Positions 1 to 64,000 of a DNA stretch of 64,000 nucleotides are shown in pieces. This stretch comes from Octopus vulgaris (taxonomy: Eukaryota). The stretch spans positions 59,334,001-59,398,000 of the forward strand of contig OX597819.1 of NCBI GenBank assembly GCA_951406725.2, read 5' to 3'. Below the pieces are notes generated by a model. That model made no database searches. It saw only the letters and a program-made list of their open reading frames with translations, and was not told the origin of the DNA. Positions within the stretch are counted from its first letter, which is position 1; each line of letters begins with the position of its first letter. The translations under genes and the position numbers were made by a program.

Positions 1-218
1 ACTGAGAAGGTAACTAGTATAAAAAGCTAGATGAATACAACAATTATATTAGATACAATGAGAGCAAAATGTTCCTAGTAATGCAGCAGAATAAGCGGAA
101 CATGATTCACTTAAAGTATCATGTAAATACATGTCAGAAACATCAAGGAACAACTGTAATAGTTTAACATATACTATGAGAAATTAAAATAAAGTGAGTG
201 AAAAATGTCCAGACGATA

Positions 219-583
219 GGTGTAGGAGTGGCTGTGTGGTAAGTAGCTTGCTTACCAACCACATTCAGTCCCATTGCATGGTGCCTTGGGCAAGTGTCTT
301 CTACTATAGCCTCGGGCCAACCAAAGCCTTGTGAGTGGATTTGGTAGACGGAAACTGAAAGAAGCCCGTCGTATGTGTGTGTGTGTGTTTGTTCCCCCAA
401 CATCGCTTGACAACCGATGCTGGTGTGTTTAGGTCTCTGTAACTTAGTGGTTCGGCAAAAGAGACCGATAGAATAAGTACTAGGCTTACAAAGAATAAGG
501 CCTGGGATTGATTCGCTCGACTAAAGGCAGTGCTTCAGCATGGCCACAGTCAAATGACTGAAACAAGTAAAAGAGTAAAAGAG
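219..583 (+). mobile_element. tRNA-derived SINE, family S1 (most abundant in window)
   Basis: A-box-like TGGCTGTGTGG, body ...CCTTGGGCAAGTGTCTTCTACTATAGCC..., internal (TG)n, tail GACTGAAACAAGTAAAAGAGTAAAAGA; many near-identical copies in the window. Confidence 0.9.
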
Positions 584-618
584 ATAGTCAAGAAGTGGTT
601 TAATATAATCTGTTGAAA

Positions 619-831
619 GGCAAAAAGGCAGTGAGCTGGCAGAAATGTTAGCACGCCGGGTGAAAAGCTTAGCGTTATTTCATCCATCTTTACATTCTGA
701 GTTCACATTCCGCCGAGGCCAACTTTGCCTTTCATCCTTTCGGGTTCGATAAATTAAGTACCAGTTGCATACTGGGGTCAATCTAATCGACTGGCCTCCT
801 CCCCCAAAATTTCGGGCCTAGAGTAGAAAAG
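619..831 (+). mobile_element. SINE family S2 with 17-bp target-site duplication
   Basis: Head GAGCTGGCAGAAATGTTAGC, B-box-like GAGTTCACATTCC; AATATAATCTGTTGAAA at 602-618 and 832-848. Confidence 0.9.
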
Positions 832-1329
832 AATATAATCTGTTGAAAATTAACTAAAACATGGATGATGAAAAATAGGAATGAATATCGATTTCAAACT
901 TTGGTGTAAGACCAGCAATTTTGGGGAAAAAACTGGTACTTATTTTATTGACCCCAAAAGGATAAAAAGCAAAGTTTACCTTGGCAGAATTTGAACTCAG
1001 GAAATAAAGAAGGATGAAATGTTGATAAGCAATTTGTCCAGTATGCTAGCATTTCTGCCAGTTAACCATCTTAATAAAAATGAATATTAAATCAATAATT
1101 ATTACAGTAGTATATTGATGCTATCGTTTTTATGGGTTTGTTTTCTTTTAATAATAATCATTTTTTTTATATGCATAGAAAGCCATACGTTTTGTGGGGG
1201 AATTGAGTCAATTTAATTGACACCAATACTACATGGGTACTTACTTTATTGACTCTGGAAGAATGAAAGACAAAGTAGACTCCAGCAGAATTTGAACTCA
1301 AAATAAAAAAGGATAATAATGATTTGGTA

Positions 1330-1740
1330 CAAATCCATTTTGTTGGAGTTGGGTTGCCAAGAGCTAAACTCTTCATGGCATACTTACTTGGAAGCAGTAC
1401 AGAAAGCGCCAGAGAAAATATGATGTAGTGACACAGCACCAAATAAAATCACTGTAAACTGATGTGTATAGAGTTGCTTAAATGGTTACAGTGTCAAAAT
1501 AAATATGCTATATGAATAAAAGAGAATGCAACTGTTGTAAACACAGAAATGTAACTGACATTGATTCCAATCCAACTGTCAAGATCATAACCTGCATAAA
1601 TGGATTATTAGAAATAGGAGATCAGCTCTGTTACTTAGCATATCTAATCAGTGTTGTTCCAGGTGAAGTAAACTATCTAAAGTTAATAATGGTTGACAGA
1701 AGTTAGAGAACTTCTGGATATATTAGCCATTAAGAGATTA
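1330..1740 (+). pseudogene. Highly decayed RTE-clade LINE ORF fragment
   Basis: Translates to LEIGDQLCYLAYLIS and, after a frameshift, G*QK.RELLDILAIKRL, matching the RTE thumb region LE.VD.FCYLGD.IS...GW.KFRELLPLL. Confidence 0.55.
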
Positions 1741-4700
1741 TAACTGCACACTACTTGAGTGTAATCTGAGCAATCCCCCCCGAAAAAAAACCATGTAAAT
1801 GTTAAATTTGGTTGAAACTGTTTTCCTAATCTAAAACTTCTAAGGTATCAAAGTGTTTTAATTTTAACCAATTTATACATTGAAAACTTTAGTTGTTGGT
1901 ATATGACTTTTGCATTTAAACTGCCCAACTATTTTACCTGTGTTAGCCCCGCTCACGTACCCAACAATGTCATTCTAAAAATAAACATACATATTATTGA
2001 AATCTTGAAGTTGTGAGACAATTCATGATTAATCCAGAACAATGTAAAAAAGTAAGTGTTACATTTGACAGAGTTTAGAATGCTGAATGGATATATCCAT
2101 TTCTTGAGGTCATAGAGTACCAAGATGTATTAAAGCTGTCAGATCCTAATCTGGATCAAAATCTTGCATTCTCCTTAAAGTGTTTCATTAGATCATTCAG
2201 TAATACAGAAATGATTTCGTTAAATTTTATTTTTACTATTTCTTAATGGTTGTCATCATAAATCAGATGACAACTATTAGAGATATGTTTTTCAGAGAGT
2301 CTACAACTTCCTGATATATCAATTTCATTTGAATGAAAAAAGAAAAAGAAATTCTATAAGGAAAAGATGTAATATTCATATTCATCATCCTGAATTAAAA
2401 CCCTATAAATTTTACCACTCTTCATCCATTTAAAGAAATATCTAAAAAAAATAAATCAAAAAAGCTTTTGCATTTTATTTATTTATATAGTTACTTATTA
2501 ATCACTCCAACATTTCCAGCAATATCATTCACGATATTAACTTGTATTTTTGTACGCACTTGCAATTGGAATCAATATTTATAATCAATATTTAATATAC
2601 TTCAGTGGTTCTGACAGCTCATTGCTGGTATATCAGCTACGGAGCAACAATTAATATTTGACTGCTCTTAATTATGTTTTTATGAATATGAATGTCCTCA
2701 AAATCACAAATCTCTTAAATTAATTAATGATGAAAATAAATTCCTTGTCTTTTGCTAAGATTTTTTTATGTTTTGTTTATTAACTTCCCTTATTTTAGAT
2801 TGCCGATATTGTCAAGAATGTATTACCCACCAATTTGAAATATGTTATAAAATTTACATACTTTCATAATCATGTTTATTGAAAATTTACCTATTCAGTT
2901 AGAATCCACCATGTGGAAAATTAGCAGATATATTTGATTTTCATGGAAATTAATTTCTACGTTGCTCTAAATCAATATAGAACTTGAGTATGACCAACAA
3001 TGGTGCAATATATATAAAAAAGGGTTCAAATACATAAAATTGTGTATCTTTCTTCGACTCTCATATTCTTAAATACATTCAGAAAAAGACTGCCATAATT
3101 TTTCTTTTTTTCTTAGTACCACAACAGATTTTGCTATTCAGAGCATTGAAATTCCATTCATACTATTTTAACAGTCCACCAATCACTAGCTATATACAAA
3201 TGCATGTATGAAGTTTGACTTTAATTTCCATTGTATGTCATGTGTTATATTTAATCCCACTCTTCTCCCAGTTTCCATTTCAAAACCTCCTCCTAATTTC
3301 ATTCATACTTTATAATGAAGAGATATGAGAAGGTATATGAGCAAGATTTATTAAATGTGTATAACTATTTTGTTGATATTTGATAGTGTTATTTGTTATT
3401 ATTTAATGAAAGCATACCAGATGCACCAATATGTATTCAGTGAACCAAATCAGCAACCCAGTTTTATTAGTTAAAGCAATTTCAGTTAATCCATCTGATA
3501 CCCCTTACCTAAGACCACCTCTGGCCTTATGGTACAAAACTTTTCATTCTAAAGTGTTCATATTTAAATTAAAAACCTATTATAAGTTTTATATGCAAAA
3601 AAAAACCCCTTTTGTTAAGTAACGTTCAAAACACCAGCCTAATAATGAAAAGGTTATTTTATTATATCACTATAAATTCTTGATTACTTTCAAAATTAAT
3701 TAAAACACATATGGAATGTATTTTATTATAAATATGGTCGTGAAAGATTAATATATCAATGCTCTTTAGAAATAGATGAAAATTAAAAATTACTAATCCC
3801 CATTCAATATATTTGAGACAATATTTTGCTTTTAATTTAAGTATTTGTGGAGTGACTGAGTTGACACAGTGGTTATATTTCTATAATTTAGGTCTGACTT
3901 CACTCAATTAGCCTAAACATATGAGGAAGTATTCCTACAAAGCCAAAACAGGGAGGAGTGGCGCCTGCCTCTTCTACTTTTAACTCATGATCAACAAATG
4001 TGATATAGGATTGCTCCTAACAATAAGCTGATCACTTAAGGAGAAATATATCTGAAAGATTAAGGTAAACAATTTGTAGGTGTTTTGTGGTTTGTAAGTT
4101 GCATTTGATTCATAATTATGAATTTACTTTCCTTACTTTGTTCAACGTTTAATTTTTTTTTATACCAACCCAGTCAAGACTACCTTTGGTTCTATGGCAC
4201 AGGTTTCTTGTTTTCAAGTAATTTTAATTAAAACCTTCCATCAAAATTTCATGTAAATTTCCAAACATCAAGTTTATAACAACAAAGTTATTTTACTAAA
4301 TTGTCCATTATTTTCCAAATTAAGTTAAATAAAAGTGGTGTAATTACAATAAATGGTAACAAAAGAGTTAATCACCATCATTAATTCACTCTTAACAGAA
4401 TATACATTTGACTCTTTAGATTTATGCTTTTCACATTATAAAGGAATTTTCAACAGATAAAGGAAGTATTTTTTAAAAAACCAGATCATTTTTATATAAA
4501 ACAGACAATAAAATGTTCAAGTAATAAACATTTAGCATAATAAATTTGTGTATTTGGCAATGAGTATTGTAATCTTTCCTCTCTGAAATTCAAGAGTGGG
4601 GAGCTTGTCAATTACACCAACCCCAGGTCTCAGCTGGCACTTATTTTATTGACTCTGAAAGGATGAAAGGCAAAGTCGACCCCAGCAATTCAGAACGTAA

Positions 4701-5744
4701 AGACAGATGAAATACTACTGAGCATCTTGACCATTGCGCTATTTTAGATGACACAGGATTTAGTTCTAGGTTTAATCTTTCAGTGGAAATGGTTCAGATA
4801 ACTAATATAGTATTTCTATTATATTTTGGACTAATAGTATTGTTGTGATGTATTCTTCTCTGGTTCCTATTTGTATGACAGCTTTCTTTACTGATTTCCT
4901 CCCAAAATGTCATTTTAATTCATTGTAATTCATTTCTAACATGAAGAGCAAAAATGTAAAGAGATGGGTGTGTATTTTGCTGAGACTGAAGGGTTTAGTC
5001 AGTTAGGAGGTGACAATAAGTTGATTAAATCTTGAAGAAAGAAGAGAATGTAAATTCATAATTGTGAACAGAAGTAGCTTAAAAAGAAATACTAAAATAT
5101 TTCTGAAAATCACTCAAGGATATAACATGTTAAGACAATCTTTATAAATCAATGAACAAAAGCTGTGTAGATGAGCAGATTTACCAAATTCTAATCTCAT
5201 GTTGGTAATACATGGCTTAATTCTTGAATACATGCAGTCCTGAAATGACTTGATAAAGTGGAAAAAGAATGTTTAAAACATTAACAAAAATGGAAACAAA
5301 ACATTTTTTTCTTGATGAATTCCACCAAATAGGTAAAAGACTTATAGCCTCTCAGAAATGCTGTAATAATAGTTTTACGTGTAGTTTTGGATTAGAGTTC
5401 AGAGACTTTAGCATATGATCTTAAGATCTGAAGAATTGATTTGAACCTGGATTGTAGTCTTATGAAGATCTGCAGGGTGACCATAAGAGTTGTGTAGCAG
5501 AATAACAATGAATGACACATCGTTTCCAATGCAAATGTTGTACATAGTGCAAAATTCAAGAAAAATTCCTGTGTGACCCATGTCTTTTTGTTCAACTTTT
5601 AATTGAATGTTTTATTTACATAAAGATTGAATCACAATTTAATTACAAGGAAACAAAAAAAAAAAGGAGCGGGAATTAAGCAGCAGCAGCAGATGAGGAT
5701 TGGGTGGAGTACACCCCAGAACAAATGGTGTGTTCAGCCATACC

Positions 5745-6290
5745 CTGTAGACATGTAAGTGATGGCATTGCCATGGAGAATTGTTAGCAACATTTACTGC
5801 AGCAGTCATCCCACTTTGCGACACTCATTTCTCAGATGGGCTGCAGTTATATCAATTTTGTGAAGAAAATTAGCAGTACAGGATCTGAGAACACCTGAGG
5901 TCTTGATGATGACAGGCACAAACTGAAAGCAGCTGGTCAGGCTTTTACATTTATTTTTCTCTCCTCTGCATTATAAACAGTGGAGCCGGAGAACATGTTG
6001 CAGCACATCATGTCACAGATTAGAGATCAGCCTCCCTTGTATTGAAAGAGGGTTATTCTATCAGGGTGCTTACCATCCCTGTGATTGAGACTAACTGGCT
6101 CCAGTTACAATGGGAAGCCAGCTACATCGAGGCCCCTTTTAATTATGTCATTCAGAGCAGCATGTCAGGGTAACCAGCTCACTTAATGGCTGCAGGATAA
6201 TGGATGCAGACTGAATTCATCAACTACTGCTCAACAATGGTATTTGTGTGGCTCACACATTCAGAGACTGAGGCACTGGGCCATTCTGAT
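5745..6290 (-). pseudogene. CRE-like non-LTR retrotransposon C-terminus (Zn knuckle + restriction-like endonuclease), inactivated
   Basis: Minus-strand translation [85 protein letters not shown], with stops and frameshifts. Confidence 0.85.
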
Positions 6291-6635
6291 ACCAGTACAC
6301 TTATCATCATCATTATTTAAAAAAAAAAAGAAAGATCCACCCAAACTAATGCCATAAAAATCAGTGATAAATAATGGGTTAAAAGAGATATCTTACAGAT
6401 GGAGGAGGAAGAGCAGCACTCTTACTTATGATTGTTTGGGAAGTGGGGTAGAATCTTTGGTCCTGGTGAAGAAAAAGACGAAGAAAATTGACACTACAAT
6501 TTGAGTATTATCCTTAAACTAGAAATCTGTTCTGAATATTAGTAACACAATGGACTCACACTAAAGGCATTTAAGGAGCTGTGCTGGAATTAAACTGACT
6601 AATGGATGTTGTCTACACCCAAAGAACAACACAGT

Positions 6636-6703
6636 CCATCTGACAGGCCTCTGGACAGTTTCCACCTACCCATCTGACAGGCCTCTGGACAGTTTCCACC
6701 TAC
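6636..6703. repeat. Perfect 34-bp tandem duplication
   Basis: CCATCTGACAGGCCTCTGGACAGTTTCCACCTAC x2. Confidence 0.95.
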
Positions 6704-8029
6704 AAGGTTTTGAACATCAACTCAAGGCTTGGTAGAAAAGCACTCAAAGTTCTGTTCAATGAGATCAAACACAGACTCATAGGATTGTCAAGTAAACATC
6801 TTAATCCCCCAACCATACCTGAATTGATCACAAGATTAAAACTGATGTCTACAGATCTAGTTTTTCAAGCAAAGAAACACGAAAAAGAATTGGGAAGAAA
6901 TAAACTTCTATAGTTGTGGAGTTGAGTGTCCAGATGAATCTTTCAGAAATGTACAGGTATATTTGAAGTATGTTTTATCTTCTTTTCTTTTTGGTCACTA
7001 GTTAAATTACTTCAACATTAACTATTATCATACAAAATCCAAGTAGTACTTACTTTCCAGGTAAGTAAACTGACACCTTTAAAATAAACAGGAAGTTGTA
7101 GACAACGATAAGATGATTTTTGTTGAGCTTAACTCCTTCTAAGAGTTATGAAAGCAAGCAAGACTAATTCACTTGTAACTTGAAAAACAAAATAACAAAA
7201 ACCTTAAGAAAGGATTCTCTGGTGAGAACTGAAGAGTTTTGTCATGTTATAAGATGTTAATAAGCTGATTAAACATTGGAAAAGAAAAAACAAAACAGGG
7301 AAGATAGAGTTATGAAGGCAAACACAAAAAAAACTGACAAATAGAAAATAAGAGTTATTCAACTTCTTAAATTTCCAAACAATACATTATAATAATGCAT
7401 ATTAAAAGGATTTTAACAGTCTAAAGGCAAATAATGTGAAACACTATAGTAATGAAAACGCAGGACAAACAAACAAAGTTAAATCTCAGTTGAAGGGAAT
7501 AATTTGAAAACCTTAAAGTTACCCCATTCAGTGATTAATGAAAGATAACATTAAAATAATATGAAATTAGTCGGCATTACATTTTAGTCTCAGGCAGTCT
7601 TGATTGAGCGTACCTATAATCAAAGACATTCTAGTTGAGACCACCCCACCATTTTTTTGTATATCTAGAAACGTGTTATTTAAAGCATTTCAATTTGTAA
7701 AATTGATAGGTTATGATTTTAAGGTTTGGCTATTATTTATAGCAGGTCAAGTGATTGCATAGAAGCTCACTTACTGCCTCTGACACACCCTACACAGATG
7801 ATTCCCTGCTCTCCTCATCCTTAACCTTCCACAAACAGACATCATCCACATCCTACCAAGATTCCCATGTCAATCATGCACAGCATCCATAAAAGGAGGC
7901 AACAGATACATTTTTCAATGGAATATTAAAAGCATATCATCCCCAACAGCATAAACACACAATTATTGCACATATAACGGTTGACTGGGTAGAAACCGAC
8001 AAGATTATCAATCATCTTTCCAATAACAA

Positions 8030-8377
8030 CAATATCCCTATCACCTGTGGACAGGCTTATAAAATCAAAATACAGAACAGCACCCATGACTTTCAGAAAC
8101 ATGTTTTACACTCAGAATTGTCGAAGCATGGAATAAACTACCTGTGTTCACTGTTGGCTTGTCAGGACACTGCACCCTTCAAAAAATTCCACACTTCCTG
8201 AAATTTGTTAATATTAGGTGTAGGAGTGGCTGTGTGGTAAGTAGCTTGCTTACCAACCACATGATTCCGGGTTCAGTCCCACTGCATGGCACCTTGGGCA
8301 AGTGTCTCTACTATAGCCTCAGGCTGACCAAAGCCTTGTGAGCAGATTTGGTAGACGGAAACTGAAAGAAGCCCGTC

Positions 8378-8443
<66 letters not shown>

Positions 8444-8888
8444 GTGTGTGTGTGTGTTTGTATGTCTGTATTTGTCCCCCCAACATCGCTTGACAACCAA
8501 TGCTGGTGTGTTTACGTCCCCTTAACCTAGCAGTTCGGCAAAAGAAACCAATAGATTAAGTACTAGGCTTACAAAGAATAAGTCCTGGGGTCAATTTGCT
8601 CGACTAAAGGCGGTGCTCCAGCATGGCCACAGTCAAATGACTGAAACAAATAAAAGAGTAAAGAGTACTCCTGATGTACCTATGCACTCCTTCATTATGG
8701 TTCCTAATCTATTCATTTTTCTCTATTTTTTCTGTTTCATTCTGTGAACTGTGCATGTACTTCTAGCCTTCATTATTGTCTTTCTTTACTTGACTTACAT
8801 GTTTGCTTTCTAACTCATCTTTTAACTGTGACTGACAAGTTGTAATGCACCTGAGTGCTGTATACAATAAACTCATTATTATTATTAT
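8030..8888 (+). mobile_element. CR1-like LINE 3' fragment interrupted by an S1 SINE
   Basis: 8070-8207 aligns to 36950-37085; tail TGTAATGCACCTGAGTGCTGTATACAATAA(ATT)n matches 37216-37265. Confidence 0.75.
8217..8665 (+). mobile_element. SINE S1, full length
   Basis: A box TGGCTGTGTGG, B box GGTTCAGTCCC, internal (TA)n(TATG)n(TG)n, S1 tail. Confidence 0.92.
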
Positions 8889-8895
8889 ATTGTCT

Positions 8896-9326
8896 AGCTC
8901 CATCCGAGCGGGATCACTGCCAGAGCAACTGTCTGGCTTCCGTGCCAGGGGCACATAAAAAGCACCATTTGAGCATGATCGTTACCAGCATCGCCTTACT
9001 GGCACTTGTGCCAGTGGCATGTAAACAGAACATTCAAGCGAGGTCATTGCCAGTGCTGCTGGACTGACTCCTGTGCAGGTGGCACGTAAAAAACACCACT
9101 TGAGCGTGGCCGTTGCCAGTACTGCCAGACTGGCCCTTGTGCCAGTGGCATGTAAAAAGCACCCACTACACTCTCAGAGTGGTTGGTGTTAGGAAGGGCA
9201 TCCAGCTGTAGAAACTGCCCGATCACATTGGAGCCTGGTACAGCCATCCGGTTCGCCAGTCCTCAGTCAAATCGTCCAACCTATTCTAGCATGGAAAGCG
9301 GACGTTAAGTGATGATGATGATGATG
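8896..9326 (+). mobile_element. RTE 3'-UTR copy (family R1) with ~40-bp TSD
   Basis: Repeated GGTGGCACGTAAAAAGCACC motifs, ends GCATGGAAAGCGGACGTTAA..(GAT)n like 24035-24532; flanks 8856-8895 and 9331-9373 are duplicates. Confidence 0.88.
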
Positions 9327-10574
9327 TCTTTGCTGTATACAATAAACTCATTATTATTATTATTACATTGTCTTTTCTAACCCTGGAGATGTACTACGGT
9401 GTCAACTGTTCACTACCAGTGAACTAAGGTAACACCCCTTATTTTTCGAGCACCATCTGGAGTATTCGAGCGGTTCTAAGCAGTGCTGTTTTCTGTTGTT
9501 GTTGTTGCTCCACCTGCTGTTGTTGTTGCTGCTGCTGTTATTATTATTTAGGCAGTGAGCTGGCAGAATTGTTAGCATGCCAGATAAAATGCTTAGTGGC
9601 ATTCCATCTGTCTTTACATTCTGAGTTCAAATTACGTCAAGGTCAACTTTGTCTTTCATCCTGTCGGGGTTGTTAGAATAAGTACCAGTCAAATATTGGG
9701 GGTGTGATGTAATCAACTAGCCCTTTTCCCCAAATTTTCGTTAACTGCTATCTTCCTGCTCTCTGTCTCCTCTTTTAACATTTTCTGATGAGTTATAGTG
9801 CATCAGGGCACTGTATACAATAAAACGATTATTTTTTCCTAGTTTCAGCTCAGAGCTGCGGTCATGCTGATGCACCACCGATTATTATAATTATTACTAC
9901 TAGCATACCCATGTCAGCAAAAATGTTGACAGTTTAATATATGATAGAGAATGGCACATCAACACAATGGGGAAAACCACTCATAAATGTCAGCAATCTA
10001 GTACATACACAGAATTGTACTTGATTTTTAATGTTGAAAATTGATATATATACACATTTTACCTATTTTGATTATGATATAATTTTTGAAAATCTTAAAC
10101 TTTATCTTTATACAACATAGCACTATTGTTTATCAACAATCATAGTACCTCATGATAGAATTTCCTCTTTATTAACATCATAGGTTTGATTAGCATCATG
10201 CCCCTTTAACTGGTAATTAACATCATGATTTAGGGTCTTTCCCTACCCAGCCTCCTTCATAGACAGTTACTTTACACCCAATTTACTACTCCTAATGTCT
10301 TGACAATATTTATGACCATACCTAGCCATGAGCTGTCAACTCACTCTTGCCCTTCATTCCAGACAGACAGTAGTTGATAAAAAGGCAAATTAATTAGAAA
10401 TGAACCAGATTCTTTACAAGCTATGACCCCATTAAGCTTCATGCCTTTCTTGGAAGTGTATTATATTCTTAGCTACAATAGCAACAACATGGATTTCTTC
10501 CATCTTCTTGCTCTGTTAAAGTAATTGAGTAAAATTATATCAATGTGTCCGACTGATTAAAATTCTATTTATTT

Positions 10575-10662
10575 GTGCAGCTGATGATAGCCCTGCATTT
10601 AAATTGATGTAATGATTGCATTGTTCAATTAAATGGAGCCACTTGAAACGGTCGTACTGCAT
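10575..10662 (+). ncRNA. Type-I hammerhead ribozyme motif with long stem II
   Basis: TGCAG-CTGATGA-[57 nt, CATTTAAATTGA/TCAATTAAATG hairpin]-GAAA-CGGTCG-TA-CTGCA; base of stem II decayed. Confidence 0.75.
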
Positions 10663-11139
10663 CACTTCTTGATATCCTGTTGCTTATTTTCATATATATA
10701 TATATATATATATATTTATAAAAAAAATTATATATATTATATATGTTTAAAGAGTATGATGTAATAGTTCATAATTGTGATATATATTCAATAGAGTCAA
10801 ATATAAAAAATTCATATATAATAAAGAGAGTCCATGCTATATGTTTAAAGAGTATGATGTAGTAGTTCATAATTGTGACATATATTCAACAGAGTCAAAT
10901 ATAAAAAATTCATGTTCTTGAAAAGGCGAGGAGTTCATTTTAGATTTTACCTTGTGTTCCAATGGGAGCAACAGTAATGATTTTTGGTCGGTGTCTGCTC
11001 GCATAATTTTGGTGAATTTTGTGATTGTTGGATTTATATCAGCTCAGCTAAGCTGTGGTCACTTGCACTTTTCACTGACGTCATATAGTTCCAAACCAAT
11101 CAAAACCCAGTCTCAACGAATATAGTGAAAAGACTCCTA

Positions 11140-11418
11140 ACTGTATCCTGTTAGGAAACCAACCAAGCGGAACGACAGTTTGGCCATGGAAGAAATACGT
11201 CATCATTTTTTTGACGAATCGAAATTAGATCTGACCCATGACTGTATCCTGTTAGGTGGCTAGTCCAGCAGAACGAGACATCATCAATGTTTTGACCAAT
11301 CAGAATCGGGTCTGACCCATAGCTGTATCGTGTGGGGAAACCAACCTAGCAGGGTGACAATAGCTTGACCACTGAGGTAATACGTCATCAGTTTTTTGAC
11401 GAATCAGGATTAGATCTG
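11140..11418. repeat. Three imperfect ~80-100-bp tandem units in the PLE 3' UTR
   Basis: Units start CTGTATC(C)TG and end TCATCA..TTTTGAC(G/C)AATC..(A/G)TCTG. Confidence 0.75.
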
Positions 11419-11654
11419 CTTGTAGAGAAAGAGATCTTTTTATAAATTTTTCCTTCCCTAAGACATATCACTGTCAGCGTGAGTGACTGTTTAAGGATCT
11501 GAGAAATTGTAATTCGCCCCACCTCCATTATTATAATTCTCTCACTGTGGCCGTAACAGTGACCACGGTGGTTGTAGTAGTAGTGCGAGTTGGGGCAGTC
11601 GTAGTGGTTGTGGTAGAATTTCGTTTCTCTTTTTCGGAGGACCAATGTTTTGTT

Positions 11655-13003
11655 TTAATATTCCTGGCCCAGGGTGTTCAAACTTGGTCTAAATTTTTTG
11701 ATGAAATAAAGTTCTTTATTTTGGCGTTGCATGAAGGTTACGCTGTCACTGAATTTATAAAGTGGGTAAGTTGTAAATTTCGGATTTACATTTGCAGCTC
11801 ATCTATCTATGTGTCCGCTGACCGGTATTTTCCGGTATTCAGGGTTTCTAATTTGTGATTTATGCACCGCCATCCTGTTACATAAGCTATTTTTTGTATG
11901 GCCTATATACTGCCTATTGCAGCCTGCACATGTTAAGACGTAAATTAAGTTTTCTGATGCGCAGGTGAAGTTTGCTCTAATGGTGAACTGATGGCCTTGT
12001 TCTAGTATAAATTCTGAACCTTCTACCAAGATGACACAGATTCCGCAATTGGGCCTTCCACATTTTCTAACTGCTGGTTTTGTGGTTGATGTTGAGTGCA
12101 GTTTAGCTTGGGTTAAAATCCTTTTCAAGGATTTTGGTTGCCGTTTACTTTTAATGATGGTGTGTGTTTCGAGGATCCGGTTCATCTTTGGGTCTCCCTT
12201 TAGCAGGGCTGTGCTTTGTAGTATGGTGCTGAAGGCCTCATTGTTGAGTGGGTTGTGTGTAGAGATGTAGGGAAGGGTTTTTAATTGTTCTTTCTTTTTT
12301 GGTTTTGTTTGTCTCAGGTCTTCTATACTTAATTTGAGTGCCCTTTGGATTGCACTGTCTATTAGGGGCTGTGGATAGTTTCTATTTGTGAGTGTGGTTC
12401 TAAGTTCCTGGAGACGTGTGTGTCGGGTGTTTGTGTCTGATATTATGGTGCAAATCCTTCTAGCTAAACAAAAGGGACATTTATTCTAGTGTGTCGTGGG
12501 TGGCATGAATCAAAGGGTAGGTACTGTTTGGAGTCTGTCGGTTTATAGTAGATATCTGTCTCTATTTTGTTGCCGGTTTTCTTAATGAGGATGTCTAAAA
12601 ATGGTAATTCTTCTTCGTTATGATCCATCGTGAATTGTATATTATCATTTATTCCATTTAATAGTATTTTAAATTCCTCAAGTTTCTCTATACTTTTATC
12701 CCAGATGATGAAACAGTCACTGAGGTATCTTTTCCAGTTGTTCTGGATATAGGTGGAGAAGGTGTTTCCAAATTTCTCGAGTGTTATCTGGTAGAGTATT
12801 TTCTCAAGGTATCCCATCACTAGGTTGGCAAAAGAGGGTGCAGTACGCGTGCCCATCGCTGTTCCTGATCTTTGTCTGTAGAAATTATTGTCAAAAATAA
12901 AGTAATTGTTTTCTAAAATAAATCTAAGTCCTTCTATTATAAGGTCTTTGTTTATGCGAGTTGGGAGTTCAAAGGAGTAGTTATTCAGCCAGAAGGTGAT
13001 CGC
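11655..13003 (-). pseudogene. Penelope reverse transcriptase + GIY-YIG endonuclease, inactivated
   Basis: FYRQRSGTAMGTRTAPSFANLVMG, WKRYLSDCFIIW (YLDD mutated), LPFLDILI, YYKPTDSKQYL, CGRPNCGIC, NLIYVLTCAGCNRQYIGHT; frameshift near 12470 and stop at 11799. Confidence 0.93.
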
Positions 13004-13090
13004 TTATATATATATATATATACCAGCCAGAAGGTGATCGCTTATATATATATCATCATCATCATCGTTTAGCGTCCGTTTTCCATGCTA

Positions 13091-13125
<35 letters not shown>

Positions 13126-13536
13126 ATGCATATATGGGTACAGGACATCACCAATGGTGCAAATAATATGAAATACATAAATAAAGGAGTTAAATAGGTA
13201 AACGAGAAAAAAATGGAAAACAGAACAAGTAAACACAGAGAAAGAATCCTTCATCAGTTGTCAGCTGTCTATCTAGTCCTCATTTCAAGCATTCAACGAC
13301 AATATGAGTCTTGAAAGACAGATGCTCCCATAAATTCTAAAATAAAATTTAGGATTTATGGAGGGTCAAAGTGGGAACAAAAACATGGCAGTAGAGACAA
13401 ATAAGGAAACCGAATGAGAAAAAACATGGAGGGTCCTTAGACCAGAACGTGAGGAAAATAGTGAACACTGTGAGAAACATTTATAAATATACATATATAT
13501 ATACACACATATATATTACACCTATTTTATTCATCC

Positions 13537-13575
<39 letters not shown>

Positions 13576-13737
13576 GCAGAGTGAACGGTTGGAATAACTG
13601 TCTAAGGGATAATAGAATCCATTTTTACTATCGGTATCATTTACCTATGCTATCCCTGGACATGGGAATGCAAGTACACTATGCTCAAAGGGTACAGGTA
13701 ACTACAGAATAAACAAAAGTTTATCAGGAATCAAATT

Positions 13738-13894
13738 TAAATAAGCAGAAAATCAAGAAAACTCTTGATCAACAACCAAACAAACTGACCAACATCGGTT
13801 GATTATTTTTTAATACAAAGCAAAAATAATCAACTGATGTTAGTCAATTTGTTTGTTTGTTGATCAAAAGTTTTCTGCATTTTCTGCTTATTTA
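13738..13894. repeat. ~72-bp-arm inverted repeat
   Basis: 13738-13809 is the near reverse complement of 13823-13894. Confidence 0.85.
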
Positions 13895-13999
13895 TATATA
13901 TATATATTATCTGTCTGGATATTTTGCATTCTTGTCCCATTTTTGTATTATTTCTATATAATAAGAGACTTTGGTCTCTTATATGTAAGTATATATATC

Positions 14000-14699
14000 T
14001 AAATTTTGTATGACTCTATTATTCTTTCTATTCTTTCATTCTTTCCTTCTTTCTTTCAGCCCTTTCACACTTCGTTCATTCCATTCTTTGTTCTTTCGGT
14101 CCCCCTCTCTCACATTTCCTGGCCTTCTCTTCATGCTCAATTTCACTTCACTGTTTCTCTTTCATTCCTTTCTTGCCCCTCCTTAATTCTTCTATCATTC
14201 TGCCTCTACCTCTCTCTCTCTTCTCTCCCCAAGTGACTGGTATGTGGCCAGGCCTGACCTTTCTTTCTTGGTTCAACTACCATCTGTGCAACATCTATAT
14301 TCCTCCCTGTGCCTGTTAAATCTTATGACTCTGCCATAAGGCTTTACTTCCACACACACCAGCTTAATTTAATTTGTTCTTAGTCGAAAGACACCTGTTG
14401 TTATGTCCTGTTAATTGCATTTGTATTTGTATAACATTCTGTTTTTTCCGTCCTTGTTTACATATACATTCACTGCTTTCTTCCAAGGAATCTAATGCTC
14501 TTAGCTTACTTTTTCCTTGGTGCTGGCCAGATTGGAGCAATCTTGAGTATAACCAGCTGTAATTGCAAAGATAATCTGGAACTCGACTGAGGATAGAAAA
14601 CTCCGAATGACCCATCCTTGTTTTCTTTGTATCGTCTGTCTGGATGCTTTGTTGTCCCTTTTTTGTATCTGGATGTTTTGCTTTCTTGTCCCATTTTTG

Positions 14700-14705
<6 letters not shown>
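14000..14705 (+). mobile_element. Structured dispersed repeat family P2 (probable PLE 3' end)
   Basis: CT-rich tract then a conserved block also at 52490-52810 (-) and, as an inverted pair, at 32845-33140; abuts (TA)n. Confidence 0.65.
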
Positions 14706-14741
<36 letters not shown>

Positions 14742-14830
14742 CGGGAGAATTCACAAAAAAACAAAAGACAAAGACAGGTGGTGTAGACAACAAACAGATG
14801 TATTAGTATAACGCTCGGGAATTGAAAAAG

Positions 14831-14867
14831 TCTTTAACGTTTCGAGCCTACGCTCTACCACAGAAAG
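14831..14867 (-). ncRNA. Minimal HHR variant (CUGUGG core) in a PLE 3'-end fragment (14740-14930)
   Basis: CTTT-CTGTGGT-A-GAGC gtag GCTC-GAAA-CG-TT-AAAG; paralog of 25801-25838. Confidence 0.6.
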
Positions 14868-15506
14868 GAACACAGAAAGAAACATGGAGAGAAAATAAAG
14901 AATGTGTAGTGGCTAGCAATCTATCGCGGCACCTTGGGCAAGTGTCTTCTACTATAGTCTCAGGCCAACCAAAGCCCTGTGAGTTGATTTGGTAGACAGA
15001 AACTGAAAGAAGCCCGTCGTATATATATATATGTTTATATAGATGTACCCATACATACGCATACCTATGTATCTACATCTATACATGTGCATATATATAT
15101 GCATGTGTGCATGTATAAATGTATGTCCACATACATATATTTGTGTACATTTTTTTAGATCGATGAAATCATTTTATTGAATGTAACATATGTGCCTATT
15201 TTTGGGTGCATGTGAAATTGATAAATATTATTTATGATGAAAAATTTCATTTCATTTTCATTAAAATACTGGTGAATTCAGAGCGCACTGCAGTGTTAGC
15301 CACCTCTAAGTGTCACTCACTGCCACTCCATTTGTTGTTTTACTCTGCTTTCCCTAGCATCTTCGAAGCAAAGCCTTTAAATGTTATCCACCTGCTTTAG
15401 CATCTCTCACTGTCACCCACTCCCATTTCGTCTGTTGTTTTACTATTCTTTGCCTCCGGCATGACCGACAGGGACACAGTAAATGTTTTATTATATGTGT
15501 TATATA

Positions 15507-15716
15507 AGCGAGCTGGCAGAATCGTTAGCAAGCTGGACAGAATGCTTAGTGGTATTTCATCTGTCTCTATGTTCTGAGTTCAAATTCCGCCGAGTTGACT
15601 TTGCCTTTCATCCTTTCAAGGTCGATAAATTAAGTACCAGTGAAACACTGGGGTAGATGTAATTGATTTGTCCCCTCCCCAAAAATTTCAGGCCTTGTGC
15701 CTATAGAAGAAAGGAT
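15507..15716 (+). mobile_element. SINE S2
   Basis: Aligns to 619-831; further copies at 880-1075(-), 9550-9740, 16061-16274, 50485-50711(-), 60237-60450. Confidence 0.88.
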
Positions 15717-15740
15717 TTATTAATACTACTACTACTATTC

Positions 15741-16017
15741 ATCATCATCATCATTTAGCGTCCGCTTTCCATGCTAGCATGGGTTGGACGGTTCAACTGG
15801 GGTCTGGGAAGCCAGAAGGCAGCACCAGGCCCAGTCTGATCTGGCTATGTTTCTATGGCTGGATGCCCTTCCTAATGCCAACCACTCCGTGAGTGTAGTG
15901 GGTGCTTTTTACGTGCCACCGACACAGGTACCAGACGGGGCTGACAAACGGCCACGGTCGGATGGTGCTTTTTACGTGCCACCGGCATGGGGGCCAGGCG
16001 AGGCTGGCAACGGCCAC
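15741..16017 (-). mobile_element. RTE 3'-UTR copy (R1)
   Basis: (ATC)n then reverse complement of the 24250-24530 region; more copies at 21587-21782, 23397-23675, 39702-40036, 51494-51990, 55155-55478. Confidence 0.88.
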
Positions 16018-16053
<36 letters not shown>

Positions 16054-16550
16054 CACCATTAAGGTGGTGGGCTGACAGAACCATTAGCACACCAGATAAA
16101 ATACTAAGTGGCATTTCCTTCATCTTACGTTGTGAGTTCAAATTGTTCTGAGGTCGACTGTGCCTTTCATCCTTTTGGGGTTGATGAAATAAGTACCAAG
16201 TGAGCACTGGGGTCAATGTAATCGACTATCCCACTCCCCCCAATTTCAGACCTTGTGCCTATAGTAGAAAGGATTATTTTTTTTTCCCTTCTTTCTTCAA
16301 ATTTTCTTCCATTTCTCGCAGTGTTTCTATACACCTAGGACAGAGAAGCTCATTGTATGCATTCCTAGATTACACACGCAAATTCACAGGTAAAATATGT
16401 ATTTAAAAAATTAATAAACAAATAAATTCATGAATGGATGTTGTTTTCACGGCGATAATGCTCTTCTCAGTACATTAGTTGTTCCAGTTAACACGATTTT
16501 TTGCACTTCCTGTAGGGATGGTAAGCCTGGTATCATTATTATTATTACTA

Positions 16551-16583
<33 letters not shown>

Positions 16584-19500
16584 GCTTATTATATCAAGGA
16601 AGTAATTTTCCAACTCACCCTCATTATTTATGAATAACATGCAATTAAAATGGTGCTCTGTGTTTATAAATTAGTTGTTCTAACAATATCGGTATATGCC
16701 AGAATTTAATCCTTTAGTACTTAAACTGGCCGTATCTGGCCTCTTGCACATACCCTATAATGTCATTCTACAAATAAATTCATATCTGATGGTGAGCATG
16801 CTTAGATCTATCACATCATGTCAAGACAAGGAGAAACAAACACTCACGCACATGTGTGTGTGCATCATCATCATCATCGTTTAATGTATGCTTTCCATAT
16901 TGGCATGGGCTAGATGGTTGGACATGGAGCAAGGTAGTACAGAGCTGTCTAGATTCTAATTGTCCATTGTGGCATGATTTCTATGACTGGATACCATTCC
17001 TAATGCCAAGCAAGGCACTTGACCTAGAGGTTAGGTGTGTTGCACTCATGATTGTGGTTTTGATGCCCAGACGGACTGGCTGCACCATTCTGTTTTTGAG
17101 CAAAGCATTTCATTTCATGTTGGTCCAGTCCACCTAGCTGTAAATTAGTAACCCTGCAATGGACTAGCCTTCTAACTAGGGGAACGTTGGCCCACTTGCC
17201 CAGCCAGTGTGGTGGCACCATTCGAAAACTAATCGCATTGTGATCAGCAATGTAAAACAACATCCAAAAGTATGGTCGATCACATGATCATGTGATATAT
17301 GTTAACACATGATATGCTTCTTTCAGTTGCCATCAACTAAATCTACTCGCAAGACTTTGTTCGGTCCAGGGCTATAGTAGAAGACACTTGCTCATATTGT
17401 CAAACAGTGAGACTTATTCCAAAACCTCACGGTGGGACAAAAAAAACTTCTTAATCACATAATTTTCTCAAAATGGAAACAAAATAAGGCACACAGCATT
17501 ATAAGCCGCACCTTAATTTTGGCAGGTCCATTCTTAAACCACCATGTACTAGCAACCTAAATCCTGACCTTGAGTTTAACAGATGTAAACTGATTTTCTA
17601 AGATTTCTATTTGGTTAAAAAAAAAAAAAAGTGTGCCTTGTAAGCCATCAAATATGGTATTTAATGTCTTCTATCTCAGTTTTTAATTCTGAGTGTTAAC
17701 AATTTATAGTGGCAGACAGTAAAAATACATAAAATTACTTTTTAGGCACTGTATCTTCCTCTATTGGCTTGTACAAATCTGTATATGAACAAAAATTCCA
17801 AGATTAGAATCTACTATGAAAATGAGGATTTCCGACTCTAATTGACATATTCTTGACTTAAGTTGCTTCCTCCCTCTTAAATGCTACCATAAATCAAAAC
17901 AACTCCAGTTTAAGCAAAAAAAAAAAAGTACCATGTGTTCTAGAAATCCTGTATTACTCTATTTGCTGTGACAAACACAGTTTATTCAGCTGAAACCATT
18001 CTTATTTTGAGTTGTTAGTGTTCAGAAGGAATTTCAACTAAAAAAGGTAGTTCCAAAACTGAAATGTTTAACCATTCCATTTTGGGGATAACATAAGTAT
18101 GTAACATCTCAAGGGCCCACATAACAGTAAAGGATCAAAAGGCCAAATCATTTGTTTGAAGATGATGTATTTTCTAGTATTTCAACAGATAGACCTAGAA
18201 TAAACCTTAATATCTATGCTCCAAAAATTAACATCTAGTATTAATGTCAACAACTTGTAATATATTTATCTCTGCTGTTGAAGAAAGAAATCCAACGTGT
18301 AGTCACTATTTAACCCTAGGTCAGGCCTAACTGAGTGGCCCTTTGATGAAAGGTATTCCAGCCATGATCATTTTCCCCAGACATATTTACGACTACATTA
18401 TTCTGTATGGTCCTTCATTTTTTTTTAAAGATGGTAGGGTATGATATGAGGTTAAATTTGGCTACTAATTCTAGTAGCTAAATTCATATCCTAACTTTGT
18501 TGGCTTTTGTAATACATATCAAGACTGTTCAGCTGAAATTTTTTTTTATGTAACACAAAAATGTAACAATCTAATGTAAGTCTGATGTGATGAGCTAATG
18601 ATACATATGTAATTTATACAGTCCTGATGGTCATTTGCTGTTTAAACAGACAATTGACACTGTTCCACTCTTGAAAGTGACTCATACAAGATCATCCTAC
18701 AATATGTACTCAAATCTCCTAATGAGACTGCACTACTCATTTTGTTAACATTTATCCCTTACCAAAAGGATATAGGGGAGTATACTAAGCACTGTAGGCT
18801 CCCTTAGATTAAAGGATAAAAATAGCTGAGTGAGGTTAGTGGTGCTCATGTCCAAATTCAATTCATCATTATAATTATCACCAATATCTGTTTCCTATGT
18901 TCATCTCTGTCCAAGTCAATTTTTATCTGGAGTTACTGCCCACTCAGAGAGCTGCACTTTGCTCATACATTCTATTTAGGGTATAGTTTCTGAGGAAGAG
19001 CTTGATGCCCAACTGTACAGCAAACACTTTGCAGGGTATACTGGGTGTATCTTATCATGGCACCAGCACTAAAGAGGCTATCCGGTCATTTGTGTGACTA
19101 AAGAGTCTTCTCTACTCTACAATGCCTTCAATCAAATACCAGCCACTTTACAGAGTATAGGTTGCATGTTTTGAGGCACCAACATCAGTGAGATTGCTCT
19201 GCTCCCTGCAAGACCAAGTAGTCTTCTGTACTCTTCATAATCTCAATCCTTTTCAAAGTAAAAGTAATCAAGAATGTGAATAGAAAGGGAATAATGATCA
19301 AGGGTGTCAAAACGAGAGAGTATGATTATCAGTGATAGGGAGGGAAACAGAATGATGGGATGTTAGGAGAGTGGGGAGGGAAAGGAGAAGAAGCTGGTTA
19401 GTGGTAATTGATAGGAGGTTAAAAAGAAAACCAGCATAAGCAACTTGACAGAATAACAATAGAGATGTCATGCATCAGTGGTAGATAGCAACAGAAATTC

Positions 19501-19910
19501 TGTTGGTAACAGTAATAGATGTCAACAAAGATTCACAATGGGAAGGGAGAGAATGATGGATAGCAACAGAGGGTGACAGGAGTGGGGTTCATGGGGAATG
19601 CGGGCAGATCCTGTGTCATTTCTTGCTACACAGGTATCAGGATGGAAGAGAGGAGAGGTAGAATGATAATGGCTGATGGTAGATGCCATCCCTTATTACA
19701 GACAGTATGGTACAATATTAAACAGGATTAATGCAGATTGGTGCCTGGTGGGGAAAACATAGACTGGGAGGGAGTTCCTGAGAGCAATATTATAGAGAAG
19801 AATAGAGAAACATGGTTAATATGGAGTCTGGTGGGTGATACAAGATGAAGTGACAGTGCAGCTGAGCACTGTATACAACAAACACATTATTAGTATTATT
19901 AGAATGTGAG

Positions 19911-20125
19911 TTAACCATTTTGATACCAACCTGCTCTGGTTCTGTAGTATAAATGTCTTGTTTTTAAAAGTTCTGAATTAAAATCTTCCACCAAACCTTA
20001 GTCTCAATTTATGTTCCTAACACTAGCTTAACGACAACTAAGTTATTTTACTAAATTCTTTGTTATATTTTAAATTAATTGAAGCACAGAGCATCTTAAC
20101 AGAAATGTGATAACAAAGGGGTTAA
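19911..20125. mobile_element. piggyBac-type MITE
   Basis: TTAA-CCATTTTGATACCA ... TGATAACAAAGGGG-TTAA; related decayed copies near 3600-3750, 4150-4371 and 57080-57290. Confidence 0.7.
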
Positions 20126-20622
20126 GAGAATTTGTTAATTTGAGGATGTTATATAAAGTCAATAAGTTCAAGAGTGATGGTTATTGTATCAATGATAAAG
20201 GAGGCTGAGTAAGAATAAAATTTTGATATAACACAGTGTTGAGGATGCGCTATTGTATATGTATGTGCAAGAGGTAAACAGAAATAGGGTGAGAGAGAGA
20301 GAGTTTGCAATTCGAAATTTTTTCGTATTGTTATTGATACAAATGCTAAGTTTATGGTGTTTAGTATGACAGAAAGAGAAAGAATAAAAGAGAAAGAAGT
20401 AGAAGAAAAGAGGTAAAGAAGGATATAAAGTAGAAAGGATTACACAGAGACATAACAGGGAAAAGCTGAGCCAGATAATGTCAATGCATATAGAACAAGA
20501 GTTACTTAATATAAACTTCACGATTCTCAGTATGTGTGGAGACACACACACATGGATTTGTCTATAAAAATGTCTGACAATACTCTGCAAACCTCCGTTA
20601 TTTGTTTGTATTTCATAATTAC

Positions 20623-20788
20623 TTGAAGTAGAACTTCCCCTAAGTATGAAAATAAAATTGTTTGTTGATAGTCATGTCCACTTGTATATGTGTCATCTTT
20701 CACTTTACCATTTCCTGTTATCAAGTCTCTAAACTGTTTCAATTGTTTCCTATTAACTACTTCTAAAGCTAAATAATTTGAATTAAGA
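20623..20788 (-). CDS. Possible isolated host coding exon, product unknown
   Basis: Pyrimidine-rich acceptor CTTCTTTTGTTGTTTTCAAG, 166-nt open frame LNSNYLALEVVNRKQLKQFRDLITGNGKVKDDTYTSGHDYQQTILFSYLGEVLLQ, donor CAA|GTAATT; no homolog recognised. Confidence 0.2.
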
Positions 20789-20991
20789 CTTGAAAACAAC
20801 AAAAGAAGAGGTCTAAGAAATTCTTTACTACTATATTATAACTCAAGAGAAAACACTTAATTTGCTAGATTCCATCAATGAAACTGAGACAGATAAAATT
20901 CTTGCTTTATATTGAAATCACCAGTGTTAAGAAGGATTTCCAACTACAAAAATGAACTGCAGTGTTTATGTGTTTCTCTATGGGACAGAAT

Positions 20992-21391
20992 CAGTGCTGG
21001 ATTAACCATTAAGCAAAATAAGCACGTGCTTAGGGCATCAAGGGAAGGAGGGGGGCACCACAGAAACGGTAAATGGTTTACATCATGAAAGAAATCACTT
21101 TAAACTTGCTAAAATAATATTCGAGATGTCTTTCTCTACTAAGTATAGATGCAGATGTGTTACCTAAGATTAATTTTGAGGAGCTGATCAAAGACTTTGC
21201 AATTCAAAAGAACAGGAGGAAACTTTTCAAATATAAATAAAATGGAAGTATACAAAAATAAACATTATTTTCCCTCTTACTGTTTTGTTTCGTTTTGAAT
21301 AAAATTTATTTTATGGTTTGTTACTGTTTATATTTTGAATTACATAATCTTTTAAGTGCTTAGGGCCTCGATGGGTCTTAATCCGGCCCTG
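20992..21391. mobile_element. hAT MITE
   Basis: TIRs CAGTGCTGGATTAA / TTAATCCGGCCCTG; 8-bp TSD GACAGAAT / GATAGAAT. Confidence 0.9.
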
Positions 21392-22348
21392 GATAGAATA
21401 ACTATACAGTAATCTCATGGTAACTGAAAATATCAGCTGAAAAATCAAAAGGTTATATCGTCACTCTAATGACAGTATTAGAAAGGATTTTTAATTGTAA
21501 AATATACAATCCAAAAATGTATTAGAACAAAAGAAGCAAATGGGGAATTATTGCCTACAACATCCATGGATCCATAAAGTAACTGCATCATCATCATCAT
21601 CATCATCGTCGTTTAGCGTCCGTTTTCCATGCTAGCATGGGTTGGACGGTTCTACTGGTGTCTGTGAAGCCAGAAGGCTTCATCAGGCCCAGTCAAATCT
21701 GGCAGTGTTTCTACGGCTGGATGCCCTTCCTAAAGCCAACCACTCCGTGAGTGTAGTGGGTGCTTTTTACGTGCCACCCGCACAACATATCTCTCTTTAA
21801 TCTTTTACTTGTTTCATTCATTAGACTGTGGCTATGCTGGAGTGTCACCTTAATGTATTTAGTAAAACAAATGAACCCCAGTACTTATTTATTTATTTAT
21901 TTATTTATTTTTAAGTCTGATACTTATTCTATCAGTTTCTTTTGCTGAAATGCTAGGTTATAAGGACATAAACAAACCAATACCAGTGTCAAGGGATTGG
22001 GGACAAAAACAAACAGACATGCCACATGTGGGATTTTACACAATTTCCCCGACCAAATTCACTTACAAGGCGTTGGAGCATTCGTTAGCTTGGGGCTATA
22101 ACAGATGACACTTACCCAAGATGCCATGCTATGGGACTGAACCTAAAACCACATAGCTACAAGTGAGCTTCTTAACCACACAACCATGTGTGTTCATAGC
22201 TCAAGTTTAATTATATTAAGTGGATGATTTTCTTTGGTTAGAATACCACTCAATCACCCATAACATTTCAAGATCAGGTACCCCTGTTTCCAAGAACAGG
22301 GTGAAAAGACACACATCAAATTGTGTATCCTGACTATGAAAAAAATGT

Positions 22349-22760
22349 AGGCATGTAGGGATGGCTGTGCAGTAAGACGCTTGCTTTCCAACCACATGGT
22401 TCTGGGTTCAGTTCCATCACATGGTACCCTGAGCAAATGTCTTCTACTATAACCTTGAGCCAACCAATGCCTCGTGAGTGGATTTCGTAGAAGCAAACCG
22501 AAATAAACATGTTGTGTGTGTGCATGTGTGTCTTTGTGTTTGTCCCCACCACCGCTTGACAACCAGTGCTGGTGTGTTTAAACCTCCATAACTTAGTGGT
22601 TCAGCAAAAAGAGACTGATAGAATAAATACCAGGCTTTAAAAAATAATAAGTACTGCAGTTGATTCATTCGACTAAACAAAAATGTATTCAAGGCAGTGC
22701 CCCAGCATGGCCACAGTCTTATGACTGAAACAAGTAAGTAAGTAAATAAATAAATAAATA
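22349..22760 (+). mobile_element. SINE S1 (older subfamily)
   Basis: Aligns end to end with 8217-8665, (TAAA)n tail. Confidence 0.85.
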
Positions 22761-23678
22761 AAAATCAACTATTGAATTGAAAAGAATTCCTGTGATTTGG
22801 CAATATTATCAACATCAAAGAATGGGGAATAGCAGAATCTATAGACAAAATGCTTTAGGGTAATTAACCACATCCCTTTACATTTTAAGCTGAAATCCCA
22901 CTAGATTCTGCTTTGCCTTTCATCTAATCAAGTACCAGTAGCTTCAGGTGGGGGTGTGATTTAAACGACTGTGCCCTACAACAAAATTTCTGGTTTGATG
23001 TCAGAAATGTTAAAAATCAATAATAGTTCAACATCAGAAATATATTTAAGAAACTAAACTTTCAGAACAACTAAATATATGCTAGCATTAAATTTTTTTT
23101 TTAAATGAGGTACAAAATATAATTTCTGAAAATAATTACACAATTCCTTTACTCTGTCTTCCAGGGAAGGCAAGGGTAGGCAACTAATATCTTGTTTTCT
23201 GATGCTAATTTGGAAAATTATATATCTAAATTCAAGTATCTAGTTTTATTTGTATTTTTTTCCTTCTTTAAGATGGCTTTCACATTTCCAAAGTAAGTTG
23301 AAGAAGAAAAGAATATTCCACAAGAAACCAGAGATGGTAGAACAAGCTAACTACTTCTCAGATGAGAAAAATATGGAACAAGTAGTTTTATATATATCAT
23401 CATCATCGTTTAACATCCGCTTTCCATGCTGGCATGGGTTGGACAATTTGACTGAGGACTGGCAAGCCATATGGCTGCACCAGGCTCCAATCTAATCTGG
23501 CAGAGTTTCTACAGCTGGATGCCCTTCCTAACACCAACCACTCCAGGAGTGTAGTGGGTGTTTTTGCGTGAGGGCCAGTCCTACGGTACTGGCAATGGCC
23601 AAGCTCAAATAGTGTTTTTTATGTACCACCTGCACAGGAGCCAGTCCAGCGATACTGGCAACGACCTCGCTCGAATAT

Positions 23679-23717
<39 letters not shown>

Positions 23718-23727
23718 ACCTAAGAAG

Positions 23728-23767
<40 letters not shown>

Positions 23768-23774
<7 letters not shown>

Positions 23775-24532
23775 ACCTAAGAAGCATCAGTTGTGGTGTG
23801 CAAGAGAGACGATTGCGCTGGTATGGTCATGTGGCCAGAATGGATGAAGATAGGTGTGTGAGAAAGTGCCAATCCCTAGCAGTTGAGGGAGCCCATGGAA
23901 GAGGTAGACCCAGGAAAACCTGGGATGAGGTGGTGAAGCACGACCTTCGAACTTTAGGCCTCACTGAGGAAATGACCAGCGACCGAGACCTCTGGAAATA
24001 TGCTGTACGTGAGAAGACCAGGCAGGACAAGTGAGCCCAGCCCACTTATGAATGCCTTTCCTCCCTTGGACACAGAGACCTGTTGAGGCAAGCGAAGTCG
24101 ATATAGAACCTCATCCGACGACAGGCACCCATGCCAACCCCCTTTGCTTGCGAAGACATGTTGGGGCAAGCGAAAGCGAAATCGAATTGAACCAGCCAGG
24201 ATCCCTGGTCTGGTGGTACGTAAAAAGCACTATCCGACTCGTGGCCAATGCCAGCGCCGCCCCAACTGGCTTCTGTGACGGTGGCACATAAAATACACCA
24301 ATCCGACCGTGGCCGTTGCCAGCCTCGCCTGGCACCTGTGCAGGTGGCACGTAAAAAGCACCCACTACACTCACGGAGTGGTTGGCGTTAGGAAGGGTAT
24401 CCAGCTGTAGAAACATTGCCAGATAAGACTGGAGCCTGGTGCAGCCTTCTGACTTCCCAGATCCCCGGTCGAACCGTCCAACCCATGCTAGCATGGAGAA
24501 CGGACGTTAAACGATGATGATGATGATGATGA
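23768..24532 (+). mobile_element. 5'-truncated RTE LINE: ORF C-terminus (to 24034) plus complete 3' UTR
   Basis: VQERRLRWYGHVARMDEDRCVRK..EGAHGRGRPRKTWDEVVKHDL..DRDLWKYAV*; (GAT)n tail; shows that R1 repeats are this LINE's 3' UTR. Confidence 0.93.
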
Positions 24533-25378
24533 TATATATATATATAATGTGTGTGTATATAAATATATTTATTTATTTATTATGTTGTGTAGTTTTCCAG
24601 GAAATATCAAGATTGTCTGGAATGATGCTGTTAATAAGATTATGATTTAATCAAGTGTTAACCTGGTCTTTATAGCATATAATTACAGCTACATAACATT
24701 TTGATCACTTTGATCTTAGATCATCATAAGGTGTGTTATTCCTAAATATGTAGACACAGTTTCAGACTGAATTCCAAAATTAGGAACTTTTATTTCTAAA
24801 CTAAAAGTAATAAGTTTTTTATGCCACTGATGAATGTACATGTTATAAATATAGACTTTAAAGATAAAGTTAATAGTCTAGAAAATCCTAACCTTAAATA
24901 CTCATATATTCTGAAAGTTGATGCCACTCTGGTTTCTTTGCTGCAATTTTTTTTCATCTACTGATACTCATATTTAACCTTCCTGTGAGCCAATTCTACG
25001 ATTCCTTGTTGTAATCATTTCTCTTTATATAAGATGTTAATAGCTCTGAGAAAGGCACAATAATATTTGTATAAGATATCTGTATAATATTTCTGCAAAA
25101 AAAAAAACCCCTGAATTTACCAGGCTGGTAATTCGTAAATATACCAGAAAATTCAAGAAAATTAACTGAAGTCCTACACAGTATAGTTAAATAATCCTAG
25201 CTATTTATATTCATTATTTATAAGTACAGGCTTAGCATAAGGTTAAGAAGTTTCCTTTCTAGTCACATTGTTTAGGGTTCAGTCCCACAGCATGACATCT
25301 TGGGCAAGAGTCTTTTTCTAGAGCTCTGAGGTGACCAAAACCTTTTAAGTGGAGCTGATGGACAGAAAATAAAAGAAA

Positions 25379-25420
<42 letters not shown>

Positions 25421-25702
25421 GGCACAGGCATGGCTGTGTGGTAAGGAGCTTGCTTTCCAACTACATGGTTCAGGATTCAGTCCCACTGCATGGCACTTTG
25501 GCCAAGTGTCTTCTATTATAGTCTTGGGCTGACCAAAGCCTTGATTGAATTTGGTAGATGGAAACTGAAAGAAGCCTGTCTTATGTGTATATATATATAT
25601 TAATATTTAGCAGCTTCTGCCAAATATTAATACAAATATACATATACTCATATTTTGAGTTCTATTTTTCCTGTTTACATCACCATACCTATATATATAT
25701 AT

Positions 25703-26760
25703 AACGGGAAGGTTTACGAAAATAAACAAAAGACGAAGGCAGGTGGAGTACAAACAAACAAATGTATTAGTATGGCGCTCAGGAATAGAAATAGAACAAG
25801 TCTTTTACGTTTCAAGCCTACGTTCTTCCACAGAAAGATATACAGAAAAAAAAAACAAGGAGAGAAACAAGGAGAGAAAAAAATGTGTGTAGGAGCTAAC
25901 GATCTAATATGGCGTTCTGACTTCAGGCGACTTCGGGCAGAGGTCAGAGGTCAGACGCTAGAGGGACAGTAGGGGAGATAACAGGGTCAAGTGACTTCCA
26001 AAACGAAGGTGCGTGTGTGTATAAGAGAGTATGTGTGTGTGAAAGAGGGCTGGTGGTCTGGACATGTATGTGTGGGTGTGTGGGTGGTGTGTTGTGATGT
26101 GATATGTGTATGTATGTGTAGGTGTAATGATGTGGGGATGGGTGTGTGGGCAGTGTGCGGTGGGTGGTGTGTTGTGATGTAATGTGTAATGTCGTATGGT
26201 GTGATGTTGTGGGGAGGTGGGGGCGAGAGTGGGGAAAGCCCAGGTGGGGTGTGGGTTCGGCTGGGGGCTGGGGGAGAGTGGTGGTTGTGGAGAGAGTGAG
26301 AGGGGGAGAGAAGAGGGGGGGAGAAATGAGGAGGGGTGGGGTGGTGAGAGGAGGGAGAAGAGGAAGGGGAGGAGGGGGAGAGGAGAGGAGTGATAGGGAG
26401 AGGAGGGGGAGAGAAGGGGAGTGAGGGAGCAGAGAGAAAGAGAGAAGAGGAAGAGGGAAGAAGAGAGAAGAAGAGGGAAGGGGGAAGAAGGGAAAGAAGG
26501 GAAGAGGAGGGAAAGAGAGTAGGGGTGAAAAGATGAAGGACTGAAGAGAAGTAGGAGTCGGGGGGGAGGTTAGATGAAAAGAGGGGGAGAGTTGAGCCCA
26601 AATGGCGTAAAAGAGCGAAGAGAGAAGATTAATCCCTGCTCACGGCGCAAGCGGGAATCCGGATGGCCTCTGTGCAAGGACAATCCGAACACAGACAGGT
26701 GTTGCAAGGAGTGACCGGTGGAGCGGAAATGCTGTGAGACTGGAGGGGAGGGGGAACAAG
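25703..26760 (-). mobile_element. Penelope-like element 3' end (GIY-YIG C-terminus, CT/CA-rich UTR, HHR)
   Basis: PVSQHFRSTGHSLQHLSVFGL..REQGLIFSLRSFTPFGLN at 26570-26750; ends in (TA)n. Confidence 0.85.
25801..25838 (-). ncRNA. Minimal HHR variant (A6U) in the PLE 3' UTR
   Basis: TCTTT-CTGTGGA-A-GAAC gtag GCTT-GAAA-CG-TA-AAAGA; stem I 5 bp, stem II decayed relative to the 14831 copy. Confidence 0.65.
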
Positions 26761-29700
26761 ATAGTTGTAAATGAGCATCACTATCATAGAGAAAATGCCT
26801 CTCACTTCCAATCTTCTGTGAAAACATGTTCAGCCATAGAGAAATATTATCTTGCTTGGAGGGTCAGTAACAGGAAGTGCATCCAGCCATAGAAAATCTA
26901 TCTCAACAAATTCTATTCGACCCATACAAGCTCCGAAAAGTGAACATTAGAATGAAATGGAAAATGAAATGATGATTTCTTTAATTTAATCATAAATGAT
27001 TGATTTTTTTTCCCTCCATTTTATAATGAATAGAAACCAATATTTCCATTATATAGATAACCATCAGCTTTCTTAGCAAACATATCCAGACACTACATAG
27101 TGAACTATGTAATGTGATCCTACACTAATCGGAAGCATTAGTATTATTAGACCATGGATCATTTCTGATTGAACAAAACTATACTGTTTCAATCAAGACC
27201 ATTTTAACAAAACTTTCAAATCATGTTTCAGGGCTAGACAGTCATGTGATTGTTGTAAATGAGCAAGTCCTACAAGTCCTTCTATTAAAATAACAAAAGT
27301 CTAGCAATGGGAAAATATTACCTTGCTTAGAAGCAGGTGAGTGTTGGTAACAGGAAGGACATCCAGTCATAAAAAATCTGCCTCAACAAATTCTGTCAAC
27401 TCATGCAAGCATGGGAAAATGGACATATGATGATGATGATGGGATAATGATGATAATGACGAGATAATGATGATGATGATGATGACAGTCCTAGAACAGA
27501 GGTGATTTACTTGTGAATGCTGTTCTATGTCTTAATTGCAGCCTGCAGGAATGTCTACAGTTAAAAAGCACATTTTGTTGTAGTTGAGTAGTTCAGGTTG
27601 TTGCAGTTGGGCAATGCATTACACTTCTTGACCTACATTCCCTGTTGCACCAAATATAGTTAATTACTAACTAATCAAAGTTTATAATAACTTTGATAGG
27701 AATTGACTACAGAACCATTCAATTAAGTAATACAGCAGACAGTTTTACAAATAAACGCTTGATTACGTTGAGTATTATTACTATGCTGTATAAGCCTTTG
27801 ATTATAATTCTGTAACCACACAGGATTTTTTTATAGGATTATTAAACTAACTTCTGTACTTGAATGGTATTTTATCTACGATAGAAAGTTAAAGGCAAAT
27901 TTGACCTCATGAGATTTGACCTCAGAATCTAACGGACCATAACTAAGTACCATCTATCCTCATTTATTACAGACATTACAAAATTTTTTTTTTAAATGGA
28001 GTTGAATGAATAAGCAATAAATGGATTATAGAACATATGGGAAACAAGGAGTTTCATTCTGAGATTCCAAACAGTTTTTTTTTTTTTATAAACACACATA
28101 ATAATATTGCTCCATGATTGGAATAATACTTAGAGTAAAATTTAATTACATATGATTAGTAAATAATAAATACACTCATTTACATCATTTGTTAGGACCA
28201 GGCACCTTTGTAATTTTTCTTTCCAATGGTGGCCTGTTGACGAGTACATGTATGTAAATTCATATAAAAAAAGCTGCCTTGCATGATGATGTAAAAATGA
28301 GGGCATTCGGGGTGACTGAACATTGTGGATGGTTACTGGGGTGAGCTTTTACAAACCAAACAGTATATTTAACTGATCATTGGCTTGTGTTATGAAAGAT
28401 CCATACATAAAAAGCATAACATGGTTCGCAATAGAACATGCCATATTATCCTGGATCAGTAAGGGATGAATTAGCGATAAATGAAGACATAAATGAGGAC
28501 ATTCTATCAGCTTCTCATCAATGTCATCATATTATAGACAAATCTCTTCTGGTAAGCCAAGTCTGTAATTACTGCTTATAATAATTTCTCTTCACTTAAA
28601 TCGCCACAGCTGCTAAAAAAAAAGACAGTTATATTTATGTAAGATATTTTGTGGAAATTTTTCTAAGCTTAATTTATAGGGTTGGAATCATAATTGGTAA
28701 ATATACCAACTTATTCCAGAAATGAATTTGAGTCCCTCTTAGTACACTTGTGTTTAATATATTTTCTAAAATTTGGTTTCTTACTTTTAGATTTTCAAGA
28801 ATACAAGAAGACATGAGCCATGTGATGTTCATGGATTTATCAAGAGTATGTTAGCAACAAATATGAAATAGAATGGCTACTATTAGGAATCATAACTGAG
28901 CTACAGTTGTACACCTGGCTTGTTGAGAGTTTATTTTCAATTCTACAGTATTTACTACAGAAACTCAGAAATTTAATTCTAAAACCAAGTTGATTCTTCA
29001 TAAAGCAGAGAGACTCAGAAGGTTCATGTTTAGCTTCAGTTTTTGTAATGTTAATTTCTATGAGGTTAACAGATGCAGACCGTCTCTGGAAGTTCTGCTT
29101 CTTGCTTTCCACTTGGGTAAACAATAGAATTAAATATGAAGTCCAGAGATGTAAGACATCTGAAACAGGAATATGAACTCGCTCTCTGAAGCTGAGAATC
29201 TGGTCTTATCCCTTTGGTCATTTAATATAGTATGAAGTAATTTGGAAGAATATGAGGTAATCAAATCAGAAAGTTATGTGATTGATAAAGCCACTCCTTT
29301 ACTGTAGGGTCTAGCATGAAATTAGCCATTTTATTACCATATTTCTTTTGAAATACACTAGCTTTCTTTGAATTATTTTGGAAAAAAAATGGAGAATGAT
29401 GAGAGACCTAAAAACTGAAAATACAGGAAATATGTAGATCAAGTATGAGATACAAAATGAGAGGAAAAGGCGTTTCTCCAATTAAAGACAATAAAATGAC
29501 TGGTCATAGAATTAAAATTAGCTAATGAATTGTTGTGAACTAGTTTAGATTCATGGTGAAGTATGAAATGAACCAAGTAAATCAAAGTTAACTAAACAGC
29601 TATCTGACAGTCAATGATTGTCTTCAAAATTTTCACATCAACTTAACCTCTATTTTACATTTAAAACAATATATTCATTTCTCATAAACGTGCATGTGCA

Positions 29701-30405
29701 GGCATACACACACACATACACATGTACACAAAGTCACATGAACAACTTCCAATCTATTTTTACCAAAATAAGCGTGTTTTTTTCCCACCAACTTGTATCT
29801 TCAACCTGTTTCTGTGAGATTGTCAGACCCTCTATCTACACGTCTTGACCTATCACAATTCTGATTAATCTACAAAGGAAGCTCCTACAGTTTTTCTTTA
29901 GGTGAATTTATTTCCATGCTTTTCTCAATATGTTATTTTTTCTTTTGAATTGGTAGTAAGTATTCTCTCAGAAACACATGCTTATCTTTTTCTGCTGAGC
30001 CAAACAGGTTCATTGAGTAAATTTCCATAATGATAGGCAAGTGCAAGATGCATATTTTAACTACAAATTGTAAATGGAACCAGTATACAGTGGGTTATCC
30101 TGAGGTTGCCATTGCAGGTACTCAAAGTCATGAACCCCACCCAAGCTACAGACAAGTTTGATTCAGTCAGAGACTTTCCACGTACGGTGGTATCAGTCGT
30201 AAAGGATGAGGTGTGCTGTTTGGTTTAAGTTTTAGAACTTAAATCATTTATTCAACTCTATTTGTTAAAATACTAAATTGACTTTAACGAAATTTCAGTT
30301 GAAATACAATTATTGCTATGTTACCACTGAAATTTAATAATTTTAAATTCTTGATGCTACTCTAGAACAAAATATTCTATAGTAGAGTAATATAGTTTTC
30401 ATGAA

Positions 30406-30443
<38 letters not shown>

Positions 30444-30450
<7 letters not shown>

Positions 30451-30751
30451 TTTTGTTATTTCTTTTAAAGCCAAAACAAAGCAAATTACAAAAATTAATA
30501 CTACAGGTCAATGGTTAGTACATTTACCTGGTATTTCAATATTTCAGGATTGGGACCCCTTCTTCAGGAAATCTATGGAGAAAAGGTGTTGTAAGCAGAG
30601 AAGTCACCTAACAACACGTTTTCTCAATAGGTTTCCTGAAGGTGTCCCAAGACTGTAATATTGAAATACAAGTAATAAGACTAACCATTGACCTGTATTA
30701 TTTTTATATAACTTGCTTTGTTTTATCTTTAAAAAAATTATCAAAGATGTT
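30444..30751. mobile_element. Fold-back element (~145-bp arms) carrying an HHR
   Basis: TACAGGTCAATGGTTAG / CTAACCATTGACCTGTA and AAAACAAAGCAA / TTGCTTTGTTTT; next to (TA)n. Confidence 0.8.
30533..30572 (-). ncRNA. Minimal type-I HHR
   Basis: ATTTC-CTGAAGA-AGGG gtcccaa TCCT-GAAA-TA-TT-GAAAT. Confidence 0.75.
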
Positions 30752-30757
30752 CTGTAT

Positions 30758-31202
30758 CAGTGGTTTTCAAACATTTTTTGCCTATGGACCACTTTGATTT
30801 ATATTTTTCTCAACTGGACCCTAATGACAAAAATAATTCTACAATATTTTTATAATTAAATATTATTAAGAATTGTCTGAAAAAAAACCCTACATTATTT
30901 ACATTTGACGGATATTTGTCCTCATCTTGTTTGTTGTTAACACAGCATTTCGGCTGTGTTTTCAGGATGGCTGGAGGGTATATGAGCCAAAACGTTGTGT
31001 TAACAACAAACAAGATGAAGACAAATATCGTCAAATGTAAAGAATGTACATAATTCCTAATCTCTTAAATGTAGAACTGAAAAAAAACTGTTGAAATATT
31101 TTGTGCATTGTTGAAATATAACCAATTTATTGCACATATATTTTAACAACAAAATCTTATACAAAGTCACAAGGTCATATGGGCCAAGGTTGAGAATCAC
31201 TG
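30758..31202. mobile_element. hAT (Charlie-like) MITE with nested fold-back insert at 30891-31079
   Basis: TIRs CAGTGGTTTTCAA / TTGAGAATCACTG; 8-bp TSD TTCTGTAT / TCCTGTAT; insert is the same family as 38733-39085. Confidence 0.85.
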
Positions 31203-31827
31203 TCCTGTATTACATGTTTTCTGAAGAAAAGGAAAATCTCTTCTCAGAAACCAGTTTTACATATCTTACTTAGTAGAAGCAATACTGAGTGGAGTGGCAG
31301 TAAGCACCCAGAGCACCAAATCTATGATACAGGTTCGATTCTCAGGTGGAAATTTTACTTCACTTGCCCTTTATGTTTGTAACTTCTGGCCCATATTCGG
31401 AAGATTAGTGAATGATGAAGTTTACCAGGTTGACAGGATCTTGACCCATCATTTGAAGTGTGTCAAGGACAAGTCAGAGCTTCAGTTATCAATGAAGGAT
31501 AACAGTACATTTGATACTTCAATATAATGAAGACAGTATATATTTAGAGAACCCTTGCTGACACTGCTAATACTATTGTTTAATGGATAGTAATGCAAAA
31601 CTGCTGTTGCAGCTAATTGTCAAATATATAAGTGTTTTGTCAGCTTTTTTCAATTATAATCATTGCTGCTATTACAGAAAAGAACTAAGACTTCATTCTC
31701 TGATTGAAGTATTTCACATCATTTGTGCTGGTATTTACTTTCAATTAAAAATATCACTCATACTGGGAATTTTGTTGATTAATCCTATTTCTCTCAGTTA
31801 TACAACTCCATATACATACATACATAT

Positions 31828-31987
31828 AGGCGCAGGAGTGGCTGTATTGTAAGAAGCTTGCTTCCCAACCTCACACTTCCAGGTCCAGTCTCACTGTGTG
31901 GCACCTTAAGCAAGTGTCTTCTACTATAGCCTCAGGCCAACCAAAGCCTTGTGGGTGGATTTGGGAGATAGAAACTGAAAGAAGCCT

Positions 31988-32027
<40 letters not shown>

Positions 32028-32273
32028 TGTATGTATGTATGTATGTATGTACTTGTGTATCTGTGTTTGTGCTCCCCCCCTACTATCACTTGACACCGAT
32101 GTTGGTGTGTTTACATCCCTGTAACTTAGCAGATCAGCAAAAAGAGACTGATAGAATAAGTACTAGGCTTACAAAGAATAAGTCCTGGGGTCAATTTGTT
32201 TGACTAAAGGTGGTGCTCCAGCATGGCCACAGTCAAATGACTGAAACGAGTAAAAGAGTAAAAGAAAAAAAGA
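31828..32273 (+). mobile_element. SINE S1
   Basis: Full-length alignment to 8217-8665. Confidence 0.9.
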
Positions 32274-32288
32274 ATATATATATATATA

Positions 32289-32506
32289 TACAAAGGGTTG
32301 CTGAAGGTTCCTGGTTTTAAAGATATCCTGAAAGGCCTGGTTGGAGGCCCAAACTTCTGAGTTCTTTACAGGGTTTAGAAAATTTGAAGGACCACTGCAA
32401 GAAGTGTGTGAATCTGAGAGGTGAATATGTTGAATAGAATCATAATTAACTGATCATCCAGTATTTTCTTTTACCCAAAATCAGGAACTTTTCAGCACCC
32501 CCTCAT
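32289..32506 (+). mobile_element. Mariner-derived MITE
   Basis: TIRs ~TACAAAGGGTTGCTGAAGGTTCCTG / CAGGAACTTTTCAGCACCCCCTCATA; internal KCVNLRGEYVE* transposase tail; opposite-orientation copy at 58655-58877. Confidence 0.85.
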
Positions 32507-32795
32507 ATATCATCATCATTTAATGTCCACTTTCCATTCTGGCATGTGTCAGACAGTTTGAGATGGAGCTGTCCAGACTCCAATTGTCTGTTGTGGTATG
32601 GTTTCTATGACTGAATGCCCTTCTTAATGCCAACCACTTAATAGAGTGTGCTGGGTACTTTTTACATGCTTCTGGCATGGGTGCATTTATGTGGCACCGG
32701 CACCTGAAAAGAGAAGCCTGTATCTGTGGAAGCCAGTGATTTTACTTAGCTTGACACGTCTTATGAAGTATGGCAAATTGCCATATCCCCTGGTC

Positions 32796-32844
<49 letters not shown>

Positions 32845-32850
<6 letters not shown>

Positions 32851-33140
32851 CAAAAATGGGACAAGAACACAAAACATCCAGACAGCTAAGTGATACAAAA
32901 ACGGGACAACAAAACATCCAGACAGACGACACAAAGAAAACAAGGACGGGCCACTTGGAGCCCTTCATCCCCAGTCAAGTTCCAGACTATCTTTGCAACT
33001 TCGGCCGGCTACACTTGAGACCACTTCAAAGATAGTCTGGAACTCGACTGAGAATGGAGGGCTCTGAGTGGCCCATCCTTGTTTTCTTTGTGTTGTCTGT
33101 CTGAATGTTTTGCGTTCTTATCCAATTTTTGTATTTTTTT
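32845..33140. mobile_element. Inverted pair of P2-family 3' ends, A-to-G-rich variant
   Basis: 32845-33025 (-) and 33027-33140 (+) both align to 14535-14705. Confidence 0.85.
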
Positions 33141-34061
33141 ATATATAAAATATAGTAGCATACGTACACTTTGGTCTTTGATATATATATATATAGATAT
33201 AGATAGATAAAACTTACTTGAAAATGGATGCATGGCATTCAATCATATGATAATATAAATAATACATAAATATATACATATATGTACATACCTACATATA
33301 TATATATATGTATATATACATGCATATATGGGTACAGGACATCAAAAAAACGTCCACAAAATGAGAAATGAGAACATAAAAAGCAAAAAACATAAAAAAC
33401 GAACTTTTTTCGAACAACGAAAGAAACAAATACAGAAACAATGTATGTATGTATGTATGTATGTACTTGTGTATCTGTGGTTGTACCCCACCCCTACTAT
33501 CACTTGACACCGATGTTGGTGTGTTTACATCCCTGTAACTTAGCAGATCAGCAAAAAGAGACTGATAGAATAAGTACTAGGCTTACAAAGAATAAGTCCT
33601 GGGGTCAATTTGTTTGACTAAAGGTGGTGCTCCAACATGGCCGCAAAGAACATTCCTTTCATCAGTTGTCCCCTGTTTTATCTACTCTGTGTTTCGAAGG
33701 TAGGGAAAGACGTAACTTTGTTAAAACAGTCCTTCCTGCAAAGCAAATTAAATCAAAAGAATACACACACACACATTCATAATGATGATGCAGGTATGAC
33801 TGCATAGTTGAATAACTTTCTTTACAAGTTTCAGGTTCAATCCCACTGTGCAGCAAGTGTCTTCTACTATATCTCTGGCTCAACAACTGCCTTATTAGTG
33901 AGTTTGGCAGATGGAAACTGTGTGGAAGCAGCCCATTAGGTTTGTGTATGTGAAAAAGAGAGAGAGAGAGAGTCTGTGTCTGTGTACATGCATGTTTTTG
34001 TGTTCATGCACCATAACAATTGACATTTGGTGATGGTTTGTTTATGCCCCCACAACTTAGC

Positions 34062-34131
34062 AGATTTGGTAGACAGAAACTGAGTAGATTTGGTAGACAG
34101 AAACTGAGTAGATTTGGTAGAAAGAAACTGA
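34062..34131. repeat. 24-bp tandem triplication inside an S1 SINE
   Basis: AGATTTGGTAGACAGAAACTGAGT x~3. Confidence 0.9.
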
Positions 34132-35259
34132 AAGAAGCCCATCGTGTGTGTGTGTGTCCATCTCACCACTTGATAACCAGTGCCACTGTGTTTACATCCC
34201 TATAACTTAGTGGTTGAGCAAAAGATACTAATAGAATAAGTACCAGGCTTGACAAAAAAATAAGTGCCTGTGTGAATTCATTCAACTAAAACTTCTTCAA
34301 GCAGTGCCCCAGCATGGCCACAAGTAAAAGAAAGAAAGAAAGAAAGACAGACAGATAACAAGTTTAAGCAATCCTAGCTGGCCTAACAGATAGCCTTTCC
34401 TGATAATACAGTTTATCTATTCATTCGAATCAATAATCTTTTCATCAAAAGCCCAACTGTTACTTAATCTTTAATCTTCACAGAACTTTTCAAAATCTGC
34501 CAACGGAACGCTAAAGACTTCTCTATCATTCTTAAATTGTTACTAGAACTGTTTCTTCTGCCAGAAAGTACAAGAGAACCACAACATTGCAGCTACATAT
34601 CACAGAGGAAATCTATGATAAAAGTAGAGAATACAACTTACCTTTGTCCTTTCTCTTTGTAACATTTCTTCAGTTATGTACCATTGATGTTTCTATTGAT
34701 TCTTCCCACCCCACCCCCACAGTCCAAAATCTATTAACATAAGGAATTCCTTAAATCCTTGAGTATTAGTGTTATATATCTTACAACAGTTTAGAATGTA
34801 CTAATCAATGTACCCATATTTGAGGCAAAATTATCATGATCTTATCCCTCACCCTTCCACTGAATTCTTCATCTCTCACATCTACACACATATGTATACA
34901 CATTCCACCATGTGATTGACTACAAAAATTGTAAAGATATTAAGATATTTTCTTAACATGAAACTAATGGTAGCCTTAAAACACAAATAAAGAAAATTTA
35001 TCCACCAATGCGATCTTGAACACTAATTCTCATTGTTTAACATTTATGTATACACATATACACACACACACATATCTATATATACACACACATTCGACAA
35101 GAATATGCATATGGATATGTGTGTGTGTGTGTGTGTGTGTGCGTGTGTTTGTATATATATATATACACACACATGCATATATAAATACATATGGACAGCA
35201 TGTGCAGCATCAGCACCACATAAGCACAAAAAATATCCCTAAAGTGCAATTTGGGAGAC

Positions 35260-37265
35260 TGCAGTAGTCAGACTTGCCAAGAAAGAATGTCGTAATGCTG
35301 AACAGGAATACAAACTGCATAAATCAGATATAAACAGGAAAAAGTGCAATAAATCATCCAACCACCTCGAGCAGGTGACAAAAAGAGCAGTGCATAGCAA
35401 CCAACCCTGACAGTTAGGTGTTCTGGAAATAAGTACGTTCAAAGTAGAGACCTCACTCTCCAGTTGGTCCTCTTTGCAATCCCCACGCAAGCCAGATTAC
35501 TAATGATCCCAAAGAATGCACAGAACTCATTGCTGATGCTATACAGGTATTTTTACTATCGTAAACCAAAACGCATCATCTCCTCCACCTGACAGCAAAT
35601 TCCATAACAACTATGGAATTTACAACTGCAATGCTGCAACGTCACCTTAAGAATAAGCGTAACTATGCCTCTCCTGGTCTTGATGGTGTCACATACCTGC
35701 TTCTCAAATGTGGTGGGTACTTTCTTCTGCACCAGCTGTCGCTCTTCTTTCAGTTCCGTCTTAACAAGAGTGCAAACCTGGAGCAGTTGAAAACTGCCAG
35801 TGTCATTTCTCTGTTCGAAAAGAGTGACCATACGTCGCCTGTCAACTATCGTCCAGTCAGTCTTACCAGCTGCATTGCCAAACTGATGGAATCCTGTGTC
35901 AGAGAAACACTCTGGAACTTCTGGAATTCTTACTGCCTTATCCAACCCTCACAATTTAGATTTATCCCTAACTCCAGCTGCTGTGATCGACATCACTTGG
36001 GTCAATGATGGCATCTCATGGGTTGATGTTGTTTACCTTGATTTTGCTAAAGCTTTTAATTCTGTGCCACACAAAAGACTTATGGCAAAATTCTCAGCAA
36101 TGGGTGTGAAAGATGATCTTTTTAACTGGTTGGAGTCTTTCATTCTCAGCCAAAAAGAGGCAGTCACAGTTCTAGGACAACATTCTTCACCTTTTGTCAT
36201 CTGGTTCTTGGATCTGTTCTTGGTCCCCTTTTATTTGTTGCATACATTAATGACATAGATGCCAACTCCAAGAATGCCACAGTGCTGAAATAAGCAGATG
36301 ACATCAAGTTGTACCTTGAGATAAAAAGGACAGATCCTGAACACTATAGATCTTTCCTGCAATCGGACCTGGAAACAATGCAACAATGGATCACAGACTG
36401 GCAACTCAAGATGGCTGTGAACAAGTGAACCACCACACATTTTGGGACAAAAAACCCAGCATCCACATACTCTCTCCACAACACTAATATCAAGAAGTCT
36501 TCTTGTGAATGTGACCTAGGTATTACCATCAGCAGCGGTTTGTGCTGGACAAAGCATATCTATAAAATTGTGAAGAAGGTCAAGTGTGTCTTGGCATCAC
36601 TCAGCAAGACCTTTGTCAGTCGTTCTCCAGCTATCTAGATAAGGCTGTATATGGCTATGGTGCAGCCACACTTGAAATTTGCATCACCAGTCTGGAACCC
36701 CTATCTTGCTCAGGACATTGACTTCCTAGAAACTGTTCAGAAACGTGCAACCAAGTGAATACCCTCCATCAAGCATCTACCATACTCTGAACACCTTGCT
36801 TCTCTGGGCAAAGATACATTGAAGCTCCGATGTCTGGCAACTGACTTGGTAAATACCCACAAAATTATTAACCATTGTGCCAGCAACCACCTTGAGCACC
36901 TTTCTGAGCTCCATGTGTCTAACACGTGTGGGCATGCCTACAAAGTTAGAAAACAGCACAGCTCCCATGACTTTCAGAGACATTTTTTCACACTCAGAGT
37001 TGCTGAAGCATGGAACAAACTACCTGCATCAGTTGTTAGTTGCTGAGACATTGCATCTTTTAAAACTTCCATGCTTCCTGAAATTCGCCAACACTACACC
37101 TGATATCCCCCCCACCTCCATACACATACACACATGTATATCATGACTCATACACTGTTCACTTTCCTGACTTTTGTACATAATTCTATGTACTGTACAT
37201 GCACCTTAGATGACTTGTAGTGCACCTGAACGCTATACACAATAATTTCACTATCATTATTATTA
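35260..37265 (+). pseudogene. CR1-clade LINE reverse transcriptase, inactivated, with 3' tail
   Basis: ASPGLDG, PVNYRPVSLTSCIAKLME, VDVVYLDFAKAFNSVPHKRL, GSVLGPLLF, *ADDIKLY, FASPVWNPY, HFFTLRVAEAWNKLP; (ATT)n tail; many stops. Confidence 0.95.
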
Positions 37266-38804
37266 TATACATATATATTTATACAAATATACATATACAC
37301 ATATTTATACATACACACACACACGCATATATATATACACACACACTTACATATGTGTGTGTATAGAGACATATATATTTCCTTCTGAGTCTAACAGGTT
37401 ACTGTCTCTTACTCTTCTATGTTCTTGTAACTTTACACTTTCAAAAATAGAAAAATGAGATGAGAGCTGACAAACATAACTAAGGTTTCTCAAGATCAAA
37501 CTTATTTACATACAAGATTCTGTTAATGAACTTCAGCAGTTACAGCTATATTCAGGTCAACACTTTGAGAATTACAGGGATCAGCACATATTTATGATTA
37601 TTAGGCAGAACCAATTTGATGTTTTCAATATAGGTCAACTGTTTATAACTATCATCCTAATAGCAAAATGCTGAGTGAAGCATTTTAAAAAGACATTAAG
37701 TGTAGCTATTTCAAAGAAAACTAACCTTGATACAACAATTAGGCTTTATTGAACTACATGTAGAATTCGGAGGTAGCCTGTTTCTGCTTCCTCAAAGTCT
37801 TCAAGTTTCAATCAATATCCAATGCATTTTTCATTGCTACAAAACTATTAATATGATTGCATTATTATGGATTGGCAGAATAAGTAGAGTGTCAGACAAA
37901 AAGTCTTGTGGCATCTAGTTGCATCACTTTATATTCTCAATTTAATTCCCGCCAAATTTTGGCTTTGCCTATCCTCCTATCCTCCTTCCCTCCATGAAAA
38001 GATAAGCACCTGCTGCCATTTACAAGAGGTTGATCTAATTGATTGTTCCTGTTTCAAAATTTTAGTGCTTTGTACTAAAGTGAGAATCAAACCTTCCTCT
38101 TCCTCCCCATCATCATTTAACATCTACTTTATCATGCTTGCAACAGTCAGATGAATTTTTGGAGACAGAGTTTCTAAAGCCAGGTGCCCTTTCTCTCACC
38201 AGCTCTCTTTTGTTTCCAAATAAGCTAATACTGTCCCATAGCTAGACATGTTTTTCACAGAAGACTGGAAACAAACAACCTCATTTACAAACATCACATT
38301 ATGTCTAGACAGGAGAGGGATATACACAAACACACGAAAACACACACATGCAATAAGCTTCTTTTAGTTTGTCTACTAAATCCACTCACAAGGCTTGAGA
38401 TGGCTAAGGGCTATAGTAGAAAATACAGGTCCAAGGTGCCATGCAATGAGACTGAACCCAAAACATTATGGCACACATAACACTACATTATGGGCTCACT
38501 CATTCAAAAGGATATTGTTAAAAAGAAAGATAGCAAAGTAAAACAGATGAAAAAGAAGGGACTGACTTTAGGAAGTTTCTATACTCAGAGAATATATGAC
38601 TGCATTCAGACAGGAACAAACATGTAAAGTACATATATGTAAAAATGCAATGTCAAAACAATAACAACTGTAATTATTGTAAGATTTATCTCAACAGTGC
38701 ACCTAACTACTGTACACAGCAAGTATACATTATACAGTTCTATATTTAAGAGATGAGGAATTATTTACATTCGACGGATATTTGTCCTCATCTTGTTTGT
38801 TGTT

Positions 38805-38850
38805 AACACAACGTTTTGGCTGATATACCCTCCAGCCTTCTTCAGGTGTC
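38805..38850 (-). ncRNA. Minimal HHR, G12 lost by CpG decay in this copy
   Basis: GACAC-CTGAAGA-A-GGCTG gagggtatat CAGCC-AAAA-CG-TT-GTGTT; the paralog at 30943-30956 retains CAGCC-GAAA. Confidence 0.7.
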
Positions 38851-38924
38851 TTGGGGAAATTTCAAACCTGGGTTCTCATTCCTAAGGTATCTTTCAATTT
38901 TATTATTATTATTGTTATTGTTCA

Positions 38925-38997
38925 GGTCACTGCTTGGAATCGAACTCAGAATCTTGGGGTTAGTAGCCCATGCTCTTAAACACTATGCCATATGCCC
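38925..38997 (-). pseudogene. tRNA-like Pol III head (anticodon loop CT-ACT-AA), not a functional tRNA
   Basis: GGGCATA TGGCATAGTGTTTAAGAGCA TGGG CTACTAA CCCC AAGAT TCTGA GTTCGAT TCC..GTGACC; A and B boxes present, stems imperfect. Confidence 0.75.
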
Positions 38998-40036
38998 AGG
39001 TTCGAAATTTCCCCAAGACACCCAAAGAAGTCAAAACATTGTGTTAACAACAAACAAGATGAGGACAAATATCTGTCGAAGTATACATTATTATAAGAAA
39101 ATTTACAACAGTAAACAGTGGGGGATAGTAAAACATGAAGAAAAGTCAGCCTCTCAGGATATTTACATTAAAACTGAAACATTAACATGTTTGTATCAGC
39201 ATAACAGTTTTCTCCACACTCATTCAGACTAAATTCCAATTTCATTTTGTGGATATGAATGGTCACATCATAATCTCACAGACATTATTGACTTAAACAT
39301 CATATGATATGCTGGCAATGCTTGCATCTTTATTACTTGCCTATTCTGCTCTATCAATCAAGTTACATGTTGATAAGGATGTTTTCTCGTGAGATGGTTA
39401 CTTTTGCTCTGATACAGTTAATATACCATTTCTTTGCCATCAAAATCACATCTTGTTTACTTCAACACAACTTCACAATCAATCAAAACTTCAAACCATA
39501 TACCAACATTATTGCTATTACATGGTGACCATTTCCCCAACACACACACACACACACACCAAAAGTCTGTTCAATCAGGACAGACCTGGGGTTAAACAAC
39601 AACAACACATCAGATATTGACAATGATTACAAGACTGTTATGACAATCACATAAATACTACAGCATCTTATGGCAAACATACACAACCTACAGACATATA
39701 TATCATCATCATCATCATCATTATCGTTTAACGTCCATTTTCTACGCTAGCACAGGTTGGACGGTTCGACCGGGGTCTGGGAAGCCAGGAGGCTGCACCA
39801 GGCTCCAGTCTGATCTAGCAGTGTTTCTACAGCTGGTTGCCCTTCTTAAACGCCAACCACTCTGTGAGTGTAGTGGATGCTTTTTACGTGCCACCGGCAC
39901 AGGTGCCAGGGGAGTCTGGCAGCGGCCACGATCGGTTGGTGCTTTAACATGCCACCGGCATGGAAGCCAGTCAAGGCGGCGCTGGCATCGGCCACGTCCG
40001 GATGGTGCTTTTTACGTGCCACCGGCACAGAAGCCA

Positions 40037-40077
<41 letters not shown>

Positions 40078-40293
40078 AAGAGAGAGACAGACAGGTAGAC
40101 AGACAGATAGTATTGTAAACAGTTTCATTTGGCCTTGTGTAACTTAAAGTTTTAAAGTTTTGTAAGATCATCACAGGCCTAAGATGCATGGGGTTGAACT
40201 AAGCAGCCTTAAATAATAATATAACTCCTACTGAATGTGCTGATGGCCTCTTTCTTTCATTTGTCCACTTGCTTGTGTGTGTGTGTGTTTGTG

Positions 40294-40327
<34 letters not shown>

Positions 40328-40329
40328 TG

Positions 40330-40533
40330 TCATACAAGCAGCGTCAGTTATTTCTAGTATTTCATAAAAACAGGTCTGGCCATGGAGAAATACTACCCGA
40401 CTGGAAACAGGTAAGGGCTGATGACAGGAAGGGCATCAGACTGTAGAAAATCTACCTCAATAAATTTCATCCAACCAATGCAAGCATAGAAAAGTGGATG
40501 TTAAAACAATGATGATAATAGTGATGGTGATGA
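40330..40533 (+). mobile_element. Older repeat (R2) sharing the RTE (GAT)n 3' tail
   Basis: CAGGAAGGGCATCAGACTGTAGAAAATC..GCAAGCATAGAAAAGTGGATGTTAAAAC(GAT)n; copies near 26760-26975, 27230-27485, 38100-38330(-), 58320-58565(-), 59925-60045, 61955-62180. Confidence 0.7.
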
Positions 40534-41044
40534 TTCATTTCATAATCTAAATTTAATATTTCTTTCAATTTCCATACAGCCATTCATTGAAATAATGTAG
40601 TTTTATGCATCTGTATAAATTCTTGAGCTTTTCATAGCAGGATACTCTTCCTAATATAACTTACTTTAATATGATTTTTTTTTCCTTTATGAGTGTTTTG
40701 AAACAAGTAAAATGATATGCCATGCTTATTCATGGACCGTATGCAAATGTACGTAGAGTATGAAAATATTAGGTTACACACTAATCATTTTTTGAAACAA
40801 AGGAATAAAATAAAAGGAAAGAAAAAACAAGTCGCCTTTCTCAGAGAGAAGAGAATGTTGGAGAAAATCTAATATTGAGAGAACAAACTGTTTTATATGT
40901 TTGTAATACTTAGCAGATCTTTACATAAACTTTAACTTCTTAACAAATAGCACGCACATACTTCTGTCACATATGCAAAGTTTTGAATAAAATATTATTT
41001 TTTTTATATAATGAAAAGATATAACGAGTTTATGGATAAAATTG

Positions 41045-41951
41045 CTGACGTACCCAGTAATTCCCAGGAAAGTGGAGCTTATCCCTTGGTTCCGTTTTCA
41101 TCATTGTTTCGCTAATCCAATAATAACAGTACAAAGTATGTAGCCCTTAAAACGGTTTTTGTGGATTTACAGACAATACTGAACTGTTTTACACAGGATC
41201 TTGATTTTAGGAATTCCCAATAAGTTATGAATACCCAAACTGTGAAGTCAGTTATGTAATAACATGAAATTAGTACCCAATAGTAAGAATTCAAATAAAG
41301 TAGCCCCACAAAAGGCTTTAATGTGTTCCCAGAGTATATAGAACATAGGAGGAAATACTAATAAGGTATGTTTACTAAAATCGTGAAGCATGTTATGTAA
41401 TAACAGGCTAATTAGATATGAGATAATAACAATTGAAAGTAAATAACTCTGAAAAGCTTTTGTGTGTTCCCAAAGAATATTACCCTCTGCAGCGCTGGTG
41501 TTGGTATACTCGTGAATAAGTCACTAACTGAAATAAGTGGATCTATTGTTTAGGAAAATACTATTTAAATGTTGAAGGGTTGTACTGGATAAATTGCGAA
41601 AATAACTCTAACAGTTCAAATACTAAGAAATAAGCATACTCAATTTGATTTATACCAAATGATTTAGGAAAATGAATGGGTTATTTCTCTTGGCTATATA
41701 TATAAGGATCACTTCCAGGGGCAAATGGATTATTTCTCTTGGCTTTTAAAATAAAATATTAGATATATATAAGGATCCTTTCCAGGGGCCCTATTATCGA
41801 TTCTTTTCAACAATCTGAGCATGCCATGAGGTCTCCAGACATGAGTTGTACTCACATGTCAAGTTTCATCAAAATTGATAAACATTGTAGGAGTTAGGTA
41901 ACAACTCCACAAACACACCCATAAACAGAATTTCCCACATATATAGTAGAT
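41045..41951 (-). mobile_element. Probable non-autonomous Helitron
   Basis: Minus-strand start A|TCTACTATATATGTGGGAAA; 3' hairpin CCTGGGAATTACTGGG followed by a decayed end; no TIR or TSD. Confidence 0.5.
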
Positions 41952-42956
41952 TTTACAGAAAGCAACTATAAGTGGTTTACTTCATTTTTTTTTCAAGATT
42001 AAAATATAATAAATGCGAAAACTAATTTCTGTGTGTCAGTGTGTCACACTTCGACTCCTTCACTCACTTATATTATTGCTCATACTGGGGTGAGAGTAAT
42101 AGTAGGCATAGAGACAGTGAGGGTGGTGGCGAAGACAGAGAGAGAGAGAAAAAAAAGAAAAAGAGAGAGAGAAAGACAAAGAAATTTAGGGAGAGTTGAT
42201 TTTTTTTATTAAAAGTAGTAGTGCTGATGGTGGCAGTAGGAGTAATAATACTGAACGATGGTAATGGGGTTATAGTAATAGTATGAGCTGTAGTTGTGAT
42301 AGAGGTGGAGGTGGCAGTGATAGTGGTGGTAGCCGAGGTGGTCAGGGATGACAGTGAGAGCAAATGATGTGAAAAACAGTGGTGATAGTGGTAGAGGAGA
42401 AGGCGATGAAGTCAAAGTTATTGATGGTGGTGGCATCAGAAGTCTGAATGGTGTGTGTATGGCAAATGTGGTAACCATGGTGGTGGTACTGTTGTTTATC
42501 ATGCAGCTTTGCAATGAGTTCCAAGTCGACAAATTACATCACTGTTTTGATGAAAATTGTTCATTGCTTGGAAAATATAGTTCAAGTTTAATAAAATTTA
42601 TTATGTACTCAATGCATGAAGTGTCATTGTTGGGCCCAAAGTCAAATGAAGAGCCCTCTACAGGAGCTAGCTTAAAAGCCACCTGATGTGGCAGCTTTTA
42701 GGCTAGTAATTAGTAAATGACAATTTGTCAATTTCTTTATATTCTAGGTACCAAGTACCCATTTCATATCTTATATGAATAAATTATATTTATATGTGCA
42801 GGAGTGGCTGTGTGGTAAGAAGCTTGCTTCCCAACCACATGGTTCCAGGTTCAGTCCCATTGTGTGGCATGTTGAGCATGTGTCTTCTACTATAGCCTCA
42901 AGCTAACCAAAACATTATGCGTGGATTTGGTAGATGGAAACTGAAAGAAGCCTGTC

Positions 42957-43128
42957 ATATATATATACATACATACATACATATATATATACAAACATAC
43001 ATACATATATACATACATACATATATATATATACATACATACATACATATATATATACATACATATATATATATACATACATACATATATATATATACAT
43101 ACATACATATATATACATACATACATAT

Positions 43129-43159
<31 letters not shown>

Positions 43160-43611
43160 CATACATACATATATATATATATACATACATACATATATAC
43201 ATACATACATATATATATATACATACATACATATATATATATATACATACATACATATATATATATATACATACATACATATATATATATACATACATAC
43301 ATATATATATATACATACATACATATATATATATACATACATACATACATACATACATATACATACATACATACATATATATATACATACATACATATAT
43401 ATACATACATACATATATATATACATACATACATACATATACATACATACATATATATATATACATACATATATATATACATACATACATATACATACAT
43501 ATATACATACATACATATATATATATATTCATACATATATATATATATACATACATACATATATATATATATTCATACATATATATATACATACATACAT
43601 ATATACATACA

Positions 43612-43647
<36 letters not shown>

Positions 43648-44010
43648 TACATACATACATACATATATATATATATACATACATACATATATATATATAT
43701 ACATACATATATATATACATACATACATATATATATATATACATACATATATATATATATACATACATACATACATATATATATATATACATACATACAT
43801 ATATATATATATACATACATACATATATATATACATACATACATATATATATACATACATACATATATATATACATACATACATATATATATACATACAT
43901 ATATATATATATACATACATATATATATATATACATACATACATATATATATACATACATATATATATACATACATACATATATATATACATACATACAT
44001 ATATATATAC

Positions 44011-44070
<60 letters not shown>
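42957..44070. repeat. 1.1-kb compound (TA)n/(CATA)n microsatellite inside an S1 SINE (42796-44385)
   Basis: Pure A/T/C low-complexity array; explains the long Y/I/H/T and M/Y/V/C ORFs. Confidence 0.97.
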
Positions 44071-44072
<2 letters not shown>

Positions 44073-44821
44073 GCTAAGTTACGGGAACATAAACACACTA
44101 ACATTGGTTGTCAAGCAATGTTGGGGGGACAAACACACACACACATATATGTAATATATATATATATACATATGTGTGTGTGTGTGTTTGTCTCCCCACT
44201 ATCGCTTGACAACCAATGTTGGTGTGTTTATGTTCCCTGAACTTAGCAGTTTGGCAAAAGATATCAATAGAATAAGTACTAGCTTTACAAAGTGTAAGTC
44301 CTAAAGTCAATTTATTCGACTAGAGACGGTGCTTCAGCATGGCCACAGTCAAATGACTGAAAGAAGTAAAAGAATAAAAGAAAAATGTATGTATATGTAT
44401 GCATGTGTGTGTGAGAGAGAGAGAGAGAGATTGCATGTATGGAAGAGTGCTTACAAGCAGATGCGCACGCGTGTGTGTGTGTGTGTACATGTTATATGTT
44501 TCATTAGAGGCAGCTTTAACTCTTGTAAGGAATATAATTGATTGATTCATCGCTAGAGAAGTACTATTCCATATTTTATTGACCTCAAAACCACAAAACG
44601 CAAGATCCACGCACATTGAGTGCATCAAGTGCAATTGTTTTCTAACAGATCATTTTTAAAGTATTTGAGTAAAATAATCCAAGAAATTATCAGATTAGAA
44701 AAAAAAATATTGAATATGATGAGAAATACTTTCAATTAATATATGCAATTCTAATGAGTTTATTGTATGTATATTATATTAAGGTAAGGTTATATTAAAA
44801 TAAACAAAGTATACATGGGAG

Positions 44822-44856
<35 letters not shown>

Positions 44857-45127
44857 CGTGCATGTGTGTGTGTGATTATGTGCATACATTTATAGTTGTA
44901 ATACATTGGTCCGTTTTTATCACAATCGCTGTCTTACTGAGTTTGACTGAAGATTACATTTAGGATACAAGTGTCTAAGAGAATACACTTAAGTGTGAAT
45001 GGTATAATGAGCTGGCAATTCTGCCTATGAAATAACTAGAATTTTCATTTGTTTAGAATGACTTGGTCTCCATTGAGTCACATATGTATCTATGTATTGT
45101 ACGTGCATACATGTGTGCATATGTATA

Positions 45128-45431
45128 TCACGTGACTGACCAGGCTATCAGATGTTGCTACACATCGCTGGTCACAATGCGCTTTGCATTGTTTTAGCCT
45201 TCAAATGACGCCACCCCGCTGGCTAAGCGAGCAGGCCAACAGAAGAAAGAGTGAGAGAAAGGTGTGGCGAAAGAGTACAGCAGGGATCGCCACCACCCCT
45301 TGCCGGAGCCTCTTGGAGCTATAGGTGTTTTCGCTCTATAAATACTCACAACGCCCAGTCTGGGAATCAAAACCGCCATCCTACGACCGTGAGTCCGCTG
45401 CCCTAACCACTGGGCCATTGTGCCTCCACGC
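45128..45431 (-). mobile_element. tRNA-derived SINE, family S3
   Basis: Head GGAGGCACAATGGCCCAGTGGTTAGGGCAGCGGACTCACGGTCG..GGTTTTGATTCCC; decayed copy at 17010-17295 (+). Confidence 0.8.
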
Positions 45432-46066
45432 ATATGTATACACATACATACAATGAGTTCAATAAAAGATGAAAAAGCAGTCTGAGCACATACTGTCTGT
45501 ATCTATTATACACCTCTTTTTAACATATTCTTGCCCTTTATATATATGTGTGTGTGTGTCTGTGTGTATACATGCTGAGTATGTCTATATGTATGTTTAC
45601 ATACAAATATATGTTGTGTGTATGTATGTCAATACATGTGCGTATATGTGTAAAGTATAAAGTAAACAGGATTACATATCTAAATCAAGGCTTCGTTCAA
45701 ACAGCCTTTTGATCGATCTACACATCTCAATCTGCTGATGTGAACAGTTGACTAAATGACTAAGTGAATGAAACTTTAGTTCAAATATATAATCCTGTTT
45801 ATACAAGACAAACACAGCAGACTCTATAAACTTCTAACACAAGGATGAATTGAGCTCTATTATGTTTTTCTATTACAAAATAAACAAAAAGCTATATATA
45901 TATATATATATATAATCTAAATAAGGAGACAAAGAAAGAGCTTAGCACATCTTTAATTAACAATTACAACTGTTCAGGTACCACTCAGTTTTTTTCTTGT
46001 CCCAATGCACACAAAATTTCATGTGAAAAGTTACATAATATTTATGCTTTTATACATTAGAGTGTA

Positions 46067-46448
46067 AAGGCATGTGGCTTAGTGGCTAGGATATTCAGCT
46101 CACAATTGCAAGGTTGTGAGTTCAATTCCCAGCGATGTATTGTGTCCTTGAGCAAGACATCTTATTTCACATTGCTGCAGTCCACTCAGCTGGTAAAAAT
46201 GAGTAGTACTTGCATTTCAAAAAGCCAGCCTTGTCACATTCTGTGTCACACTGAATCTCCCTGAGAATTACGTTACAGTTACACATGGTGCAGGAGTGGC
46301 TGTGAGGTAAGTAGCTTCCTTACCAACCACATGGTCCTGGGTTCAGTCCCATTGTGTGGCACCTTGGGCAAGTGTCTACTACTATAGCTTCAGGCTGACC
46401 GAAGCTTTGTGAGTGGATTTGGTAGGCAGAAACTGGAAGAAGCCCATC

Positions 46449-46512
<64 letters not shown>

Positions 46513-46845
46513 ATGTGTGTGTGTATATGGTTGTGTGTCTGTTTGTCCCCCCTCCCAGCATCGCTTGACAACTGATGCTGGTGTGTTTACGTCCCCGTAA
46601 CTTAGCGGTTCAGCAAAAGAGACCGATAGAATAAGTACTAGGCTTACAAAGAATAAGCTCTGGTGTCAATTTGCTCGATTATAAAGGCAATGCTCCAGCA
46701 TGGCCACAGTCAAATGACTGAAACAAGTAAAAGAGAGTATGTCTGTGGAGTGCTCGGCCACTTGCATGTTAATTTCAAGAGCTTGCTGTTCTGTTGATTG
46801 GATCAACTAGAACCCTCATCATCATAACTGATGGAATACCAGTTA
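46067..46845 (+). mobile_element. SINE family S4 with nested full-length S1 (46287-46737)
   Basis: A box TGGCTTAGTGG, B box GAGTTCAATTCC, TGTGTCCTTGAGCAAGACA; sequence resumes after the S1 tail. Confidence 0.75.
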
Positions 46846-47465
46846 TGCATTAGGGTGGCACTTCATGAGGCATGCATCAAAAGGTGCACAGTGTAAGAAC
46901 ACACCTTTTGATGCAACATCAAATTTTAGGTGCAATGATGCAAAAAACAGAGTGGTACTGTGTTGTGGTGAGAGTCATTGACACCCATGGGGGATTGAAA
47001 GAATGGACTAGCCAAACTCTTATAAAGAGTAGTGTATTGATTGAAATAGAAGTCGGTAGGAATTGTTGAGAGGGCGTTTTGGAGTCTCGTGAAGTGCGTC
47101 ATGTAAACACATTGATTTTACCTCTGCTTCGTAAAAGTATACATCCAACGTTTAACAAGGATATTAAATACTGAAACAATTGTAACTAGTAATTAAAGAT
47201 GTGTTAAATGCTTTCTTTTGTTTCCTTTATCTTATTGGGCTGATATTTTAAAATGATGTTATGTTGCCAACTTAATGTGGCAATCCCATGAATGGGAAGA
47301 ATACTACTGCTATTCAGTTTCAGAGTCATTGCTACTGTATAAATCTTTCTGAGAGATTTAGAAATGCAATATTTCTTTTTTTCAAAATCAGTGAATGTAT
47401 TTCACTTCAAATCTATATGTTTTCAATGGCGAATATTCATCGACAGCTAGCAAGCCATGCTACTC

Positions 47466-47504
47466 CAGACTGATGATGAGCAATGACTCTGAAACTAGTC
47501 TCTG
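47466..47504 (+). ncRNA. Minimal type-I HHR
   Basis: CAGA-CTGATGA-T GAG caatga CTC T-GAAA-CTAG-TC-TCTG; palindromic tetraloop, GUC site; base of stem II mismatched. Confidence 0.72.
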
Positions 47505-48193
47505 ATTGCTGGCTTTGCTGGGTGGAGGTGCTTATTTCCCCTTTGAAAACATAAGGGCATAGAAAATGTGTCATCGCCAACTGGAAACGGTGTTTCCTAG
47601 GGCTAAATAGCAGTAGCATTCTTCCTTTTCATGGGACTGCCACATTAAGTTGACAACATAACATCACTTTATTGCGCTGCTACTGTATAAATCTTTCTGA
47701 GAGATTTAGAAATGCAATATTTTGGTTATATTTTAGTCTTTGCTAAACCCACACATTAGATTTACTGATGTTGTACTTAGATTTCAGCCTTCTTTGAGAT
47801 TCCAATTCATGAGAGTAGCCAGCCATGAACTCAGATTGAATACTACTTATGAAATTTTCTGATTTTATACCCTATCATGACCTTATTTGTGTCAGGCACT
47901 TGACTGGGGCCATGCTGGGGCACTGCCTTGAAAGGTTTAGTCAAATAAATCAACTCCAGTACTTATTTCAAATTTTATACTTATTTTATCAGTTTCTTTT
48001 TATTAAACCACTTGTGGAGACATAAACAAACCAACACCAGTTGCTAAGCACTGAAAAGGTTTCAAATTCCTTTACAAGGCATTGGTCAGCTAAAGACTGA
48101 GTAGAAGACACTTGCGTGAAGTGCTTCAGTGGGGTTGAACCTGGTACTATGAGGTTACAAAGCAAACTTCTTAACCATGTAGTCGTGCCTGTT

Positions 48194-48234
<41 letters not shown>

Positions 48235-48325
48235 TTTTCCTATGGGCTGACATATTTTTGTAGAGTATCAGAAACGAATGACATACATTTAAAACAATCA
48301 TGTGATGCCAAGACAGGAAGACACT

Positions 48326-48374
<49 letters not shown>

Positions 48375-49347
48375 GCAACAGGCTTCTTTTAGTTTCTGTC
48401 TACCAAGTTCACTCAAAAGGCTTTGGTAAGCTCAGGGTTATAGTAGAAGACATTTGCTTAAGGTGCCACGCAGTGGAACTGAACCCAAAACCATGTGGTT
48501 AGGAACCAAACATATACATTGCTCTCTACATCCTCAATATGCTCTGAAAGCTAATACATGTAGTTTGATACATTATTCACACACTGAGTTTTATGTAAGG
48601 AATGTTTCACAATGTTTTCCATACTTACCTGAATGATCGTTTTTTTGTTAGTTTTAACAAGAGATTTTACACCTGGATTCCTATCATATATGTAACCACT
48701 CAACTGTAAAATTCTTTTATTCTTTTACTTGTATCATCTGACTGCAGCTTTGCTGGAGCACCACCTTTAGTCGAACAAATCAACCCCAGGACTTATTCTT
48801 TGTAAGCCTAGTACTTATTCTATCAGTTTCTTTTGCCGAACTGCTAAGGTACTGGGGAAGTAAACACACAAATGCATACATTCATATAGACAGCTTCTGT
48901 CTACCAAATCCACTCACACTTGGTCAGCCCTAGGCTACAGTTGAAAATACTAACCCATGGTGCATGCAGTGGAACTGAACCTGGAACTATGTGGTTGGGA
49001 AGCAAGCTTTTTACCACACAACCACCCCTGCACCTATATATATATATATATAATAAGAGTAGATCATGTACGAGTGGGTATATATTTGTAAAAAAGAAGT
49101 TTGAAAACGCCACTATATTATTGCTGCTACCATTTCAGTCGCGGGTCATTCTAACACAAGAAAGCTAAAAAACAGCCACATGGATCCCATTGATACCAGC
49201 AAGAAACAATAATGAGCTTCTTTACTACACTCAATTTGAAATTTATAGCTATTATACCTACTACCGACAAAACACCACCACATGGATTCTATTGAGACCA
49301 GTAAGAAACAATCATGAACTTTTCTATTACACTTTACTTTTTAAAAT

Positions 49348-49392
49348 ATTTTTGATAAGGTTCATTTTTTCAAGAACCGAAACATGTAAAAT
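49348..49392 (+). ncRNA. Minimal HHR, U3:A8 core variant
   Basis: ATTT-TTGATAA-GGTTC attttttcaa GAACC-GAAA-CATG-TA-AAAT; inside an element with ~40-bp inverted ends (49079-49120 / 49417-49457). Confidence 0.7.
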
Positions 49393-49450
49393 TCATAAGA
49401 AAATTCAGATTGATATAATATAGTGGCATTTTCAAACTTCTTTTTTACAA

Positions 49451-49508
<58 letters not shown>

Positions 49509-49837
49509 ATAAAAATGGTAAGACAACAAAAGAATGAGAGACCTTGATATTATGTAAATAGAGGAATTTATCTTGTGTGGGTGAGGTTGTGTACGTTTCA
49601 AGTGAGGGTGAATGAGTGTATACTTTTAGGTACATGCACGTGGGTGTGCAGACACACATGTGTAGGTATGAATATGCGCGCTTATGTGAACACTATGAAC
49701 TTTTTTACCCACTTACTTTTACTCCCTCCCCTCACTTAGCAGTCATTCAAATAGCTCTTTTGTCTTAATAACGGTCAATCACACAGTAATTTCCCTTTGT
49801 ATAATGTTCATTTTCATAGCATTTTTTCCGATGGCCA

Positions 49838-49898
49838 GATAACTGAAGAGATGGCGGCATGGATTTCCACCTCGGCATCCGAAACTCAGAGTTTTATC
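49838..49898 (+). ncRNA. Type-I HHR with extended stem II
   Basis: GATAA-CTGAAGA-GATG..TGGA tt TCCA..CATCC-GAAA-CTCAGAG-TT-TTATC. Confidence 0.75.
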
Positions 49899-49946
49899 AT
49901 GGCTACCAAATAAGTGTTACATATTACATTTACATATTACATTTAC

Positions 49947-49988
<42 letters not shown>

Positions 49989-50807
49989 TCCAAAGAAACT
50001 AGAGCAAGTAAAGTAAACGTGTCTTGCTCAGCAATTGTACACTATTTTAAATCAATGGTTTATTTTATTACCAAAGCTGTACATGCAACTCAGGTTGAAC
50101 AAATAAATACCACACAGGGCAGTTTTATTTTTAACATGAGTTTTTTTTTTGCTTTTCATTCCAAAGTTGATGTTTTAGCAATATACAAATGCATATTGTT
50201 TATACATACACTTTTCTATGCTGGCATGAGTTAGACAGAACATTTTGAAGCAGTGTTTTGTAGTAAGACACCATTTTATAATCTACTGGGATATAGCATA
50301 CTTATTCTAAAAACCCAGATGCACATCACACACACACACAAATCATCATCATCATCATTTAACATGTGTTTTCCATGCTGGCATAGGTTGGACTTTTGAC
50401 AGGAGTTGGCCAGCCATAGAGCTGCATCAAGCTCCATTTATCTGTTTTGGCATGGTTTCTATGGTTGAATACCCTTCTTATTTCTTTACTACCCACAAGG
50501 GGCTAAACACAGAGAGGACAAACAAGGACAGACAAACGGATTAAGTCGATTATATCAACCCCAGTGCATAACTGGTACTTAATTTATCAACCCCGAAAGA
50601 ATGAAAGGCAAAGTCGACCTCGGCGGAATTTGAACTCAGAACGTAACAGCAGACGAAATACCACTAAGCATTTCACCCAGCATACTAACGTTTCTGCCAG
50701 CTCACCACCTTTATACCCTTCTTAATGACAACCACTTTACAGTGTGCTTGGCACATTTTACATGGCATTGGCATGAGCCATAAAAGACTTGCCTGTATGC
50801 AAAAAAA

Positions 50808-51012
50808 AGCTGAAAAAGAGGTAATTTCTGGAAGCCATCTACTCGCAATACCAGAGGGCGCACACTCTCCTACCCTGATGTAATCTCCAGAGATACAGGC
50901 ATCCAGCAACAGGACCTCCGTAATACCATGATGGACCGTGAAGTCTGGCGTAGCATGGTAAATTCCATTGTCTCGACCACAGTCGAACAACAATGATGAT
51001 GATGATGATGAT
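50808..51012 (+). mobile_element. 3' end of a second RTE family, nested in an older minus-strand RTE end (50345-51190)
   Basis: WKPSTRNTRGRTLSYPDVISRDTGIQQQDLRNTMMDREVWRSMV..* directly followed by (GAT)n; likely TSD TGCCT(G/A)TATGCA. Confidence 0.75.
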
Positions 51013-52232
51013 GCCTATATGCATGAATGGCCAGTTTTACTAGCTTGATTTGTTCTCTCAAGCACAGTAAATTGCCATAAGTCTCAGTTTCTTGTCATCC
51101 CTTCAATGAGGCCCAATGTTAGGGGATCCTTTCTCACTGTCCCATTGCATGTCTTCCTGGGTCTATCCCTTCCACTGGTTCACTCCACAATTGTGTGTGT
51201 GTGTGTGTGTATTTTTATATAAATAAAGATAAGATCGTTATTTAAAATACTGATTATATCAAGTGGCCAGCATGGAAATAAAAACCTTATAGGTATTAAT
51301 TATTAAAATTATACTTACACGTATCTAAGAGATACCACCATGCTGGAGATAGCAGTCAAAACTTGACTCTAAAACCACTTCATGTATTCATACAGCACAA
51401 TGTGAAAAGACAAATAGACAAATAAACTTGCAAAATATTATTGGATAATCCCAGATCTGGACTTTTGGCTCTGTATAAAAATATACATTACCTCATCATC
51501 ATCATCGCTTAATGTCTGTCTTCCGTGCTAGCATGGGTTGGACGGTTCGACCGGGGTCTGGGAAGCCAGGAGGCTGCACCAGGCTCCAGTCTGATCTGGC
51601 AGTGTTTCTACAGCTGGATGCCCTTCCTAACGCCAACCACTCCGTGAGTGTAGTTGGTGCTTTTTACGTGCCACCGGCACAGGTGTCAGGCGAGCCTGGC
51701 AGCAACCACGATCGGTTGGTGCTTTTTACGTGCCACCAGCACAGAAGCCAGTCAAGGCAGCGCTGGCATCAGCCACGTTCGGATGGTGCTTTTTACGTGA
51801 TGCCAGCACAGGGATCACAACTACAATTTCCATTTGATATTTATTTTGATGTTGTTGGTCTTGACTCAATAGGTCTCCTCAAGCACAGCAGGTCACCCAC
51901 CGATCCAAGGTAAGCACAGCAGGCCGTTCTGCAATCCAAGGTATTTTGGATGGGCTGGGGCTATGCAAAACTGGTGTAGGAAGCAGCCATCAGTGGGATA
52001 TACATAGATATGTATGTATGCATATACATACCCATGCATACAAAGGAGGACATTTACTGTAATCATGAAATGTTTTGATAATAATAACCATAATTATATT
52101 CGTTTTTACTATGGTCACAAGGCCTGGAACTTCAGGAAAAGGGACTATCTTGGTATTCATCTCCTTGACACAGAAAGGACAAAAGGCAAAATCAAAAGGA
52201 CAAATGAAATGCCACTAAGCCTTTTGACCACT

Positions 52233-52297
<65 letters not shown>

Positions 52298-52448
52298 TTG
52301 CAGCAGCAATGAAGCTACAAGGTGTTACTCAGGCACTCAACTATGAGTCCACTGCACCTTATACCAGAAATAGTTTTAAGCCAATGAAGTTCATAAGGTA
52401 ATCGCTTATTCATTTGTTATCTCATTTTATTATACATACACACACACA

Positions 52449-52489
<41 letters not shown>

Positions 52490-52490
<1 letters not shown>

Positions 52491-52810
52491 TACAAAAAAA
52501 GGGACAACAAAACATCCAGACAGACAATACAAAGAAAACAAGAACGGGTCATTCGGAGTTTTCTATTCTCAGTTGAGTTCCAGATTATCTTTGCAATTTC
52601 GGCTGGTTATACTTGTGATTGCTCCAATCTGGCCAGCCCCAAGGAAAAACTAACCTAAGAGCATTAGATTGCTTGGAAGAAAGCAGTGAATGTATACAAA
52701 AACAAGGACAGAAAAAACAGAGAAATGGTACAAAATACAAATAACAAGACATTAACAATGGGTGTCTTTCAACTAAGGACGAATTAAATTGAGCTGGCAT
52801 GTGTGGAAGT
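52490..52810 (-). mobile_element. P2-family repeat
   Basis: Reverse complement aligns to 14345-14667. Confidence 0.85.
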
Positions 52811-53083
52811 ATATATATATAAAAGTTCAAATATAGGTTGCAAACTTCATCAAGGGATAATAAAATCCAATGAATATACTGGTTTATTACCTATTACAAT
52901 TAATATTCAACAGCAAGGTAACTGGATAAACCGGGGTTTATAAAGAAAAAAAGAAAATAGAGAGATAATGAAGTTAATAATTATTTATTAATTATTATTA
53001 ATTATTAGAGATGATGTCCATTTTTATAATTAATAAATAATTATTAAATTAATTATCTCTCTATTTTCTTTTTTCCTTACACG

Positions 53084-53126
<43 letters not shown>

Positions 53127-53541
53127 ACATATAGATATATATCATCCTCATCATCATTTAGCATCCATTTTCCATGCTGGCACGGGTTAGAGGGTTTGAC
53201 TGGAACTGGTAAGCTAGAGAGCTGTACCAGGTTCCAGTCTTATTTGGTTTGGTTTCTATGACTAGATGTCCTTCTTAATGCCAACCACTCCAAGAATGTA
53301 ATGGGTGCCTTTTATGTGTCACGAGTACGAGTGCTTTTTACAGGTCTCCACCAATGCAGTGTTGAGCACTCATTCAATATTCACACACACACACACACAC
53401 GGAGTTGTGAGTTCCTGCCTGCTATTATATTAAAGCCTTTGAAAAAAAGATAAACTCAGAGTACAGAGAACCAGAATGAATACTACAAGGTATTCTACTC
53501 AATTTTCTAATAACTGCTAACTAACTACATATGTGTGTGTG

Positions 53542-53578
<37 letters not shown>

Positions 53579-53590
53579 AAAGCAAAATCA

Positions 53591-53634
<44 letters not shown>

Positions 53635-54376
53635 ATGCAAGAGACTTCTAGATAGTCTTTCTGTCTACCAAATTCTACTCACAAAACATTGGTCACTCTA
53701 GGTCATGTATAGTTGGACTGAACCCAGAACCCTGTAGTTACAAACTAAAGTTGTTAACGACACATCTTTTCCTTTAACATATATATATCTTCTACCTTTT
53801 CAGTCATCAGACTGCAGCTATGCTGGGGCACCACCTTGATATGTATATATATATATATATACACAAATATGATCATCATCTAACGTCCACTTTTTGATGC
53901 TTGGATGGGTTGGATGGAATGTGCTAAGGCAGTTTTTCTACATCTTCACCTATTTTCAAGTGATGTATTATCTCTGTTTCACACACATATATGTGTGTAA
54001 TGGAATGCATGGATGGTTCTTTTTTTGTTATTGAGGCACAGTTATAATTTTGAAGGACTAAATGGTAGCATAGTTGCTTCCCTTTTTTGTTTATCTAAGT
54101 GCTAGTTGTTGCTTGTGATTATGTATGTGTATAAGTGTATGTATATACATATAACTATGTGTGTATGTGCGATTGATCTGTAGATGCGTGTGTGAATATT
54201 GGCGTTCCCTGACTAACCAACCGTATAATTTTCTTTTGTGATTTAAATTTCAAACCAATAGCCAATCGAATTAATCTAAATTTTCTTTACCTAGTGGTCA
54301 GCATTTCTTAACTCATAGTTATTTCGATCTTGAAAGGATGGACTTGGTGCTAACTTAACTGTATCTATTTTTATTA

Positions 54377-54428
<52 letters not shown>

Positions 54429-54770
54429 ATTAATAGTAATTTTTATTAACTTTTATAGCTTTAGAATTTTATGAACTGTACCATGGTTTTAATTATTATT
54501 TTTCATCTCCGTATGTGTTAGCTTTTTTTTTATAAAAAAAACTATTAGCCAAATATGTATAATATCGGTACTTATTAATATTAATATATACACTGTTATA
54601 TATTTTGTTTTATTTTGTTCTGTTTACCTTCCTTTTTTGTACAAATGTGTATTATATTATATAAGTGTAGCATTATGATGTATAAGTTTTTATATTTTAC
54701 ATTTTTATATTTTTATATTTATATGTATATGATTATATAATATTTTTCACTATTATAACAAATTTAATTT

Positions 54771-54888
54771 AATTCTCTGAAGAGGCCGTGGGGCATCCTT
54801 GTTAATGCCTCATTTATACCTGCCTTTATGGCTTATAGGTTAAATGAGGTATGACTGCCCTCACTGCCGAAACAGCTGTCAGTTTTGA
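54771..54888 (+). ncRNA. Type-I HHR with 85-nt structured stem II
   Basis: CTGAAGA-GGC c GTG GGGCA..TGCCTCATTTA..TAAATGAGGTA..TGCCC t CAC t GCC-GAAA-CAGCTG-TC; stem I weak in this copy. Confidence 0.8.
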
Positions 54889-55079
54889 TTTATTTGCATA
54901 TTATATTTGAAATTTTTTACTTATATCTCTTTATCTTTTTACTATTACTGTATATCTCATTTCATTTTATATATTGCCTTTACTCATATGTAATGGTGTA
55001 TTAAAGTATGGATTGAGTATCATCGGATAGTTGATGTTTTACTGATTTAAGTATGTTTCTCCATTCTCTAATTTTGTAG

Positions 55080-55157
<78 letters not shown>

Positions 55158-55478
55158 TCATCATCGTTTAACGTCCGTTCTCCATGCTAGCATGGGTTGG
55201 ACGGTTCGACCGGGGATCTGGGAAGCCAGAAGACTGCACCAGGCTCCGGTCTTATCTGGCAATGTTTCTACAGCTGGATGCCCTTCCTAACGCCAACCAC
55301 TCCGTGAGTGTAGTGGGTGCTTTTTACGTGCCACCTGCACTGTTGCCAGGCGAGGCTGGCATTGGCCACGGTTGGATTGGTGCATTTTATGTGCCACTTG
55401 CATGGAAGCCAGTCGAGGCGGCACTGGCTTCAGCCACGATTCGGATGGTGCTTTTAACGTGCCACCGACACGGAAGCC

Positions 55479-55509
<31 letters not shown>

Positions 55510-56986
55510 CATACATACACACACACATAAATGTTTGTTGTGTTTATGTGTGTGCAAGGATGTGTATGGTCTTGTACTGAAATTGTTCATAATTTCATAA
55601 TTACATGTATTTTTATGGATTTCTCTATGTCCAGCTGTCATTCTAATACTACCCTATATACACCTACTATTCCCACACATGCCTTTCCACCCACACGGAT
55701 GTACACACATCCAAATCGAGTGTGTTGAGTGGGTAATGGCAATGTATATACATACACATGCATACATACATGCATACCACACACACACAAGCACACGTAT
55801 ATATATGTATGTGCATATGTAATTAAAACATGACTATGCAGCCGCCTTCTATGTTCATAGGAACCATGTATTTTCCAAGATATTTAAATAATAATCATTG
55901 TCATTGACATTTTTGAATACCCACAGCCTTATAATCTGAATATGAGAAAATTGGGGATAATGTTCAGACTTAATGAGATAAGTATGAGCTGGTCTCTAAC
56001 AAAAGGTATTAGATGCAGTGAACATAACAAACCAGTCTTGCACCAGGCAGCAAAGCTGATTGTGAGTCTTAAAAATAGTGCAATGGGAAAATAATGAAGA
56101 AAACTCATTTTCCACCAATGCTAACAACTGGAGTAGCCATTGTACTAGTTGAGAAAATGAAAGGAAATCAGTGCATCTATTTCTTTAACTTCAAAATTGT
56201 ATGTTTCTAGAATAACCAATACTGAAAAATTATTCTCTCGTATTTAATACAATTTTTTTTCTATAAATTGGAGGCTGTGTTTGAGCAAAAGAATATCTTT
56301 ATGGATACATAATACCTTTTACTTGTTGTAGTCATTGGACTGTAGCCATGTTGGGCACTGCCTTGAAGGGTTTTAGTTGAAAAAGAAACTGACCCCAGGA
56401 CTCAGGATTTTTTCGTTTTTTTTTTTTTTTTAATATCAAGTACTTATTTTATTGGTCTTTTCTGCCAAACCATTAAGTCATACAGATGTAAACAAGCCAA
56501 CATTGGCTGTCAAACAGTGATGGGGTGTGATGAATACAAACAGAAACATATATCTCTTATGATATACCCATCATACATAAATATCTTTTAACTTTTACTT
56601 ATTTCAATCATGAGATTGTGGCCATGCTGGGGCACCACCATTGAAGAATTTTAGTTGAACGATTCTACCACAGTACTTATGTTTTTTTAAAGCATGGTAC
56701 TTATTCTACCAGTTTCTTTTGCTGAATCACTAAGTTACAGGAATGTAAATACACCAACACTGGTCGTCAAGCAATAGTGGGAGACAAACACATGCACATT
56801 ATATATATATATATATATATATACAACAGGATTCTTTCAGTTTCTACCTACCAAATCCACTTGTGAGGCTTTGGTTGAACTGAGGTTTTAGCAGAAGACA
56901 TTTTCCCAAAGTGTTGTGAAGTGAGACTGTACCAGAAATCACATGGTTGCTAATTGAGCTTTATAATCACACACCCATATTTATGC

Positions 56987-57019
<33 letters not shown>

Positions 57020-57404
57020 TTGTTTTAATCAATGTCAGTAAACTAGATTTTTCAGTTTAATATGAAGGTAACAAACTTAGGTCAGGTGAACACTTTTGTT
57101 ATTATATTTCTGTTGAAATATGTAACTTTGTTTCACATAATTCTGAAATTAATGAATAATTTAGTAAAACCACTAGTGTTTTGAGCATGAATTGACACAC
57201 AATTTTAATGGAAGGTTTTAACTTAGATCACTTTAACAGGAAGTTTAACAAGGGATGGTTTTAGCCAGGATGATATCAAAAAGGCTAAACTATATTTGAT
57301 TTTATGTGATACTAAGCTGAATAAGAGTCAATAACTTTGGTTTGTCAAAAGTTGGAGGACAGATTCTTCATTTTGTTCCTGAAGCCATGAACAAATCTTT
57401 ATGA

Positions 57405-58260
57405 AGATGGACTGTAAAGTTCACAGGCTCACAATGAAGGAGTGATGTTAGAGCTGTGAAATCTTGCATGAATCAATTTCAGTATTTCTTATTACCACTG
57501 CCTTAGCAAAGGCAGAGGTATTGTTTACAGTTGTGTTTGTTTGTTTGTTTGTCCGTGGGCAAGATATCTCAAGAACTGCAGGATGAATTCAGATGAAACT
57601 TTCAGGGATGTCTGGCCTCATGACTGGCATGAACTGATTAGATTATGGGACTGATCCTGTACTGGACAAGGATTCTGGATTATTTTTCCTGTATTTTTAC
57701 TTAATCATTGAGAGTGGTTGGGTTCATTTTTAATATTTTCATTTGCGAGAGCAGTCGAGTTTATTTCAGATATTCTCATTTTAAAAATCATCTCTGGCTA
57801 ATCGTTGAGAGGATGTTGGTGTTGCCTTGGTGGAGGTTTGTTCTCTTTGAGTGCTCTTGTTAATAACTGCATTGTTTCTTTCCCGGTAAACTGACATTTT
57901 TCTGTTCAAAGAAGCCTTCAGATGTAACTAGTAGTGACTTCTCTTGAAAGTGGACAAGATTTGGCATTGTGGTGGTATAAGTACCTGCACAAAAAGGCTT
58001 TAGCCCCAAAGGCTATTCATGCGAAGATGGTTGCTACATTAAGGGATTATACTCCAGCTTTATCAATAGTGCAAAGGTGGACAGCTGAATTTAGGATGGG
58101 GAAGGAGAGTCTTGAAGATGACTGAAGATCTGAACATCCTCCAACTGCCACCACCAAGGAAAACATTGATCGTATTCACTACATGCTAATGGATGACAGG
58201 GGATTGACTATAAATCAAATAGTCAATGCTATTAGCATATCCTGTGAGAGATTTGAGAAT
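57405..58260 (+). pseudogene. Mariner 5' end and transposase N-terminal HTH fragment
   Basis: IHAKMVATLRDYTPALSIVQRWTAEFRMGKESLEDD*RSEHPPTATTKENIDRIHYMLMDDRGLTINQIVNAISIS. Confidence 0.85.
57489..57861 (+). mobile_element. Non-autonomous Helentron (HINE/DINE-like) nested in the mariner
   Basis: 5' TTATTACCACTGCC..GGCAGAGGTA hairpin, (GTTT)n, 3' sub-TIR GGTGGAGGT and short terminal hairpin. Confidence 0.65.
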
Positions 58261-59020
58261 CCTACATCCAAATTCTAATTTTTTCAATTAAGATTTCTCA
58301 ATACCAGTGAAACAATGTTGACCACCATCATTATTGCTGGCGTTTTAACTTCCAATTTTCCATGCTTGTATGATTCAGACAGAATTTGTTGGGGCAAATT
58401 TTCTATGATCAGATACCTTTCTTATCACCAACTCTCATTTCTTTCAAAGCAAGATAATATTTTCCCATGGCTAGACATGTTTTTCAAAAAGTTTGGAAAC
58501 AAACATCACTGCTTGAATGATGAAGACACTCATTTACAACTATCCTGTGCTGTCAAGACAAGGAAACAGACATACACACACATGTACAAATACACACATA
58601 TATATGATGGATGTTTTTCTTCCAAATCAACTCCCTTTAGCCAAACTGAAACTATACAAGGAGGTGTGCTGAAAAGTTCCTGGTTTTGGGTAAAAGAAAA
58701 TACAGGAGGATCAGTTAATTATGATTTTATTCAACATATTCCCTTCTCAGACTCACACACTTATTGCAGTGGTCCTTAAGTTTTTCTAAGCCCTGTAAAA
58801 GAACTTGGAATATTGGGCCTCTAATGAGGCCTTTCGCAGTACCCTTAAAGCCAGGAACTTTCCGGCACCCCCTCATAGAAGGTGCTGTGCAGTGTGACTG
58901 AACCCCAAACTATATCATTGGGAAGCAAACTTCTCAACCACACTGCTATTCCTGCACCAGTGTTGACAAATCTCAAATTCAAAGCAATCAGTTTCGTTTA
59001 TGGACAAAACTTATAACATT

Positions 59021-59416
59021 CTTTTATTCTTTCTTCTTTTATTTGTTTCAGTCATTTGGCTGTGGCCATACTGGAGCACCACCTTTAGTCAAGCAAACTG
59101 GTCCCAGGACTTATTCTTTGTAAGCCTAGTACTTATTCTATTGGCCTCTTTTGCTGAACTACTAAGTTACAGGGACGTGTAAACACACCAGTATCGGTTG
59201 TCATGCAATGGTGCGGTTACAAACAGACACACAAACACACACATATATATATATATATATATGACAGGCTTCTTTCAGTTTCTGTCTACCAAATAGCTTT
59301 GGTCAGCCCAAGGCTATAGTAGAAGACACTTGCCCAAGGTGCCATGCAGTGAGACTGAACCCAGAACCATGTGGTTGGTAAGCAAGCTACTTACCACACA
59401 GCCACTCCTGTGCCTG
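59021..59416 (-). mobile_element. SINE S1
   Basis: Reverse complement of 8217-8665; other minus copies at 48715-49035 and 56590-56990. Confidence 0.88.
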
Positions 59417-61198
59417 TGCATGAACAAGATTTAAGTATTTATATAGATAATTATTTTTTAATACAGAAAGACACAAAATCCATGAAGCCTCAACAATTAC
59501 TGTTTCAACATATTTTGATATATATACCTGAAATAACAGGAAATTGTACATAGAGGTTATTTCATTGATTATGTTTTTGTTTTTCATGCAACTGATTTTG
59601 TTTGTCTTTTAAATGTATCAACTGCTAATTCTAAAAAAAAAAAAGTTGGTTATCTTTCACATTATGATCAAAAAGGGAAGATGGCAACAAACAATACAGC
59701 AATCTCTTCAAACCTTTTTACCATTCAGTGGTAGACTGCAAACCGCACTTTGTGGCACTTAATGATGCAGTCACACACACACACAAATTACTACAAAGGG
59801 AGCAGAGTGAAAGACAAATATGTACACACCACATGCGGGGCATCAGATGCTCTGTTTCCAACTTATCTATAAGAACTTTACTGATGAAGAAGCCATGAAA
59901 GCATTAATTGTACATTATTATTATCCTATCTTACTTGGAAACAGGTGACGGTTGGTGACAGGAAAGGCATCCAGCTGTAGAAAATCTGCCTCAACAAATT
60001 CCATCTGACCCATGCAAACATGGAAAAGTGAATGATGATGATAACAATTATTATCATTATTACATAAGGTAGTGAACTGGCAAAATAGTTAACACACCAA
60101 GCAAAATGCATATCAGATGTTGAGAGTTCAAATTCCAACAAAGTCGACCTTGCCTGCCATCTCTTTTATAGTCAATGAAATAAGTACCAATTTCTGGCTT
60201 TGTGCCAAAATTTGAAATCATTATTATTATCATTATAGGTGGTGCGCTGGCAGAATCATTACCATGCTGGGCAAAATGCCTGGCGGCATTTCATCTGTCT
60301 TTATGTTCAGAGTTCAAATTCCGCCAAGCTCGACAGGGCCTTTCATCCTTTCGGGGTCGATAAAATGAGTATCAGCCAAGCACTAGGGTCGATGTAATTG
60401 ACTACCCCCTCCCCCAAAATTTAAGGCCTTGTGCCAATAGTAGAAAGGATTATTATTCTACATATTAAGTATTCTTGCTTTTATATTTCAGCAATAAATT
60501 GTTTGGTCATTAATTTTCATTACATAATAATTTATCTTCCATGAATATTCACTCAGACTTTTCATAGCAAATCCTTCCAGCTGAATCATTATATAAATAA
60601 ATCAGGAAATATTTGTTTTCATTTCAGACATTTAATACCAATTGCCTTTCACTTTCACTTTGTGATCATCGACCCAAAGATTACCAAAAACTTCTTTATA
60701 TTATAAAGATTATATTTTATAACATTCTCTAATGTTTTAATAGTCCTATCCAAATTTTATCCACAAGCAAGCAAGATTATTTGCCAACTGGATACAACAC
60801 CCTCCATTCCCACCACCAAAAAGTAATTCTAAATGTTTTGCAACTTCTAACCATTGACTGATATTTTGATAACATTTCCCCAAATCTAATCTGAGTGTTC
60901 CATACCAAGAAATGTACATTGCGTACAATAATTTGATACAGAAAAATAAAAGTGCAAAACAACCAGACAAATAATTGTAACTGCAAACAGATATAAAATA
61001 ATACTTATCACACACACACACACACACATGTGACTGTGCGGTAAGAAGCTTGCTTCTTAACCACATGGTTCTGGGTTCAGTCCCACTGCATGGCACCTTG
61101 GGCAAGTGTCTTCTACTATAGCCTCAGGCCAACCAAAGCCTTGTGAGTGGATTTGGTACACGGAAACTGAGAGAAGCACATCGTGTGTATATATATAC

Positions 61199-61232
<34 letters not shown>

Positions 61233-61327
61233 AAATGGATATAATAACAATGAGAAACTCATGGTTTTCGCTGGTATGTCTTTAATTAAAATAGATAACA
61301 AAGAAGGAAGAAGCAGAGATGAGGGTA

Positions 61328-61378
61328 GCATTTACGATCATTTCAATTTACTGGTTTAAGTAAATCTCTTCAGAATGC
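61328..61378 (-). ncRNA. Type-I HHR, best-preserved canonical copy
   Basis: GCATT-CTGAAGA-GATTTAC ttaaacca GTAAATT-GAAA-TGATCG-TA-AATGC. Confidence 0.85.
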
Positions 61379-61513
61379 AAATATAGATAGATGCATCGGT
61401 TAGGATGCGAAAATAATTGATACATACGAGATGGTAATGTAAACAAAGTGGTAATTCTTACATTAAAGTTTTGTTCTTGCGCTGGTGAATTCGCTGGGTA
61501 GAGGTTTGTTTGT

Positions 61514-61565
<52 letters not shown>

Positions 61566-62226
61566 TGTGTGTGTCTGTATTTGTTCCCCCCGCCATCGTT
61601 TGACAACCGATGTTGGTGTGTTTACGTCCCTGTAACTTAATAGTTCAGCAAAAAAGACCGATAAAATAATAAGTACTAGGCTTACAAAGAATAAGTCCTG
61701 GGGTCGATTTCTTCGAATGAAACCCTTTATGGTGGTGCTCCAGCATGGCTACAGTCAAATGACTGAAACAAGTAAAAGAATAAAGATGTTGTAAGCACAG
61801 GCACAATAGTGTGGTAAGAAACCACATGGTTTCAGTCTCATTGTGTGGCACTCAAAGCAAGTGTTTTCTAATACAGTCCTTGACTATAGCAGTGGATTTG
61901 GTAGATGGAAACTGAAAGAAGCCTGTCGTGTGTGTGTGTGCCTGAGCATGTATTTGTGTTTCCTTGTCTTGACATCATGTGATTGTTGTAAATGAATGTC
62001 ATTCATTTCCAATATTCTGTGAAAACATCTTTGGTCAAGGAGAAATTTTTCTTCGCTTGGAAAGAGGTGAGGGCTGCCAACAGGAAGAGCCACTGGCCAT
62101 AGAAAATCTGCTTCATTAAACTCTAACTGACTGATACAAACATGGAAAAAGTTGGCATGAAAACAATGATGATGATGATCATCATCATCATGAAATATAC
62201 ACATATAGTTTCAGTTCAGTATTATA

Positions 62227-62560
62227 TCTCTTATTATAAAAGGCAGATTTTATCTGCCTCCCTTTGGGAGTTATACAAATCTACAATATAGGATTTCTTC
62301 AATTACAATTTACCTTGCATTTTTGAGAGTACAATGCATCGCGTCATGCCAGGTCCAGTTTTTAAAATTTAAACTCCAGTTAAGCAAAATTTACAGAAAA
62401 CTCACATTCTGGTGTGTGTGTCAAATGCTTTTCTTTCACAGTGGGCAACGAATAAAATGAAAGTAATTGACTTACTGTAGTGAGTGATTCTTTCACTCTG
62501 CCTCCCACTTCCTCTTTCCACACAGACACGCAAATATATAAATAAAATTGTAAGCTAACG
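62227..62560 (+). mobile_element. Possible Helitron 5' fragment
   Basis: A|TCTCTTATTATAAAA start followed by the GGCAGAT tt ATCTGCC-type hairpin. Confidence 0.4.
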
Positions 62561-62708
62561 TGCGTGTGTGTGAGTGGGTGTGTGTGGGTGAGCGCGTGTG
62601 TGTGTGTGTGTGAGGGTGCGTGTGTGTGTGTGTGTGTGCGTGTGCGTGAGTGTGTGACAGGAAAGTTTTTTTACGACGAATATAACACCTATATCCAAGT
62701 AGCAGAAA

Positions 62709-63081
62709 GATAAGACAGTAAGGTGTGATTTGAGGGAGATTTGGCTGCTATTTCTACCATGTCTAGCTGCCATGTAGGGGTCTCCCTCATAGGCTCATAC
62801 ATACATATATACATAGATAAGACAGTAAGGTGTGATTTGGGGGAAATTTGGCTGCTATTTCTACCAGGTCTAGCTGCCATGTAGGGGTCTCCCTCATAGG
62901 CTCATACATACATATATACATAGATAAGACAGTAAGGTGTGATTTGGGGAAAATTTGGCTGCTATTTCTACCAGGTCTAGCTACCATGTAGAGGTCCCCC
63001 TCATTGGCTCATATATATATACATACATAAGACAGTAAGGTGTGATTTGAGGGAGATTTGGCTGCTGTTTCTACCAGGTCT
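62709..63081. repeat. 107-bp minisatellite, ~3.5 units
   Basis: GATAAGACAGTAAGGTGTGATTTG.. at 62709, 62816, 62923 and ~63026. Confidence 0.95.
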
Positions 63082-63446
63082 GTTAGGCCTTCTCATGTAA
63101 ACTCAAGCTTTCTCATGCCTTCAACATATGACCAAAGCAGAGAATGTATTCTTTTATTCTTCTGCTTTTTCCAGCCATTGGTCTGTGGCCATGCTGGGGC
63201 AATGCCTTGAAGAATTGTAGTTTAATGAATCAACTCCAGTTTTATTTTTGTAAGCATTGTACTTATTCTATCTGTTTCCTTTGTCAAACCACTAGGTGAC
63301 AGGGATGTAAACAAACCAACATTCGTTGTCAAGCAGTGGTGGAGGACAATCACAAGCACAGACACGCACACACACACACATACATGCATACACATATACA
63401 CACATACATACATACATACATATATATATATGTGTGTATATATATA

Positions 63447-63705
63447 TTGCAGCGTGGAAGGTGTTTGTAAGCCATTTAAGAAACACACAAAAACCGTTAC
63501 ATTCACTTCAACATTTAAATTTAATTTGCCAAAATATTTTCGTCGCTTTCAGACCGCGACCTGTTCACTGACAAAAATATCGTGCTAACAGGTCGCGGTC
63601 TCAAAGCGACGAAAATATTTTCACAAATTAAATTTAAATGTTGAAGTGAATCTAACGGTTTTTGTGTGTTTCTTAAATGGCTTATAAACACCTTCAACGC
63701 TGCAA
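63447..63705. mobile_element. Fold-back element with ~119-bp arms
   Basis: 63447-63565 is the near-perfect reverse complement of 63587-63705; flanked by (TA)n. Confidence 0.92.
63525..63575 (-). ncRNA. Minimal HHR, G3:C8 core variant
   Basis: TTTGTCA-GTGAACA-G-GTCGC ggtctgaaa GCGAC-GAAA-ATAT-TT-TGGCAAA. Confidence 0.72.
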
Positions 63706-63869
63706 CTGTTTTCGTTCCAGCACACGATCTCAGATCAAGTCACTTGCTATGCAAGTACATCTCTGTAACTATATATATATTTATATATATATATATATAT
63801 GTATATTGGTAAAAACAGTAAGATAACAAAAGAAAGAAAGAGACCTCAATATTATGTAAATAGAGGAAA

Positions 63870-64000
63870 TCTTTATATATAAAAGTGAGGTTGTGTGTCT
63901 GTCTCCTACGATTTAGATTCCTAACTACTCCCACATTTTGCGGTGCAGTTTAACCAAAACCGGGTATCTTATAGTCGTGATTCATATCGAGACCATCTGG
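63870..64000 (+). mobile_element. Possible Helitron 5' end, runs off the window
   Basis: A|TCTTTATATATAAAA start then TGTGTCTGTCT; inserted into a repeat shared with 49505-49575. Confidence 0.45.

Follow-up and report, generated by a model that had tools for sequence, protein, structure and literature searches.

The octopus locus described here is probably a single insertion of a Penelope-like element (PLE), both arms of which would have been copied from one RNA that had been hyper-edited by ADAR. It lies in a window (the whole stretch of DNA that was analysed, 64,000 nucleotides; G000:C6:59334001-59398000) of a genome of 2.8 Gb in 227 contigs, and consists of two facing copies of a repeat family, here called P2, in which A is replaced by G far more often than the background of the family.

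A palindromic insertion with one-directional A>G changes

The locus is a palindrome, made up of a (TA)n stretch, a left arm, an inverted right arm and a short tail. Its features are listed below with those of two A-type P2 copies in the same window; sites 33021 and 33022 of the left arm were placed from the alignment to the family majority together with the window sequence.

32799..32845, no strand: (TA)n target microsatellite at the left end of the locus
32846..33027, minus strand (element sense): left arm, a 5'-truncated P2 copy with 16 A>G changes
33022, 33021, 33012, 33009, 33006, 32999, 32987, 32971, 32966, 32963, 32962, 32961, 32954, 32951, 32930 and 32886, minus strand: A>G sites of the left arm
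32968..33024, minus strand: A>G-altered remnants of hammerhead-like blocks S, G and C in the left arm
33027..33140, plus strand: right arm, a shorter inverted P2 copy head to head with the left arm, with 8 A>G changes
33035, 33056, 33059, 33060, 33061, 33068, 33071 and 33092, plus strand: A>G sites of the right arm, all common to the left arm
33141..33177, plus strand: optional P2 3' tail of 30-40 bases, present in other copies too
13907..14712, plus strand: A-type P2 reference copy, in which a fragment from the 3' end of a preceding unit stands before one unit of ~775 bases
14521..14604, plus strand: hammerhead-like pseudoknotted motif in that copy, with one change in its GAAA and a predicted cut after 14542
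52478..52780, minus strand: second A-type P2 copy
52555-52638, minus strand: hammerhead-like motif in the second A-type copy

Both arms were compared with a majority sequence built from 120 A-class copies, whose positions are cited below as 'ref' positions, and 7 polymorphic columns were excluded from the counts. In the left arm 16 of the 38 A's read G and none of the 65 T's reads C, against a background of 0.019 A>G per A (binomial P = 5.5e-18); the remaining differences outside the excluded columns are 2 G>A, 2 C>T and 4 CpG transitions, with no transversions. All of the A>G changes except that at 32886 fall within 32930-33025. A's that follow G were changed in 2 of 13 cases, as opposed to 14 of 25 for the other A's (P 0.018). 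The right arm has G at 8 of 22 A's, each time at a site also changed in the left arm (P 2.8e-5), and the derived changes common to both arms are A>G only, plus one polymorphic column. Sense-strand G>A clusters of the APOBEC type are absent from the left arm, in which just 2 G>A lie outside CpG. We infer the RNA strand of P2 from its fixed 3' end and the ribozyme-like motif, and on that strand the dense, one-directional A>G without T>C, together with the depletion of 5' G at the changed A's, corresponds to the signature of ADAR.

The first-pass annotation of this DNA had counted 15 A>G changes in 32930-33025, and 15 are indeed found against the copy at 14.5 kb and 16 against that at 52.5 kb (95 aligned bases); its figures of 13 in 15 changed sites with a 5' neighbour other than G, and of 8 changes shared by the opposite arm, were both obtained again, the latter comprising every A>G of the right arm. 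The excess, the strand bias and the neighbour preference that it proposed to look for are all present in the left arm at the values given above. Two details need correction: (i) its 'sense-strand' A-to-G holds for the sense of the element, which in the left arm is the minus strand, with T>C on the plus strand, and (ii) the example string that it attributed to the left arm is right-arm sequence, from 33056 on. A contig from the public run X1 covers 32906-33124 with 0 differences and the A>G run is therefore no assembly slip, with the caveat that X1 may be the assembly's own sample.

P2 as a Penelope-like element

Each P2 unit is rich in pyrimidines, measures ~775 bases and ends at a fixed 3' position. 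The copies are heavily truncated at the 5' end, occur in partial tandems, may carry inverted 5'-truncated arms and an optional tail, and sit at (TA)n targets, an anatomy that matches the one given for Penelope-like elements in PMC8557442. Neither RVT_1 nor GIY-YIG was found in the 50 of 140 long frames scanned at P2 loci, and the one coding PLE family examined has no repeat in common with P2. Because no coding frame or partner was found, P2 is called PLE-like and non-autonomous, its class resting on anatomy. Compared with PLEs and their non-autonomous derivatives, as they appear in PMC8557442, PMC11167929 and bioRxiv 2026.07.22.740005, P2 is alike in (i) 5' truncation, partial tandems and an inverted 5'-truncated copy, (ii) a tail of 30-40 bases and (TA)n targets and (iii) a hammerhead core near the 3' end, and unlike them in that no RT/GIY-YIG frame was found, that its hammerhead is not type I and that its unit measures ~775 bases.

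The tail pattern of P2 has 276 exact matches in the genome, and 90 of the 100 loci listed were taken as an unselected set. An inverted copy occurs within 800 bases at 7 of these 90 loci, and at L048, L071 and L058/L059 the copies abut head to head. L048 is predicted to fold into a long duplex (-158 kcal/mol), and loci with an inverted P2 copy would, through such duplexes, likely be substrates of ADAR.

Other repeats of the window were noted alongside P2. A 5'-truncated copy of a young coding Penelope-like family, with a weak GIY-YIG hit, lies at 11802-12485 on the minus strand (element ~10700-12980); the 150 scored matches of this family are 94-100% identical, many of them within frames of 781 aa. 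As a partner of P2 it was rejected for want of a common repeat, and its A>G counts, affected by poor alignment over a tandem-repeat region, were not used. At 14744-14920 (minus strand) a different (TA)n-flanked repeat has a short hairpin with GAAAC behind it, much as an ordinary hammerhead would look after decay, and related copies flank L014. A near-perfect inverted repeat at 63447-63705, with 119-base arms that are 95% complementary and 21 apart, adjoins (TA)n and is likely another head-to-head insertion, while at 35565-36255 (plus strand) two overlapping frames with weak reverse transcriptase hits belong to a broken retroelement.

Origin of the changes and competing explanations

A is the majority state at every changed site in the unselected P2 set, and it also dominates, for instance at 32930, in contigs from the runs of organisms B and C. 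The left arm has A-type diagnostics and nests among the A copies on a purine-blind tree (G recoded as A; 103 of 175 copies, drawn without support values and without the right arm, which was too short). An ancestral G state or balanced T-to-C change, either of which the first-pass annotation took to speak against its own reading, is thus at odds with the family state and with the 0/65 T>C of the left arm. The two arms share 8/8 A>G, and 8 of 77 sites distinguish them from each other; the A>G changes, on this comparison of sequences, were therefore already there when the arms arose and predate their split. The median P2 copy lies 6.8% from the majority (74 copies); the insertion appears about as old as the spread of the P2 family, roughly 10-20 million years if the calibration in PMC13282606 applies. 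At 33023 the C adjoining a new G has since mutated to T, which at this single site fits CpG decay after the A>G change.

The favoured course of events would begin with a source P2 copy with an inverted arm, transcribed in the germline, whose sense and antisense parts would form a long duplex in which ADAR would convert ~40% of the sense A's to inosine. A Penelope-type reverse transcriptase, supplied in trans, would then prime on both strands of the (TA)n target and read inosine as G, after which the two arms would age independently, the edits having struck the core of the element's predicted ribozyme. According to PMC11167929, a PLE enzyme cuts both strands of the target and extends them from one and the same RNA site, and such a mechanism would account for two arms with a single template. 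A single hairpin transcript of the locus itself was considered as the edited molecule and rejected: both arms are A>G in the element sense, and such a transcript therefore cannot be the molecule that was edited.

Further hyper-A>G insertions occur elsewhere in the genome, at sites that differ in part between loci. Against its own subfamily A', L061 (G000:C2:48922813) has 12 of 41 A's changed to G, none of them after G, and T>C at 0 of 83, one of the 12 being a column that varies between subfamilies. A tandem pair on C22 (L005/L032; G000:C22:40906607 and 40907383) carries 8 and 9 A>G, 8 of them shared, and is edited almost only in ref 182-227. L246 (G000:C20:48379172), with A>G at 8/60 and T>C at 0/130, one site selected and two after G, counts as such an insertion only weakly. 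When three loci are pooled, 3 of 43 A's after G are changed versus 35 of 96 others (P 1.4e-4), a test that includes two L061 sites (201 and 295) later shown to be the A' subfamily state; the overlap of sites between independent events is marginal (P 0.03-0.24). The palindromic locus, L061 and the C22 pair are placed apart on the purine-blind tree, and L061 and the C22 pair are two further independent hyper-A>G insertions of a retroelement-like family.

One alternative, which we regard as improbable though the best of those considered, is that the inserted RNA was unedited and came from an earlier G-rich source copy (itself an editing product) now lost or missed, so that editing seeded a small lineage. 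The shared G's of both arms fit such a source as well as they fit one edited molecule, the C22 pair shares 6 derived changes other than A>G, and the A' G-run after CUGAnGA recurs (L200, L203 and L259). However, the left arm's 21-letter pattern, with one mismatch allowed, finds this locus only, and pattern searches of the genome gave no copy with its set of sites; neither did they give a daughter copy, and the suggestion that the insertion had founded a subfamily is unsupported. The A' G-run is seen in a few copies, partly selected for it. Five A'-type copies (L200, L203, L218, L220 and L259) show G's repeatedly in the unpaired bases that follow CUGAnGA; two of them, L200 and L203, have further changes in common and may form a small lineage, and A' may contain small edited P2 lineages.

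Less probable still is that the A's were deaminated in DNA, be it cDNA, the DNA of a hybrid with RNA or the palindrome in extruded form, or that the reverse transcriptase produced a burst of A>G errors. ADARs can edit DNA in hybrids in vitro, as PMC12925331 has it, and the locus is a long palindrome, but deamination of the first strand would give T>C in the element sense, where there is none; the sense arms lie on opposite DNA strands and yet share 8/8 sites, and L061 and the C22 pair are not palindromes. A polymerase error burst, for its part, should neither leave A's after G untouched nor turn up again in two copied arms. Finally, the idea that the G's go back to a diverged subfamily in which they are ancestral, or are a product of GC-biased conversion or assembly error, is largely refuted and has very little probability left: sister subfamilies B and C do carry G at some of the changed columns, but the diagnostics and the purine-blind position of the left arm are those of A copies, A dominates in the runs of organisms B and C, conversion would yield T>C as well, and the X1 contig reproduces the locus.

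The original proposal that an edited RNA was retrotransposed is supported by A>G changes that are one-directional, strand-specific, 5' G-sparing and recurrent; the founding of a subfamily and an evolutionary drive, which had been attached to it, are not supported. Specifically, the 81 other unselected copies have A>G at 44/2760 and T>C at 90/4254 (P 0.13) and no 5' G effect (P 0.25), and this lack of strand bias and neighbour effect in ordinary copies tells against the claim that editing drove repeat evolution. Differences between B and A were tried as editing scars and set aside, two of the three A/G differences in helices being compensated base pairs; four A/G columns that vary between subfamilies, unpaired or in wobble pairs, are unpolarised.

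A cluster scan of 173 non-redundant sequences (491 kb, of which 113.5 kb informative, 55 kb of that non-P2) returned 9 A>G/T>C clusters, all within P2 and all A>G in the element sense, four of these being B copies scored against the pooled majority, as well as 4 G>A/C>T clusters at threshold. No T>C hypermutant counterpart was found in P2, where 12 copies chosen for one T>C carry at most 3 more, and two T>C outliers with 8 each were discarded, L047 because its flank is misaligned and L083 because the copy is diverged throughout. Hyper-editing is rare among P2 copies, with 1 in 82 A-class copies within the 90 unselected loci, and at this low rate editing looks like a side channel, not a driver. 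Another P2 palindrome, at L048:1449-1725, has in one arm 2 A>G at sites that are also changed in hyper-edited copies.

If the edited-RNA reading is true, hyper-A>G copies would (i) record, with dates, A-to-I editing that took place in the germline millions of years ago, (ii) mark a direct path from RNA editing to heritable DNA change in the lineage with most editing and (iii) make the specificity of ADAR and its pressure on retroelements measurable from the genome alone, like APOBEC fossils in vertebrates. Octopus has the highest hyper-editing count in PMC5625713, with upstream-G depletion, and ADAR-type A>G hypermutation is known in retroviruses (PMC12925331). The P2 locus resembles A>G-hypermutated virus isolates in that near half of the A's became G in a retroelement sequence and in the link to inverted repeats; unlike them, it lies in a chromosome, where a non-viral, non-coding element inserted long ago and has been inherited since. 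APOBEC G>A fossils, described for vertebrate LTR elements in PMC4866542 and PMC2873906, are likewise strand- and context-biased hypermutants fixed in a genome and detected against a family majority. They are G>A changes by DNA deamination, confined to LTR elements and, in PMC4866542, reported absent from 19 invertebrates, whereas the changes in P2 are A>G, were likely made in RNA and concern a PLE-like element of an invertebrate. A literature search, with most subscription papers outside its scope, uncovered no description of retrotransposon copies that were ADAR-edited and inherited. The editing of retrotransposons is the subject of a 2011 paper and a 2015 review, which may touch on inherited edited copies.

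A hammerhead-like motif under the A>G changes

A covarying, multi-pseudoknot hammerhead-like motif in S-G-C order is present in all P2 subfamilies examined; its statistics come from 58 A, B and C copies, a choice among 116 with good coverage. The core is in register, with stem III-AUC/GUC-stem I followed by GAAA-stem III and then by stem I-CUGAnGA. Its U is conserved in 57 and its C in 56 of the 58 copies, the three A's of GAAA in 57 each and the G, a CpG site, in 41, and the n of CUGAnGA takes all four bases (24/14/11/9) between constant neighbours. Across five crossing helices, which were drawn by eye from the same sequences, 92% of cells are paired and 74 double changes, equivalent to about five subfamily-level events, compare with 31 in shuffles (0/500); counts of pairs or of types do not exceed those in shuffles (198/500 and 297/500). 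Column shuffles gave partners for all four main helices in 0 of 2000 cases. Subfamily majorities differ at 16 columns, 12 of which lie in helices with one breaking a pair, and in the C majority one A-C mismatch occurs within the helix that joins stems I and II.

As in type-SGC hammerheads, the blocks run S-G-C with NUH, GAAA and CUGAnGA, and stems I and III covary together with a helix joining stems I and II. The strand directly after CUGAnGA, where that type has stem II, shows only 4-6% pairing; pairing with a strand 5 bases further on reaches 91% of cells in C, 75% in B and 53% in A, and the better partner strand for stem II lies upstream of the site block. PMC10085705, on the type-SGC non-circularly permuted hammerhead HRIMA-1, reports SGC forms from no genome of a known organism. 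P2 agrees with HRIMA-1, as described there, in the order of the site, GAAA and CUGAnGA blocks, the short linker between stems I and II, the helix joining the far ends of these stems and the covariation, and departs from it in a stem II partner upstream of the site block and not right after CUGAnGA, in its animal genome and in that its cleavage is a prediction. As modelled, the motif would work like an SGC hammerhead, although it falls outside that type, and P2 likely has a ribozyme fold.

Searches of P2 against Rfam gave no ribozyme hit at the gathering score and, by E-value, only microsatellite-driven hits, and RNAalifold (which cannot draw pseudoknots) recovered part of one helix and a competing hairpin. 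A type I hammerhead in each tandem unit, which characterizes non-LTR retrozymes, is not seen, the order in P2 being S-G-C. No report of an SGC-order hammerhead in an animal was found in the literature search, again with most subscription papers outside its scope. The 5' ends of P2 copies fall in the 10 bases after the predicted cut in 12 of 53 cases (P 4e-5), 7 of them on TATAA able to match the target. In the left arm GAAA has become GAAG and CUGA has become CUGG, with three G-U pairs in stem III, and this arm is expected to be inactive as a ribozyme; GAAA is GAAG in the C22 copy examined as well, and L061 keeps GAAA.

A more far-reaching reading, offered tentatively and in our estimation rather doubtful, would make P2 an octopus PLE with an active, newly wired non-circularly permuted hammerhead (S-G-C, with stem II separated from CUGAnGA), which no animal genome had shown before, and would have germline ADAR act on P2 RNA as an invertebrate counterpart of APOBEC3, leaving inherited hypermutants in which the ribozyme is often broken. 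Naiad PLEs are described in PMC8557442 as having hammerhead motifs with half cores at unusual distances, and the arrangement seen in P2 may explain such 'half core' motifs.
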